Assembly (NCBI RefSeq): GCF_018350175.1
Contig: NC_058368.1
Coordinates: 103,542,001-103,606,000 of the forward strand
Source: Felis catus
Taxonomy: Eukaryota
Reading direction: 5' to 3'
DNA: 64,000 nt
Shown here: in pieces, positions 1-64,000 of the stretch
How the letters are laid out: each line of letters opens with the position of its first letter
How positions within the stretch are numbered: the stretch's first letter is position 1
The notes under the pieces: model-generated
Databases searched by the model: none
Told to the model about the DNA's origin: nothing
The model's input: only the letters and a program-made list of their open reading frames with translations
Made by a program: the position numbers and the translations under genes

Positions 1-726
1 GGAAAATCAGCCTTTCTGTGTAAGACAAAAATTAGTGTTATTCCTTTAGTCTCTGACTTGGAGCATCAAGTTAAGGTGTCCTACTCCTCTATTCATCATA
101 TTTGTAAGATGCAGAAGCCATGAGAATGATGGCCTTGCTGGGGAATTATTTCCTTGCAATGATTTTCAACAATGTCAGAGTTTCCCTAAGGGACCGATAA
201 AGATCAATGAATAAATGTGATGGTGCTCTCGGTTAAGCATTAGTTACTGTGTTTAGGTGTTTTCCCTGGCTCCTCCTGAGGCCACTGAATACCTCTCAAA
301 GGAAAAAATATGCTCCTGATTTGTCTGCCAGGGCCACTATGAAACAGGCTCACCCACATGTGGTGATTTTTCCTCAAATGATTCCATTCTTCCAAAATGT
401 CTATTTTTGTCTATTATTACACTATCTATTGAGTAAATGTCTATTTTTGTCTATTATAACACTATTATTGAGGTAGTTAACATGCTCTATAGTAAGTGTG
501 GTACAATTCACTACTTCCAGGATTAAGTTGAACAATAATATTTACTTTGGGTTGGACCTAGGCCTGAACCTTGGGAAGTTTTACATTTAATTCACACAAA
601 TTAACTTTGACGAGGTAACTGGGATGAAAGCTATTTCTAATAACCTTTCAAAGACCATCATTTTGTGCAGTTTGGTTGGAAATGCAGCTAATAAATATTT
701 TAAAAAAATAAAAGGTGTGTTGGGGG

Positions 727-909
727 GGGGTGGTATCTGGTTGGCTAAGTCCATAGAGCATGCAACTCTCAATCTCGAGATTATGAGTTCGAGCGCCATG
801 GTGGGCATGGCATATATATATACATATATATACATACATGTGTGTGTGTGGCTGTCATATATATATACGTATATATACACAAATGTATACACAAATACAT
901 TAATACTAA
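727..909 (+). mobile_element. Old short Can-SINE with (TA/CA)n tail
   Basis: Degenerate tRNA-like head (tggctaagtccatagagc...gagttcgagc); TSD aaaataaaaggtg on both sides. Confidence 0.75.
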
Positions 910-1286
910 AAAATAAAAGGTGGGATTCTTTTCCTAAAATAAACTTTGTGGCTTACAAGGGCAAAAACAGTCACTGTTTATGTTGGAATGTGTGGCTTAC
1001 AAAATAGGGAGAGTAAAAAATAAGAAACCAGTTATTCATTTATATGATACAGCATAATTAACTTGGATATATAATAGTCATCCTTGAAATCTATGACCTC
1101 AGATTACCAGTTTAAATAAGATGAGGAAAATTTTATAGGAAAGCAACCTAACCAAACATTCTTTCTGTTCTGTGCCCATGCCTCTTCTTTGGGTTTTCTT
1201 ACCTCAATTTATGCTCCATCTGCATTGGGTATTAAGGAAATCTTATTGATAAAGTGTTAAATAGCTGTTAAATCCTATATTTTTGT

Positions 1287-1494
1287 ATTTTTTTAATTTT
1301 TTAATCTTTATTTATTTTTAAGAGACAGAGCATGAGGGGGAGGGGCAGAGAGAGGGGAAGACACAGAATCGAAACAGGCTCCAGGCTGTGAGCTGTCAGC
1401 ACAGAGCCCGACGTGGGGCTCAAACTCATGAAACATGAGATCATGACCTGAGCCAAAGTCAGACGCTTAACCGACTGAGCCACCCAGGCGCCCC
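1287..1494 (-). mobile_element. Can-SINE
   Basis: Reverse of GGGGCGCCTGGGTGGCTCAGTCGGTTAAG, CT-rich segment, A tail; TSD tatatttttgtat. Confidence 0.95.
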
Positions 1495-1809
1495 ATATAT
1501 TTTTGTATCTCTTATGCTGGTTTTGATATCTGTAATTCTAGTTAATGCTTTCAAAAGTAGAAACACTTACTGGTGCAATGACATTTTAAATACCGTAACG
1601 ATTCACTCTCTAGCCAGCACAGGCCTTGGACTGCACTCACTGTCTGGGGCTATTTAGAATTTTCTGAATAACCTTAGACAAATCCTGACTCATTGACCCA
1701 GATAAGCTTCTGAGAATGCTTTATAGTCAGAAGTTGTACTAAGCTTGGAGACGGAAGTGCTCTTTCTTTAATGTCACTTATTACACAATGAAATTATCTT
1801 ATTTTTTGA

Positions 1810-1925
1810 CTAATATGTGTCTCTTCCAACTACTGTGTAAACTCCACAGGGGCATCCTAAAAAGTGCCTGCCACAGTAGATGCTTATGAATATCTGCTGA
1901 GTACCAGAAGGGATGAATGAACAAA
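1810..1925 (+). mobile_element. L2 3' end fragment
   Basis: gtgcctgccacagtagatgct...gaatgaatgaa-like L2 terminus. Confidence 0.55.
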
Positions 1926-2179
1926 TAGAAAAAATCTTACAGTATTTCTGAGCTTTCTAAATGAACAAAGAAGAATGAATGGAAAAGGGAAACACAGCTG
2001 TTTTAAGTGATTTACTCACTACTGATCAATTCCCTTTGAAACCATCCTATTCTCTACTTCAATTATTATAATTTTTCCTTAACACTTTGCACCATTTTTA
2101 AGAATGTTTATGTTTTTATTGTTTTTTCAGTAGTGCCATTACTTCATTTTTACCTTTGATTATTCCAGATAAAAATATT

Positions 2180-2815
2180 TTAAATCTTAGTATGACACTT
2201 CTTTATCCATAATTTATCTCAAGTGAACTTATGTACCAATTGTTATTTCTTTTTTCTTTCTTAGCATTACATGATTTAAAGGATTTTGGAATTTTGATTT
2301 ACAGACTCATTTTGAAGAGGGAAATTTTATTTGGCTGTTGTGTTTTTGCTTTTTATTGCATCTTTGGTGATGATTTTTTTCCCTCTTTTAAAATTTTTAA
2401 GGCTTGTTTTATGGCATAGCATATGGTCTAGAGAATGTTTCATGTGTACTTGAGAAGATGTGTATCTCACTGTGGTTGGAAGGGATCATTCTGTAGATGT
2501 CAAATAGGTCAAGTTGGTTGATAGTGTTTCTCAAGCCTTCTATCTCCTTGCTGATTTTCTGTCCAGTTGTTCTTTCCATTACTGGGAATGGGTATCAAAA
2601 CTTCTACTATTGTTCAATCATCTCTATCTCCTTTCTGCTCCTCCACTTTTTGCTTCATGTATTATTGGCTCTGGTGTTCAGTGTGTGCACATCTATTATT
2701 GTTATATCTTGCTGATATGTTGACCCTGTCATTATGAAATTACTTTCCTTATCTCAAGTAATATTTCTTGTCTCAAAACCATTTTTGCCTGATACCAATA
2801 TAGCAAGTGTAGCCA
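2180..2815 (-). mobile_element. Old L1 fragment (ORF2 endonuclease region)
   Basis: Typical antisense L1 text (atatggtcta..gagaatgtttcatgtgtacttgagaagatgtgtat). Confidence 0.8.
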
Positions 2816-2997
2816 TTCCCATATCACACAGAAAAAAATTTTAAGCAAAATATTTTAACAGTTTACCCAAAACATTTTTTCTACTTTGTTGTGGTGTTTT
2901 TTTTATGAAGTTGTCACCAAACACCTAGTCAGTATATCGATTTAGGAATCGAAAGAAAAGAATTGTATGGTCCAGACTTATCATACTTTGATACATG

Positions 2998-3011
2998 GTT
3001 GCCATAGTAAC
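2998..3011. promoter_or_regulatory. RFX X-box motif
   Basis: GTTGCCATAGTAAC matches the GTNRCC(N0-3)RGYAAC consensus. Confidence 0.4.
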
Positions 3012-3033
3012 ATATGTAAATAATTAATCTTAC

Positions 3034-3091
3034 CATGTGAAATATCTGTGAAGATCATTTTTAATATTTCCCTGTGATGAAGCATTACTGT
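3034..3091 (-). other. Candidate 58-nt internal exon of the same minus-strand transcript
   Basis: Acceptor ttgatttcag|A and strong donor ATG|gtaaga, in unique sequence between repeats. Confidence 0.5.
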
Positions 3092-3573
3092 CTGAAATCA
3101 ACTATAGTGTTCATGAATATAAAGTCTAATATAAACTCCTATTAGGTCAGTCACTTTAACAGTCAAATCTGTAACAATGTTTTCTATTATGTAAGAGCAT
3201 TACGTGGTAAAATATTTGATTTCATTATTCTTTGGAAAAGTTCATAAGCTCAGAAAAATGACTATTTTGGTGAAAGCTTTAAATACATAGAGCAAAGACC
3301 ATTCAGCAGGTTTTGTTTCCATATAATCAACTAAATGGTCAGAGCCTTGAAAAGAAATAACGATAAGCCCTAGAGCAAACCTAGAATAAAATATTTAATG
3401 TATCTTCCCTTACTACTTTCAAGATACGTATTTGCTAAACTACAATCAACATTAACATAGAATGTGTTTCCTTTTTAACAGTATTAGGACTGGGGATGTT
3501 TTTTGCCCAGATAACATTTCATTAGCTTTGGATACAATGACATAGAAACTGAAAATACCATCCTTCTTTAAAA

Positions 3574-3787
3574 TTTTTTTTTCAACGTTTTTATTTATTT
3601 TTGGGACAGAGAGAGACAGAGCATGAACGGGGGAGGGGCAGAGAGAGAGGGAGACACAGAATCGGAAACAGGCTCCAGGCTCCGAGCCATCAGCCCAGAG
3701 CCTGACGCGGGGCTCGAACTCACGGACCGCGAGATCGTGACCTGGCTGAAGTCGGACGCTTAACCGACTGCGCCACCCAGGCGCCCC
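3574..3787 (-). mobile_element. Young SINEC_Fc-type SINE
   Basis: CpG-intact, near-consensus; TSD atccttcttta. Confidence 0.96.
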
Positions 3788-3807
3788 ATCCTTCTTTAAA
3801 AAGATAA

Positions 3808-4720
3808 CAAATATTTACTAAGTGTCTACTGTGTGCAAAACCCTGTACATAACGCGGGATATACATGGATGCACTCAAAGAGCTTTCTGGCTGGTGAGGC
3901 CATCTGCAGGTAAAACATGGCATAGTAAGTGTTGTGACGGGAACATGCACAAGGAAGAATAATCAGCTGTGGGGCACCTGAGAGGGCCTCCAGGAGGACC
4001 AGTGATAGAAGTATGGAATGGTAAATGGCAGTTCTTCAGGTGAAGAAGAGGGAACACAAAAGATGTCCCAGGCTGAGATAGGAGCATGCATTTTAAGCAG
4101 AAGATATCCACTAAAAAGAAAAGTTTATTGCAAAGGGGCAAAACTGGTCTGGAGTGAGGTAATAAACATCTTACTATAAACCAAGGTGAGAAAGAAGATG
4201 GCTTGTTTTTAAGTAGTATGAATGGATATAATGAAATATGCATCAATTACAGAGCTTTAGGGGGGAAACTGACATGGCATGTTCAATTTCTTGAGTGTGC
4301 AGGCAGAGAGGGAGGGAGGTGAGGAGAATTTTCAGAGAAGTGGTTTGAGTAAGATTAATAGAGTGCCATTTACTGAAATTAAAAATCAAGAATAGTGTGT
4401 AGTTATTGGAGAAGGAGTAAACAGCAGGGGTTTTCAGGATGAGTCCGTACAACAAGGTAATAAATTTGCTTTTTAACATGTTTTAGTGGAGATACCTGAT
4501 ATCTAAATTGTTAGATAAATTCATTCTGAATCTTAGGAGAGAGAGTCCTGGTAATTTTTAAATCATCATATGATAGGCTGAAGCTATCAAATTATCTATA
4601 GACACACCATGTAAGAGAGTCAAGGATAGACCTTGAAAAATTTATCAGCAAATCTTAAGAAGAGGAGCCAGTCATGACATTCTGAGTGTAGAAAACCAAG
4701 CAGGGCTAACGTCCCAGAAG
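3808..4720 (-). mobile_element. L2 fragment
   Basis: caaatatttactaagtgtctactgtgtgc is the reversed L2 3' end, followed by a purine-rich L2 body. Confidence 0.6.
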
Positions 4721-4930
4721 CCAAAGAAGAGTTAGCTACCACCTCTGCAAATATAAGGTGGGTGCTTTGTCTTTTGGTATACTTAGTGACATGAATAAAA
4801 TCAGAACGCTTGGAAGGGTTCTGACTACTATCGTATCACACATAGGGAATTGAGAATTCAGTATGCCATACACAGCCAGCATAGGAAACTCTCCCTCCCA
4901 TTTGAAACAACACAGAATAAAATAACTGAA

Positions 4931-5266
4931 TATGGAAGAGTAGCATAACATGCCGCCACAACATATGCCACTCTGGCATATTGATTATTTTCAGCTGTAG
5001 ACACTTGAAAAACAGCAAACACAGGGGCAGGCTTTCTCTGAACTCCCCTCATCTACCCAAACACCAAGATCTTCCAGAAGGAACTCAACTGTCTTAATCC
5101 TTCCCCAGGACAGTCTTCAAGCAAGATTGATTCTTAATCATAAGAGCAAAGACTAGAAGTCAACATACTTTATCAAAGACTTTCATATATCCATCTACTC
5201 TCTAAGGACCAGATACTTTATCACAAACTTTCATATATATGGGGTGTGTGTGTGTGTGTGTGTGTG

Positions 5267-5306
<40 letters not shown>

Positions 5307-5817
5307 TATATATACACATATATACACATACATATATATATACATATACACATATACACATATATAGATATACACACACATATATATGTATATATATACA
5401 CATATATATGTATATATATATATACATACATATATATACATATATATGTATGTATATATATATATATATATATACATACATACACACCATATATCCAGAT
5501 ACTTTATCACAAAGTTTCATATATCCATCTATTATTCTCTAAGGACCTGTTCACCTTTCCTAAAAATCATTTACTCTCCCCTGACAGGCCCACATCCTCC
5601 CTCCCCTTTTCCTGTTAAGGTGGTATATAAGCCTGAATTCTAAAGCCATTTCTCTGAGTTACTCATTTTCCCCTTGGTATCTCTGTTGCGTCCAGGAAGT
5701 ACATATGCTACTAAAGTTCCATTTGTGTTTCTCTTGTGAATCTGTGTTTTACCATGGGAGGTCTCAGCTAAGAATTCATAAGGGTAGAGGAAATAATTAC
5801 TTTTCCACCCCTGCAAC
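4931..5817 (+). mobile_element. MER34-like ERV1 solo LTR
   Basis: 5' atatgccactctggcatattgattattttcagctg, TATA-like tatataag at ~5624, 3' end ...ttccacccctgcaaca. Confidence 0.7.
5233..5495. repeat. Compound (TG)n(CA)n(TA/CA)n microsatellite
   Basis: Directly visible; source of the spurious ORFs at 5202-5643. Confidence 0.98.
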
Positions 5818-7023
5818 AACAAATTGAAATGTACTGCGAAACTTTCAAAAAAGAAAAAATCTTCATGGGCCAAAACTGAAGGGCCAACTCAAAGCCAGAG
5901 AGAAGAATGCTCCCACTCTAAAGGCAAGTAAGCAGTCCAAAGAGATATTGGAAACCAAGGTGCAAACTAAAGGCTGTGCAGCTTTAATACCTGGTGGAGA
6001 ATGTGAGACAAGGCATTAGTTCTATATACGTGCAGTTATTTATTATGAATAGAACTTTCTGCATAAATCCATGACCACCCATCACCAGAGCCAGAAGTAA
6101 CACTTTACTGGAAACTGAATCTCTTAAAAGTGACTTATAAATAATTTCAATACCAATCTGCAATATATGCAAGTGAGAACTGCACATACAAGCTATCAGA
6201 TAATTCCTGAAAACCCAAAGTAGGGCTTGCTTCTCAGAAGCTCACAGGTTCCCAAAACAGAAGAAGGTAAATCCACCACCATCTGAAGATGCACTCATAA
6301 CTGTGCCCTTAAAATGAAAACGTATTTCCCTGAAGAAGACTATCCACTAAAAATTATGAACCACATGAGGACACGAGCCATTGTAGGGAGGTTCAGGAGA
6401 CAATAAATAATCACACTATTTTTAAGAGGGTGAAGCAAATTCCGCATCTGCTTTCTGGAGCTGAGCTGTGAGGTAGAGAGTAAAAAAGAAGAGCATCCTG
6501 TATGGATTTAAGAGAGAGAATTGATTATGTTTATGTGCTGATAAGAAGAAACAGCTTTTAGGAAGGTGAAACTGAAATCATCTGAAAATGGGACAAGAGT
6601 CAATGCTAATATGTTTCTGAAGAAATACTGAAGCATAAGCGGAGAAATGAGACTTAAACAATAGGAGAACAACTATTTTGCAAAAAAGGAAATATGATGT
6701 GAGAATAAATCTGTGGGAAAGAGGGACAAAAAGTAGAGAAGTTTTCAATTTCATAACATCGTCTCACTTAATTCTTGCAACAACAGTGGGATTCTGATAC
6801 TGTTACTAATCTCAGAAAATGTGTTGTTGAGTTATGTGCCCAATTTTTCTTCTATTAAGGGCAAATCTGTGACTCTAATCTGGGTATTTTCTCCTCATAA
6901 TACTATGCAAACCTCATCCAATAAAAATTTTAGCGAAGCTCAAACCCTATAGAGATGACTTTAATATATCAGCAGGGAAAAAGATCAGTTATTTTTGACC
7001 CCTCGTATATATATATATATATA

Positions 7024-7225
7024 TTTAACATTTACTTATTTTTGAGAGATAGAGACAGACCTTGAGCAGGGGAGGGACAGAGAGAGAGGAAGACACAGGA
7101 TCTGAAGCGGGCTCCAGGCTCCAGGCTCCGAGCTGTCAGCACAAAGCCGGACATGGGACTCAAACCCACAAACCGTGAGATCAGTCCAGGTGGGATGCTT
7201 AACCGACTGAGCACCCAGGCGCCCC
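7024..7225 (-). mobile_element. Can-SINE
   Basis: Reversed SINE head ending ...caggcgcccc; (TA)n next to the tail. Confidence 0.93.
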
Positions 7226-7642
7226 GTGCCCCTTATTTAACAGATGAGGGCATTATCCTGCCGTTTTCCCAGGACAGGCCAATGTGCTGCACAAGCCATA
7301 AAACAAGAGCCATACACTAAAAATAAACACAGAGATTGTGCTGACAGTACAACTAGATAAACTAACATCACTAATGTACACATTAATGATGCTTAAGAAC
7401 AAATGAGTCATGTGTCACAGAAGTGACCATTTGTGCTGCATCATGTGCAGACATACAATTGTACATGCTAACAGTTTCGTTTATAACTATTACATGGGTC
7501 CCTGTCTCTTCCTTTAGCTTTCAGTTTAAGTTCTATCTTAGATCTACTTTAAACGTCCAATTGAAAATAGGTTTGTGCCCTTAAATTCTATCATTATATA
7601 TCTCTCCATAATATATCCTAGATTAAAACCCGTTATTTTTGG

Positions 7643-7879
7643 GGGGTGCCTGGGTGGCTCAGTCAGTCGGTAAGCATCCGACTTCAGCTCAGGTCGTGAT
7701 CTCGCGGTTCGTGAGGTTGAGCACCACATCGGGCTCTGTGCTGACGGCTCAGAGCCTGGATCCTGCTTCAGATTCTGTGTCTCCCTCTCTCTCTGCTCCT
7801 CCCCCACTCAACTCTGTCTCTGTCTCTCAAAAATAAATAAATATTTAAAAAAACTGAAATAAATAAAATAAATAAAAAA
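7643..7879 (+). mobile_element. Can-SINE
   Basis: ggggtgcctgggtggctcagtc head, A-rich tail. Confidence 0.95.
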
Positions 7880-8279
7880 CCCATTGTTTTGTAAAACAAC
7901 TTCTAACACACTGATATTTGAAACGCACAAACTCAAGATATCAAAAGTTAGTTTACAACACATTACTTATTTGGGTGCCTACTATCAACTAAATATTGTT
8001 ATAGGCATGAGAAAACAGCAATGAATAAGGACACTAAGTCTCTGTCTACATAGAGCTTCATTCTAGATGGAAATGGGAATAAGATTACAATACAAATTGA
8101 ATTAGTATAAAACAATACTAGTATGCTATAATATTGTGTAATAATATAAAATCAGTATAATGTAATGCTGAACATAATATATACTATACTAGATACATAC
8201 TATAATGATAAAAGAACTAGAAATGAAGAAGCAGAATAATTTTTGAAAATTGTTCATGTTTCAAGCAACCAGAGTTGAG

Positions 8280-9354
8280 AAATCTTGTAGTATATATATA
8301 GTTGGGTATTCAGAGTGTATTTCTTCAGTACTGGACCCAAAATATCCCGAAAATACATGTTGCTCTGGTTCCACCTAACCAAGATTAAAGGTAACATTTT
8401 AAAGAATCAAAATGTTCTCAAGTAATTAAACTGCATCTCTAAACAAAGCACAAAAGTGTACAAAGAAGTACAAAAAAATACCTAGCACCAACTTCATAAA
8501 ACAATGCTTGTATCAGATAAAAAGTTACCAGACATGTAAAGAAGCCCATAATGAGAAAATCAATCAATACAGACTGAAAAATAACAGAGATAATAGAATT
8601 AGAAAAAAAAGATTATAAACAATTACAAATATATTTCCTATGTTTAAAAAAAGAGAAAAGCATGAGTGTAATTAGAAGACATATTAAAAAATACCTGAGA
8701 TATACACTGGAAGGGATTTGTAGCAGATAAGCATCCCAGAAGAAAAGATTAGTCATCCTGAAGATATAAAATAGAAAATAGGGGCACCTGGGTGACTCAG
8801 CCAATTAAGCCTCTGAGTCTTGGTTTCTGCTTAGGTCATGATCTCACAGTTCATGAGCTCAAGTCCCACCTTGGGCTCTCTGATGTCAGACTGGAGCCAG
8901 CTTTGGATCCTGTCTCCCTCTCTCTGGCCCTTGCATGCTCGCTCGCTCCCTCAAAAATAAATAAACATTTAGGGACGCCTGGGTGGCTCAGTCAGTTGAG
9001 CATCCAACTTCAGCTCAGGTCATGATCTCATACTCCATGAGTTCGAGCCCCGCGTTGGGATCTGCACTGACAGCTCAGAGCCTAGCACCCACTTCAGATT
9101 TTGTGTCTCCCCCTGTCTCTGCCCCTCCCCTGCTCATACTCTGTTTCTTTCTCTGTCTCAAAAATAAATAAAAACATTTTAAAAAAATTTTTTTAATACA
9201 CATTAAAAAAAAAAAAGACAGGGGCACCAGAGTGGCTCAGTTGGTTGAGCATCTGACTCTTGCTTTTGGCTCAGGTAATGATCCCAGGGTCATGGGATCA
9301 AGCCCTGCATCTGGCTCCATGCTGAATGTAGAGCCTGCTTAAGATATTCATATT

Positions 9355-9403
<49 letters not shown>

Positions 9404-10620
9404 CCTCTGCCTCTCTTCCCTACTCACTTTTCCTCTCTCTCTAAAATAAAACGAAATAAAAATTTAAAAATAAAATAAAATAGAAAACATCCAAAACAAA
9501 ACACAGAGAAAGAGAATGAAAAAAATAAACACAGAACTGTGAAATAATAATGAGGGTTCTTATATATGTGTAACTCAAAAAATAATGGCTGAATTTTTTT
9601 CCAAATTCAGTGAATAATAAATCCACAGATCCTAGAAGCTGAACAAACACCAAGCATGATAATATATTTTTTAAAAATTACTAAAGCATATTATAATCAA
9701 ATTGTTTAAAACTAGCCACAAAAACAAAACCCTGAAAGCAGTTACAGGGGTGGGAGTCAGGAGAAAGACAAACTGCATAAGAATAACAAATAATTATATC
9801 ACACATCTTGGTAGAAACAAGACAGAAAACACTGCATTTTCCGAAATTACTTACAGGAAATTATTATCAACGTGGAATCTTATACACAAATTGATTTTTT
9901 TTCAAAATCAGGGCAAGTAAAAGATTATTTCAGGCTTTCCAAAAATTAAAGATTTCATTAACAGCATACCTGCAACTATAAGGAATGTTAATTGAACTGC
10001 TTTAGGCAAAAGGCAAATGATATCAGATGGAAATGTGGATCTACACAAAAGAATAAGGAACACCAGAGATGTAACTATGTGGGTAATTACAAAATACCTT
10101 TTCTCATATGTGTAAAACTCTTTAAAATGATTTACATAAAGCAAAAATAGCAAAATATTGTACAGTTGAGTTAATAGCATGTGCAGAGTTAAAATGCATG
10201 GCAACACTAGCAAACACAGCAGAAGAAGTGAAGTGAGGCACAATATTGTTAGCTTTCTATTTGTGAAATGGTATAATAGTGTAAGATTCCTTTAAGTTAC
10301 ACTGTGATTAGAGATGCATTATATAAACCTTAAAGCAATCACACACAAAAGAAACAGAGCTGACAAGCCAATGTAAGAGATTAAAAAGTTCATAAGAAAT
10401 ACCTAATTAGCTCAAAAGAGAGTAAAATAGGACAAAAAAATGAACAAAGAACAAATGCACCAAATAGAAAATAGCAAGATGGAAGATTTACACGCAACTA
10501 TATCAATAATTGAGTGTAAATGGTCTAAACCCCTCAATTAAAAATCAGAGACTATTAGGTCATATAAAACAGCCAGAGACAGCTAAATGCTGCCTATAAG
10601 AAACCCACTTTAAATATAAA
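8280..10620 (+). mobile_element. Old L1 (ORF1 / inter-ORF / ORF2 start), interrupted by SINEs
   Basis: A-rich degenerate L1 text (aaatccacagatcctagaagctgaacaaacacc; aatggtctaaacccctcaattaaaa; tgctgcctataagaaacccactttaaatataaag). Confidence 0.8.
8781..9480 (+). mobile_element. Three tandem/nested Can-SINEs (heads at 8781, 8972, 9221)
   Basis: Three SINE heads in series; outer direct repeat taaaatagaaaa. Confidence 0.93.
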
Positions 10621-11795
10621 GATATAGATAGATGGATAGATAGATAAATAGATACAAGTAAGAAAAAGTAGGAGAATGCTAATACATAACATTCAAAATG
10701 GATCGACCCAGAATTTGGTGAACCTCAAAAATGCAAATACCAAGCTAGAGACCCAAAGAGCTAAGAGCATCCAAGATCAGACTTCTAAAACAGGTCTATA
10801 AAGCAATTATTTTAAATTTATAAGAGAAAATCAGAGAATTCTGAAAAGACTTCCCATTTTAAAGAATGAAATAGTCTCAAAAGAACATACAGAACCAGAA
10901 AATATGCTGGAAGCTATAGTATTAGGTATTTGATGATGAAAACAAATGTAATTTCTTGTTTTAGTAAGGGAAAACAAAATGCATCAATAAAATTCAAAAC
11001 CTGTTCAAGAAAGCATTATTTAAATAGAAAAAAAATTAAAGTACAACATGAATTTAAATAATAGCGTATAGGAAAATACAACACAATTAAGAACTGCTTT
11101 TTCCACTGGCCTATGGGCTGCAACACTGTAACTGTAGATAAGGTAATATAACACTAGCATATTTCCAGCTTCATCTATGGTGAATGTGTCTGCAAGGTGA
11201 AAATTTAAATTTCAAAGATTGGTTTTGAAATTTTAGATTATATATGATATTCAACAGAAGAAAGATCCAAATTTGGTTAAAGAGCAGAATACAGTGTTTT
11301 CAATCTTGATAATGTTTGAAGGAATAAAATGGATAGAAAAAATAAAGAGAAAAAAAAAAGATGGTAATGGTAAGAAATCAAGAAATAGAATTCTAGACAT
11401 TTATAATAATAGAAGTAAATAATAAAAAATCAAATTAAAAATATACATATATTAATTGGAGAGTAATCACATAAGTAAAAATAAACATTTTTGTAATAGT
11501 ACACAGTCAATAGACATTATCATTGGTAAATCAATCAGTAAATCTATAAACACTGATAGTCTGTCAACATAAGCTCTTCTGTATTATTTGATTTTTCAAA
11601 AATGCCTCAATATTACTTTTACTTTGGCTAATAAAGTTAGCTAAACATCTTCCAACATGTTCATTCCATATCCTGGCCACAATGTCTTTTTTGGTTTCTA
11701 TATTTCCAAGTAAAGAGTCTATACCTTTCAAGACAACTAAATATATTAATCTTACAAATCTCACAAATAATTGGTTATAAAATAATGTAGGCTCA

Positions 11796-12000
11796 GGGTG
11801 CCTGGGTGGCTCAGTCGGTTAAACATCTGACTCTTGATTTCAGGTCAGGTCAACATACCACGATTCGTGGGTTCGAGCCCCACATCAGGTTCTGTGCTGA
11901 CAGTGAGGAGCTTCCTTGGGACTCTCTCTCTCCCTGTCTGTCTACCTCTCCCCTGCTCGTGCTCTCTCTCTCTCTCAAAATAAATAAATATAAAAAAAAT
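11796..12000 (+). mobile_element. Can-SINE
   Basis: TSD aataatgtaggctc at 11781 and 12001. Confidence 0.95.
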
Positions 12001-12756
12001 AATAATGTAGGCTCTTTCCTGATGACAATTTTTACTATGGATGCTGCACTTTAAATAAATGCCTAGAGTATGGAGGAAGGAAGAAGTTATCTTCAGAATT
12101 CAAGGCCCTCTCCATTGTGACCCCACTCATTTTTCAACTTTATCTTCCTCTGAACGTGTACATGAACCATTTCTCACTGCCATATTGAAGCCACATGCAT
12201 CTGTCCATGCCCCACACACACATTCAAAGTAAAATTGAGTACCTTCAATGTGCCAGTCACTGCAGACCATTGGTTATAAGAATATGTAAAATAGAGTCAA
12301 TCATGAGGCACATAACAGAGAATATTTAATATTCAAGAAGAATAACCCATTCAAGGTCCTCTTGATTTCCAAACTGACAAATGCCACCACAGAGAATGGG
12401 AGAGGTAACATGAAATGAAGACGGATGTTAGGGACATCTCAGCTATTCTCCCTCCCTACATCAACCTTGTAAGCTACACAACAGAACTTTTCCTCAGCAA
12501 AGGTACAAATCCACATAAAGGGGTCTTTGGGGAGTCGTGTAAAATGAGTGGAAACTGAAAATGTTAAAACAATGAATTTCAAGGGTATACTTTATAGCAG
12601 AGCTCTCGTCTGAAATTTCTCTCTCCTGATAACCCACCTGATAGTAATCTCCTTTCAGTTCATGAATATTTACTCATATTGTTCATTTAGTCATACAGTT
12701 CATTTAGTCATACTCTATCATAGAAGTACCTGGTAATCTCTTGTTATTTAGCCTCT

Positions 12757-12791
<35 letters not shown>

Positions 12792-13330
12792 TCTGTATTT
12801 TCAATATGCAGACAGCACTGTGTGTTCTTTGTACCCTACAAAGTGTCCAGAGAAACTTTTATACAGAATCAAAGATGAAAAGCTAGGTATAAAAGGTTCA
12901 ATTCATATCAATAACAACAAATTGCGGAAAATTAATCTCTTAATTACTTATTTGAAACCATAATGCAAGTTACTAACTGAAGCTTTCAAAATGATTGGCC
13001 AGTTACTTCATGCCATAAAGACAGTCACCAAAAAACTTACAGAAAGCTTACTCTTTCATAAAATTAATTTTAACAAGGAATGAAACTTAAAAACAGAACC
13101 TAGTAGATATTTCTGCCAATCATATGGGATCTTTTTAACACCTGACAAGTTATTGTATCCATGCTAAAGATTTAGACATCATAAGCCTAAAAATAGTTAT
13201 TCTCATGAGGTATAATTTGTGCTATCAGAAATATGACCCTCTTCAGTTTATGAACCTAATATATGAAAGATGGTAATATTTTATTTCATAAGGCAAATGT
13301 TAATATCATCTTTCATTCCTAGTCAATCTT

Positions 13331-13558
13331 CTTTTTCATTTTTTTTAATTTTTTTAACATTTATTTATTTTTGAGACAGAGAGAGACAGAGCATGAACAG
13401 GGGAGGGGCAGAGAGAGAGGGAGACACAGAATCTGAAACGGGCTCCAGGCTCTGAGCTGTCAGCACAGAGCCCGACGCAGGGCTCGAACTCACGGATCGT
13501 GAGATCGTGACCAGAGCTGAAGTCGGACACTTCACCGACTGAGCCACCCAGGCGCCCC
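13331..13558 (-). mobile_element. SINEC_Fc-type SINE
   Basis: Near-consensus; TSD ctagtcaatctt. Confidence 0.95.
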
Positions 13559-14536
13559 CCTAGTCAATCTTTTTAAGAAAGTCAGTGCCAAAGTCCTCAA
13601 GGCATCATGTTGCATCTAATTACAATATAGGAACCCCTGCATCAGAGATTTAAACATTAAATACCCACACTTATTACATGTGTTGTTAGCATTGCTAAAA
13701 TGGAAAAATTTATCACTAAATAATATCTACCTCTGAGAAGCTGTGAATTTAAACCAGGCAGTATGTGGGTTGCCAAGTACAAGAGAACACACAATAATAC
13801 AAAGAGCACAAGATACTGTGAGAATGCACATTTCCTTAAACACAGAACTGGAGGTGCATCTCAGAGAGATGATTATGGTTTGTTAAGGAAGCAAGGATTT
13901 CAAATGCAGCACCACTCTGATTCCCAAATCACTCTAGAAGAATAATACAATAGTGTTTCGAGCAGTTTTAATGGTAATTCAATCAGTTAATAACAAATGA
14001 AAGATTTATTATATTATTAACACACCACACGGCTGTAGCACAAGGGGAAAGATATTCTAGTAGAAATATGTCCAGAACAGCTAAGCCTTTAAGAAGAGGG
14101 CTTACAACCTGCTGAAAAATTAACTTAAACTCGTTTATCAGTTACTATACACGTAGAACTTCATGGCATCTTTAAGAAATATGAAAAAGGTAAAAAGCTA
14201 TTATTATCAACCAGAATGTACGTTCAGTTGAGGAAATACAAATAATCCTCAAGGAATCACCAGAATCTAGGTAAAGGAACTTAATGTGATATATAGTATT
14301 GTTCTAAGTCTACAGGAAATTCAAAATAATAGAAAGGCAATATAGAGCGGAATTAGCCATGGCAAGTCTTAGGTATAAGGTGACTTTGCAACTGGGTCTT
14401 GAGCCATGTGTTAATCATATGCACTCTTCTGGCAGTGAGAGTGATTGCACGTGGATTTGGTGGGTATCGAGTTAAGGAGAAGAGCAGGGATAAAAACAAG
14501 AAATGAGTAAGGAGAGAACAGAAAGAGAACAAAAAT

Positions 14537-14537
<1 letters not shown>

Positions 14538-14592
<55 letters not shown>
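14538..14592. repeat. (TAAA)n tetranucleotide microsatellite
   Basis: About 13 perfect units. Confidence 0.97.
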
Positions 14593-14950
14593 GGCTCGTT
14601 GTGAGAAGGCTCAGAAGGACAGGGGATAAGGGAGGCAATTAGGGTCCTGACACACGAACAGAAGAAAAACCAGCATGTTGTGCAGAATTGTCCTACACAA
14701 CAATCTCCCCACCTTGCCGATCATACAATTTCTACCTATATCGGGGAACAGTGTCTTGAAGGTCTTGTAACCAATCTCAAAGACAACACGGCATTTGGAA
14801 GAATTCTCCATGCACAGGCTACATTAGGCAACTAAGCTTTCTGTGCCTCCAACCATCTTGGTGCACTCTCTTTCCCACAGCAGAAAGAGAGTAAGGTCAC
14901 TCATTGTGCCAGTTCTCACAGCAGAGTTTAACAGCATCACCCAACAGGGT

Positions 14951-15178
14951 GGGGAACTTGGGTGGTTCAGTTGGTTGAACCACTCTGACTCTTGATTTCA
15001 GCTCAGGTCATAATCTCCAGGTTCACGAGCCACATCAGGCTCTGTGCTCACAGCAAGGAGCCTGCTTGAGATTCTCTCCCTCTGTCTCTGCTCCTCCCCA
15101 GCTTGGGCGCTCTTTCTCTTTCTTTCTCTCTTTCTCTCTCTCACTCTCTGTCCCTCCCCAACCCCGAAAAAAAAAAAA
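14951..15178 (+). mobile_element. Older Can-SINE
   Basis: Diverged head, CT tract, A tail. Confidence 0.88.
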
Positions 15179-16260
15179 GGAACTGGGCAAGATAGAATAT
15201 AAATAATTTGTTCCCAGAGTAAAGAGCTGTGAGTTGAAAAGGAAGGCAGTGGACCTGCTGTGTTTTGTCACCCAGAGAAGACTTGCATAGAACACTTATT
15301 TACATTTCTTTCCATTGTTAACCCAGGTTAACCAAACTGACGGGCTTTTAAAAAATTTAGACTACTATTACTTTGACCATAGTTTTTCCTTTGTTATTAT
15401 TAGTTCAGTTAGTTTTATTATTCGAATTGGATGAGAATAACAAAAATAACCTGACGGTTAAAGTCCCCAAGCCATATTTGACTACAGTTATAAAGTTGGT
15501 TCCTACTCAGTAACTTAGGAAATTAAAAACACTAAATCTAGGATTTTCTCCACTGGGACCTAATCCAGTCCAATTTAGAAGTTGAGGATTTATAAAGGCT
15601 TTTCTGAAAGAAATGGGAAAATGTCAGCTACAATTTCTTGCTAGACTTGAACTGAATCTATTAACCTTGCCCAGAGAATATAATGTTACAGTTATATCAT
15701 TTACAATGTTATTGTATATGATTTATGGCCACAGTATCAAGCCTCAAACTAGGTTTCGTAGTTTTAAGTTAAATTTACATGTCTGTAATACAAATGATTT
15801 TTTTCTTGTTCAGATAAAAAGATATTAAAAAGTGATTTATAATATTTCAGTTGGATGTAAAATATACAGTATGCCTTAGTCTACTGAAGGGAAAAAAAAC
15901 ATTAGTTAGACAGCTATTATGAATATGCACGTTCACACTGCTTAATGCTTCCCATCTTTTAATGTATGCCTGGTTACCAACGACTAGACATCTTCTGAAT
16001 TACATTATATTTAGAATACAATGAGACACAAATCTATATGAAAATAAGATTAAAAAAAAAAAGAACCAAAAGGACAAAGAAAAAAATGTATCATCTATGC
16101 AGTTCACCTAAGATCATGAATGCTAAAACTAACTTAGGTACTGCTAGTTTTGCAAATGCCCTTTACCTAACACGATATAATATAATGGTCTTTGAATATG
16201 TCAAACAATAGCTTCTCTAACATTATCACCATTATTGAAACCCAAGAAAATCTCCTTTAC

Positions 16261-16350
16261 CGTAAACTGTAAGAGTTCGAGATTTGATAGCGGGGGTATT
16301 ACATTTTATTGGAAATGGCTGATGTAATACTACTTGAAAAGTATCATGAC
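16261..16350 (-). other. Candidate 90-nt internal exon of an unidentified minus-strand transcript
   Basis: Acceptor actgactttataattgtag|G and donor ACG|gtaaag in unique sequence. Only one frame is open (HDTFQVVLHQPFPIKCNTPAIKSRTLTVY); it may equally be a non-coding or 5'UTR exon. Confidence 0.5.
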
Positions 16351-16774
16351 CTACAATTATAAAGTCAGTACCAGTTACAGACTAAAGATTTAGTAACACC
16401 TTTACTAGCAAACAATGCCCAGTGTCTTATAAACTTAAAATAAAAAAATCTCTTATGTGTTCTCTGTATGTAGGTCATAGATCATATGCAAATATGTCAA
16501 AATTTATATAATGCCACATAAATTTCATAATTTAAGAGAACAATTCAAAATAAAAGCCCTGCTGCTCAAGCTCTATTCACTGACAATATATAAGCATTTA
16601 ATGCTGCAGAATGAAATGTATATATATCAAATCAATTTTATTCAGAATCTCCATAGAATTAATTTTCTGTTGTTTGAACCAAATCTGTGTATGAGAGGGC
16701 TTTTAAAAATCTCCAACTATAGTGTATTTTTATCAAGTTCTCTTTGTGTGTCAGTTAAAACTATATTAAACTTA

Positions 16775-16983
16775 TTTTAATTTTTTTAATGTTTATTTTT
16801 GAGACAGAGAGTGTGTGAGCGGGCAAGGGCCAGAGAAAGAGAGGGGGGACACAGAATCTGAAGCAGGCTCCAGGCTCTGAGCTGTCAGCACAGAGCCCGA
16901 CATGGGGCTTGAACCCATGAACTGGGAGATCATGACTTGAGCTGAAGTCAGAAGGCCAACCAACTGAGGCACCCAGATGCCCC
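16775..16983 (-). mobile_element. Can-SINE
   Basis: Reversed head and T-rich tail. Confidence 0.93.
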
Positions 16984-18741
16984 TATTTTCAGCTTCTAAT
17001 AACAGAGCTAAAACACAAGTTTCCAAAAAGGCAGGGATTTATTTTCTCTCACAAACTTGCTAAGATAGGTAAAGTAGTTCCATATATCACTGGGAAACCT
17101 AGTACCTTCTACCCTTCTATTCTGCAACCTTTAGCAGATGGCTTTCATTCCCTGAGTCACCAAATACTCACAGCCATCTTGTCATTCTCAGGGTCACCTC
17201 AGAGTCACCTCATTTTCACGAGATATCTGCTAGAATCCTAGCCATCACATCAACATTCTAGTCAGAAAGAAGGATCAGGGAAATGGCTTCAGAAGGTACA
17301 TGTCATCTGAACAAGCTCATTAAACAATTTTCTATGAAACTCCACCTGAATATGTCTGTTTACATCTTACCAATGACTTCAAGGAAAGCTGAAAAATACA
17401 GTTTGTTCAACAGAAGCAATGCTACTGGCAGAAGTCCAGGGTGGTTAAAATTTTATGTGTTCAACTGCTTTGTTAATGGTTCCATACAGATTTATGAATG
17501 CTATATCCTTTTCACAGAATATCTTACTTAATGCTTTTGAAGGAACTTGCCTGATATTAATATTAATCGTTCTGCCTTTTTGGTATTAGTTTCCTGTTTC
17601 TCTCGACCCAATCCTCTATTTTCAACCTCTCAAACAAGTGGTGGAAGAAGATACATAATTTTATTTTTGGACCCCAAAACGTCAACACAAGGAGTTGGTT
17701 TTTCTCTGGGTTTTTATTTTCGTTGGGGGAAAATTTATAATATCTTGCTCAGTAGCTAGAAGTCAAAGTGCTATTCCTTCATAGGGCACAGATGGAGTGG
17801 GGTGGCTGGAATCTGATTGTTGTGCATATAAACTTGCAGTTACTTCCCCTTTTTATTCCTGTGACTGACCCACACTTCCTGCATAACTCTGAGCCTCAAT
17901 CCTATTCTTTTCAAATTCTCCACAGAGGAGAATTGGGTCTCACCCACAAATCTTCATTTTCCTTATTTGAACTGAGGCGACAAGTAGCTAGGAATGAACT
18001 TCTCTAGGAATAGGGAACGCGTGAATTCACCTCAAATTCAAATCATTAAAAATTACTTATAATTACTTTGCTGTCGTTCAGCAAAAATCTATCACTTAGG
18101 AACACTGTGTTACTTTTTTCAAACTATGCATATTTAGGACTATCATTAACTTTATGGAAATGGCTTAATTGGGCTAAGTATCACAAAAAATCTTGACCTG
18201 TTTTTTATCATAAGTGAAAATTTTGATAAATCAAATTTGAAAACTAAGTTTTCCTGGATTAACTTGAACTATATTCAAGTATTTCTTTTATAGCTACTAC
18301 TAATACCATAAGGGAAGCAGTTATTTGACTTGAACTGGATATATAAAATTTAAAGGGATCTTTAGTTGTTAAAAAAAAAAGCGTGTCTGTATGCCAATGT
18401 TCATAATTGGAAAAGTCAACCACTTCCAATTTCATGGTCAAATAGACAAAAGGGTGAGCAGTGATGAAAGTCATTTGAACTCTGAGTTTGCTGGCTGCCT
18501 CTGATTCACCACAATCAATTTTAGTGACTAGGATTTCTCCCACCTTGACTAGGCAAGTATCCATTTAATCAAAAGTATGTCAGCCCCCAACAGGAAAGAA
18601 AGAAAAAAGAAAAAACAATGAATAAAGTTCTATGTTAATATTTTAATTATTTTATAAAGCATAGTTACCTATGACCTACAAAAACAGGATATTTTCCTTC
18701 TTTTTCAATGATTCAAGATGGAGCAACATGCTACAACGTAA

Positions 18742-18967
18742 TTTTTTTTAGTTTTTTTTTTTTAATGTTTATTTATTTTTGAGAGAGTCAGACAGATACA
18801 ATATGAGCAGGGGAGGGTCAGAGAGAGAGGGAGACACAGAATCCGAAGCAGGCTCTGGGCTCCGAGCTGTCAGCACAGAGCCTGACATGGCGCCCAAACT
18901 CACAAACTATGAGATCATGACCTGAGCCAAGGTCATTTGCATAACCAACTGAGCCACACAGGTGCCC
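18742..18967 (-). mobile_element. Can-SINE
   Basis: Reversed head and tail; TSD-like tacaa(c/t)gtaat. Confidence 0.93.
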
Positions 18968-19098
18968 ATACAATGTAATGTTTTTAATTATTAATATATT
19001 TGGGTACCAATTATTTTACTATATTTAAATGATGAGCAATTACATGGTTAGCCCTAAAAGATAAATTTCTGCATTGGATCTAAAAGTCCTCTATTCTT

Positions 19099-19325
19099 GG
19101 GACGCCTGGGTGACTCAGTCGGTTAAACATCCACTTCCTGGTTTCAGCTCAGGTCATGATCTCACGGTTTTGTAGGTTCAAACCCCACGTCAGTCTCCTC
19201 CATGCTGACGGTGCAGAGCCTGCTTGGGATTATCTGTTTCCTTCTCTCTCTGCCTCTCCCCACTCGTATTATCTCTGTCTCTCCCAAAATAAATACATAA
19301 ACTTTAAAAAAAAAATTTTTTTTTA
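19099..19325 (+). mobile_element. Can-SINE
   Basis: TSD aaag(t/c)cctctattctt. Confidence 0.93.
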
Positions 19326-19371
19326 GATGAAAGCCCTCTATTCTTTATGTGCCTCCTAACTGGGCAAGCCA

Positions 19372-19600
19372 TTTTATTTTTTTTAATTTTTTAAAAAATA
19401 TTTATTTATTTTTGAGACAGAGAGAGAGCGAGAGCATGAGCAGGGGAGGAGCAGAGAGAGAGGGAGACACAGAATCTGAAACAGGCTCCAGGCTCCAAGC
19501 TGTCAGCACAGAGCCCGATGCGGGGCTCGAACTCACAAACCGTGAAATCATGACCTGAGATTAAGTCGGACACTTAACCGACTGAGCCACCTGGGTGCCC
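19372..19600 (-). mobile_element. Can-SINE
   Basis: TSD caagccatttt. Confidence 0.94.
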
Positions 19601-20031
19601 CAAGCCATTTTAGAGCCTCTTAACAGAACTTAGTGTAAATACTCTTCTTTAGTCTGCCTAAACCAAATCTGAGATCAAAGCACTTGACATGTTGTCATGT
19701 TTACTCTAAGGAAATTTACAAGAAAAATGAAAGTAAGAAAAAAGGAAACTGGATCAAAAGAACAAAGTATGATTTAAAACCCATTTGGCTGCTTCCTGAG
19801 CTATGATTCTCCCAAAAGCAGTATCTACACCAAATTTATGCTTAGATTTTTCTGGGAAAAAAAATCAAATGTGATAATTGCACGGGGAACTTTGCGGTAG
19901 ATCGTGGTCAACTACTACAAACTTAAGAACAGTATTTGCATTCCTAGTTACACTATCATTTCCTTACATAATTTCAAACCACACTTTTTCCCATTTTTTA
20001 ACATAAACAGATTTTTTTAAGTGAAACTTAA

Positions 20032-20254
20032 GGGACATCTGGGTGGCTCAGTCAGTTGACCATCTGATTCTAGATCTCAGTTCAGGTCATGATCTCACGG
20101 TTCCTGGGTGAGAGCCCTGCGCTGGACTCTGTGCTGACAGTGTGTAGCCTGCTTGGGATTCTCTTTCTCTCCTTCTCTCTCTGCCCTTCCCCCAGTCACA
20201 CACACTCTCCTTCTCTCTCAAAATAAATAAAACTTTCAAAATAAATAAATAAAA
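20032..20254 (+). mobile_element. Can-SINE
   Basis: Head, CT tract, A tail. Confidence 0.92.
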
Positions 20255-20450
20255 CCTAAGCACTCATATGTAAAAGACCAATGACAAGCCTTTATACCTC
20301 AAGTCTCACTTTCTAAAAATCAGTACTTTTCACTTTTTCAGATTTTTAGCTGTCAGGTACATTTATGACTAATATTGTTATGATGCTATTACCTGATATG
20401 CAAACTTGAAAAATTATATACTGAATCTCTGCTTTGAAATATAAGTCTAA

Positions 20451-20628
20451 GGGGGGCCTGGGTGGCTCAGTCCATTAAGCATCCAACCTCGGCTCAGGTC
20501 ATGATTTCACGGTTCGTGGACTCGAGCACTGCATCACTGCTTCAGATTCTGTGTCTCCTCCCTCTTTGTGCCCTCTCCCACTCTCTCTCCCTCCCTCTCT
20601 CTCAAAAATAAACAAACATTAAAAAAAA
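20451..20628 (+). mobile_element. Can-SINE with internal deletion
   Basis: Head joined directly to tgcttcagattctgtgtctc; the middle is missing. Confidence 0.9.
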
Positions 20629-22356
20629 TTGAAAGATAAGTATAAGATTACCAACATACATTTCTTCATAACAATTTTGGTGAGTTATTATTTTGTTCGT
20701 CTAATGATTATTTAATATATATACATTAACCTCAGTTTATCACTGCATTAACTTTTGAATGTTGTCTTAAGTATCCCTTAATCCTCATGTTACTAAAGAT
20801 ACAAGCAATCTGATCTTGCCTTCCACTCTCCCTTCCACCTTTTCTTTGCATCTTCTTTCAGCTAGACTTTCGTTAGCATTTTGCAAAAGTTAAGAACATC
20901 TTATTTATAAACATAAAAAAGCTATAGTTTGATTCTAAAAGTTGAAAACACCCAGTGCTTATATTAGTAGGACTACATAAATATCATACACAAAAAAAAT
21001 CAGATAATAAGCTAGGAACTAATTTGTCTATAGTTTGAATATCACAACAACCGCTCCATTCAAATAAAAACATTACTAATACACAGATAAAAGTATTCAA
21101 CATTTCTCAAAATGAAACCATATTTTGAGGAGCTTCATATAAGATTGTATGTTTTTTCCCATGAATTTTATGATTGTCTTTCTTTTTTCTTATTAAGAAA
21201 AAAATCCAATCCTCTTTTTCTTAATCATTAACATCATCCAGCATCCTAATTTTATGGAAACCTTTCCATTCACATAGAAGGCAATCTATGTGAAGCCAAC
21301 TGATTTCTTCTTCAGATTGCTTGAATGTCTCTTTATGGTATTTATTTTTGTAATATGAAGTAAGTATGTTTCTACACAACCTCCATACCTGCACTCATAT
21401 CGCCTAATTTATGCTGATTGTGTCATTAGTTTTATTTATCCAAGGTTGAATACACGTGCCTTCATTCAGTGATACTGAAAGAATAACATATTTATAACAT
21501 TTATAGCATTATGCTTCAGAATCTATAACAAAAATATTTCCGTTCTTAGTAGGCATTTTCCTTTGGGTTGGGAAAAAAATATCCCCAAGAACAAGGTATA
21601 TAATCTCAAGTATTACTTCCAGTATGGTTCTATTTCTACCAAACTTACTCTCAAAGATAGAACCATTCTAAATTCTAGAAAACATCAATAAACAGCCACC
21701 TGAACTCATTAGAGAGTGAAAAATAATCAGACAAATTCTAGAGGGAAGTCAAAACTTAGAAAAAGGTATAGTATGGTATGAATTTTAAGACCATATGGTA
21801 TGGTATGGTATGTTTTTAAGACTTTTACACTAATGGCAGAATAGAGTTGACACCATGCATGGTGCATAAAATGCCAGTAAAAAACATTCAGTCTTTCAGA
21901 GAACACAGTGTGAGCTAACGTCAGCCTCTGGAATGAGAGGGACAGGCATTCCCAGAGAAAAACAGAGTCAAAGAGGGAGAGCCCTGAACTGTTTTGTATA
22001 AACTCTGCCCAAATCTCTAACTGATCCTTGATCTACACAGCATGTGGTAGACACAAAATGATGCAGCTAAAGCTAAAAGGAATGAACTGATATTTCAGCT
22101 GCAGCCCAAGAGGAATAATTTACAGTTTTTGTCTGACCAAGATAATTGCCTCCTAAAACAAACTAGCAAACTAAAAACCAACACTGTTCAGGGGGATATA
22201 AAAGAATGCAGAATTTCTGCAACATAGCACTTTAAATGTCCAGGAAAAATAATCCAAAAGACACAAAGGAACAGCAACACTGGACCAATTCATAATAAAA
22301 GGACAATCATTTAAAACCCCTCCAAAGATGACCAAGATATTAGAAGGAGGAGAAAA

Positions 22357-22552
22357 GGGGCACTTGAGTGTCTCAGTCGGTTGAGCATTTGACTCTCGGT
22401 TTCAGCTCAGGTCATGATCTCATGTTTCATAAGTTCAAGCCCCACATTGGGCTCTAAGCTGACAGCACAGAGCCTGCTTGGGTTTCTCTCTCCCTCTCTC
22501 CCTGCCCCTCCCCAACTTGGACTGTCTCTGTCTCTCTTTAAAAATTTACAAA
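22357..22552 (+). mobile_element. Can-SINE
   Basis: TSD tagaaggaggagaaaag. Confidence 0.93.
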
Positions 22553-22645
22553 GCTAGAAGGAGGAGAAAAGTATTTAAATTAGCTATTTATAACTTTGCT
22601 CACTGAGGTAAAAGAAAATATTTTTGCAATTAATAAAAGATAGGA

Positions 22646-22830
22646 GGGGCGTCTGGGTGGCCCAGTCGGTTAAGCCTCCAACTTCGGCTCAGGTCATGAC
22701 CTCCTGGTTCACAATCATGTGGTTCACATCAATCACATGCCCACATTGGGCACTGTGCTGACAGCTTGGACACAGGAACCTGCTTCAGATTCTGTGTGTG
22801 TCTCTCTCTCTGCCTCTGCCCCACTCATAC

Positions 22831-22879
<49 letters not shown>

Positions 22880-22932
22880 AATAAATGAAACATTAAAAAA
22901 TTTTAAAAATAACATTAAAATTTTTTAAAAAT
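22646..22932 (+). mobile_element. Can-SINE with expanded (CT)n
   Basis: TSD aataaaagatagga. Confidence 0.93.
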
Positions 22933-24684
22933 AAAAGATAGGAAATCACAGCAGAGAAATAAAAACTATATAACATCTAAATGAAAATTCTGTAACCGAA
23001 AAATACAATAATTTTTTTTCAAAAATTATTGGGTAAAAATCTTCCCCTCAATTTGCATATACAAATGCAAGATGCTCATCAAACTCCATGCAGAATAAAT
23101 AAAAGAAACCATTCTAGGTGCATTGCAGTAAACTGCTGAAACCAAAGATAAAGGTGGAATCTTGTAAAAAGTCAAAGAAAAACAACACATTACATACTGA
23201 AACCACTGACCTCATTAGAAGCAAATAAGGCCAGATGATAGTGGAAAGTCATCTACAAATGGCTAAAAGACAGAACTATCAGCCCAGAATTCTATTTCAA
23301 GTGCAGCAATTTTTCAAGAGTAAAGGACAAGTGAAGATATTTCAGAGTAAAGAAAACTAAGTGAATGTGTTTGTCCGAAGACTTGGACTATATAAAATAC
23401 TGAAGGAAGTTACTGAGGTGAAAGTGAAATTTTACACCAGAGGAAAACTCAGGTGATAATGAAAGGATGCACAGCATCAGAAATTGTAAATATTCAAATA
23501 AAGGCAAAGAATTCTTATTCCTTGGAATTTCCTTTAAATGCATGAGTGATGAAAGCAAAAATTGTAACTTAATCTTATGGGTTATACAGGTACATGGAAC
23601 ATCTTGCAGAATAAGGCTAGGGAGTACCAAGCAAAGGCTAAATGGGTGCTGAGTGTCTCCATTTTATGTGGAGCAGTGGAACAGCAACGTTATGTGGACC
23701 ACAAAGTTGAGGATTTATATTGTAATTTCTAGAGCAACCACGAAAAGTAAGGTATGTATCCTATAAATATTCCAATAATCCACATAAAGGCGGGAAAGAA
23801 AGAAAAGAGGAATGACCACAAAAACAAAAACAAAAATGACAGATGAAAAACAAATAATACAATAGAGACCTATATCCAACTGTATCAGTACTTGTACTAA
23901 ATGTTAATGGAATAAATGTATTAAAGAATTCCAGATTCCAATTAAGGGACAAAAGTTGGTTGAAATGAATAAAAGAGCAAAACCCAACTATATGCCTTCA
24001 AAAAAAATTGGTCTTTTAATATGAAGACATAGATAGGTTCAAAGTAAATGGATGAAAAAAAAAGTTCACGAGAAGAAGCCTGGAGTGCCTATTTTAATAT
24101 CAGCTAAAATAGACCTCAAGGGAAAAAAAAAGGTATTACCAGAGATAATAATGGACAATTTAAATAATAAAATGATTAGTACAGCAGGAATACAGAACAA
24201 TCATAAAAGTAACTGCACCTTAAAACAGAGCTTTAGAATTGAAGAGACAGAATTAAAGGACAAATAGATAAAATCACAATTACATTTAAATAGCTCTTTC
24301 ATAAGATCAAAAGATCAGTAAAGACATAGATTATCTAAAAAAAAAATACTATTAACTACCTTGACCTGACATTTAGAGAACACTACACCCAAGGATTTCA
24401 GAATACACATTCATTTTTAAGATACGTAATACATTGACTAGAAAATAACATATTCTGGGTTCTAACGGAAGGATCAATTGTCATATAATTTAACATATTA
24501 TAAATAAATCATCATTGAATACACAGGAAAGGAAAGAGGCAAGGTGGGTGTGAGAAAGCAAGGAAGGAGATGATTATACATAGATCATTTCTGAATAGTT
24601 CCCCCTCCTTTTTTGTTCATCCTAGCCTTTTCCAACCTCTGCACCCTTGTTTTTATTCTAAAATAATTGCTGAAAACAGCAAAC

Positions 24685-24779
24685 TGCACGGAATTGTTAA
24701 ATCACTACATTGTACACCTGAAACTAACAAAACACTGTATGTTAGCTAAATGGAATTAAAATAAAAACTTAAAAAAAAA
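24685..24779 (+). mobile_element. 5'-truncated carnivore L1 3' end
   Basis: tcactacattgtacacctgaaactaac..actgtatgttagcta..aataaaaa plus A tail. Confidence 0.8.
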
Positions 24780-25991
24780 TCAGACAGCTTTGTCTTTCCC
24801 ATGCTCATTGTTTTTTCTAGAAATTAAGACCCACTGTTTCTAAATCTTGCAAATATAACACCAGACTCTAGTTGGGCTATAATGTGTGTTTGCCATATCA
24901 TTTAAAAATGTTCAAGTCTTCTTTGGAGAAGACTTATGGAGAACAAGATAAGCCAATAACGTGGATGAAATGTAGGTCTGTCAAGAATAGTTATAAGATT
25001 GCTAACGTATAAAGACATGCTAGACATAGAATAGATACAGTTCATGCATGCAGCACACAAAAGTTATGAAACAATTCAGAGTTAATATGTACATGTAGAG
25101 AGATGACAAGACTGATTAAATCTTAAATATTCATAAATCATGGATCATATTGCTTCCAGGGGCCGGTAATGTGATCCCTATTGTGACACTGTCACCCACT
25201 GGTGACACCCATCTTGGTCCCACGTGACCTCTGCCAGAGACACACAGATAAAATCCTTGGCTGCTCAGTAAGTCATCGATGATCTACAGCTATTGGCCAG
25301 GCATACTTGCCCCTGTGTCCCTCTAATCGAAGAAGCAAGTGATAGGTCAGAAGACCTTCTATGTGCTGAGTGCCCCTTCTAAACCTCAACTCTGGTTCTT
25401 GTAACTACACTGTCAGCAGAGCAAGCTGATGAGGCAGAAGGAAAGAGAGAGAGATGAACATGTGAACACTGTATGACACAGGATAGGGCAGTGTGTTCTT
25501 TCCAGTCCAAATGCATCCCACTATTTTAAGTGTAATAAACCAACACCAATACTTTGCTTCTTGCTGCATTTTGGAAACTTATGAAATAAACCATTTGATT
25601 GTAGTCTTTCATTTGGTCTAGGGATCTCTCTGTTCTGCAACCTGTAAGACAGCCTTCTATAAATGCTACTGTTGCCTCAGATGATTTTCCACCGTGACAG
25701 TATGCTTCGGTGACCAAATGTCTATGGAAGTTAACAAACACAAAGACTGTGGTTAAGTATGTGACGGGCAGCCACTAATTAGATTTAGACTGAAAGGTTG
25801 AATTTGCTTTTAGCCCTGAGTCCTTGAGAATAAAATATATTTTCATGGTGAAGCCTGGGGGGAGGGGGAGAATCAAAGTTCAATGACTTAAGCACATTGT
25901 GTCAATTTTAAAAGACATTTCAGAATTTCTTAAAGGTTGAATGATTTCAAGTCATCCCAAATAAACTAACAGTAAAGAAACACATGTACGT

Positions 25992-25996
<5 letters not shown>

Positions 25997-26037
<41 letters not shown>
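25997..26037. repeat. (CA)n microsatellite
   Basis: About 20 units. Confidence 0.97.
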
Positions 26038-26042
<5 letters not shown>

Positions 26043-28399
26043 ATTAAAAAAATGTTTTCTTTATGCAAAAACAAGTATTGGACAAAACACTAAATTTGGA
26101 AGTGAAAAACTCTCAAGCCTGTGGTTCACAGATTTGAAGTAATTAGCTGGACCTGTCTGTTCTTCTGATTATCTTTCTTCTGCATAGAACTGTCGTCAAG
26201 ATTAAATAAACACTTTAAGCTTCTCAGAGAGAATGATTTAAAGAACCAAAAATATCAGGACATGTTACATTTTTAAAATGAACACACTTTTCCTCTAATG
26301 CAAACTATTAGTCTAAAATACTGTGTAGTCTGTCAGGAGGTTGGTTGTTTTTGGTTAGAATGTCTTTAATTTGTCCCATATACTTTTGTAAGCCAACCAT
26401 TCTTTCTCCTGACTGTGCATCAGAACCATATGGAAAGATTTCCCCTAAAAGATGCATGAATTTCATATTAGAGTTTGTGGATCTTTAAAAAAAAAATTAA
26501 AATGGCCAGGGGTGGGATTCCATATACACAGCATAAAGTTTTGGTATCTTGATTCTCCACACTGGTACAGAATTCAATCGAATTCATCATTTGGCATTAT
26601 TAGAATGATACAATAAATGTAAATGGAGACAACCAGTTTGAGAAATTACAAATAGTATTTTAAAATATCAGGTACAGGAGGAAACCTAACAAATCTGACT
26701 GAAGAAAAACCAGGCTAAATATTACATGATATTTACCACCACTAAGTACACAGAATAACAAAAACCCAGCCTAACCAAATGTTGCCAGGTAAAATTCCTT
26801 GACAGAAACTGATGAAATGAGTAGATAAGTATGATTAATATATTTAAGTTGGCAATGTAAGGATACCCTACAAAACTCCCAAGTTTCTAGGAGTCAGAAA
26901 CTTGAGTAGGCCACTAAGTAGGACTAATTTCAAGTATGTCTCTTAATATGTCACTGGAGTGCTAATTTATGAACACTTTTCTGGCTGGTAGAGTCTTCTG
27001 CTACAATCACTCATTAATAATCATAAACCACCCTGCTGCTCACCCCTTTCCCCTTTTCCTCTTTCTCCCACAACTCCCCTGAATCCAAAGCTGGCAACCC
27101 TACAGGAGTCTTTATGGAGACAACTTGGAACTTTCAGAAAAAATCTGTGTTGAATGGAAGAAGAAATCGTAAAGCCTAAGGTAAAATGATTTATCAGTGG
27201 ACTCACGGGGAAGACTGGCTAATACCCCGTCCTAAAATCTCTTCTTGCATCTATCTGAAATGGTCTCTTCATTCTGCTTCCTGAAATCTCATCTTTTGAA
27301 GATTCTCCATCTCACCGTGGGCCAGTGTTAACTGCCTTCTTAGTCGCTAACTTGGAATCCTAAAGTAGCCTAGATAGGCATTGTCACTACAATTCCAGAC
27401 TCAGCACTGAAAGGTTTGGTAAATGCGGGACAGGTCATGTCTGCTGTCCCACACCATTTTTTTTTTTGCTTCTCCCCAATACCACAATACACATGTAAAT
27501 GGTGGTAAATGATAATTTGCTGAAGAGAGAAGGTAAAATACAAATGTAGCCAACTGAAACATAATCTCCATTAGTGAAGGGAAAAAAAAGCATAAAAATG
27601 TTAAATCTCTCACAGCAGGTCCCCTTGAGGGTGCACACATCCTAGACTTGTTTCCTCAACTTCCTTTTTTTCTCATCTCAGCAGCTAGCTCCTCCTTCAA
27701 ATATCTCTCGCGCAAACCACAACTCCACTTAGGGAACACCACCCATTCAACAATAAGCCCCTACTCATGGAAGTCTCCCCCTGCACCTTGCAACAACACA
27801 CAGTCCCAGTAATCCACAACACCGGGTCACCCCAAATAACTCCTATCCAATCAGGATATCAGTCTACAATAAAATCACTAAGCGAATGAGGGAGCCAGGT
27901 GGGAGTAGGACTATGCCCCAGTGAGAAACATGTGACTCGATAAACCAATCACTCCTTCTCTCCTGAGTTCTCAGTCTTTCCCTACAGCCTCAAGCAAGTG
28001 TATTTTTCCCCCTTAGAAACAGTTTAAAAAGAGCAGTCATTTAATGCCTAGGTCCCGCAAAATCCACACACCAGATGCCATTATGGAGAACAGCAGAAGT
28101 TTCATTTTGTTCAATTTCAACAACTCCAGGTGAACGGCTGGAAGTAGGGATTCTCTTCACTGTTTCCAGTTACACATACTGTATTTGTATGACTTGGAGA
28201 TAGCAGCATTTTCCAGGATAAACAAAAACACTACCACATTAAATACACACATTGATAAGATACATTAAAATGTGAAACAAATGTGCATCTTAGGACATAG
28301 TTTTTCAAGTTGCATGTGTAGATCTATGTAAACTAAAAATTCTCAGGCAATCAAATTTTATCCACCTTGCCCCAGCATTTGTCTTTTTCATCCTCCAAA

Positions 28400-29300
28400 G
28401 ACACTCGTGGGAAACCTGAAGTGCATGGAACATAATTATCTAAGCCTCACAGCTTTCCAAGCAGCCGGAGAATGGCAGTGAAAGCAGAGACTTTGGCTTT
28501 ATCAAAATCGCAGGCCAACCCACCCAAAATGGGAAATTTACTTTCAGTTTTCATAGAACCACTCCTTAAAGACTGATCACTGGAGTGCTATTTCAAACCT
28601 CAGAGCAAGGAAGAAAGCTACCCCCAAACCACGTCAGCATAACTTCAGTTTCGATCCACTTCAAGAAATCCTGGGACCACAAGCATTGCTGGTGGCCTGT
28701 GAATGGAAGCACATCGATTTCATCATTAGAAATGGGAGCCTGATTTGTTTGAATGCTGGTCTCTATGCTGCCTTCTGTTTATTCTTCCTTCACAAGGCTC
28801 TTCCTCTCCCTCTCTTCCCCAGGTTTTGTTTGTTTACTTTGGGGCCTCCTTGAATTACTCCAGCCACCCCAACTTGAGGGCCTTCACCTCGTAATCCATG
28901 TCTTTACGCAATCACTGCAGAATCTTAGCGACCGCCTCCTCAACAACAGTGGTTCACAAAGCATCCAAGAACTCTCAAGTGCTGCTCAGTTATCTACTTT
29001 CATTTAGAATCAGACTTCCATTTCTTCTTTCATTCTGTCTGTCTCTATCTGTGTGTGTGTGTATATGTGTGTTTAAAATAATCTTACAGCCACTCTTGAG
29101 CAGAAGTCCTTGCAATGCTTGCACTTTTCAAACTCCCTGAGAGCAGATTAAGAAAAACAAACTAATCGAGACCGAGAGAGGCAGCGCTAGTGTTTGGTGA
29201 CCCAGAATCTAGAGGAAGATAAAAGTCAAGAGTTTATAATTAACAGTGAAACTGGCTCTCATACATGTCAGGTAAAACCAGAAATAATAAAGGAAGTCTA
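28400..29300 (-). promoter_or_regulatory. Unique, relatively CpG-retaining block resembling an alternative promoter / long first exon
   Basis: Repeat-free; C/EBP-like TTGCGTAA (minus, ~28905-28912), TGCTGACGTG CRE/Maf-like site (~28630-28639), possible donor AAA|gtaaat at 28542. Strand is inferred. Confidence 0.3.
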
Positions 29301-30855
29301 GATTTTATCAGTCACCTCAGTAATCTCTGGGGTGCAACAACTCTCCCACCAAAAATCTGGTTTTTCCTCTGAATTGAAAAAGATATAGATGAACTTCCTA
29401 TGATACTGACTGAGGCTACGACTCAAGGAAGGGCAGATCACCTGTTCACCATTTAGCACTGTTATACTGTCATGACGGTCACATCATGATGTCTTTCACA
29501 TCCTTTTTAAGCATATTTCCTAATTCTTTTTGGGGCCCACCTTTATGGATACAACCATACCAGCAACGAGTAAGCTCTTAGTGTTATACTTTTACTTGCT
29601 GCCATATCCAAATATGTGGCATCTCCATTGTAAGAGTGAATTTACAGTCATTTGAATTTCCTGTTGTTAACCAGATATTTGGACACTGTGTAGATATAAT
29701 TCTTACTCCTTAAAGAAGCTGCAAAAGAATAATGTTTACGTGTTTATGAAATTTAAGGTAAATATCATTTGGAGGGAGATGTGTTTCATTATAGCATGGT
29801 TTATAAACTGGATGGCAGAAGATACATTGATTATCTTTGCATAAAAATTGTTCATCAGTAAACATACAAAATTTATACTGTATCTGTGACACACATAGCA
29901 TACCCTTTATTCACAAAGGGAAATTGAATTTCAGATGGTAAATGAGTTTTGTCCAAATATAACCCTTAAAACCCACAGAAAACTAAGTTTGCTATTAACT
30001 TCGAAAATGTCACACAATTCCAAAATTGTATCTCACTTCAGCAAACATATTAAAAAGAATAATTATCTAAAATATAATCATAAATTTCAGTTTTTATCAT
30101 CTATGTTTTAAGACAAAGCAAGGCAGCTAATTACTAACAAGTTTGCTATTTCTATGTAACTGTGAACAGAGAGAACCTCAAGCTGAGTTTTTGCATTTCT
30201 GCATACTCTATGATGGGGACTAAGCCAAAACCCTGGAATGACACCGAATAAGCCTACCATTCAGCTTTTGACCTCTTTTTCTTTTCTAAGATGAATATAA
30301 AGATACAATCTAAATTGGTAATTGCGCTGGATATGCAATGAAAGCACAAAAACAACAAAAGAACATACTTAACTTTTTTCTCTATGAAAAAACTGAGGCT
30401 GCTTAATTTTGCACAGTGGAAAAGGGGTATTGATGTAACCAGAAATATTTTCAGAAAAAAAATCATCAATACTAAATTAATTCTATCTTAATAAAATCAT
30501 TAGATGACTAGAAGAATTCTTTAATCTGATTAATTGATGTGTAACCTCTTAAATAAGACAAATTCCATATGAAAAACTACTTCTCCATGTTAAATGACAC
30601 AGTTGGTAATCCAAGATGATTTTTGCCATCAAGGTATTTCTGGAGTTTTGACCAAGAAATTTAATTTCATGTTTTGATTTCTATTAACATATCTGTATAT
30701 CCAAACTCTTAGAAAAATTTATTAACTTACTTTAAAAAATGTTTTATCTTAGCAAAAATATATTCCTTAGAAGTTTTATGTTTAATCTCATATTCTCTTT
30801 CAGTATCTGACGGTATATTTACAAGTAAATATCAACTTAAATGTGGCCTCACTTT

Positions 30856-31039
30856 GGGGTGCCTGGATGGCTCAGTTGGTTGAGCAACTGACTTCAGCTT
30901 AGGTCATGATCTCATAGTTTGTGAGTTCAAGCCCTGTGTCGGGCTCTGTGCCCCCTCTCTCTGCCCCTGCCCTGCTCATGCTCTGTGTGTGTGTGTCTCT
31001 CTCTCAATAACAAATAAATGTTAAAAAAAAAAAAGTTTT
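30856..31039 (+). mobile_element. Can-SINE with internal deletion
   Basis: TSD aatgtggcctcacttt. Confidence 0.93.
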
Positions 31040-31210
31040 AATGTGGCCTCACTTTATACTTGTGGTTCTAAAGAAATTATTGAGAAAATTAAGTGCTCTC
31101 TATAAAAAAATTGATACTTGCTCTTACAGAGAATACTAATACACTTTGGAAAATAGAAAAAATTTATATATAAAAAATGCCATTGTTAAGCATATAAAAT
31201 AAGAAAAACA

Positions 31211-31428
31211 GGGGCACCTGGGTGGCTCAGCTGGTAAGCGTCCGACTTCGGCTCAGGTCATGATCTCGTGGTCTGTGAGTTTGAGCCTCACGTCAGGCTC
31301 TATGCTGACAGCTCAGAGCCTGGAGCCTGTTTCAGATTCTGTGTCTCTCTCTCTCTCTGCCCCTCCCCTATTCACGCTCTCTCTGTCTCAAAAATAAATG
31401 TTAAAAAAAAATTTTTTAAAAAAGAAAA
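31211..31428 (+). mobile_element. Can-SINE
   Basis: Standard head and tail. Confidence 0.94.
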
Positions 31429-32116
31429 AGCATAAATTATATTAGGGAACTAATTTATACCCAAAAGACAGATTATGATGCAAGTAATTATATAATTTCC
31501 AAATAAAATCTGATGAGGTAAGAAAAGGACAGAACACTTAGTGGTTTGAAGAGTATTATGTTTGCTATGGTTTTTAAGTTTTTTTCTTTGCATTTTTCTA
31601 TCTGGTTTTTATGTACTTAATTTCTGTAATTGAGGGCAATGTAGTGTAGGGTAGTACCAGAGAATTTTGCTACAATAAACTGCTACTATTATTCCTTCAT
31701 TTTACACTTTTGGTATTATATTATTTGGTTTATTTGTTTACTTGTGTTATTTTCCTGTTCATGTGTATGTTTTTATGTGCTTTAACTGATACTCACAGAT
31801 CAGAGAAATTTCATACGAAAAGAATTTGTACTGAACCTTCAAAGATGAATACAGTTGTGATATCTTAAATATAATTTTACTTATAATCAATGCAGAATCT
31901 TGAATAGAGCATTTACGCTCTGCTATCACAATTCTAAAGAGAATAGACAAAATTTTTTGCAAACATAATATTAATGGAAAAATGTCTTATTTATTCACCT
32001 CTTTGTACACACCTTAAGTAAAACAGAGATATCTAACCTATAAAACAACAACATAAATTAATCCTAATATACAGAAAAAATTATTAAAATTCAGAACATT
32101 AAAAATTTATACCTTC

Positions 32117-32322
32117 AGGTCACCTGGGTGGCTCAGTCAGTTGAGCGTCCAACTTCAGCTCGGATCATGAACTCACAATTCACGAGTACAAGCCCCACAT
32201 CAGGCTTGTGCTCACAGCTGAGAGCCTGGAGCCTGCTCGGGATTCTGCGTCTCCCTCTCTCTGCCCCTCCCCACTCGCACCCTCTCTCTCTCTCAAAAAT
32301 AAACATTTAAAAAAATAATAAT
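32117..32322 (+). mobile_element. Can-SINE
   Basis: Standard head and tail. Confidence 0.92.
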
Positions 32323-32699
32323 AATTTGTATTTTCCATTTAATAATTAGTAAATAAAACAAAATTTATTAATTTTGGACATTTGTACAGTGTCATTACAA
32401 TTTCTTGGTAAGTTAAATTTCAGGGTAAAAAACTAGTATATAGCATAAAGAAAATAAAAACAAAAGCTACTAGTCAGATTTAAGTTTATTTTACGTTGGC
32501 TTTTCCAAGTTCAGGCAAATTAAAGATATAGGCAAATAACCACAAACAATTAATTTTTAAAGAATATAAATTGCAACTACACAACAATATTTTAAATATA
32601 TCTTATTTTGTAAAGTTAAGAGCAAGTAGAGGTTTTTGCCATTTTTCTTGTGAATGGGTAGGGTATTCAAAATTGTGTTCAGTTATTTGCAATTATTAT

Positions 32700-33700
32700 T
32701 TGCAATTGTGATTTCTTCTGCTTTTATTTTAATTTGCTCTTCCTTTTCCAGTTACCTAAGATGGAAATTTGATATCTCTCTTCTTTTCTAATATACGCAT
32801 TCAGTGCCATAAATGTCCCCCGACAAACTGCTTTCATTGTATCCCACAATTTGAAAGAGATGTATTTTCATTTTCATTCAACTGAAAGTATTTTTAAATT
32901 TCTCTTCAGATTTTTTCTTTGACCCATCTGTTATGGAGAAGCATGTTGTTTCATCTCCATGTTTTTGGAGATTTTCCAGTTATCTGTTATTGATTTCTAG
33001 TTTAATCCCATGATGGTATGAGACAGACATCTATGACTTCTTTCTTTTAAATTTATTAAGGTGTGTTTTATGGCCAAGGCTGTGGCCCATCTTGGCGAGG
33101 GTTCCACATGAGCTTCAGAAGAATGTGTATTCTGCCACTGTGAGATGAAGTAGTTCTAGAGTTGTCAATTATAACCCTATGACTGATCACCATCATGATT
33201 AATTACCACCATTGAGTTCAATGACATTCTTATCGATATTCTGGGGTGTTGAAGCCTCCAACTCTAACAGTGGATACATCTATTTCTCCTTGGCTTTGTA
33301 CCACTTTTTACCTCACCTAGTTTGATAGTATGTTGTCAGGCATATTCCTATTAAAGACTATTCTCGGAGGTTTACCTTACAATACTGAGAGTACCTCCCA
33401 TGACTTCATCCCCTTTGAGTTTTTAACTCTCAGCGTTACCCACAGTGAGCCTCTAGCCATTCATCAACTACAGCTCAGCTGTATCCTGGCACTGGTTCCC
33501 ATACATGCATCTCTGCTCTGGTAAGCCATGACTCCCTGTATGCACCTGTCTGTCTCTCATCTTGGAGGCAGTTGTTTGCCCTTTGTCTTCCCCCTCTGTT
33601 GGAGCCAAGAAGAGCTGCTGACTTTTCATTCTGTTGAGCTCTCTACATGTTATTAGGATGGAGTGGTGCCTCCTAAGTTCCTTATATTCATTTTTTTTTG
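32700..33700 (-). mobile_element. Old L1 fragments (antisense)
   Basis: ctgctttcattgtatcccacaa; ttattgatttctagtttaatccca; gagcttcagaagaatgtgtattctgc. Confidence 0.78.
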
Positions 33701-34099
33701 ATGCAAAAAAAGTCATCTCTTCTAATAGACTTGCAAAGCAAGCTACTCAGTCCTGAGTTCATGACATTCTCACGGACGATCTAGTTGGCCAAGAATCATT
33801 TTTTTTAACTACAATTATCTTCTCCAGGTGGCAAAGTTAGTTACGGCTGTTTCTTTGTAACTCTTAGAAGATATTATGTGAATCTTAATTATAACACAAT
33901 AAGAAGAGATCAGGCTTTGCTCAGATTTGGATTGTTGCGCAAATTATAATTTGGTAATTTCTATAACTGAATTTCCAAAAACTGTAAGCTTTTCATCTCC
34001 AGTATATCTTATATGTGATATATTACACTCCAATAAAATATAAGTCCTTATTATCCTCTTTTTCAAATAGTGTTGTCCATGTAATACAAATCCTATTTC

Positions 34100-34322
34100 T
34101 TTTTAAAAAAATTTTTTTTCAACATTTATTTATTTTTGGGACAGAGAGAGACAGAGCATGAACGGGGGAGGGGCAGAGAGAGAGGGAGACACAGAATCGG
34201 AAACAGGCTCCAGGCTCTGAGCCATCAGCCCAGAGCCTGACGCGGGGCTCGAACTCACGGACCGCGAGATCGTGACCTGGCTGAAGTCGGACGCTTAGCC
34301 GACTGCGCCACCCAGGCGCCCC
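34100..34322 (-). mobile_element. Young SINEC_Fc-type SINE
   Basis: Nearly identical to the 3574-3787 copy; TSD tacaaatcctatttctt. Confidence 0.96.
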
Positions 34323-34359
34323 TACAAATCCTATTTCTTAATAAAGAATGTTAGTGAGA

Positions 34360-35745
34360 GTTTCAAAACACATGAAGCAAAATCTGACAGAAATGAAAAG
34401 AGAAATAGCTAAATCCACAAACATATTCAGAGAACTCAACTCCTCTCTTACTACTAAACATAAATAGTAAACAGAGTATCAACACACATATAGAAGAACT
34501 GAGAAAATACCATCCACCAACAGCATCTAATTGACATTTGTAAAAGACCACACCCAACCAGAGCAGAACATACAGTCTTTTCAAGTGCACACTGAACATT
34601 CATCAAGATAAATCATGAAACAAACCTTTGGCTTGTTGCCCTAAGTTATAAAACAAACCTCACCAACTTAAAAGAATTGAAATCATGCAAAGTATGCTCT
34701 CTTACTCTAATGAAATTAAACTAGAAATCAGTAACAGAAAAACAAAATGCTCAAACACTTAAAAAAACATATATTTTTAAACAATCTATGGTCAAAGAAG
34801 TCTCAAGATAAATTACAAAGTATTTTGAACTGAAAGAAAATGAAATTAAAACACAGCAAAGTCTGTGAGATACAGTGAAACAGTACTTGTGGGAAATTTA
34901 TAATACTGAACACTCATATTAGAAGAAAGGTCTCAACTCAAAATTCAAGATACTACTTTAAGAAACCAGAAAAACAAATCAAAATAAACCCAAATCAAGT
35001 AGAAGGCAAGAAATAATAAAAAGCACCAATCAATAAATTTGAAAACAAAAATAGTGAAAATGAAACCAAAACTCTGGTGCTTTGAAAAGATCAGTAAAAT
35101 TGACAAATCTCCAGGCATCTGGGTTGCTCAGTTGGTTGACCATCTGACTCTTGATTTCTTTGCTCAAGTCATGATCTCATAGTCATGGGATCAAGCCCCA
35201 TGACGGGCTCCTCAGTGGGCATGGAGCCTGCTTGAGATCGTTTCTCTCCCTCTCCTACTTCTCCTCTGCCTCTGCCTCTTTCTCTTTAAAAAAAAAAGAA
35301 AAGACAAAGACAAAGACAAAGACAAAGACAAAGACAAAGACAAAGACAAAGAAAAAGAAAAAAACTGGTAAATCTCTAGCAAGACAGATACAAAATAGAG
35401 GGGACAAAAATTAATATCAGGAATGAAAGTTTTAAAAATCTGTAGAATTCACAGACATTAAAAGGATAATAAGAGAATAGTGTGAACACCAAACCCAGGC
35501 ACATAAATCTGACAACTAAGATAAAGGTCCAGTTCTCAAAAAGCACAAACTATTATTAATATTCACACAAGATGAACTAGATAACCTATGTAGTCCTATA
35601 ACTGTTAAAGAAATTTAATTCATAGCTTAAAACCTTCCAAAGAAGGCATTTTAAGACCCAGATTGTTTTATTGGCAAATTCTACATAATATTTAAGAAGA
35701 AATAACATTAATTATATAGAAAAAAATCTCCAGAAAAATAAAATC
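34360..35745 (+). mobile_element. L1 ORF2 fragment (degenerate)
   Basis: gcagaacatacagtcttttcaagtgcacactgaacattcatcaagata; aattaaactagaaatcagtaac; ttggcaaattctac. Confidence 0.85.
35113..35365 (+). mobile_element. Older Can-SINE with (AAAGAC)n tail
   Basis: SINE head, hexamer-patterned tail, short TSD aaatctc. Confidence 0.88.
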
Positions 35746-36320
35746 TATGTTTTTTCCAAGATTCTTTTGGAAGTGATTTCTGTATGATCACATCAAATAC
35801 TGAGTGTGTCAATACCCCAAAATTACATGAAAAGCATACATTCTCATGTATAAATGTTGAAACTCAGAGATGACAGAGTTACTGTATAGCTAAGATTTAT
35901 TTACTGTACCCATATGAGCATGAATTTAAAATTTCTATAATCTCAAAGCTGAAATCCTGGTATCTGTGTTGGAATTAACCCAATGCATAAAAAATTCATA
36001 AATGTATTTCAGTAAATCACCCTACATTGCATTGTACGTCCATTTTTTATGTATCCAGGAGAAGGAGAAGACAAAAACACAACCAATGAGACACAAAGAG
36101 AAAAAACAGTGTATTTGTTTCCCAACCATTCTACTCATTGACACAGGCCCAGGAGTGAGTATTAGGCAGGAAACATGACTGCTGTTTCTTCAGTTAGCCT
36201 CAGTTCTTGAGCGTCTCCCATAAAGTGAGAAATTCTATTTATATGTGTGTTGAATATAATACATACACTATATGTATGTCTGTCTCAAGTATGTATATGT
36301 ATTAAATACATGCACATACA

Positions 36321-36533
36321 GGGGCGCCTGGGTGGCACAGTCGGTTAAGCGTCCGACTTCAGCCAGGTCACGATCTCACGGTCCGTGAGTTCGAGCCCGC
36401 GTCAGGCTCTGGGCTGATGGCTCAGAGCCTGGAGCCTGTTTCTGATTCTGTGTCTCCCTCTCTCTCTTCCCCTCCCCCATTCATGCTCTGTCTCTCTCTG
36501 TCGCAAAAATAAATAAACGTTGAAAAAAAATTT
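36321..36533 (+). mobile_element. Young SINEC_Fc-type SINE
   Basis: TSD taaatacatgcacataca. Confidence 0.96.
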
Positions 36534-36749
36534 AAATACATGCACATACAGACATACATATATAAAATATAACATTTAAGCCAATTAAATGAAGAAGAAG
36601 CAATAATCTATTCCAAACAGCAGGTATACTACATTTTGTAAGTGATTTAGGAGAATTGGCAGAAATAATTCTTATTATAGATGATTTGTTTCCTTATACG
36701 TCAACTTAACACCTAACCTGGGGAAAAGATTTAACTCTATTCGACATGA

Positions 36750-36960
36750 TTTTTTTTAATGTTTATTTATTTTTTTGAGAGAGAGGAGACAGAGTGTGAG
36801 TGGGGAAGGGGCAGAGAAAGAGGGACACACAGAATCCGAAGCAGGCTCAAGATTCTGAGCTGTCAGCACAGAGCCCAATTCAGGGCTTGAACTCACAAAC
36901 CACAGAGCATGACCTGAGCCAAAGTTGGACACTTAACCAACTGTGCCACCGAGGTGACCC
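36750..36960 (-). mobile_element. Can-SINE
   Basis: Reversed head and tail. Confidence 0.92.
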
Positions 36961-37660
36961 ATGTTTGACACAATTCTGAGAGGGTACATTTTCCCAGAAA
37001 CACTACAGACTTATTTGGGCATTTATTTCCATGATCTGACACAGACACGTTTTTAAGAAGAAAGAAAAAAATGGCACCATAAGATAGAAGAACTCTGAGA
37101 AACAGGAGAAATACTAATATGAAATTAAAGAATTATCAAGTACACTATGTTACATAACAGTGAAAATGGGCTGGGAACACTGAAGAATGAGAAAGGCTTG
37201 GGGAAAGAAAGAGCCAAATAGAGTAGGACAAACAAATGTAAGCTGTGGTAGAGGTAGGAGAATACAAGTGCACACAGGGCAAGCCACGGGTGATGAGACC
37301 CCATGCTGAATGCAAACACTAAGTATTCTCACGACGAAAATTTCAATCTCCCCACTATCTGAGATTGCTTGTCTATTACACAAACTACCTCATCTAAATA
37401 TGAGAGTGTGTTATATTTCCACCAGTGTAGGCTCTGATAAAATCACTGTTTGAAGTTTGCATTATGGGATGTTTCTAAGAGTTTAAAAGTTATACTGATT
37501 ACTGATTAATCATATAAAAATTTTAATCAAGATTTTGTTTATTAACAGGTGCCCACGTGACACATAGTTGAAGCTACTGTTTTAGGGATTTCAGAGGACC
37601 TGAGAATTCTCTTGCTTATTCATATTCTGTTCATTTATTTCCCTTAAAAAACCAGTCTGA

Positions 37661-37888
37661 GGGACGCCTGGATGGCTCAGTCAAGCATCTGACTTCAGCT
37701 CAGGTCATGACCTCACAGTTCATGAGTTCAAGCCCCACGTCGGGCTCTGTGCCGACAGCTCAGAGCCTGGAGCCTGCTTCGGATTTGGGCGGCTGACTTC
37801 AGCTCAGGTCATGATATCACAGCTTATGAGTTCGAGCCCCATATAGGGCTCTGTGCTGACAGCTCAGAGCCTGGAGCCTACTTCAAAT

Positions 37889-37961
<73 letters not shown>

Positions 37962-38000
37962 AAGTAAACAAACATTAACAGGAAAAAAAGTAAAAAAAAA
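37661..38000 (+). mobile_element. Can-SINE with internally duplicated body
   Basis: The segment ctgacttcagctcaggtcatga...gagcctggagcct occurs twice before the (CT)n and A tail. Confidence 0.92.
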
Positions 38001-39605
38001 TGTATCCTCCAGTTAACAGCATAATATTATTAGCAGAGTAGATATTATCCCAACTTTTTTGGTGTGTGTTTCTTTTATCTATTATCCCTAGTCTCATCCC
38101 TACACCCACTAAAAATATTTAAGGCTATAAATTAAAGTTTACCCTTGTAAATTTCCTTTCACTGTTAAATTCTTATACCTACCAACATGTGTAAAATTAT
38201 ATTTAGGGAAAGAATTTGTACCCAATTGAAAAAACAAGTTATTATGCAAGCTATTATTTCCAAATAAGGTATGAGTTAACAAAGAGGTAGAAAACTTGGT
38301 AGGTTGAGTAGTATTATGTATGTTGTTACCTTATGGGCTTTTGTATTAGTCTGTCTCTTTGCCAAGCATGGTTTTACTTGAGGAGCAACGATTTAATGCA
38401 GGATTTTACCTACATTACACAACGATTTTATTCTTTTCGTAATCATTTATGCATGCATAAAAATTTATATAATTATTTGTGCATGCCTGAAAACATATAA
38501 ATCTACACATTTCAGTGGACTTGCTCATTTTATTCAATGTCGTTTTGTGGAAATCCCACCCATGCAGGTAAACGTACATCTGTTTAATTCTACATATACT
38601 CTCTGCATATTCTATCATATGAATATCTATTTTGTCTGTCCAGTCAATCACTGATCATCCTTTAGGATGTGTTAGTCTCTTGCTATTTCAAGTAATGCTT
38701 CAAGGACATCCAAAATATGGGATGCCTTTAAAATTCTCAATTTGTCCCATAAGTCAAATACTGGGCTCATCTCTCTTGGTTTCTTTCTTTTCCAATATCT
38801 TATTCCTTTAATTTTTCACTAACTTATAGCTCTTTGCTGCCTTGAAGTTAATACTGTTTAATATTTTGTCCAAAATTTTCAGTTATTCTCAACGAAATCA
38901 GAGGTGGTTACCTTGCCCACAGTTACCTAAAACCCCTTTACTCTTCATATTACCAATTCTTCCCTTACCTCATGTTTTATTTTTTGATTAACTGTCCTAC
39001 TCCCTCTAAATTTTCCAAGTACAAACTGAAAAAATTACATAATATAGGTGAGGTAACATGATTCACAAAGTTCTCACTTATTTGCCCTGACCAAGTCATG
39101 AAAAATTCAATATCCAAGAAGTTCTGAAGTGATAAGGCTTGCTACAGACCCTTTTACCTATAATCCAGACTACAACCCACGATTATTTCTTCTTTCTTTC
39201 CCAAATCCAGCTTTAGTCTTCTTCCAGAGTCAAACCACCTAGACCACAGTTGCCCATCTCATGATAAAATCACTCTTTACTTCATTTGCTCATGTCACTG
39301 TTTCTCCACAATATCTTGTCAACTTGCGCACATTTTCCTGAATTTACTGTATTAAGTTTTACTTATCTCTTAACTTAAAGTGATACATTTCCCCTTTTAA
39401 TACTTTCTCTTCTGATCCCTACTCCCCAATACTGCACTATTTTCCCATAATTCCTATTTGTCTCCTACCTAGAGTTATCACAACTTACAATGGTATTTTG
39501 TTCTATTATTTGTGTATCTTTCCCACTAGAAGGTAAACTCCAAGAAGGCATGAATTCTATCTGTCTAGAGATACTTTTATATATTTACCATTTAAAAAAA
39601 TATTG

Positions 39606-39815
39606 GGGGCATCTAGGTTGTTCAGTTGGTTAAGCATCAGACTCTTGATTTTGGCTCAGGTCATGATCCCAAGTTTGTGGGCTTGAGCCCCATGTCAGGC
39701 TCCACGCTAAGCATGGATTCTCTCTCTCCCTCTGCTCCTCTCCCTTGGTCATGCTCTCTCAATCTCTCTCTCTAAAAACAAAAAGTAAAATTAAAATAAA
39801 TATTTAAAAATAAAA
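39606..39815 (+). mobile_element. Older Can-SINE
   Basis: Diverged head and tail. Confidence 0.88.
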
Positions 39816-39949
39816 ATTATCTGATGTAAAAATTATCTTATGACTCTCAGTAAGTATTTCTTGAATTATTAAATACCTGGGCTGCTTTCATGCATCAGTG
39901 TGCTATGGATTACAAAGTAAATTTTAAGGTCAATGAAAAAATAAAACTG

Positions 39950-40695
39950 TATTTACAATAGCCAAGATATGGAAGCAGCCCAAGTGTCCACCGATTGATG
40001 AATGAATAAAAAAAGATGTGGTTTATATATAATGGAATATTATTCAGCCATAAAAAAGAATGAAATTGTGCCATTTGCAATGACATGGATGGAGCCAGAG
40101 AGTATTGATGCTAAGCAAAGTAAGTCAGAGAAAAACAAATATCACATTATTCCACTCATATGTAGAATTTTAAAAACAAATGAGCAAAGGGAAAACAAAG
40201 AGAGAGAGAGAGAGAGAGAGAGAGACAAATCAAGAAACAGACTCTTGGGGCACCTGGGTGGCTCAGTCAGTTAGGTGACCCACTCTTGATTTCAGCTCAG
40301 GTCATGATCTCACAGTTTATAGGACTGAGCCCCACACTGGGCTCTGCATTGACAGGGTAGAGCCTACTTGGGACTCTCTCTCTTCTGTCTCTCTGTCCCT
40401 CTCACACATGCATGCACTCTCACTCTCTCTGTCTCTCTCAAAATAAATAAATAAAACATTAAAAAAAAAAAAAAGAAACACACTCCTAACTATACAGAAA
40501 AAACTGATGGTTACCAGAGGGGAGGATGGGGTAAAGGGAAGACAGGAATTAAGGAGTGCACCTGTTATGATGAGCACAAGGTGATGTATGGAAGTGCTTA
40601 ATTACTATATTGTCCACCTGAAACTAATACTATACTATATGCTAACTAAATGCAATTAAAATAAAAACTGAAAAAAATATTAAAAAAATAAAACT
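39950..40695 (+). mobile_element. Carnivore L1 3' end (ORF2 C-terminus and 3'UTR) split by a SINE
   Basis: MEYYSAIKKNEIVPFAMTWME motif; 3'UTR tactatattgtccacctgaaactaat; A tail. Confidence 0.92.
40247..40473 (+). mobile_element. Can-SINE within L1
   Basis: TSD aagaaaca(g/c)actc. Confidence 0.93.
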
Positions 40696-42534
40696 AAAGC
40701 TGAATGGCCTTTTAAAAGTATCTACTATGTACCAAATACTTAAGGTGTTTTATTATCACAAAATCATGCCATTTTTATGGAATTATAATTCCCATTTTAT
40801 AAAGAAATTAAGATGGAAGGAAATTAGGTAAATTTCTTAAAATTCAGTTGGTAATCGCAGAGCTTAATTTTAATCCCATTCCCCTTCTGAATTCAGACAT
40901 ATCTACTGTACCGCACAGCCTAACGGTAAGCACTTCTGATGGATAGATAGCTTCAGATAATCTTCATAAACCCTGCAGTTAAAATTCTTTGAACTCTAGT
41001 ATGTTTCTCTGCCTCTTCTATGTGCTGCAACACACATTCAGGAAACAAGCAATTCCTGTCGGATGTACTGCATTCATATTATTTGTTTCAATTTCCTTGT
41101 CACAAAACTGTCTGGAATTACAATTATATATCATTATCCTTAAAGACATCTCATCTCCATAAATCTTGGGCCTGAATTATTGGGGTACAACCAATCTGCA
41201 GATGTCACCTTCCATACATATAAAATTAATGTTTTCCTCAATTACTTAGTCATTGAAACTGAGCAGAATACCATTTTCTAGTAGCTGGGGCAAGAACACA
41301 TGACGAAGAGAAAAGCATAAGCAAGGCATATAATAACAGATCGGACCTAAGCTGTTGGAGGGCCAACATGTTTAACGCTCGGAGGCAGAACCCAAGGTCC
41401 AAAGAGGTTAAATAACTGGAACAATACTAAGCAGCTTGCTATGGCATCGCCAGTGGCATGATAATCACTTTATAACATACACACCACTTATGAGTTACTG
41501 TTTCTCTGATGATTGGCTCATAAATAATAAACCGTAATGTTTCATCCTACGAGTTTTATGATTTCTCCGTTCCTGACTTTGCCTAATTCTTTTTCCTTAC
41601 TTCCAATGCCCATATTCCCATTAACTGCTGAGTTCTGTAATCCTCTTCCTTTCACTACAATTTTCATTAGTTACACTAATTGGACAATAAACTACTACCC
41701 CACAAGGGGCAAATTCTTTCTCATTTCAGTAGCTATGAAAATGAAAACCCCAGGTAAATTTAATTGGGTTTTTATGGTAACAGTTGGGAAGTCGGATTTT
41801 CATAGTCCAGAAATCTTAAGAACACTCATATTTGGTGGTCTCAAATTTACCCTAGCATTTGTGCATGAATTCAACAAAAGGTTTACTGAGCAACCACCGC
41901 CCTGCAAGAATTTACTCATAGAAGATGATTCATTTATATTCCTTGCCCACAATGAGGTCACTCACAGGTGAGTGAAGTAAACATACACAAAGAAGTAAAC
42001 GGACACAAGAATGGCTATTAAAATATTACATAATAATATATGTGGTAAGAACTTCTGGGAAAAATATAGCCCAAATGAGGTGCAGAATTCCTTTTTTTTT
42101 TTTCTTTGATGTTTGGACATAGGTATACACCAGGAAACGACCACCATTACCAAGCTAATTTTGAAGAGACCGTCCTTTCCCCATTGTACGTTCTTGGCAC
42201 TGATGTCAAAGATCAAGTGACTATAAATATGTAGATTTATTTCTGGGCCCTCTATTCTGTTCCACTGGCTTATGTGTCTGTTCTTACGCCAGGGCCATTC
42301 CGTTTTGGTTACTAAAGCTGTGCAGTACTGTTTGAAACCAGAAAGCATGACACCCCAGCTTTGTTCTTCTTGATCAAGATTACTTTGACCATTTGGAGTC
42401 TTTTGTGGTTCCACTTGAATTTTAAGATTATTTTCTTCTACTTCTATAAAGAATGCCTTTGGAATTTTGATAGAGGTTGCAATGAATCTGCAGATCACTT
42501 TGGGTAGCATGGACACTTTAAGAATATTAATCCC

Positions 42535-42760
42535 GGGGCACCTGGGTGGCTCGGTCGGTTAAGCGTCCGACTTCGGCTCAGGTCATGATCTCAAGGTCCG
42601 TGAGTTCGAGCCCCGCGTCGGCTCTGTGCTGACCGCTCAGAGCCTGGAGACTGTTTCAGATTCTGTGTCTCCCTCTCTCTCTGCCCCTCCCCTGTTCATG
42701 CTCTGTCTCTCTCTGTCTCAAAAATAAATAAACGTTAAAAATAAAAAAAAATTTTTAAAA
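42535..42760 (+). mobile_element. Young SINEC_Fc-type SINE within L1
   Basis: TSD aagaatattaatccc. Confidence 0.96.
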
Positions 42761-43315
42761 AAGAATATTAATCCCTCTAATCCATGAACTCAGGATGTCT
42801 TTCCATTTATCCCTGTCTTCTCTAACCTCCTTCATTAATGCTCTATAATTTTCAGTGCAAAAGTTCTTCACCAGCTTGGTTAAATTTATTCCTTGTTTCA
42901 GATGTTTGCATCTACCTTCATCATTGAATTTGGCTTTTACTTTCCGTTCTCATATAGGCATTTTTTCATTTGATCACAGTGTATCGTGACCCCATAACAT
43001 GAGTTAAAGTTTATTTTTTCTATGTCTATACTCTTCAAGATTTTCAGTAATATTGCTAATCACATTTCTTGAATGGTTGGTAGAAGGCATCTGAAAAGCT
43101 TTCTTTTATATGTGTTATAAGACTTTGCCCTTCAGGTTAAATTTCCCTAATAGTTATATGTTTATTCTTGCTGACTATTTCTCCTTGACTCAATCCTGAT
43201 GGAGCATTTTTCTAGAGTTTTATTTATTGTTTCAAATTTATTGGAATAGAGTTGCTTGTGAAATTCTCTACATCTTTACTCCATATTCAAATCTGTAGCT
43301 CCCTTTTTCTTTACC

Positions 43316-43530
43316 TTTTTTTTTTAAGTTTATTTACTTTTTTTAAGAGAGCAAGAGACACACAGAGCATGCAACCAGAGAGGGGCAGACAGAAAGCATA
43401 GAGAGAGAATCCCAACCAGGCTTCACACTGTCAGCACCCGACGCAGGGCTGGAACTCACAAACCATGATATCATGACCCAAGCTGAAACCCAGAGTCAGA
43501 TACTTAACCAACTGAGCCACCAGGCACCCC
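43316..43530 (-). mobile_element. Can-SINE
   Basis: Reversed head and tail. Confidence 0.9.
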
Positions 43531-45359
43531 TGTAGTTCGCTTTTTCATTCTTACTTTATTTGTGGCATTGTTCTTGGGGCTTTTTTTTTCCTTTAAGTTC
43601 ATCAATATTATCAGAAGCTTATCAATTAAATAAGCTTCCCAAGAAGTCACTTACAACCTTTTTGATCCTCTTCATTAGAGCTCCATTTCCTATTCTATTG
43701 ATATTTGAGATTTCTTCATTACCTTTTCTATTTTCTCTGAATTCATTCACTTTAAGTGCTTACCTCATTAATTATTAGGCTTTCTTCTTCTCCACTTAAG
43801 GTTATAAATTATTCTCGAATACCATTTTAGTTGTATCCTGTGAGTTTTATATGTAGTATTTATTTGTCATTCAAGTTTATTATTTTCGATTTCCATTATA
43901 ATTTCTTATTTGATCAGTGGATTATTTTTTTTTAATTTCAAAATGGCTGGCTTTTTTTTCTCTTTAGTAATAACCGTACTGTCAATTCTTGCATGCTTTC
44001 TAATTATTTTTGCATTGTTCCAATACTTCCTGACATCGAGTCCTTTTTCACTAGTCTCTCTTTTTATCTTTTGGTTAGAGTTCCAAGAACTCAGAGCAAA
44101 AACAAAACAAAACAAAACAAAACCTTCCTTAAAAGATTTCCAAAGGATTGACAACTGAAGAGTAGAAAACATCCTGAGGAAAGACCCAAAAACTGAACTT
44201 TACAAATAGAGAAATATGGTTTCACTGCTACTTTCTGACAAGAGAGGAGACAGGAGATAGTTTTTATGGATAACTCCCCTCTCCCCCACCCAGGAAAAAT
44301 AAAAGTATTCTCTCTATAAATACCCAGTAAGAGAGTCCCTCCATTTCATGTATCACAATATTCTTTAGATTCAAGCATTACCTATGATTGGCAATTACAG
44401 TGAAGGTCTATAAAACACAATGAGTTGGAATACCATTTTTTATTTGGTGTAATTACTATGATAGCTGAGAAGTGGTATGATGTAAATTTTATGACTGTGA
44501 GGCTACTGGTATTATGTATCTTCCTAGATTTGGGAATTTTAGAAACAGTGGACTAATTGATGGGTGAGTACAATTTTGGAGATCATGAATGATCTACACT
44601 AGATGCAGTGGACAGAGAACAGCTCAAGGTATAGCTGCTGAAGAAGGAATTCGGTCATGAATTAGGTGTATGAGTGAGTGTTCTCTGTTTTAGAATTAGG
44701 TGATGAGTGAGTGTTCTGTTTAGGACTGCACAGAAGAGAAAAATTGGATAAGGATTATTTTCAGACTTGAACTTTACTAAACATTTAATTTCTATAAGAT
44801 GAGTGATTCCATCTGTGGGCTTTCTTTATGGAAAATTAATAATAGAAAACACTGTATTCACCCTGTTTGAATTTGGGCCTTTTTGAATTGATGATAATGA
44901 GTGAGGAATGTAACACTGTCAACTGTCCACTGTATAACCTCTTCAAACGTGCTGCGTTAGACAACACAATTAAGCATAAAAGAGAATGGAAAAGAAAAAG
45001 AACATTCAGTGGAAATATGGTGGAACTTTGTAGTTAACATAATGGATATCTTAATATGACCCATTTTAGAGATTTTATTGTAAGACAGCAGACAAGCATC
45101 CCTGGCAAGCCAGAAGTGCTCAGCTCCTCACTGATCCCAGACAGCTGTGTACCCTAGGAAGCAATTACATATAGGAAGGTGAAGGACTTTGCTGATGCCC
45201 TACCATCCCCTGCAAAGAAGAGGGATTAGCCATATCTCTGGTTTCCAACAGGTTTGGCTTTTAGCTTAATTGCTTAAAAAAAAAAAGAATTATACACACA
45301 CACACACACATACACACACACACTTACATATCTGTCTATTGACACTTTGAGAGACAAGT

Positions 45360-45418
45360 GGGAAAATATTTCTAACCAAATGTGATACTGTATTTTATAA
45401 TAAGGAATAGATAGATAG

Positions 45419-45477
<59 letters not shown>

Positions 45478-46195
45478 TTGACCTTCATCCCTGTCTACTC
45501 CTGACACAGAGCTTCTAAAATGCTTGGAATTTCCTAAGTGAGGAGAGAGATTAAAATATCTTTTGTGATGTTAATGAAATGGCTTTTGGAATGTGCCAGT
45601 GGAGCCAACCACCAGCCATGCCACTGGAGGATTGGGACTTTCATTTGCACCCCAGACCTCTGGGACAGGAGTGGCTGGAAGTTGAATCAATTGCCAATGG
45701 CCAATGAGTTATATCAATCATACCTATGTAACAAAGCCTCCATAAAAACCCAAAAGGACAGGATGTGTAGAACTTCCTGGTTAATGAACATAGGGCGATG
45801 TGTGGAGAGTGGAACTCTCAGAGCAGGGAAGCTCCATGACACTTCTCTCATGCCTTGCCCTCAGCACCTCTTCCATTTGGCTATTCCCGAGTTATACCCT
45901 TTTATAATAAATCAGTAATCTATCAAGTAAAATGTTTCCCTGAGTTCTGTCATTCCAACAAATTAATTGAACCCAAAGCAGGTGTCCTTGGACTCTCCGA
46001 TCTAAAGCCAGTCAGCAGAAGCAAGGGTGACAACCCTGGACCTGGGGCTAGAGCCTGAAGTGGGGGTAGGAGAGGGCATTCTGGTAGGACTGAACCCTTA
46101 CCTTGTGGAATCTATCTCCTTGTGATGCTATCTCCAATGTTTGAGAATTACTTGGTGTTGAGGGGTAAAACACACCAAAACTGGTGTTTGTACCA
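45360..46195 (+). mobile_element. MER21-like LTR with (TA)n expansion
   Basis: ctcctgacacagagcttctaaaatgcttggaatttcct; aagcctccataaaaacccaaaagga; cctttataataaa..agtaaaatgtttccctgagttctg. Confidence 0.75.
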
Positions 46196-46470
46196 CTCCA
46201 ACTTGGTTTTTCCAGAATTGTACCTGGTACCAGAATTGTACCACCCCTACTCACTTCTTCCAAAGCAGGTGATACAAATCTCACTGTATCAATTCCATAT
46301 CACCAAAGGAACTCTACTTACAAATGGTTAGGCTTAGAGTCAGGTAAAAGTCAAGTGTTAAGCATGTGGCTTTCACTAGCACTTTCTTCTCAGAAAATAA
46401 GAAAAAATAAGAGCCAGGTCCTGCCTCATCTGCATGAGCCCCAGATAATTTCTTTCTTCATCAGTCCTCC

Positions 46471-46820
46471 ATGGTAATTATGTGTCAACTTGGCTAGGCT
46501 ATAGCCCCCTTTTATTGAATCAAACACTACACTACATGTTGCTATGAAGGTATTTTGATTAAAGTGTGTAATCAGTTGACTTTAAGTAAGGGAAATGACC
46601 CCAGAGAATCTGAGTAGGCCTCATTCAATCAGCCGAAAGGCCTCAACAAAGAAGTCAAGGCTTCTATAAAATAGAAGAAATCCTGCTGTGGACAGTAGCT
46701 GCCACCCACAAAGGTTTCCAGCCTGACAGCCCTGAGGGACCTCAGACTTGCCTTGCCAGCCCTCACTATCATGTCAACCCACTCCTTGAAATGAATCTCT
46801 TTTTATATATAGGGACTATT
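46471..46820 (+). mobile_element. MLT2-like ERVL LTR
   Basis: atggtaattatgtgtcaacttggctaggctatag..aatcagttgactttaagtaa..ggcctcattcaatcag. Confidence 0.82.
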
Positions 46821-47271
46821 TATATGGACTATAATCATCCTCAGTCACCCATAATCATCCTTTCAAGCCCCATGGCTAAAAAGTAGTAGGACTTTTGTTT
46901 AAGTTTAGAAAAAGGCCCTGCCTAGGATGTAGCTAAAGTCATGAGCTCCAGCCCAATTTTCCAGAAAGTTCTGTACTGGAGTAAGAGGCTTCCATCTAAC
47001 AAAGCAATACCATATTCTTTCTTTATAACCCTCCTTTTTGTTTTTATCTCTTTCAGGAAGCTCTGTGGTCACGGTAAATTAGCCAAGGCAGAATCCTGGA
47101 ATTTCTGGATATAGTCCCTATTCCATAAAGTTATCTTAATATAAGAGGTCATCAAAACCTCACTGAAATCTGAAAACACATACACATACACAGTCATATC
47201 CAGACATGCACTATTACATTCCTTCAGCCTACCTCTGAGTTCACCTGTAGCAACATGGGACAGTTCCTAGT

Positions 47272-47304
<33 letters not shown>

Positions 47305-47959
47305 CTCCCCCACTGAAAAACTGTGTCTCTGAGATTCTCTGCCTGAAAGCTTCATTCACTGCCATGGGAGCTTGCTCAACCCTGTGCCAAAAAGCCTGCA
47401 ATGCATGGAGTTTTAAGGCCCTTAGCATCTTTCAAACAATGAGGGATAGAAGCCAGAGCATAAGTATCTCAGATTTCCCATTACAATGTGAAAAAATTCC
47501 CAGGAGTTTTCCACATGGTTCTTCAGAGGGGTACAGTCGGGAACAGTTCTTTGACTTGAATTTATTCGATGGGTAGATAAAGGTCCCAAGCCCTTCAACA
47601 GACCATTTGGAATTGCTCTGTTTTGCTATTATGAATACTTCCCCCCCCCAAAAAAAAATGTGTTTAAGAAGTATCTGTTAGAGGTTAGAGTAAATCTTTT
47701 CATTCGATGGCAATAGAGCATAGTATGATTCAGGACGGAGAAGGACCAGGCCTCTGTTTTGTCAAGCAGGAAAAGGCCCATTTTGAAAAAAAGAGACAGG
47801 GGGAGAAAAGAACACTCAACATTTCGGGATTCTTTGGGCACTTGGGAAAGAAATATTAGAAAACCAAAGGACTCCATGGAAGAAAAAACAGCATTAACAG
47901 ACTTGTAATATAAAGAACCACAACAAATTTGTCTCCCACTATCCCATCATTAGAGTTAG

Positions 47960-48130
47960 AAAACCGTGTTTAAATATTAGATCCGCCACTTAGTGAATAT
48001 TTCATATTAATAAAATGACAAGACATTCCTGAGCCTCAGGTTTTCATCTATAAAATGGGAATAATCTGATGAATAAAAGAAATAATTTATGTAAAATGCT
48101 ATGAACTTTAAAAAATATATGCACATGTTT
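47960..48130 (+). mobile_element. MIR fragment
   Basis: ctgagcctcaggttttcatctataaaatgggaataat core. Confidence 0.75.
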
Positions 48131-51100
48131 TAGAAATTATTATCATAAAAGATCTAGCTTTAGACAGGCAAGAAACTAATATGTTGTAAAAGCACATTAA
48201 TACAAAAAATTATAATAATACAAAAAGACTAAAGTTCTAAATCCCCAGGTTTAATTAACCCAACATTTCGAAGAAGACAGGCTTGCTACAGCATGGTTAG
48301 GAGCAAATCTGCTCTATAAATCCCATTGTCTGCTTATAAGTTTGCCTATTCAATTTGGCATTGCACTTTTATAATCATACAATACATATCAAAGGCCTGT
48401 GTTAGCTAAGAGGTCACAGAGCGCACATTCAACAGAAAGACAAAAGTACAGAATGAACTGACCATGAAAAAGAAAATAATTTTTTGACCAGAGAAACAAT
48501 AATATTTGCCCTTTATCTGGAAATGATTTCATGTCCAGAGGGTCTTTTTCCAAAAATAAAGTGCAGGTGGATTTTATGTTTCCTTTTATGGTCATTATAT
48601 ACCAGTAAACAAATAAGCCAAAGAAGTAATGGGAGAGTGGAGGTTGGGAGGGCGGGCACCTAAAACAAAAACAAAACAAGAGCAAAACAACTGTGATTTT
48701 CCTTTTTAAGGGGCCAAAAAAAACATTCACTGTTTGCCCAGAGAGAATCCTCCTGACTTCCAGATCAAAGGCATTAAGAGTACTTCAGCTAGCAATCTTG
48801 TCCAATTTTAAAACTATCTTATCAAATGGTATCTGCTATTAACTACCAATATAAACACAGCATGAAAATGAAGGTCAAATGCTGTAGTTTGAATGTTAAA
48901 TAAGGCTCAGAATATAAGTAGCTTTTAACAGGGCAAATTTTGCTTATTTTAAAGAAATTCACTCTAAAAATGTACTCCTAAACCACACGGCAGGCTACAT
49001 ATTCTTTCCCAGGGTCCAGTAAGAATGATTTTCCGGTCTTCATTGGGTTTCTTTTCTTCTCGTTGACAATGTCATGGGGTTCAGGACACTGCACTCTGTC
49101 TTTATAAAGTCAATCCTGCAATGAATACCTTCTCAGCTTTATCCTCAAAACTCCAGCAATGAATTTTCCAAAAGAGGGTGAACCTTTTACTAATGATAAA
49201 ATTTTCTAGTGGTGGTATTACAGACGCACAATCAAAGAAGGAACCTAGGGTTTTCCTGTTAAAATTGCCCATTCCAGAAAACTGCACCTGTGAGGCCTAA
49301 GAACGTCATTTGTGAATGTCATTAACACTAGGGTGTTCCGGGCTCTACTATAGTTTTATCTCCTTGGTTAGCTTTATTATGATTACTAGAAAGACTGCTG
49401 ACCCCAGTCCCCAAATACTTCTCCTCATCAACCATTTGGTATTTATAATTCTATCATTAACGATAATAATGTCTCTGTGTATTGTGGTTGTTTCTGATTA
49501 GAAGGCAACTGGGAAAGAATGGCAAGTCAGTCACTGTTTGCTGTTAACAGCTATTTGTGAACTCATGTATCACATTAGGGAGTAACACCTCACACAGCTT
49601 AAGACATCTCAGTTTTGATGGAAGAAGCAGATAGGCTGGGATCTGGAGGAGACTGGTTCAAGAGGACATAGTTGTGAGGTCTGAGTGATGAAACAACTTT
49701 CGACAATCAGATATAAGTGCTCTACTGGACAAGAAGATACAAACTGCAAAAGGAAGCCACAAAAAATACTAGCTCATTGCTGCTTTCCAGACTATCCCTA
49801 AATCTAAGTGTCCCCACCACCTGTGTCTGATAGAAGCCAATTCCTCAAAGTTCAAGTATCCACGTATACTGACTCTGAAAGAGGTCTTAGCAACTGTGAC
49901 CAAACACTTCCCCCTCCGGGAAGTTGTAAAAACACTGTCTTCGAGAATGTTGAGAAGGAGCAGTTCCATAGATGAGCCAAGTTCATACAAAGGATAAACA
50001 GCAAGCCCAGGACCCAGGCTTCCAAAGTCTGAGGTCAGTGTCCTTCTCAGAAACCACACTGCCCTTCTGGGTTTGAAGACTCATCCCAACCTCGTTTCCC
50101 CACAAATCCTGCCTTACATGGAAAAGGGAAAAAGAGAAATCTGCTAAATGACTTCTAACATGCAGGACGATATCTATGTGAAGTCCGACTTAACAGAAAT
50201 TACAGTCTCTCCACCTATTTCTAAATATCAGGGTGTGCTTTAGATTTACAATACTGAAAGGAAAATAGTTGTAATAAGCTTGGTGATTCCTAATGCCACC
50301 TGCCTCATAAATCAGTATAATAAGGGGAACCTGGGTTAAACCATCATTGTAAGGAGCCAACGTGTTCTAACAGCTTCATTCCTTTGCAGTGTATTTACTA
50401 CTCTTTCAAAAAAAAGTCACAGCCTTGGTGAAAAATAGAATTATACAGCCAGAAGAAACCACAATAAGGCCCTTAATTTACCCCCCACACTCCAATGGAC
50501 TTCATCTTAGATGGATTATCTACTGCCTATCATCTATGTCCTTTTTTAAAAAGAAAAAAAAAATAACCTCATAAAATGGGCTCAAAAAAGTTCTTTTATA
50601 TGACAGCACTTTAAAAAGCACTAAGGCATTGTACAGATGTAAGGGATTATCGTTCTTTATGTTAAGGATAAAGAGAGTTCAAAATCTCTATCAGGAAAAA
50701 GACTACAATGTTTCTTTCACATTTTTTTCAAGCAGTTCTTTCTCATGTCCACCCTAAATCTCTCCTTATTCTAGTTACTCCCTTCTTCCCTCCTCTGCTT
50801 ATATAAATAGAAACAGAAAATAGAAACACAGGAGCTTAGGTTTGAAAAATACATCTCCTGGCTTATCCTTCGGATTTCACTAATGAAGAGGCTATGAATC
50901 TTGCCTATAAGGGCTGGACAGTAACGTAAATAAGGAAGTCAGGTGAGTAAGAAAACTTTCTTGGATCTCAAAAAACAAACAAACAATGGGCTGCATGATA
51001 AACAGCAGCTAATGCTCGGGCTGAGTGGAAGAGGCGGCGGAGAGCGTGGAGGCCAGGATAGCGCCAGCCCAACAAGGGTAGCAGGTGCCCAAATGAAACC

Positions 51101-51334
51101 ACGGAGAAACGCAAGCGCACTGCCAGCTGATTTCTCAAACTGGCATGCAAATCTTTACAGGAAACTCTCCTGGGTTTAAAACTGTATTGATCTTTTTTTA
51201 AACGGAAAAATACATAACACATATAAATACATAAATAAAACACCTACAAGCCTATTCCAGGCTTCACCCCGCTGGTTCACGACCTCTCGTCTCAGTGACA
51301 TGATCTGGAATCCTCGCTCTGGTGCGAGTTCTGT

Positions 51335-52283
51335 CTGGTTAAGAGCCTACGGGAGAACAGCCTCAGGGGTCATTCCTATTACCTATTCAGTGGCCTGAGC
51401 AGTGGGCGCTCCAGTCCGGTCCTCAGTGGCGGCCGAGGGCTCCAGTCTTCTGGAGGGAACTGCTGAGTAGGTGCAGGGGGTGGGCACTCCATGCCTTTAG
51501 ACCAGCCTGCCACCTCGGGTTGAGGAGCAGTAAATTTACGAGCTGAAGCAGTCCATCCACCCCGAAGCTCCCCCGCGTCACAGCCTTTGCAGCAGTAACC
51601 TGCTCTGCCTTCTCCAACTCTTCAGAATCTCCAGACAGAGACAGAGAGAGAGAGATCAGGTGTGACGTCTCTGCGTGCTTCCGGAACAGCGCCGCGCATG
51701 CGCGGAACTTCCGCCACACCTCGCGGCGGACCTGCTGAATGAACTCTCTTGTTGCTGCAGGGTATGGCGGCGTCCATACGGCAAAGAGGGGAGTTTGTGC
51801 TCCACAGAACAATGGTAGGCGGATTAATGGAAGGCACCTTTTTGTGGTTAGCCCTGGGATCAGTAACCATAGAAAGTCGTGGCTCCTGAAGGTTCTGGAG
51901 TGAAGCGGCTAGCAGTAGAAATGGCTCTCGTGGCAGCAGCAAACTTCAGCAGAGACCAATGACCAGTGTTTCTAGAGGATGTGATACCGCCTTCAGCCGG
52001 ATTTTCAATGGAAACAATGCTACAACTCACCAAAATGAGCTCCTCCCAGGTCTTCTGAAGACAGGATATAGATGCCTTCACTTTTCCTTATATATATCAA
52101 CTGTCCGTTTGGAAGTCAACATTGGTGCCACCCAAGTGGGTTTCTGCTGCTCAGTGTTGAAGCACATCTTCCTCCTTCATCTGCAGGCCATCAAGGGCTC
52201 TGGGCATCAAAAGTTTCCCTTTAAGTCACAATGGGAATCCAGGACAGTACTATTTGGACCCCTCTCTGGGTAGCGCAGAAAGG
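51335..52283 (-). pseudogene. RPSA: Processed (intronless) pseudogene of ribosomal protein SA / 37-kDa laminin receptor precursor
   Basis: The minus strand carries an RPSA-like 5'UTR (CTTTCTGCGCTACC...GGATTCCC...CTTAAAGGGAAACTTT) and an ATG at 52207. It translates MPRALDGLQMKEEDVL, KTWEEL..SIENPAE..SSRNTG..LKFAAAT..RFTP, EPRL..VTDPRANH, IPCSNK and [14 protein letters not shown], all matching RPSA. There is a TGA at codon 19, several frameshifts and deletions, no introns, and a partial 3'UTR (GCTGTTCTCCCGTAGGCTCTTAA). No poly(A) or TSD is evident. Confidence 0.96.
51660..51782. promoter_or_regulatory. CpG-dense motif cluster inside the RPSA retrocopy (putative promoter/enhancer)
   Basis: About 15 CpG in ~120 bp; TGACGTC (51663-51669), CTTCCGG (51678-51684), palindrome CCGCGCATGCGCGG with NRF1 core (51692-51705), ACTTCCG ETS core (51707-51713). 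Confidence 0.5.
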
Positions 52284-55200
52284 CGGCCACCTTGTGAAAT
52301 ACACTCTGTCCTCAGTCTTCACAACATGACCAATCTGCACATACATTTGGACATTTGTATTTGTACTAGAGACATGTGACTGTGATGTTTCCATTCACCC
52401 TCGTGCTCCTCTAAACTTTCAGGAGAGGTGAAGGTGGGACGTTTCTCTTTGGAGGTCTGGGATTGAGGATACAGATTGAGACAACACAACAGCAGGAAAC
52501 ACACTCAAGAGGAAATGGTGTCTGTGATGCTGATTTCTTTAAGACTACAAACATCAGAAACATCTAAGATTTTTCACATACGTGGGTCAGCTTTCAAATC
52601 ACCTGTCAGATCTCTCTTTGCTAGGCAGAATACACCAATTAGGCTCCCTTTCCTTATTTGTTTCTGTTCTTCCACCTTTATGTGGTTTGGCTTATTCTCT
52701 TGTGAGTCCTTTCAAGCTTGTTAAATTTGTCAAAACCCATACTTGACAAAATACTGGACTGCTGCTAACTCCACAGAATGACTACCAAGCCTCTCTTCCT
52801 CCTGGAAGGAAATGATATGCTTCCTTAAATAAAATATTGATTAAAAAAAAAAAGCAAACATTAACAGTACACTGTTAGACCTGGCACCAGATTAGGATAG
52901 AATTTGGTCTATTAGATGGGCTTTGATGCTTTGTTCCCTACTGCAAATATGCTTCCACTCCCACAAAACAGAAACTGGGGTAAACGCACTATCTGCATAG
53001 AAATAAAAACAATGCTCTAATATTAAAGGGAAAACACAATGATAGAAAGAGTCAGGAAGCAGCTCAGCAAAGCCATTACCATGCTTATTGCCATTTGAAG
53101 GCACAATGATTGAAGTTATTGTCTTAATGTAAGATTACTAAATAATGCATCCCATAAAGGAAAGACATTGTATTGGCCATAAAACGTGTGTAACTGCAAC
53201 AGAATTCATACTTATTTAATGACACTTTAGAATCGGATGGTAATTAAAATGAAGTAGGAATTTTTAAAAGGCAAGAGAAATTCAAACACACCAGTATATA
53301 AATTGAAACATTCCCTTTGTTTTGCAAGCACATAAAGAAGTAAGTTTCACATGGATTTTTTTTTTCCTTTTTGGCCCACTGGGAACAACACAATTTTGAC
53401 TCTTCAGTATTTCCACTTCTAATTGCTAGGAGGGTTCATTATCAGCTGTCTAAAGTGCAATACATCAACCTTGCAAAGCTGAGTTACAAAAGACGTTCAC
53501 ACATCTGATGGGCTGCTGTGCTAAATACATCTTAATTTGTGCTGCATCTGCTGTTTTCTAATTTGTTTGTCACGCTGTGAATGCTGCAGACTTTGTTAGA
53601 GCAGCTCCCTGATTTTTTTTTCTTTAAAAATGCATCAACTCTTCATAAAAAAAAAAAAAAATGGCCACCTTCCACCATTGTTCATCTGTGTCTTGGAATG
53701 CCATAAACTCAATTCCGTTATATATGTATGAAAAAAATTCTGTGCATTTGAATATGTATATGTATTATATTAGAATAAATGCATATATTTTTGCATGTGG
53801 ATCAAGCAAAACATTCAGTTTAATCACATGAAGCAAAACAAACTTTCTGCAGCCAGCACTGAATGCACAAGGTGACACACACTCCATTCTCCCAATGCTG
53901 GCAATGGGTAAATGTTTCCCTGCTATGCAGACGATGTGCATTAGGGGGGCGCTCTCACTTCCTACCTGCTAAGCAGCAGGTCAAGTGGTAAACAAGCATG
54001 TGCAGTTCGACATGATCCAGAATGAATTAGTCGCGCATTAGGGAAGTTTAAATTCCAGCTGGGGAGGAAAACAAATACCACCACCTCAGTCTTTTCACAA
54101 AACACGGTGTCCAAGTTAAAGACAGGGCCTACTTCCTGGCACGTGACTCTGCTGTCGCCCAAAGCCTCATGCTTACAAGAGCTGGGATCGGTTTCATGCT
54201 CTGCTGTCACCACTTAGAAATTTTTCATACTTGATAAACAAGGGGCCCTGCATCTTCGTTGTGTACCGGACCCCACAAATCATGTAACTGGTCTTGGGTG
54301 CACAAGGCGTTTAGAGAGCGCTGGTGGAACAGCTAATGGATGAACTCCAGCATTTCAAGCTGTGAGATCACAAAAATGTACCCCTTGAAATGAAGAATAA
54401 AAGAAGGATAGAAGGAAGAAAGCAGAGAGAGAGGGAAGCACGAAGGGAGGGAAAACCAAACAGCATTTACTTTGTATTCATATAGTTTGATAGGCTGTGA
54501 GGGATGGAAAGCAGCCATTTCTACCTGATAGTTATTCTGAACACAGAGTTTGACTGCAACTCGTTAAAGGAATATGCCTCTTGTCACAGGTTTTGGGATC
54601 ACTAGCCAAAGTAGGGACTCAAAGTCAGTCTATAACTTTTTTTAGAAAAACAAGCGAAATACAATTCAATTTTTTTTGACAATTTCCCGCCACCGCTTTC
54701 CTTACATATCCACACACAAAATCCAAATTATTTTGGAAAAGTGAAATAAAAACCAGAAATACGGGGGAGCTGGAAACCTCAGAGGAACATGTGCAGTTCT
54801 TTCCGTCCTGCGTGCTGTTTATTTGGAGCAAGGCAGTGGACTGACGGGCAATGAGAGGCTGGCATCCTTTGTGTCTGTGCTTGGAGATGGCGATGCAGGG
54901 AAGCAGATCTGTGCCCTCGCTTCTCCCGCTGTACACCGCTCCCTCTCCGAGAGGGTGACAAGGACCCCATTTACATAATGCCAATCAGTCTACCGTGTCA
55001 AGTTTTCCCAAGAACACGCAGAAGCGATTACCAAGGCAGGCGTTATGACTGGTGGAGTCACAGACAAATCAGGGCTTCCATAAAGGAGTATGTTGAATCA
55101 ATAAGGCATACTGTTCAACCAGGGCTGAGAAAAACACCTCATAAAGTAACAGCATTTGTAAAGGTTAATCAATTCAGCTAATTGTAAATGCTCTCAATTG

Positions 55201-56489
55201 TCAGTCCCTAAGCAGTCCCTTCTCTTTGTAGCTAGTAATTCACTGTGGGATGCAGCAGCTCTAAAGCAGGAAGCAGAGAAAGAGGGAAAAGCAGTCAAAT
55301 TTCTCATTACTCTCTCCATGTTGTGCTCTGTCGGTGTCTGTAAATGTCAATACATTTACCACTGGGAGATCGCCTTTTTTCCCCTACTAGCACTACGTTG
55401 CCTCCTTCATTATATACAAAACAAAGTAAAGAGCCTAATTATCTTGGTCTGGGCAGATGGAAAGGAAATCAGGGTATTGATCTTTGGGGGCAATATCTTA
55501 AGGCAATGCATACGACTAATAAGCTAGGCAGTTAAAGGGATGGTCTTTTATTGACATCGGTAAGAAAAACACATCTTATTCACTGCCCAGAATTGACTCA
55601 GAAAAAGGAAGAAATTCCTTCTGTTTTTTCCTCCCCACTGCCTCCATTTCCCCAGTAAGAACAAAACTAGAGGGGGGGAGGGGGCTTTTTAAATAAGCAT
55701 CTCTGGAGATCTGAGATACAGAAATGAATCATGTCAGACAGAAAACGATGAGATAATTCTACCCTAAAATTATAACCAGTCTCTGGCAGTGAAGGCAAAC
55801 CACTGACTTTCATGGAACAAGGCAATTCTTGCCTTTCTACAAGACTTCATGATCAGAGTAGCCCATATTTCCAGGGCACGAATAGATGTTCTACTGGGGA
55901 CACAGAATGCAATTTGTTTTATTAATGCTGGATTTGTCTTAGAAAATGGTGATATGGGTCGAGTGATAAATTAGCTTAAGGAAAATCACTCTCATTTTTT
56001 TTAAGCTTTCACATATATCCTTTCTGCCCATTACCATGTAGATGTGTATGTTATTACCTTTCAGAAAGTCTTGTTTCCCTGCAGTTAGAGAAATTGATCT
56101 TCTATATTTAGAAAATACAGGAAGATAGTGAATTTCAAGGAATATTTATATAAGCCAAAAATAGAGATGAGAACTATTTCAAATGTTTTGGTGTGTGGTT
56201 ATATTTGTAGCAATGTGTGTAATAACAACTAACATTCACTCATTTATTACACCCTAGAATCCAATGATGTATGTAATTTCCCTTATTGAAACATGAATTG
56301 CTGAAGCACACAGTCAATTCGCCCTTTATTTCATCTGCAACTTAGTAAAATGTAAATGTCTTTTCCTGAAAAGTAAGCCTGTGGGGTTTCACAAAATTTG
56401 GAAACAGACAAAGAATCGCAGTAGACTATAAATCCTAAGCCTTCAACAATTTGACAAAAAGAACATACTTTATCTTTTACATATTTCAC

Positions 56490-56686
56490 TTTTTTTAAGT
56501 TTATTTATTTATTTTGAGAGAGAGAGAGAGAGAGAGCACAAGCCGGGGAGGAACAGAGAGAAAGGGAGAGAGAATCTCAAGCAGGCTCCCCATCTTCAAC
56601 GCAGAGCCTGATGCGAACTGTGAGATAGTTACTTGAGCCGACAGCAAGAGTCAGATGCTTAACCCACTGAGCCACCCAGGCACCCC
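56490..56686 (-). mobile_element. Can-SINE
   Basis: TSD tacatatttcact. Confidence 0.92.
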
Positions 56687-58789
56687 TACATATTTCACTG
56701 CAATGTAGCTAATCAAAGACATCATAAAACTATAGTTAAATAAGTGAGACGCCTCGGGTTCCCATCAAATAGTTTGATATTTCAGATTGTGTAATGTAGT
56801 CAGACGAGCCAAGTGTTGACCTGAACGGCTTTGAAAATAAACTGGGGAAGACACAGAAGGCAGCTTGTTGGCAGCTGGCACATTGCAAGATATTTCATCC
56901 CCCAAAACATGTGGGATAATGCTAGATCGGTGTAGGAAGGTAGCATGTTTAAAGTCAAATTAACTGGTGCATTATAATAATAATGGCGGGTAGTCAGAAA
57001 ACAAAATCTAAATGTTCCTCTGCAGTGAACAGAACCATTGGTTTACAAAAGGGATTCTGTCCTTAATAAAAACAATTGCACTCATGCATGAGTACAATTT
57101 AAAACATGCTATGTTTATCTTTGAAAAATGGGAAATTAACTAGTCCCTAATGTCCCGAAGCTATCTCACGGACAAGTGAGAGAAGACCTCTTCAACAATA
57201 AACACTCTCCCACTCTCCCACCTTGCTCCCCTCCCCCCTTCTCTTCCCCTCCTTCCCTCTTCCTTCCCCTCCCTCTTTTTCTAAGATATACTCCTTTCAT
57301 CTAACAATGCCATGTTCCCATAATTTCGGGAGAAATTTCCTGGCATCTTTGAAAATGCTGAGAATGGAAAGATAAGTCCTCTAAATGCAATTCTTCACCT
57401 TAAAGGAACTAAAATACCTGTTGGAGTTTAGAGAACTATAGGCCCCAGCAAGCCGTGAGGAAAATTAACAAAACAACCCCCTCCCCACCTCAGGACCCTA
57501 TTATCTCATTTCATTGACTGATTGTTCCTGAGCATTTGGTACCTTTATCCTTATATATATTCATTTGAAGCCTCACCCTTTTATACATAATGTAATTTTC
57601 TTTCCAGAGGATAAATTTTTATATCAGTTTCATAATTTCTTGAAGTTATACTGGAGTATCGCTCAACTCAGTGCTAAATTAAAGCACTTATTAAAAAACT
57701 TTAAAGTACTCTCACAATTTTAAATCACTGTGCACATAGCAATTTAAAATTATGGGAGCAGTTTTATAAGCACTTGAATTTGGAGGTGATCAGAGACCTG
57801 AAAATGTGCAGTATAGAGTAATTTAAAATTATTAGAGTACTTCACATTTTTTATAAGCTCTTCAGCTGGGAAGCGATCAGGTTCCAACATCTCAGCCTGT
57901 GTGGTACAGAGTGAAGTACTCCTCAGCCCGAGAAGATTCACTCTATTAAATCAAACTACTTTAATAATTCTAAAGTAATGTACAGTGAGCATGCTCAGAT
58001 CTCTAAATTCACTTTGAAATTAAAAATATTTTTCACTTCCAACCTACAAAAGACACTCGTGTGATAAAGCAACAATTTACCCTTTCAATTTTAGATATCA
58101 GACTGCCCTCTCGCTTTTAGAGTGGTCTTCCCTCGGCGAAAAACAAACACCAAAATATTAAAAATATTTTTTCCTTTTCGTTAAAGAAAAGAAAGAATTG
58201 CAAAGCATCATGCTATGAACAGTTACACAAGCTAATTGTATTTGAAAATGTTTCCATTTCAAAGTAAACTTTAGTGGATTGTGTTTGGGGATATAACACT
58301 TTTACAGCCAAAACAAATGACAAACTAGTATCTCCATGGGGCTTTTAAACTTAAACAAACAGCTAATTGTCTTATGGAAGTATGACATCTATCCCACTGA
58401 GACAAATGGATGGTTCTTCACAATAGGGCAGCTGTCTTGCAACCTGAGAAAATCCATAGGGACCCTACTATGTCTTCTGAAGAACGCTGCTGACCTAAAT
58501 GAAAGCATGGGGTTCCCATAACAGTCCCCCATCTACCCTTGGGTTCAAAGAAGGGACAACATAACAGAAGCAGGAGACCTACTACACTAAATGTACATTT
58601 GGCAAACATGCTTTTCAGGTTATTCAAATCAGTCTATGTGATTGTTTTGTTCTTGTGGAATCTTATACTTTGTATAGCAAAGTTAGAAGGTAGAATTCTG
58701 GACCAGTTATTTCTGTTGAGAAACAAGATTATTAACCTACTAAAGGGGATTCTAATCTCACAGCAAAAAATGATTTAATTTCTGTTATT

Positions 58790-59182
58790 TTGTTGAAGTA
58801 TAATTAACCCACAGTGTTATATTATGTTAGTTTCAGGCATACAATAAAACGATTCAACAATTCTATACATTGCTCAGTGCTCGTTAAGGTAAGTATACTC
58901 TTAATCTCCTTTATCTATTTCACCCACACCCCCTAACTCCCTTCTGGCCACCATCAGTTTATTCTCTGTATTTAAGAGTCTTCTTTTTTAAGAGTCTTTT
59001 TCGCTGTTGTTTCTATTTTTTTTCTTTGTTCACTTGCTTCTTAAATTCCACATATGAGTGAATGAATATGGTCTGTGTCTTTCTCTAATTAACTAATTTC
59101 ACTTAGCATTATACCCTCTAGGTCCATCCACGTTGTTGCAAAAAGCAAGATTTCATTCTTTTTTATGGCTGAGTAATACTAC

Positions 59183-59219
<37 letters not shown>

Positions 59220-59690
59220 GCAGCTACATATATATATTTAGTGACATAATATATATGTGATATAATATGTGTATATAATGTGATATAATATATATCACAT
59301 ATTCTTTATCCATTCTCTGTGGAGAGACACTTGGGTTGTTTCCATATCTTGGCTATTATAAATAATGCCACAATAAACACAGGGTTGCATATATCTTTCT
59401 GACTGAGTGTTTTCATTTTGTTTGAGTAAATACCCAATAGTGGAATTACTGGATCATATGGTATTTCCATTTTTAAGTTTTTGAGGAATTTCCATACTGT
59501 TTTCCACAGTGGTTGCACCAGTCTGCAGTCTTTCCCACAGCAGTGTACAAGGGTTCCTTTTGCTCCATATGCTCACCCACACTTGTTAGTGCCACTCTGT
59601 CAGGTGCGAGCCGCTATCTCATTGTGGGTTTGATTAACAATGTTGAGCATCTTTTCATGGGTCTGTTGGCCATCTGTGTGTCTTTTCAAA
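58790..59690 (-). mobile_element. Carnivore L1 3' end (antisense) with internal microsatellite
   Basis: ORF 59306-59518 ([30 protein letters not shown]) is the L1 ORF2 C-terminus. Confidence 0.93.
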
Positions 59691-59775
59691 GGTACACTAT
59701 ACTTCCTGGTATTTTAAATTCAGTTACTCAGGAATGAGGGGGTGAAAAACTAATTTGGGTAGTTTACTCACTCCA

Positions 59776-59822
59776 CTTATTAATTTTTCTAATATAATTT
59801 ATTGTCAAATTAGCTAACATAC
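59776..59822 (-). mobile_element. Extremely 5'-truncated L1 3' terminus
   Basis: Reverse reads gtatgttagctaatttgacaataaattatattagaaaaa; perfect TSD agtttactcactcca at 59761 and 59823. Confidence 0.8.
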
Positions 59823-61191
59823 AGTTTACTCACTCCATTTAAACATAATGACAATTCAAATAAATAATAAGACATCTATAAAACCATTTTGAAAGACAAT
59901 TTTTTTCCCTCATTACTATCAAATAAGCTGGAAGGTTACTTTTCTCCCCCTTCCCTTCCCTTCCCTCCCCCTCCCTCTCCTTCCATCTCTCTCCCTCCTT
60001 TGTTTTCTTATTCTCCCTCTCCTTCTCTCAAATGTCCTATTCATCTGAATTCCAAGTGTACTCACACTGCATCTACTGAAAGGTAATCACTTTAGTACCC
60101 ACTTGTTCTTTGGTAATACTTTGAATTTTAACCTATAGAAGAATTGATCCTAACTAATGTGCTTATAGCCCACAAGTGAACTGGAGGGGTTCCTAATAGC
60201 AATTTTCCACTGGTAGAAAGTATGCTTTAACTGTTTGTTACAGCTCATGAGGGAAAAAGGCTACAATATATACAAGTAGTGCTCTATTTAAATGTCCTTC
60301 TGGCTTGTCTCAAAAACTTCCAGAGCCATTTCATCTCACACTGCTGATGCTGCCTGAAAATTAAAGTCTCCTGGGTGGTGGTGGGGGTGCAGGAGGGAGA
60401 GCACGGTTAGCAATGTCTTTAAAAGTGCTCTTTCTTGGAACAGGCTCTTTCATTGAGAGATATGCCAAGCACACCCTTAAGTCAAACAAGTAGACTTATT
60501 TTGAAGGGTGTTGCAATGATTTTTAAACTTCATTTCAAAGGCCAGGCACTGAACACTACAGATGAAATTGGGAAATATGGCTCTATTGCCCTTTTTAGGT
60601 AGAAAATGAGATTCTGGATTTCGGGTTATAATCCAATTATAAAATTCACTGAAGACAGGGTACATATATTGCCCAAACTCTCTGAATCTTCCCACAGAGA
60701 AATACATGGATCCAACAAGTATCCAATGTTTTAGTGATGATGACAATAATGGACTCTGTAGGTTTTCATTTTTAAATACCCATGTGATTTCTCTGAAATC
60801 AGAAATATTATCTCTATAAAAATGTTTCTGAATTTAATGTATGAAATATTTCCAACTAGTATATTGAAAACTCTCAGAAGTTATATCTGCTTCTACACAA
60901 AAGCAGTTTGAATTCTACAAGATTTGCATTTGTTTTTATATTATGCTCAATTTGTCTTGGTTTTCATGCTACATCCATCACAAATTCTTCTGGAAGAAGA
61001 CCAAAAGAAAGCTGTTCAGGCATAGAAATTTATGGTATTTAGACGGTTTGTAGGTACCCAGTGGGATCAGCTCTTTGTCTATACTGTCATAGGAGCATGT
61101 AAGTATCCAAGAAATTCAGTGGTAATAATACAAAATCCTCTATCTATTCTTGTCTGCAAACTAAAATCATTTCAAGAAGCTAAAAAAATCT

Positions 61192-61610
61192 GGGGTGCCT
61201 GGGTGGCTCAGTCGGTTGAGCGTTCAACTTCAGCTCAGGGCATGATCTCACGGCTTGTGAGTTCGAGCCCCGCATTGGGCTGTGCTGACAGCTCAGGGCC
61301 TGGAGCCTGCTTTGGATTCTGTGTCTCTGTCTCTCTCTGCCCTTCCCCCACTCTTGCTCTGTCTCTCTTTCTGTCTCAAAAGTAAATAAACATTTTTTTT
61401 TAAAAAGCTAAAAAAGGGGCGCCTGGGTGGCTCAGTTGGTTAAGCGGCCGACTTCGGCTCAGGTCATGATCTTGCGATCCGTGAGTTCGAGCCCCGGGAG
61501 CCTGGAGCCCGTTTCAGATTCTGTGTCTCCCTCTCTCTCTGACCCTCCCCCATTCATGCTCTGTCTCTCTCTGTCTCAAAAATAAATAAACGTTAAAAAA
61601 TATTTTTAAA
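61192..61610 (+). mobile_element. Two tandem Can-SINEs (heads at 61192 and 61416)
   Basis: aagctaaaaaa is repeated three times around the two elements; the second copy has an internal deletion. Confidence 0.94.
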
Positions 61611-63581
61611 AAGCTAAAAAAAATCTAAAAGGGGTAATCGTTAGCAGGAAGTTAGAAAAAAATAATGAATTAGTGTGTGCCTAAAGTGAGGGAGAAATTT
61701 GGGTATAAATGATAGAAAAAAAAATCACAAGAGCACATCTATGGATTCTTGTGTGTTAGAAACAGAGACAATAGTTAAAAGAAGCTCTAAGATGGTTTTC
61801 TCTCTAATATGTGGGTTAACAGGAAGCCTCTAAACAAAACTTTTGCTACAATGAATGGGTAAAAACTAAGTCCTCCAATTAGGACACAAGTGAATTTGAA
61901 AATCAATGCGGACATTTCAAAAGAAGTAGCTATTAGAAAGCAAAAATGTATTTGTAAGACTAACATAAAGGAATTCAGATGAAAATATAACTCTCATACA
62001 TGCTATGACTATGTGAACATAATGAAACATGCCACACCTGGAACATTTGTGAATGGTTGGGCTCAGGATCTGTCATTGCATTTCACCAGAGAAATCACTG
62101 CTTTTAGGACCCTTATATAAAAGGTGAGAGAAGCAATATTGGATGATGCCAATCTATGAGTCTCTCCTGTGTGCAACATTGACTTTAGGACTGAAACCAG
62201 GGAGATAATACTCAAAACCTTTGTACACACATTGTAAAGATGGATGTATACTTTTAAGATAAAACTTTTTAATTCCTTTGCATTTTCCTACCCCATTGAC
62301 ATGAGTGTATTTAATGTTCTTTTATCTGAAAGCATTGCTAAATAAATAAAAATTTCATTAACACTATGGCAATTTTAAGTAAATCTTTGCCTAATGATAT
62401 GCCCTTTAATTCCTAGTGCCTACTGCATGAGTTAATCCATTTAAGTGAGAAAACATGTTTTGTCAGATTGTGTGAGTCTGACAATTTTTTGAACCAAACT
62501 GAAGCCTTTTGAGAATTGAATTCCATTTGCTTCAGGGAAAAAAAAAAAGTGACTTTCTGGTTCAAAGGAAAAATGCTTAGAAGCCATATTTGAAAGGCTC
62601 ATAAGGGGTCTTACACATCAAATAGCTCTTAGAAAACAACATTCTGATGAGTTAAGTGTAAATTAATTAGAAACATACAGATTGCTTTTCCCTGGCTGTA
62701 CACATGGGTTTCAAAGTTGAAGAAAGAGTGTTTGACAAAATATGTTTGGAGTTTTCATGACCCAAAAGCATAGTAAAGTAGTTCAAGATGTTTCTGTGAA
62801 ACAAAGATACTTGTTTTCTTGCAGTGATCTTTCCAAACAAATATTTAATGAGCTCTTATTTAAAAACATTGAGACTCAGGCAGGTACTTCATTTTGTGTC
62901 CACCAAGTATATCTCAAAGAGGATTTTTCCCTGCAAAGAAACTGATTAAGTCATTATAAATGAATTCTAGCCTTGCAGTGCTTCTGAAAGAGGAAACACA
63001 AGTGAAGTAAGTATTAAGACACGCTCTTTGCAAATCTATCCTGCACTAAGAGTTGGTGAATGGAATCTCTGAGGTGCTGAGACTACAGACCCGGGAATAG
63101 CATTTCCAAGAAGCTTCTGGGAAAATATCAGACTATAAGAGTTTGATCCAGGTAGTCTGGTTATATGCCCATCAAGTGCTTAGATCCAATTAACAGGGAA
63201 CTACAACTTGTCAAAGATATTAAAGCAAATGAACAATTGTGGAAATGTATGGAGACAAGTATTTCCCTAGTACCATCACTTGAGAAAGTACTTTAAAATG
63301 TTATCATCAGCAAATATTTATTTTACATCAGTTATAGTGCTGAAAACTAGTACCATTAGTATCCCCGAATCCCGATCTTCAAACTCACCACTAAGGAAAA
63401 AAAAAAAAAAAGAATGAATGAAAAGAATGAAAAAAGAAAAAGGCTTAAAGAGTATAAAACACTACCCTTATATCTTTTACTAAGTGATTTAATTTTTCTT
63501 AATTCTGTTTCCAATTAGCTAAAATAAAATTAGGAGGTCCCTTTTAAAGATGAGAACCCATAAAAAAAATTTAAAAAAAAA

Positions 63582-63807
63582 GGGGCGCCTGGGTGGCTCA
63601 GTCGGTTAAGCGGCCGACTTCAGCTCAGGTCACGATCTCACAGTCCGTGAGTTCGAGCCCCGCGTCGGGCTCTGGGCTGACCGCTCAGAGCCTGGAGCCT
63701 GTTTCAGATTCTGTGTCTCCCTCTCTCTCTGACCCTCCCCCGTTCATGCTCTGTCTCTCTCTGTCTCAAAAATAAATAAACGTTAAAAAAAAATTAAAAA
63801 AAAAAAA
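63582..63807 (+). mobile_element. Young SINEC_Fc-type SINE
   Basis: Near-consensus; TSD aaagatgagaacccataaa. Confidence 0.96.
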
Positions 63808-64000
63808 AAAGATGAGAACCCATAAAGCACCAAGCCCATCCAGGAAGAACTAATCAAGCTCAATTACTCCAAACCACTTAATTCTCACCCTAATAGAGGG
63901 ATTAGGGGGCTCATATTTTTAATTTACTATAGTAAGTTGTTCTTAAAAAAAAAATTCCCCCAGGGTCATTAGAAACTCAGAAATTTCCCTCAATTATAAC

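Follow-up and report, generated by a model that had tools for sequence, protein, structure and literature searches.

In a dead retrocopy of RPSA, found within the window (the whole 64-kb stretch of DNA analysed here), CpG dinucleotides have accumulated around a block of transcription factor motifs. We put about an even chance on the following account: the copy gained CpGs around NRF1 and ETS motifs that were likely latent in it, factor binding kept the spot free of methylation in the germ line, and the resulting island is part of a back-spliced exon. The features discussed are listed in Table 1.

Table 1. Features of the RPSA retrocopy and its surroundings, in window coordinates.
Feature	Positions	Strand	Basis or remark
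Collinear sequence beyond the donor in run X1, depth falling from 56 to 27	50000..51382	-	X1 contigs
Wider CpG-rich domain, GC 55%, CpG o/e 0.65	51000..51800		Composition scan
Processed RPSA pseudogene, approximately full length	51340..52283	-	PDB matches and codon alignment; 3' end approximate
Splice donor AG/GTAATA	51377..51382	-	Inside the retrocopy, in the parent's last W-V-G codons; compatible in P0001
Inferred 1419-nt back-spliced exon (most of the retrocopy and ~520 nt upstream)	51383..52801	-	X1 contig loop, length arithmetic, splice signals
(TC)n/(TG) microsatellite, grown next to the motif block	51636..51657		Shorter in P0001, P0002 and P0004
CpG core with 15 CpGs: 9 forced gains, 5 that the parent protein allows, 1 at a gap in the alignment	51660..51782		Count and codon test
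CRE-like site TGACGTC	51663..51669	+	Created by an E>D change in the parent frame; compatible in P0001, P0002 and P0004
ETS-type site CCGGAAGC	51677..51684	-	Arose at a small deletion in S-R-E codons
NRF1-type 14-bp palindrome	51692..51705		Core probably inherited, from L-R-M-R-G codons; outer CpG on the left gained
ETS-type site, CGGAAGT at 51707	51707..51714	-	GGAAGT fits the parent R-E-V codons; leading C at a deletion
Splice acceptor, pyrimidine tract and CAG/G	52802..52818	-	Outside the retrocopy

Two PDB matches (E 7.5e-29 and 2e-14) identify the retrocopy as RPSA. Its alignment with RPSA covers 296 codons, from the start codon at 52207 to 51350, and is continuous, without gaps of intron size. 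The frame is disabled by a premature stop and by deletions of 1, 2 and 25 nucleotides in the codon alignment. An earlier note on this DNA had described a dead RPSA retrocopy, and the PDB matches, the stop codon and the frameshifting gaps bear this out; as judged from these letters, the element is a dead processed pseudogene. Inspection of its ends revealed neither a poly(A) tail nor a convincing target-site duplication. The best candidate for the latter is a 10-nt match with one mismatch, and loss of such traces is expected with age. The 5' end was placed by a pyrimidine-rich start, which we take to be that of RPSA. Sequence searches with a 161-residue frame at the retrocopy gave zero matches, because this frame lies mostly off the RPSA frame.

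All 64 kb were read by eye, and only pieces of SINE, L1 and LTR-like elements were recognised; the SINEs are presumably of carnivore type. No coding exon was recognised in the 64 kb and there is no neighbouring gene in the window. A Pfam search with 26 long frames and an Rfam search of the window each returned no match, and a bacterial promoter scan, whose model is irrelevant to this DNA, was blank. In blocks of 8 kb, A is in excess over T in all eight, and C over G in seven, a strand skew that suggests a long minus-strand transcript across the window. On the plus strand, donor-like CAG/GTGAGT words occur at 50941 and at 41965–41975, with no exon linked to them. At 5244–5482, a TA-rich microsatellite that lies in an LTR-like element contains a 50-bp perfect (GT)n/(AC)n palindrome.

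The window as a whole is AT-rich (GC 37%) and has a CpG observed/expected ratio (o/e) of 0.26. About 15 CpGs in about 120 bp had been claimed for the retrocopy; the count agrees, at 15 in the 123 bp of the core, where GC is 64% and o/e is 1.18. Enrichment extends from ~51000 to ~51800, overshoots the 3' end of the retrocopy by ~340 bp and peaks at the motif block. CpG islands are defined here by a length of 500 bp, a GC content of at least 55% and an o/e of at least 0.65, thresholds that are reached by 500-bp segments at 22 start positions between 51279 and 51507. By these strict thresholds the region is a small, marginal CpG island. Young SINEs within the window have up to 13–16 CpGs per ~215 bp, so the density of the island is unusual for an old element and not in absolute terms. 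Outside the retrocopy, the patch at 51000–51150 is CpG-rich (8 CpGs, GC 58%), has a depth of 5 in run X13 and contains an octamer-like word, ATGCAAAT, at ~51146.

Each CpG was tested against all codons possible for the parent RPSA protein, which served as a stand-in for the parent mRNA. Residues present in two of 11 mammalian RPSA-like proteins were allowed, and so were those present in any one of three near-full-length proteins of this kind. The best of 80 loci for the RPSA mRNA (L001) looks fish-like and is useful for the protein only. Nine of the 15 core CpGs cannot be encoded by any choice of parent codons and were scored as forced gains, one of which (51674) hinges on the alignment near indels; on this test the CpGs are not all parental, which the earlier note had named as a condition that would refute its reading. 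The core thus holds nine forced gains and the remaining 702 bp hold eight (p = 3e-4, for a region chosen post hoc), with three in the 5' 425 bp and five in the 3' 277 bp. A/T-to-G/C changes at fixed codon positions amount to 12 of 31 in the core, compared with 13 of 106 in the 5' part (p = 0.0025); the 3' part has 11 of 43. The ratio of GC-ward to AT-ward changes is 11:1 in the 3' part and 13:17 in the 5' part, and five G>A changes within the core indicate some decay too.

Four motifs had been reported to be packed within ~50 bp, and all of them are in place, spanning 51 bp. The CRE-like site matches seven of the eight letters of a full CRE, which is absent. CCGGAAG lies at 51678 on the minus strand, and the exact ETS 8-mer is found in the window only at 51677; with one mismatch allowed, 37 ETS-like 8-mers are found window-wide against 29 expected. 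A single NRF1-type pattern is present in the window, against 0 expected (100 shuffles). When the 123 bp were subjected to 20,000 dinucleotide shuffles, the NRF1 core appeared in 1.1%, a palindrome of at least 14 bp in 1.2%, two CGGAAG words in 0.1% and a CRE half-site in 7.4%. The NRF1, ETS and CRE types appeared jointly in 0 of the 20,000, for motifs that were picked after the fact. A search of metagenome contigs for the pattern of the motif block gave 0 matches.

Two Arg codons of the parent stretch E-V-L-R-M-R-G carry the CpGs of the NRF1 core. In other mammalian RPSA copies Arg codons have changed in 12 of 21 cases, ten of them to His or Cys; this count comes from the seven of 11 copies that align, two of which are mustelid and probably non-independent, the other four lacking or misaligning the stretch. 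Such R>H and R>C decay indicates that the parent Arg codons were CGY. The NRF1 core and the GGAAGT core, which fit parent codons, were likely inherited from the parent coding sequence, and to that extent the earlier suggestion that CpGs and motifs had been gained does not hold. It does hold for the nine CpGs, for the CRE-like site, for a second ETS site and for the outer CpG that makes the palindrome perfect, all of which are, on the codon comparison, new in this copy.

Three gene calls (P0001, P0002 and P0004) have derived residues in common with this copy, and their orthology is based on these residues, not on flanks. Both CpGs of the NRF1 core are retained in the window copy and in all three. 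P0001 and P0002 differ from the window copy by 2–4%. P0004 is more distant, differing at 41 of 238 fixed sites (17%) outside the motif block and at two of 33 (6%) inside it (p = 0.07, not significant by itself), and the block is the least diverged part of the alignment. The CpG of the ETS-type site at 51677 is also retained in P0004, in which 12 of the 15 CpGs are compatible and the other three are in the parent's state. These three would have arisen later on the window's branch or, for two of them, have decayed back. Against P0004, 14 CpG half-sites are intact and two are changed, for which p ranges from 0.12 to <0.001 according to the CpG rate assumed (6- to 15-fold). Retention in the relatives moderately supports long-standing low methylation, and the combination of CpG gain with a motif block kept in a distant copy would fit germline hypomethylation.

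P0132/P0166, another RPSA copy among 24 peptides scored, has EVLRMRG intact and shows 11 GC-ward against two AT-ward changes, several of them at other sites than in the window copy; it is a separate insertion or a much deeper branch. It has C148W, N164S and I189V in common with this locus, and other derived residues in common with the sheep copy P0020. Among diverged copies that cover the core, drift is GC-ward in two of three that keep it and in none of five that have lost it (p = 0.11), in a search that favoured copies resembling the window copy. P0005 is a counter-example, with the core kept and AT-ward drift. P0015, a dog UniRef entry, is an RPSA model in which ~160 residues are repeated internally and the tail is frameshifted; it is probably a retrocopy or a model artefact.

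The GC-ward bias across the whole back half of the copy, and a CpG domain that overshoots it as a recombination hotspot would give, are also what would be expected if an unmethylated or hotspot site had undergone neutral GC-biased gene conversion that rewrote ~800 bp, the motifs being incidental and without effective binding. We regard this as unlikely, if well short of negligible. Many non-genic islands in dog are reported to have been made in this way (PMC4350167), and gene conversion is reported to overlap many orphan islands in cat (PMC11170920). Also in its favour, no transcription start site was seen in the four runs examined. Against it stand a CpG peak centred on the motif block, the low divergence of that same block in P0004, and three motif types that never came together in the shuffles.

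At least half of the words of 50700–52700 are found in 20 listed runs, of which 13 are guessed to be RNA and one is RNA on record. Four runs, one of them with raw reads, were examined over 50000–51850, the acceptor end lying outside this span. In the public run X1, record 4 (1448 nt, depth 131.5) starts with 51411–51382 and ends with 51850–51383, and a single 31-nt record at 51382–51412 has a depth of 185, close to 131.5 + 56.5. The ends of the record and the depth of the 31-nt node point to a loop in the assembly graph. The length of 1448 equals 1418 words plus 30, which gives a 1419-nt circle with one shared word, exactly from 52801 to 51383; closure at 52801 assumes collinearity of the 950 middle letters of the record. 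With 96% of the words up to 52700, X1 is consistent with the loop. Canonical minus-strand splice signals are present at both ends (Table 1). A single exon appears to be back-spliced into a circular RNA at ~5 times the depth of the flank, as inferred from this one run, whose identity as RNA is a guess. The CpG island appears to sit inside this minus-strand exon.

The junction list for the four runs reports no joint. A genomic tandem duplication is disfavoured as the cause of the loop, as plain AG and GT at random ends would have p~0.007 and the strong contexts p~4e-6. Poly(A) run X24 contributed two reads here out of 12.9 million read (2% of the run), with none on the island; both lie at 51240–51425 and are of minus sense if the library has the usual strandedness. 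Depth in X11 and X13 is patchy (2–5), X13 covering the flank as well as the exon, and a filter hides some records. Runs X6–X14 contain 0.64–0.73 of the words, where the exon by itself would give 0.65, a result not counted as evidence, since X13 covers the flank. Inverted pairs of SINE and L1 elements lie on either side of the exon, 14–19 kb apart and 73–84% complementary, at an ordinary density; flanking inverted repeats are common around circular exons and are not required.

Three further observations concern the flanks of the donor. X1 record 5 has a 26-nt loose end resembling a SINE tail, which joins exactly at donor 51383 with a depth of 2.1 and is absent from the window; it may represent a rare splice into a distant SINE. 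X1 record 1, a 2324-nt contig of depth 27, covers 50000–51206 and, if collinear, ends near 48880. An AATAAA word lies beyond the donor, at 49378 on the minus strand.

The length of the inferred circle is a multiple of three and its longest frame has 82 residues. A scan for repeated 7-mers found none beyond the microsatellite, and a microRNA sponge or a coding circle was rejected on the lack of such repeats and of a long frame. The abundance of the circle relative to its flank in X1, together with a donor that is compatible in P0001, might nevertheless reflect constraint on the RNA itself, with a functional circular exon in which RNA structure or protein binding would preserve the GC-rich block. 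This is very unlikely in our estimation: the retained motifs are sites of DNA-binding factors, the repeats, long frame and Rfam match that such a function might leave are lacking, and the circle comes from one run.

Another reading makes the circle a by-product of read-through from upstream. The locus would be an alternative promoter under selection, perhaps with imprinting of the RB1 kind; transcription would start near 51650, and a first exon ending at the donor would be spliced into a host gene. The CpG domain continues downstream on the minus strand, as it would over a first exon, and the skew suggests germline transcription across the window. Germline transcription is the setting of retrocopy imprints. 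We consider this promoter improbable, as no start pile-up over the island was seen in the four runs (contigs cannot show starts and the raw reads number two), the SINE-like end of record 5 is the sole candidate for a spliced partner exon and the 64 kb contain no recognised coding exon. X1 is collinear past the donor at a depth of 56 and then 27, and record 4 is unbroken at the acceptor, which could fit an internal start. The pattern would also fit nascent RNA, for which depth is low ahead of an acceptor and high beyond a donor, and a weak branch can be pruned during assembly.

The account that we favour, in which the motifs come first, would run as follows. A copy of the RPSA mRNA inserted, probably in the sense of a long transcript, for which the strand skew and the RNA contigs argue. 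The codons of E-V-L-R-M-R-G would have supplied GGAAGT and GCGCATGCG, with which they are compatible given CGY in the parent. Binding of factors at the NRF1 and ETS sites would then have led to local hypomethylation in the germ line. CpG gain and drift from A/T to G/C added the CRE-like site and the second ETS site; the gains are observed, and their cause would be the hypomethylation, with GC-biased gene conversion probably assisting the drift. The donor inside the copy and the acceptor upstream would define the 1419-nt exon that circularises. The island is predicted to have weak promoter or enhancer activity, perhaps directed towards the donor, and its working as a promoter is plausible. One report counts GABPA and NRF1 among the factors that open chromatin at CpG islands, and describes a limited effect of NRF1 degradation (10.64898/2026.05.04.722487).

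A broader version of this account is that the RPSA coding sequence hides a GABPA and NRF1 promoter seed, that dead copies repeatedly nucleate islands in CpG-poor coding DNA where the seed survives, and that here the island has become a start site within an exon whose circularisation the pseudogene itself assists. We hold this tentatively and think it rather doubtful as a whole. Repeated nucleation is suggested by RPSA being among the most retrocopied mammalian genes; it is reported to be in the top five parents (10.64898/2026.06.26.734816). The birth of orphan CpG islands and promoters is an open question. Dozens to hundreds of independent RPSA copies, whose ancestral state is given by a near-invariant parent, amount to a natural experiment with replicates. 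If retention of the 20-bp motif pair predicts CpG gain, island birth with the binding site first becomes directly testable. Most of the circular exon would come from a "dead" pseudogene, and with it an abundant non-polyadenylated RNA would be added that poly(A) annotation does not see. If the neutral explanation is right, this is an ordinary gene-conversion island.

Single-exon exonic circular RNAs arise by back-splicing. The inferred circle resembles them in its long exon, canonical splice sites, long flanking introns and near absence from a poly(A) library, and differs from them in that a processed pseudogene makes up most of the exon and itself provides the donor. A search of mainly open-access literature listed no paper in which RPSA copies seed islands, and none describing this circle.

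The earlier note had compared the island with the PPP1R26P1/CpG85 island in intron 2 of RB1, and the likeness is that of an island in a dead retrocopy that escapes decay, probably within a host transcript (PMC3839921, PMC4122923). The comparison fails on origin: the RB1 island probably came with a CpG-rich parent exon and was kept (PMC3839921), whereas nine of the 15 CpGs here are new. The RB1 island is also imprinted and a demonstrated promoter (PMC3839921, PMC4122923), whereas promoter activity is a prediction here.

Non-genic islands made by gene conversion, as described in PMC4350167 and PMC11170920, share with this locus the drift from A/T to G/C and the gain of CpGs away from known genes in a carnivore. 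Births of hypomethylated regions in sperm are a further comparable system (PMC5793779). As described, neither of these systems has a sequence seed, whereas the island described here centres on motifs derivable from parent codons.

Retrocopy promoters in CpG islands (PMC4772013) likewise tie a retrocopy to an orphan island with NRF1 motifs, theirs being NRF1/Sp1. As described there, those promoters adjoin and drive the copy, whereas this island lies in the middle of a dead coding sequence. A retrocopy serves as an exon in retrocopy-derived first exons such as that of CSMD3 (PMC7290577), and an RPSA copy is an exon of a spliced non-coding RNA in RPSAP52, antisense to HMGA2 (PMC6726650). The RPSAP52 RNA is linear and polyadenylated and is linked to the HMGA2 promoter (PMC6726650), whereas the exon here is internal and appears circular. 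Retrocopy-linked island promoters, retrocopy exons and a transcribed RPSA pseudogene are already known (PMC4772013, PMC7290577, PMC6726650); what would be new, on the codon evidence, is a retrocopy island that is mostly newly built and not inherited.
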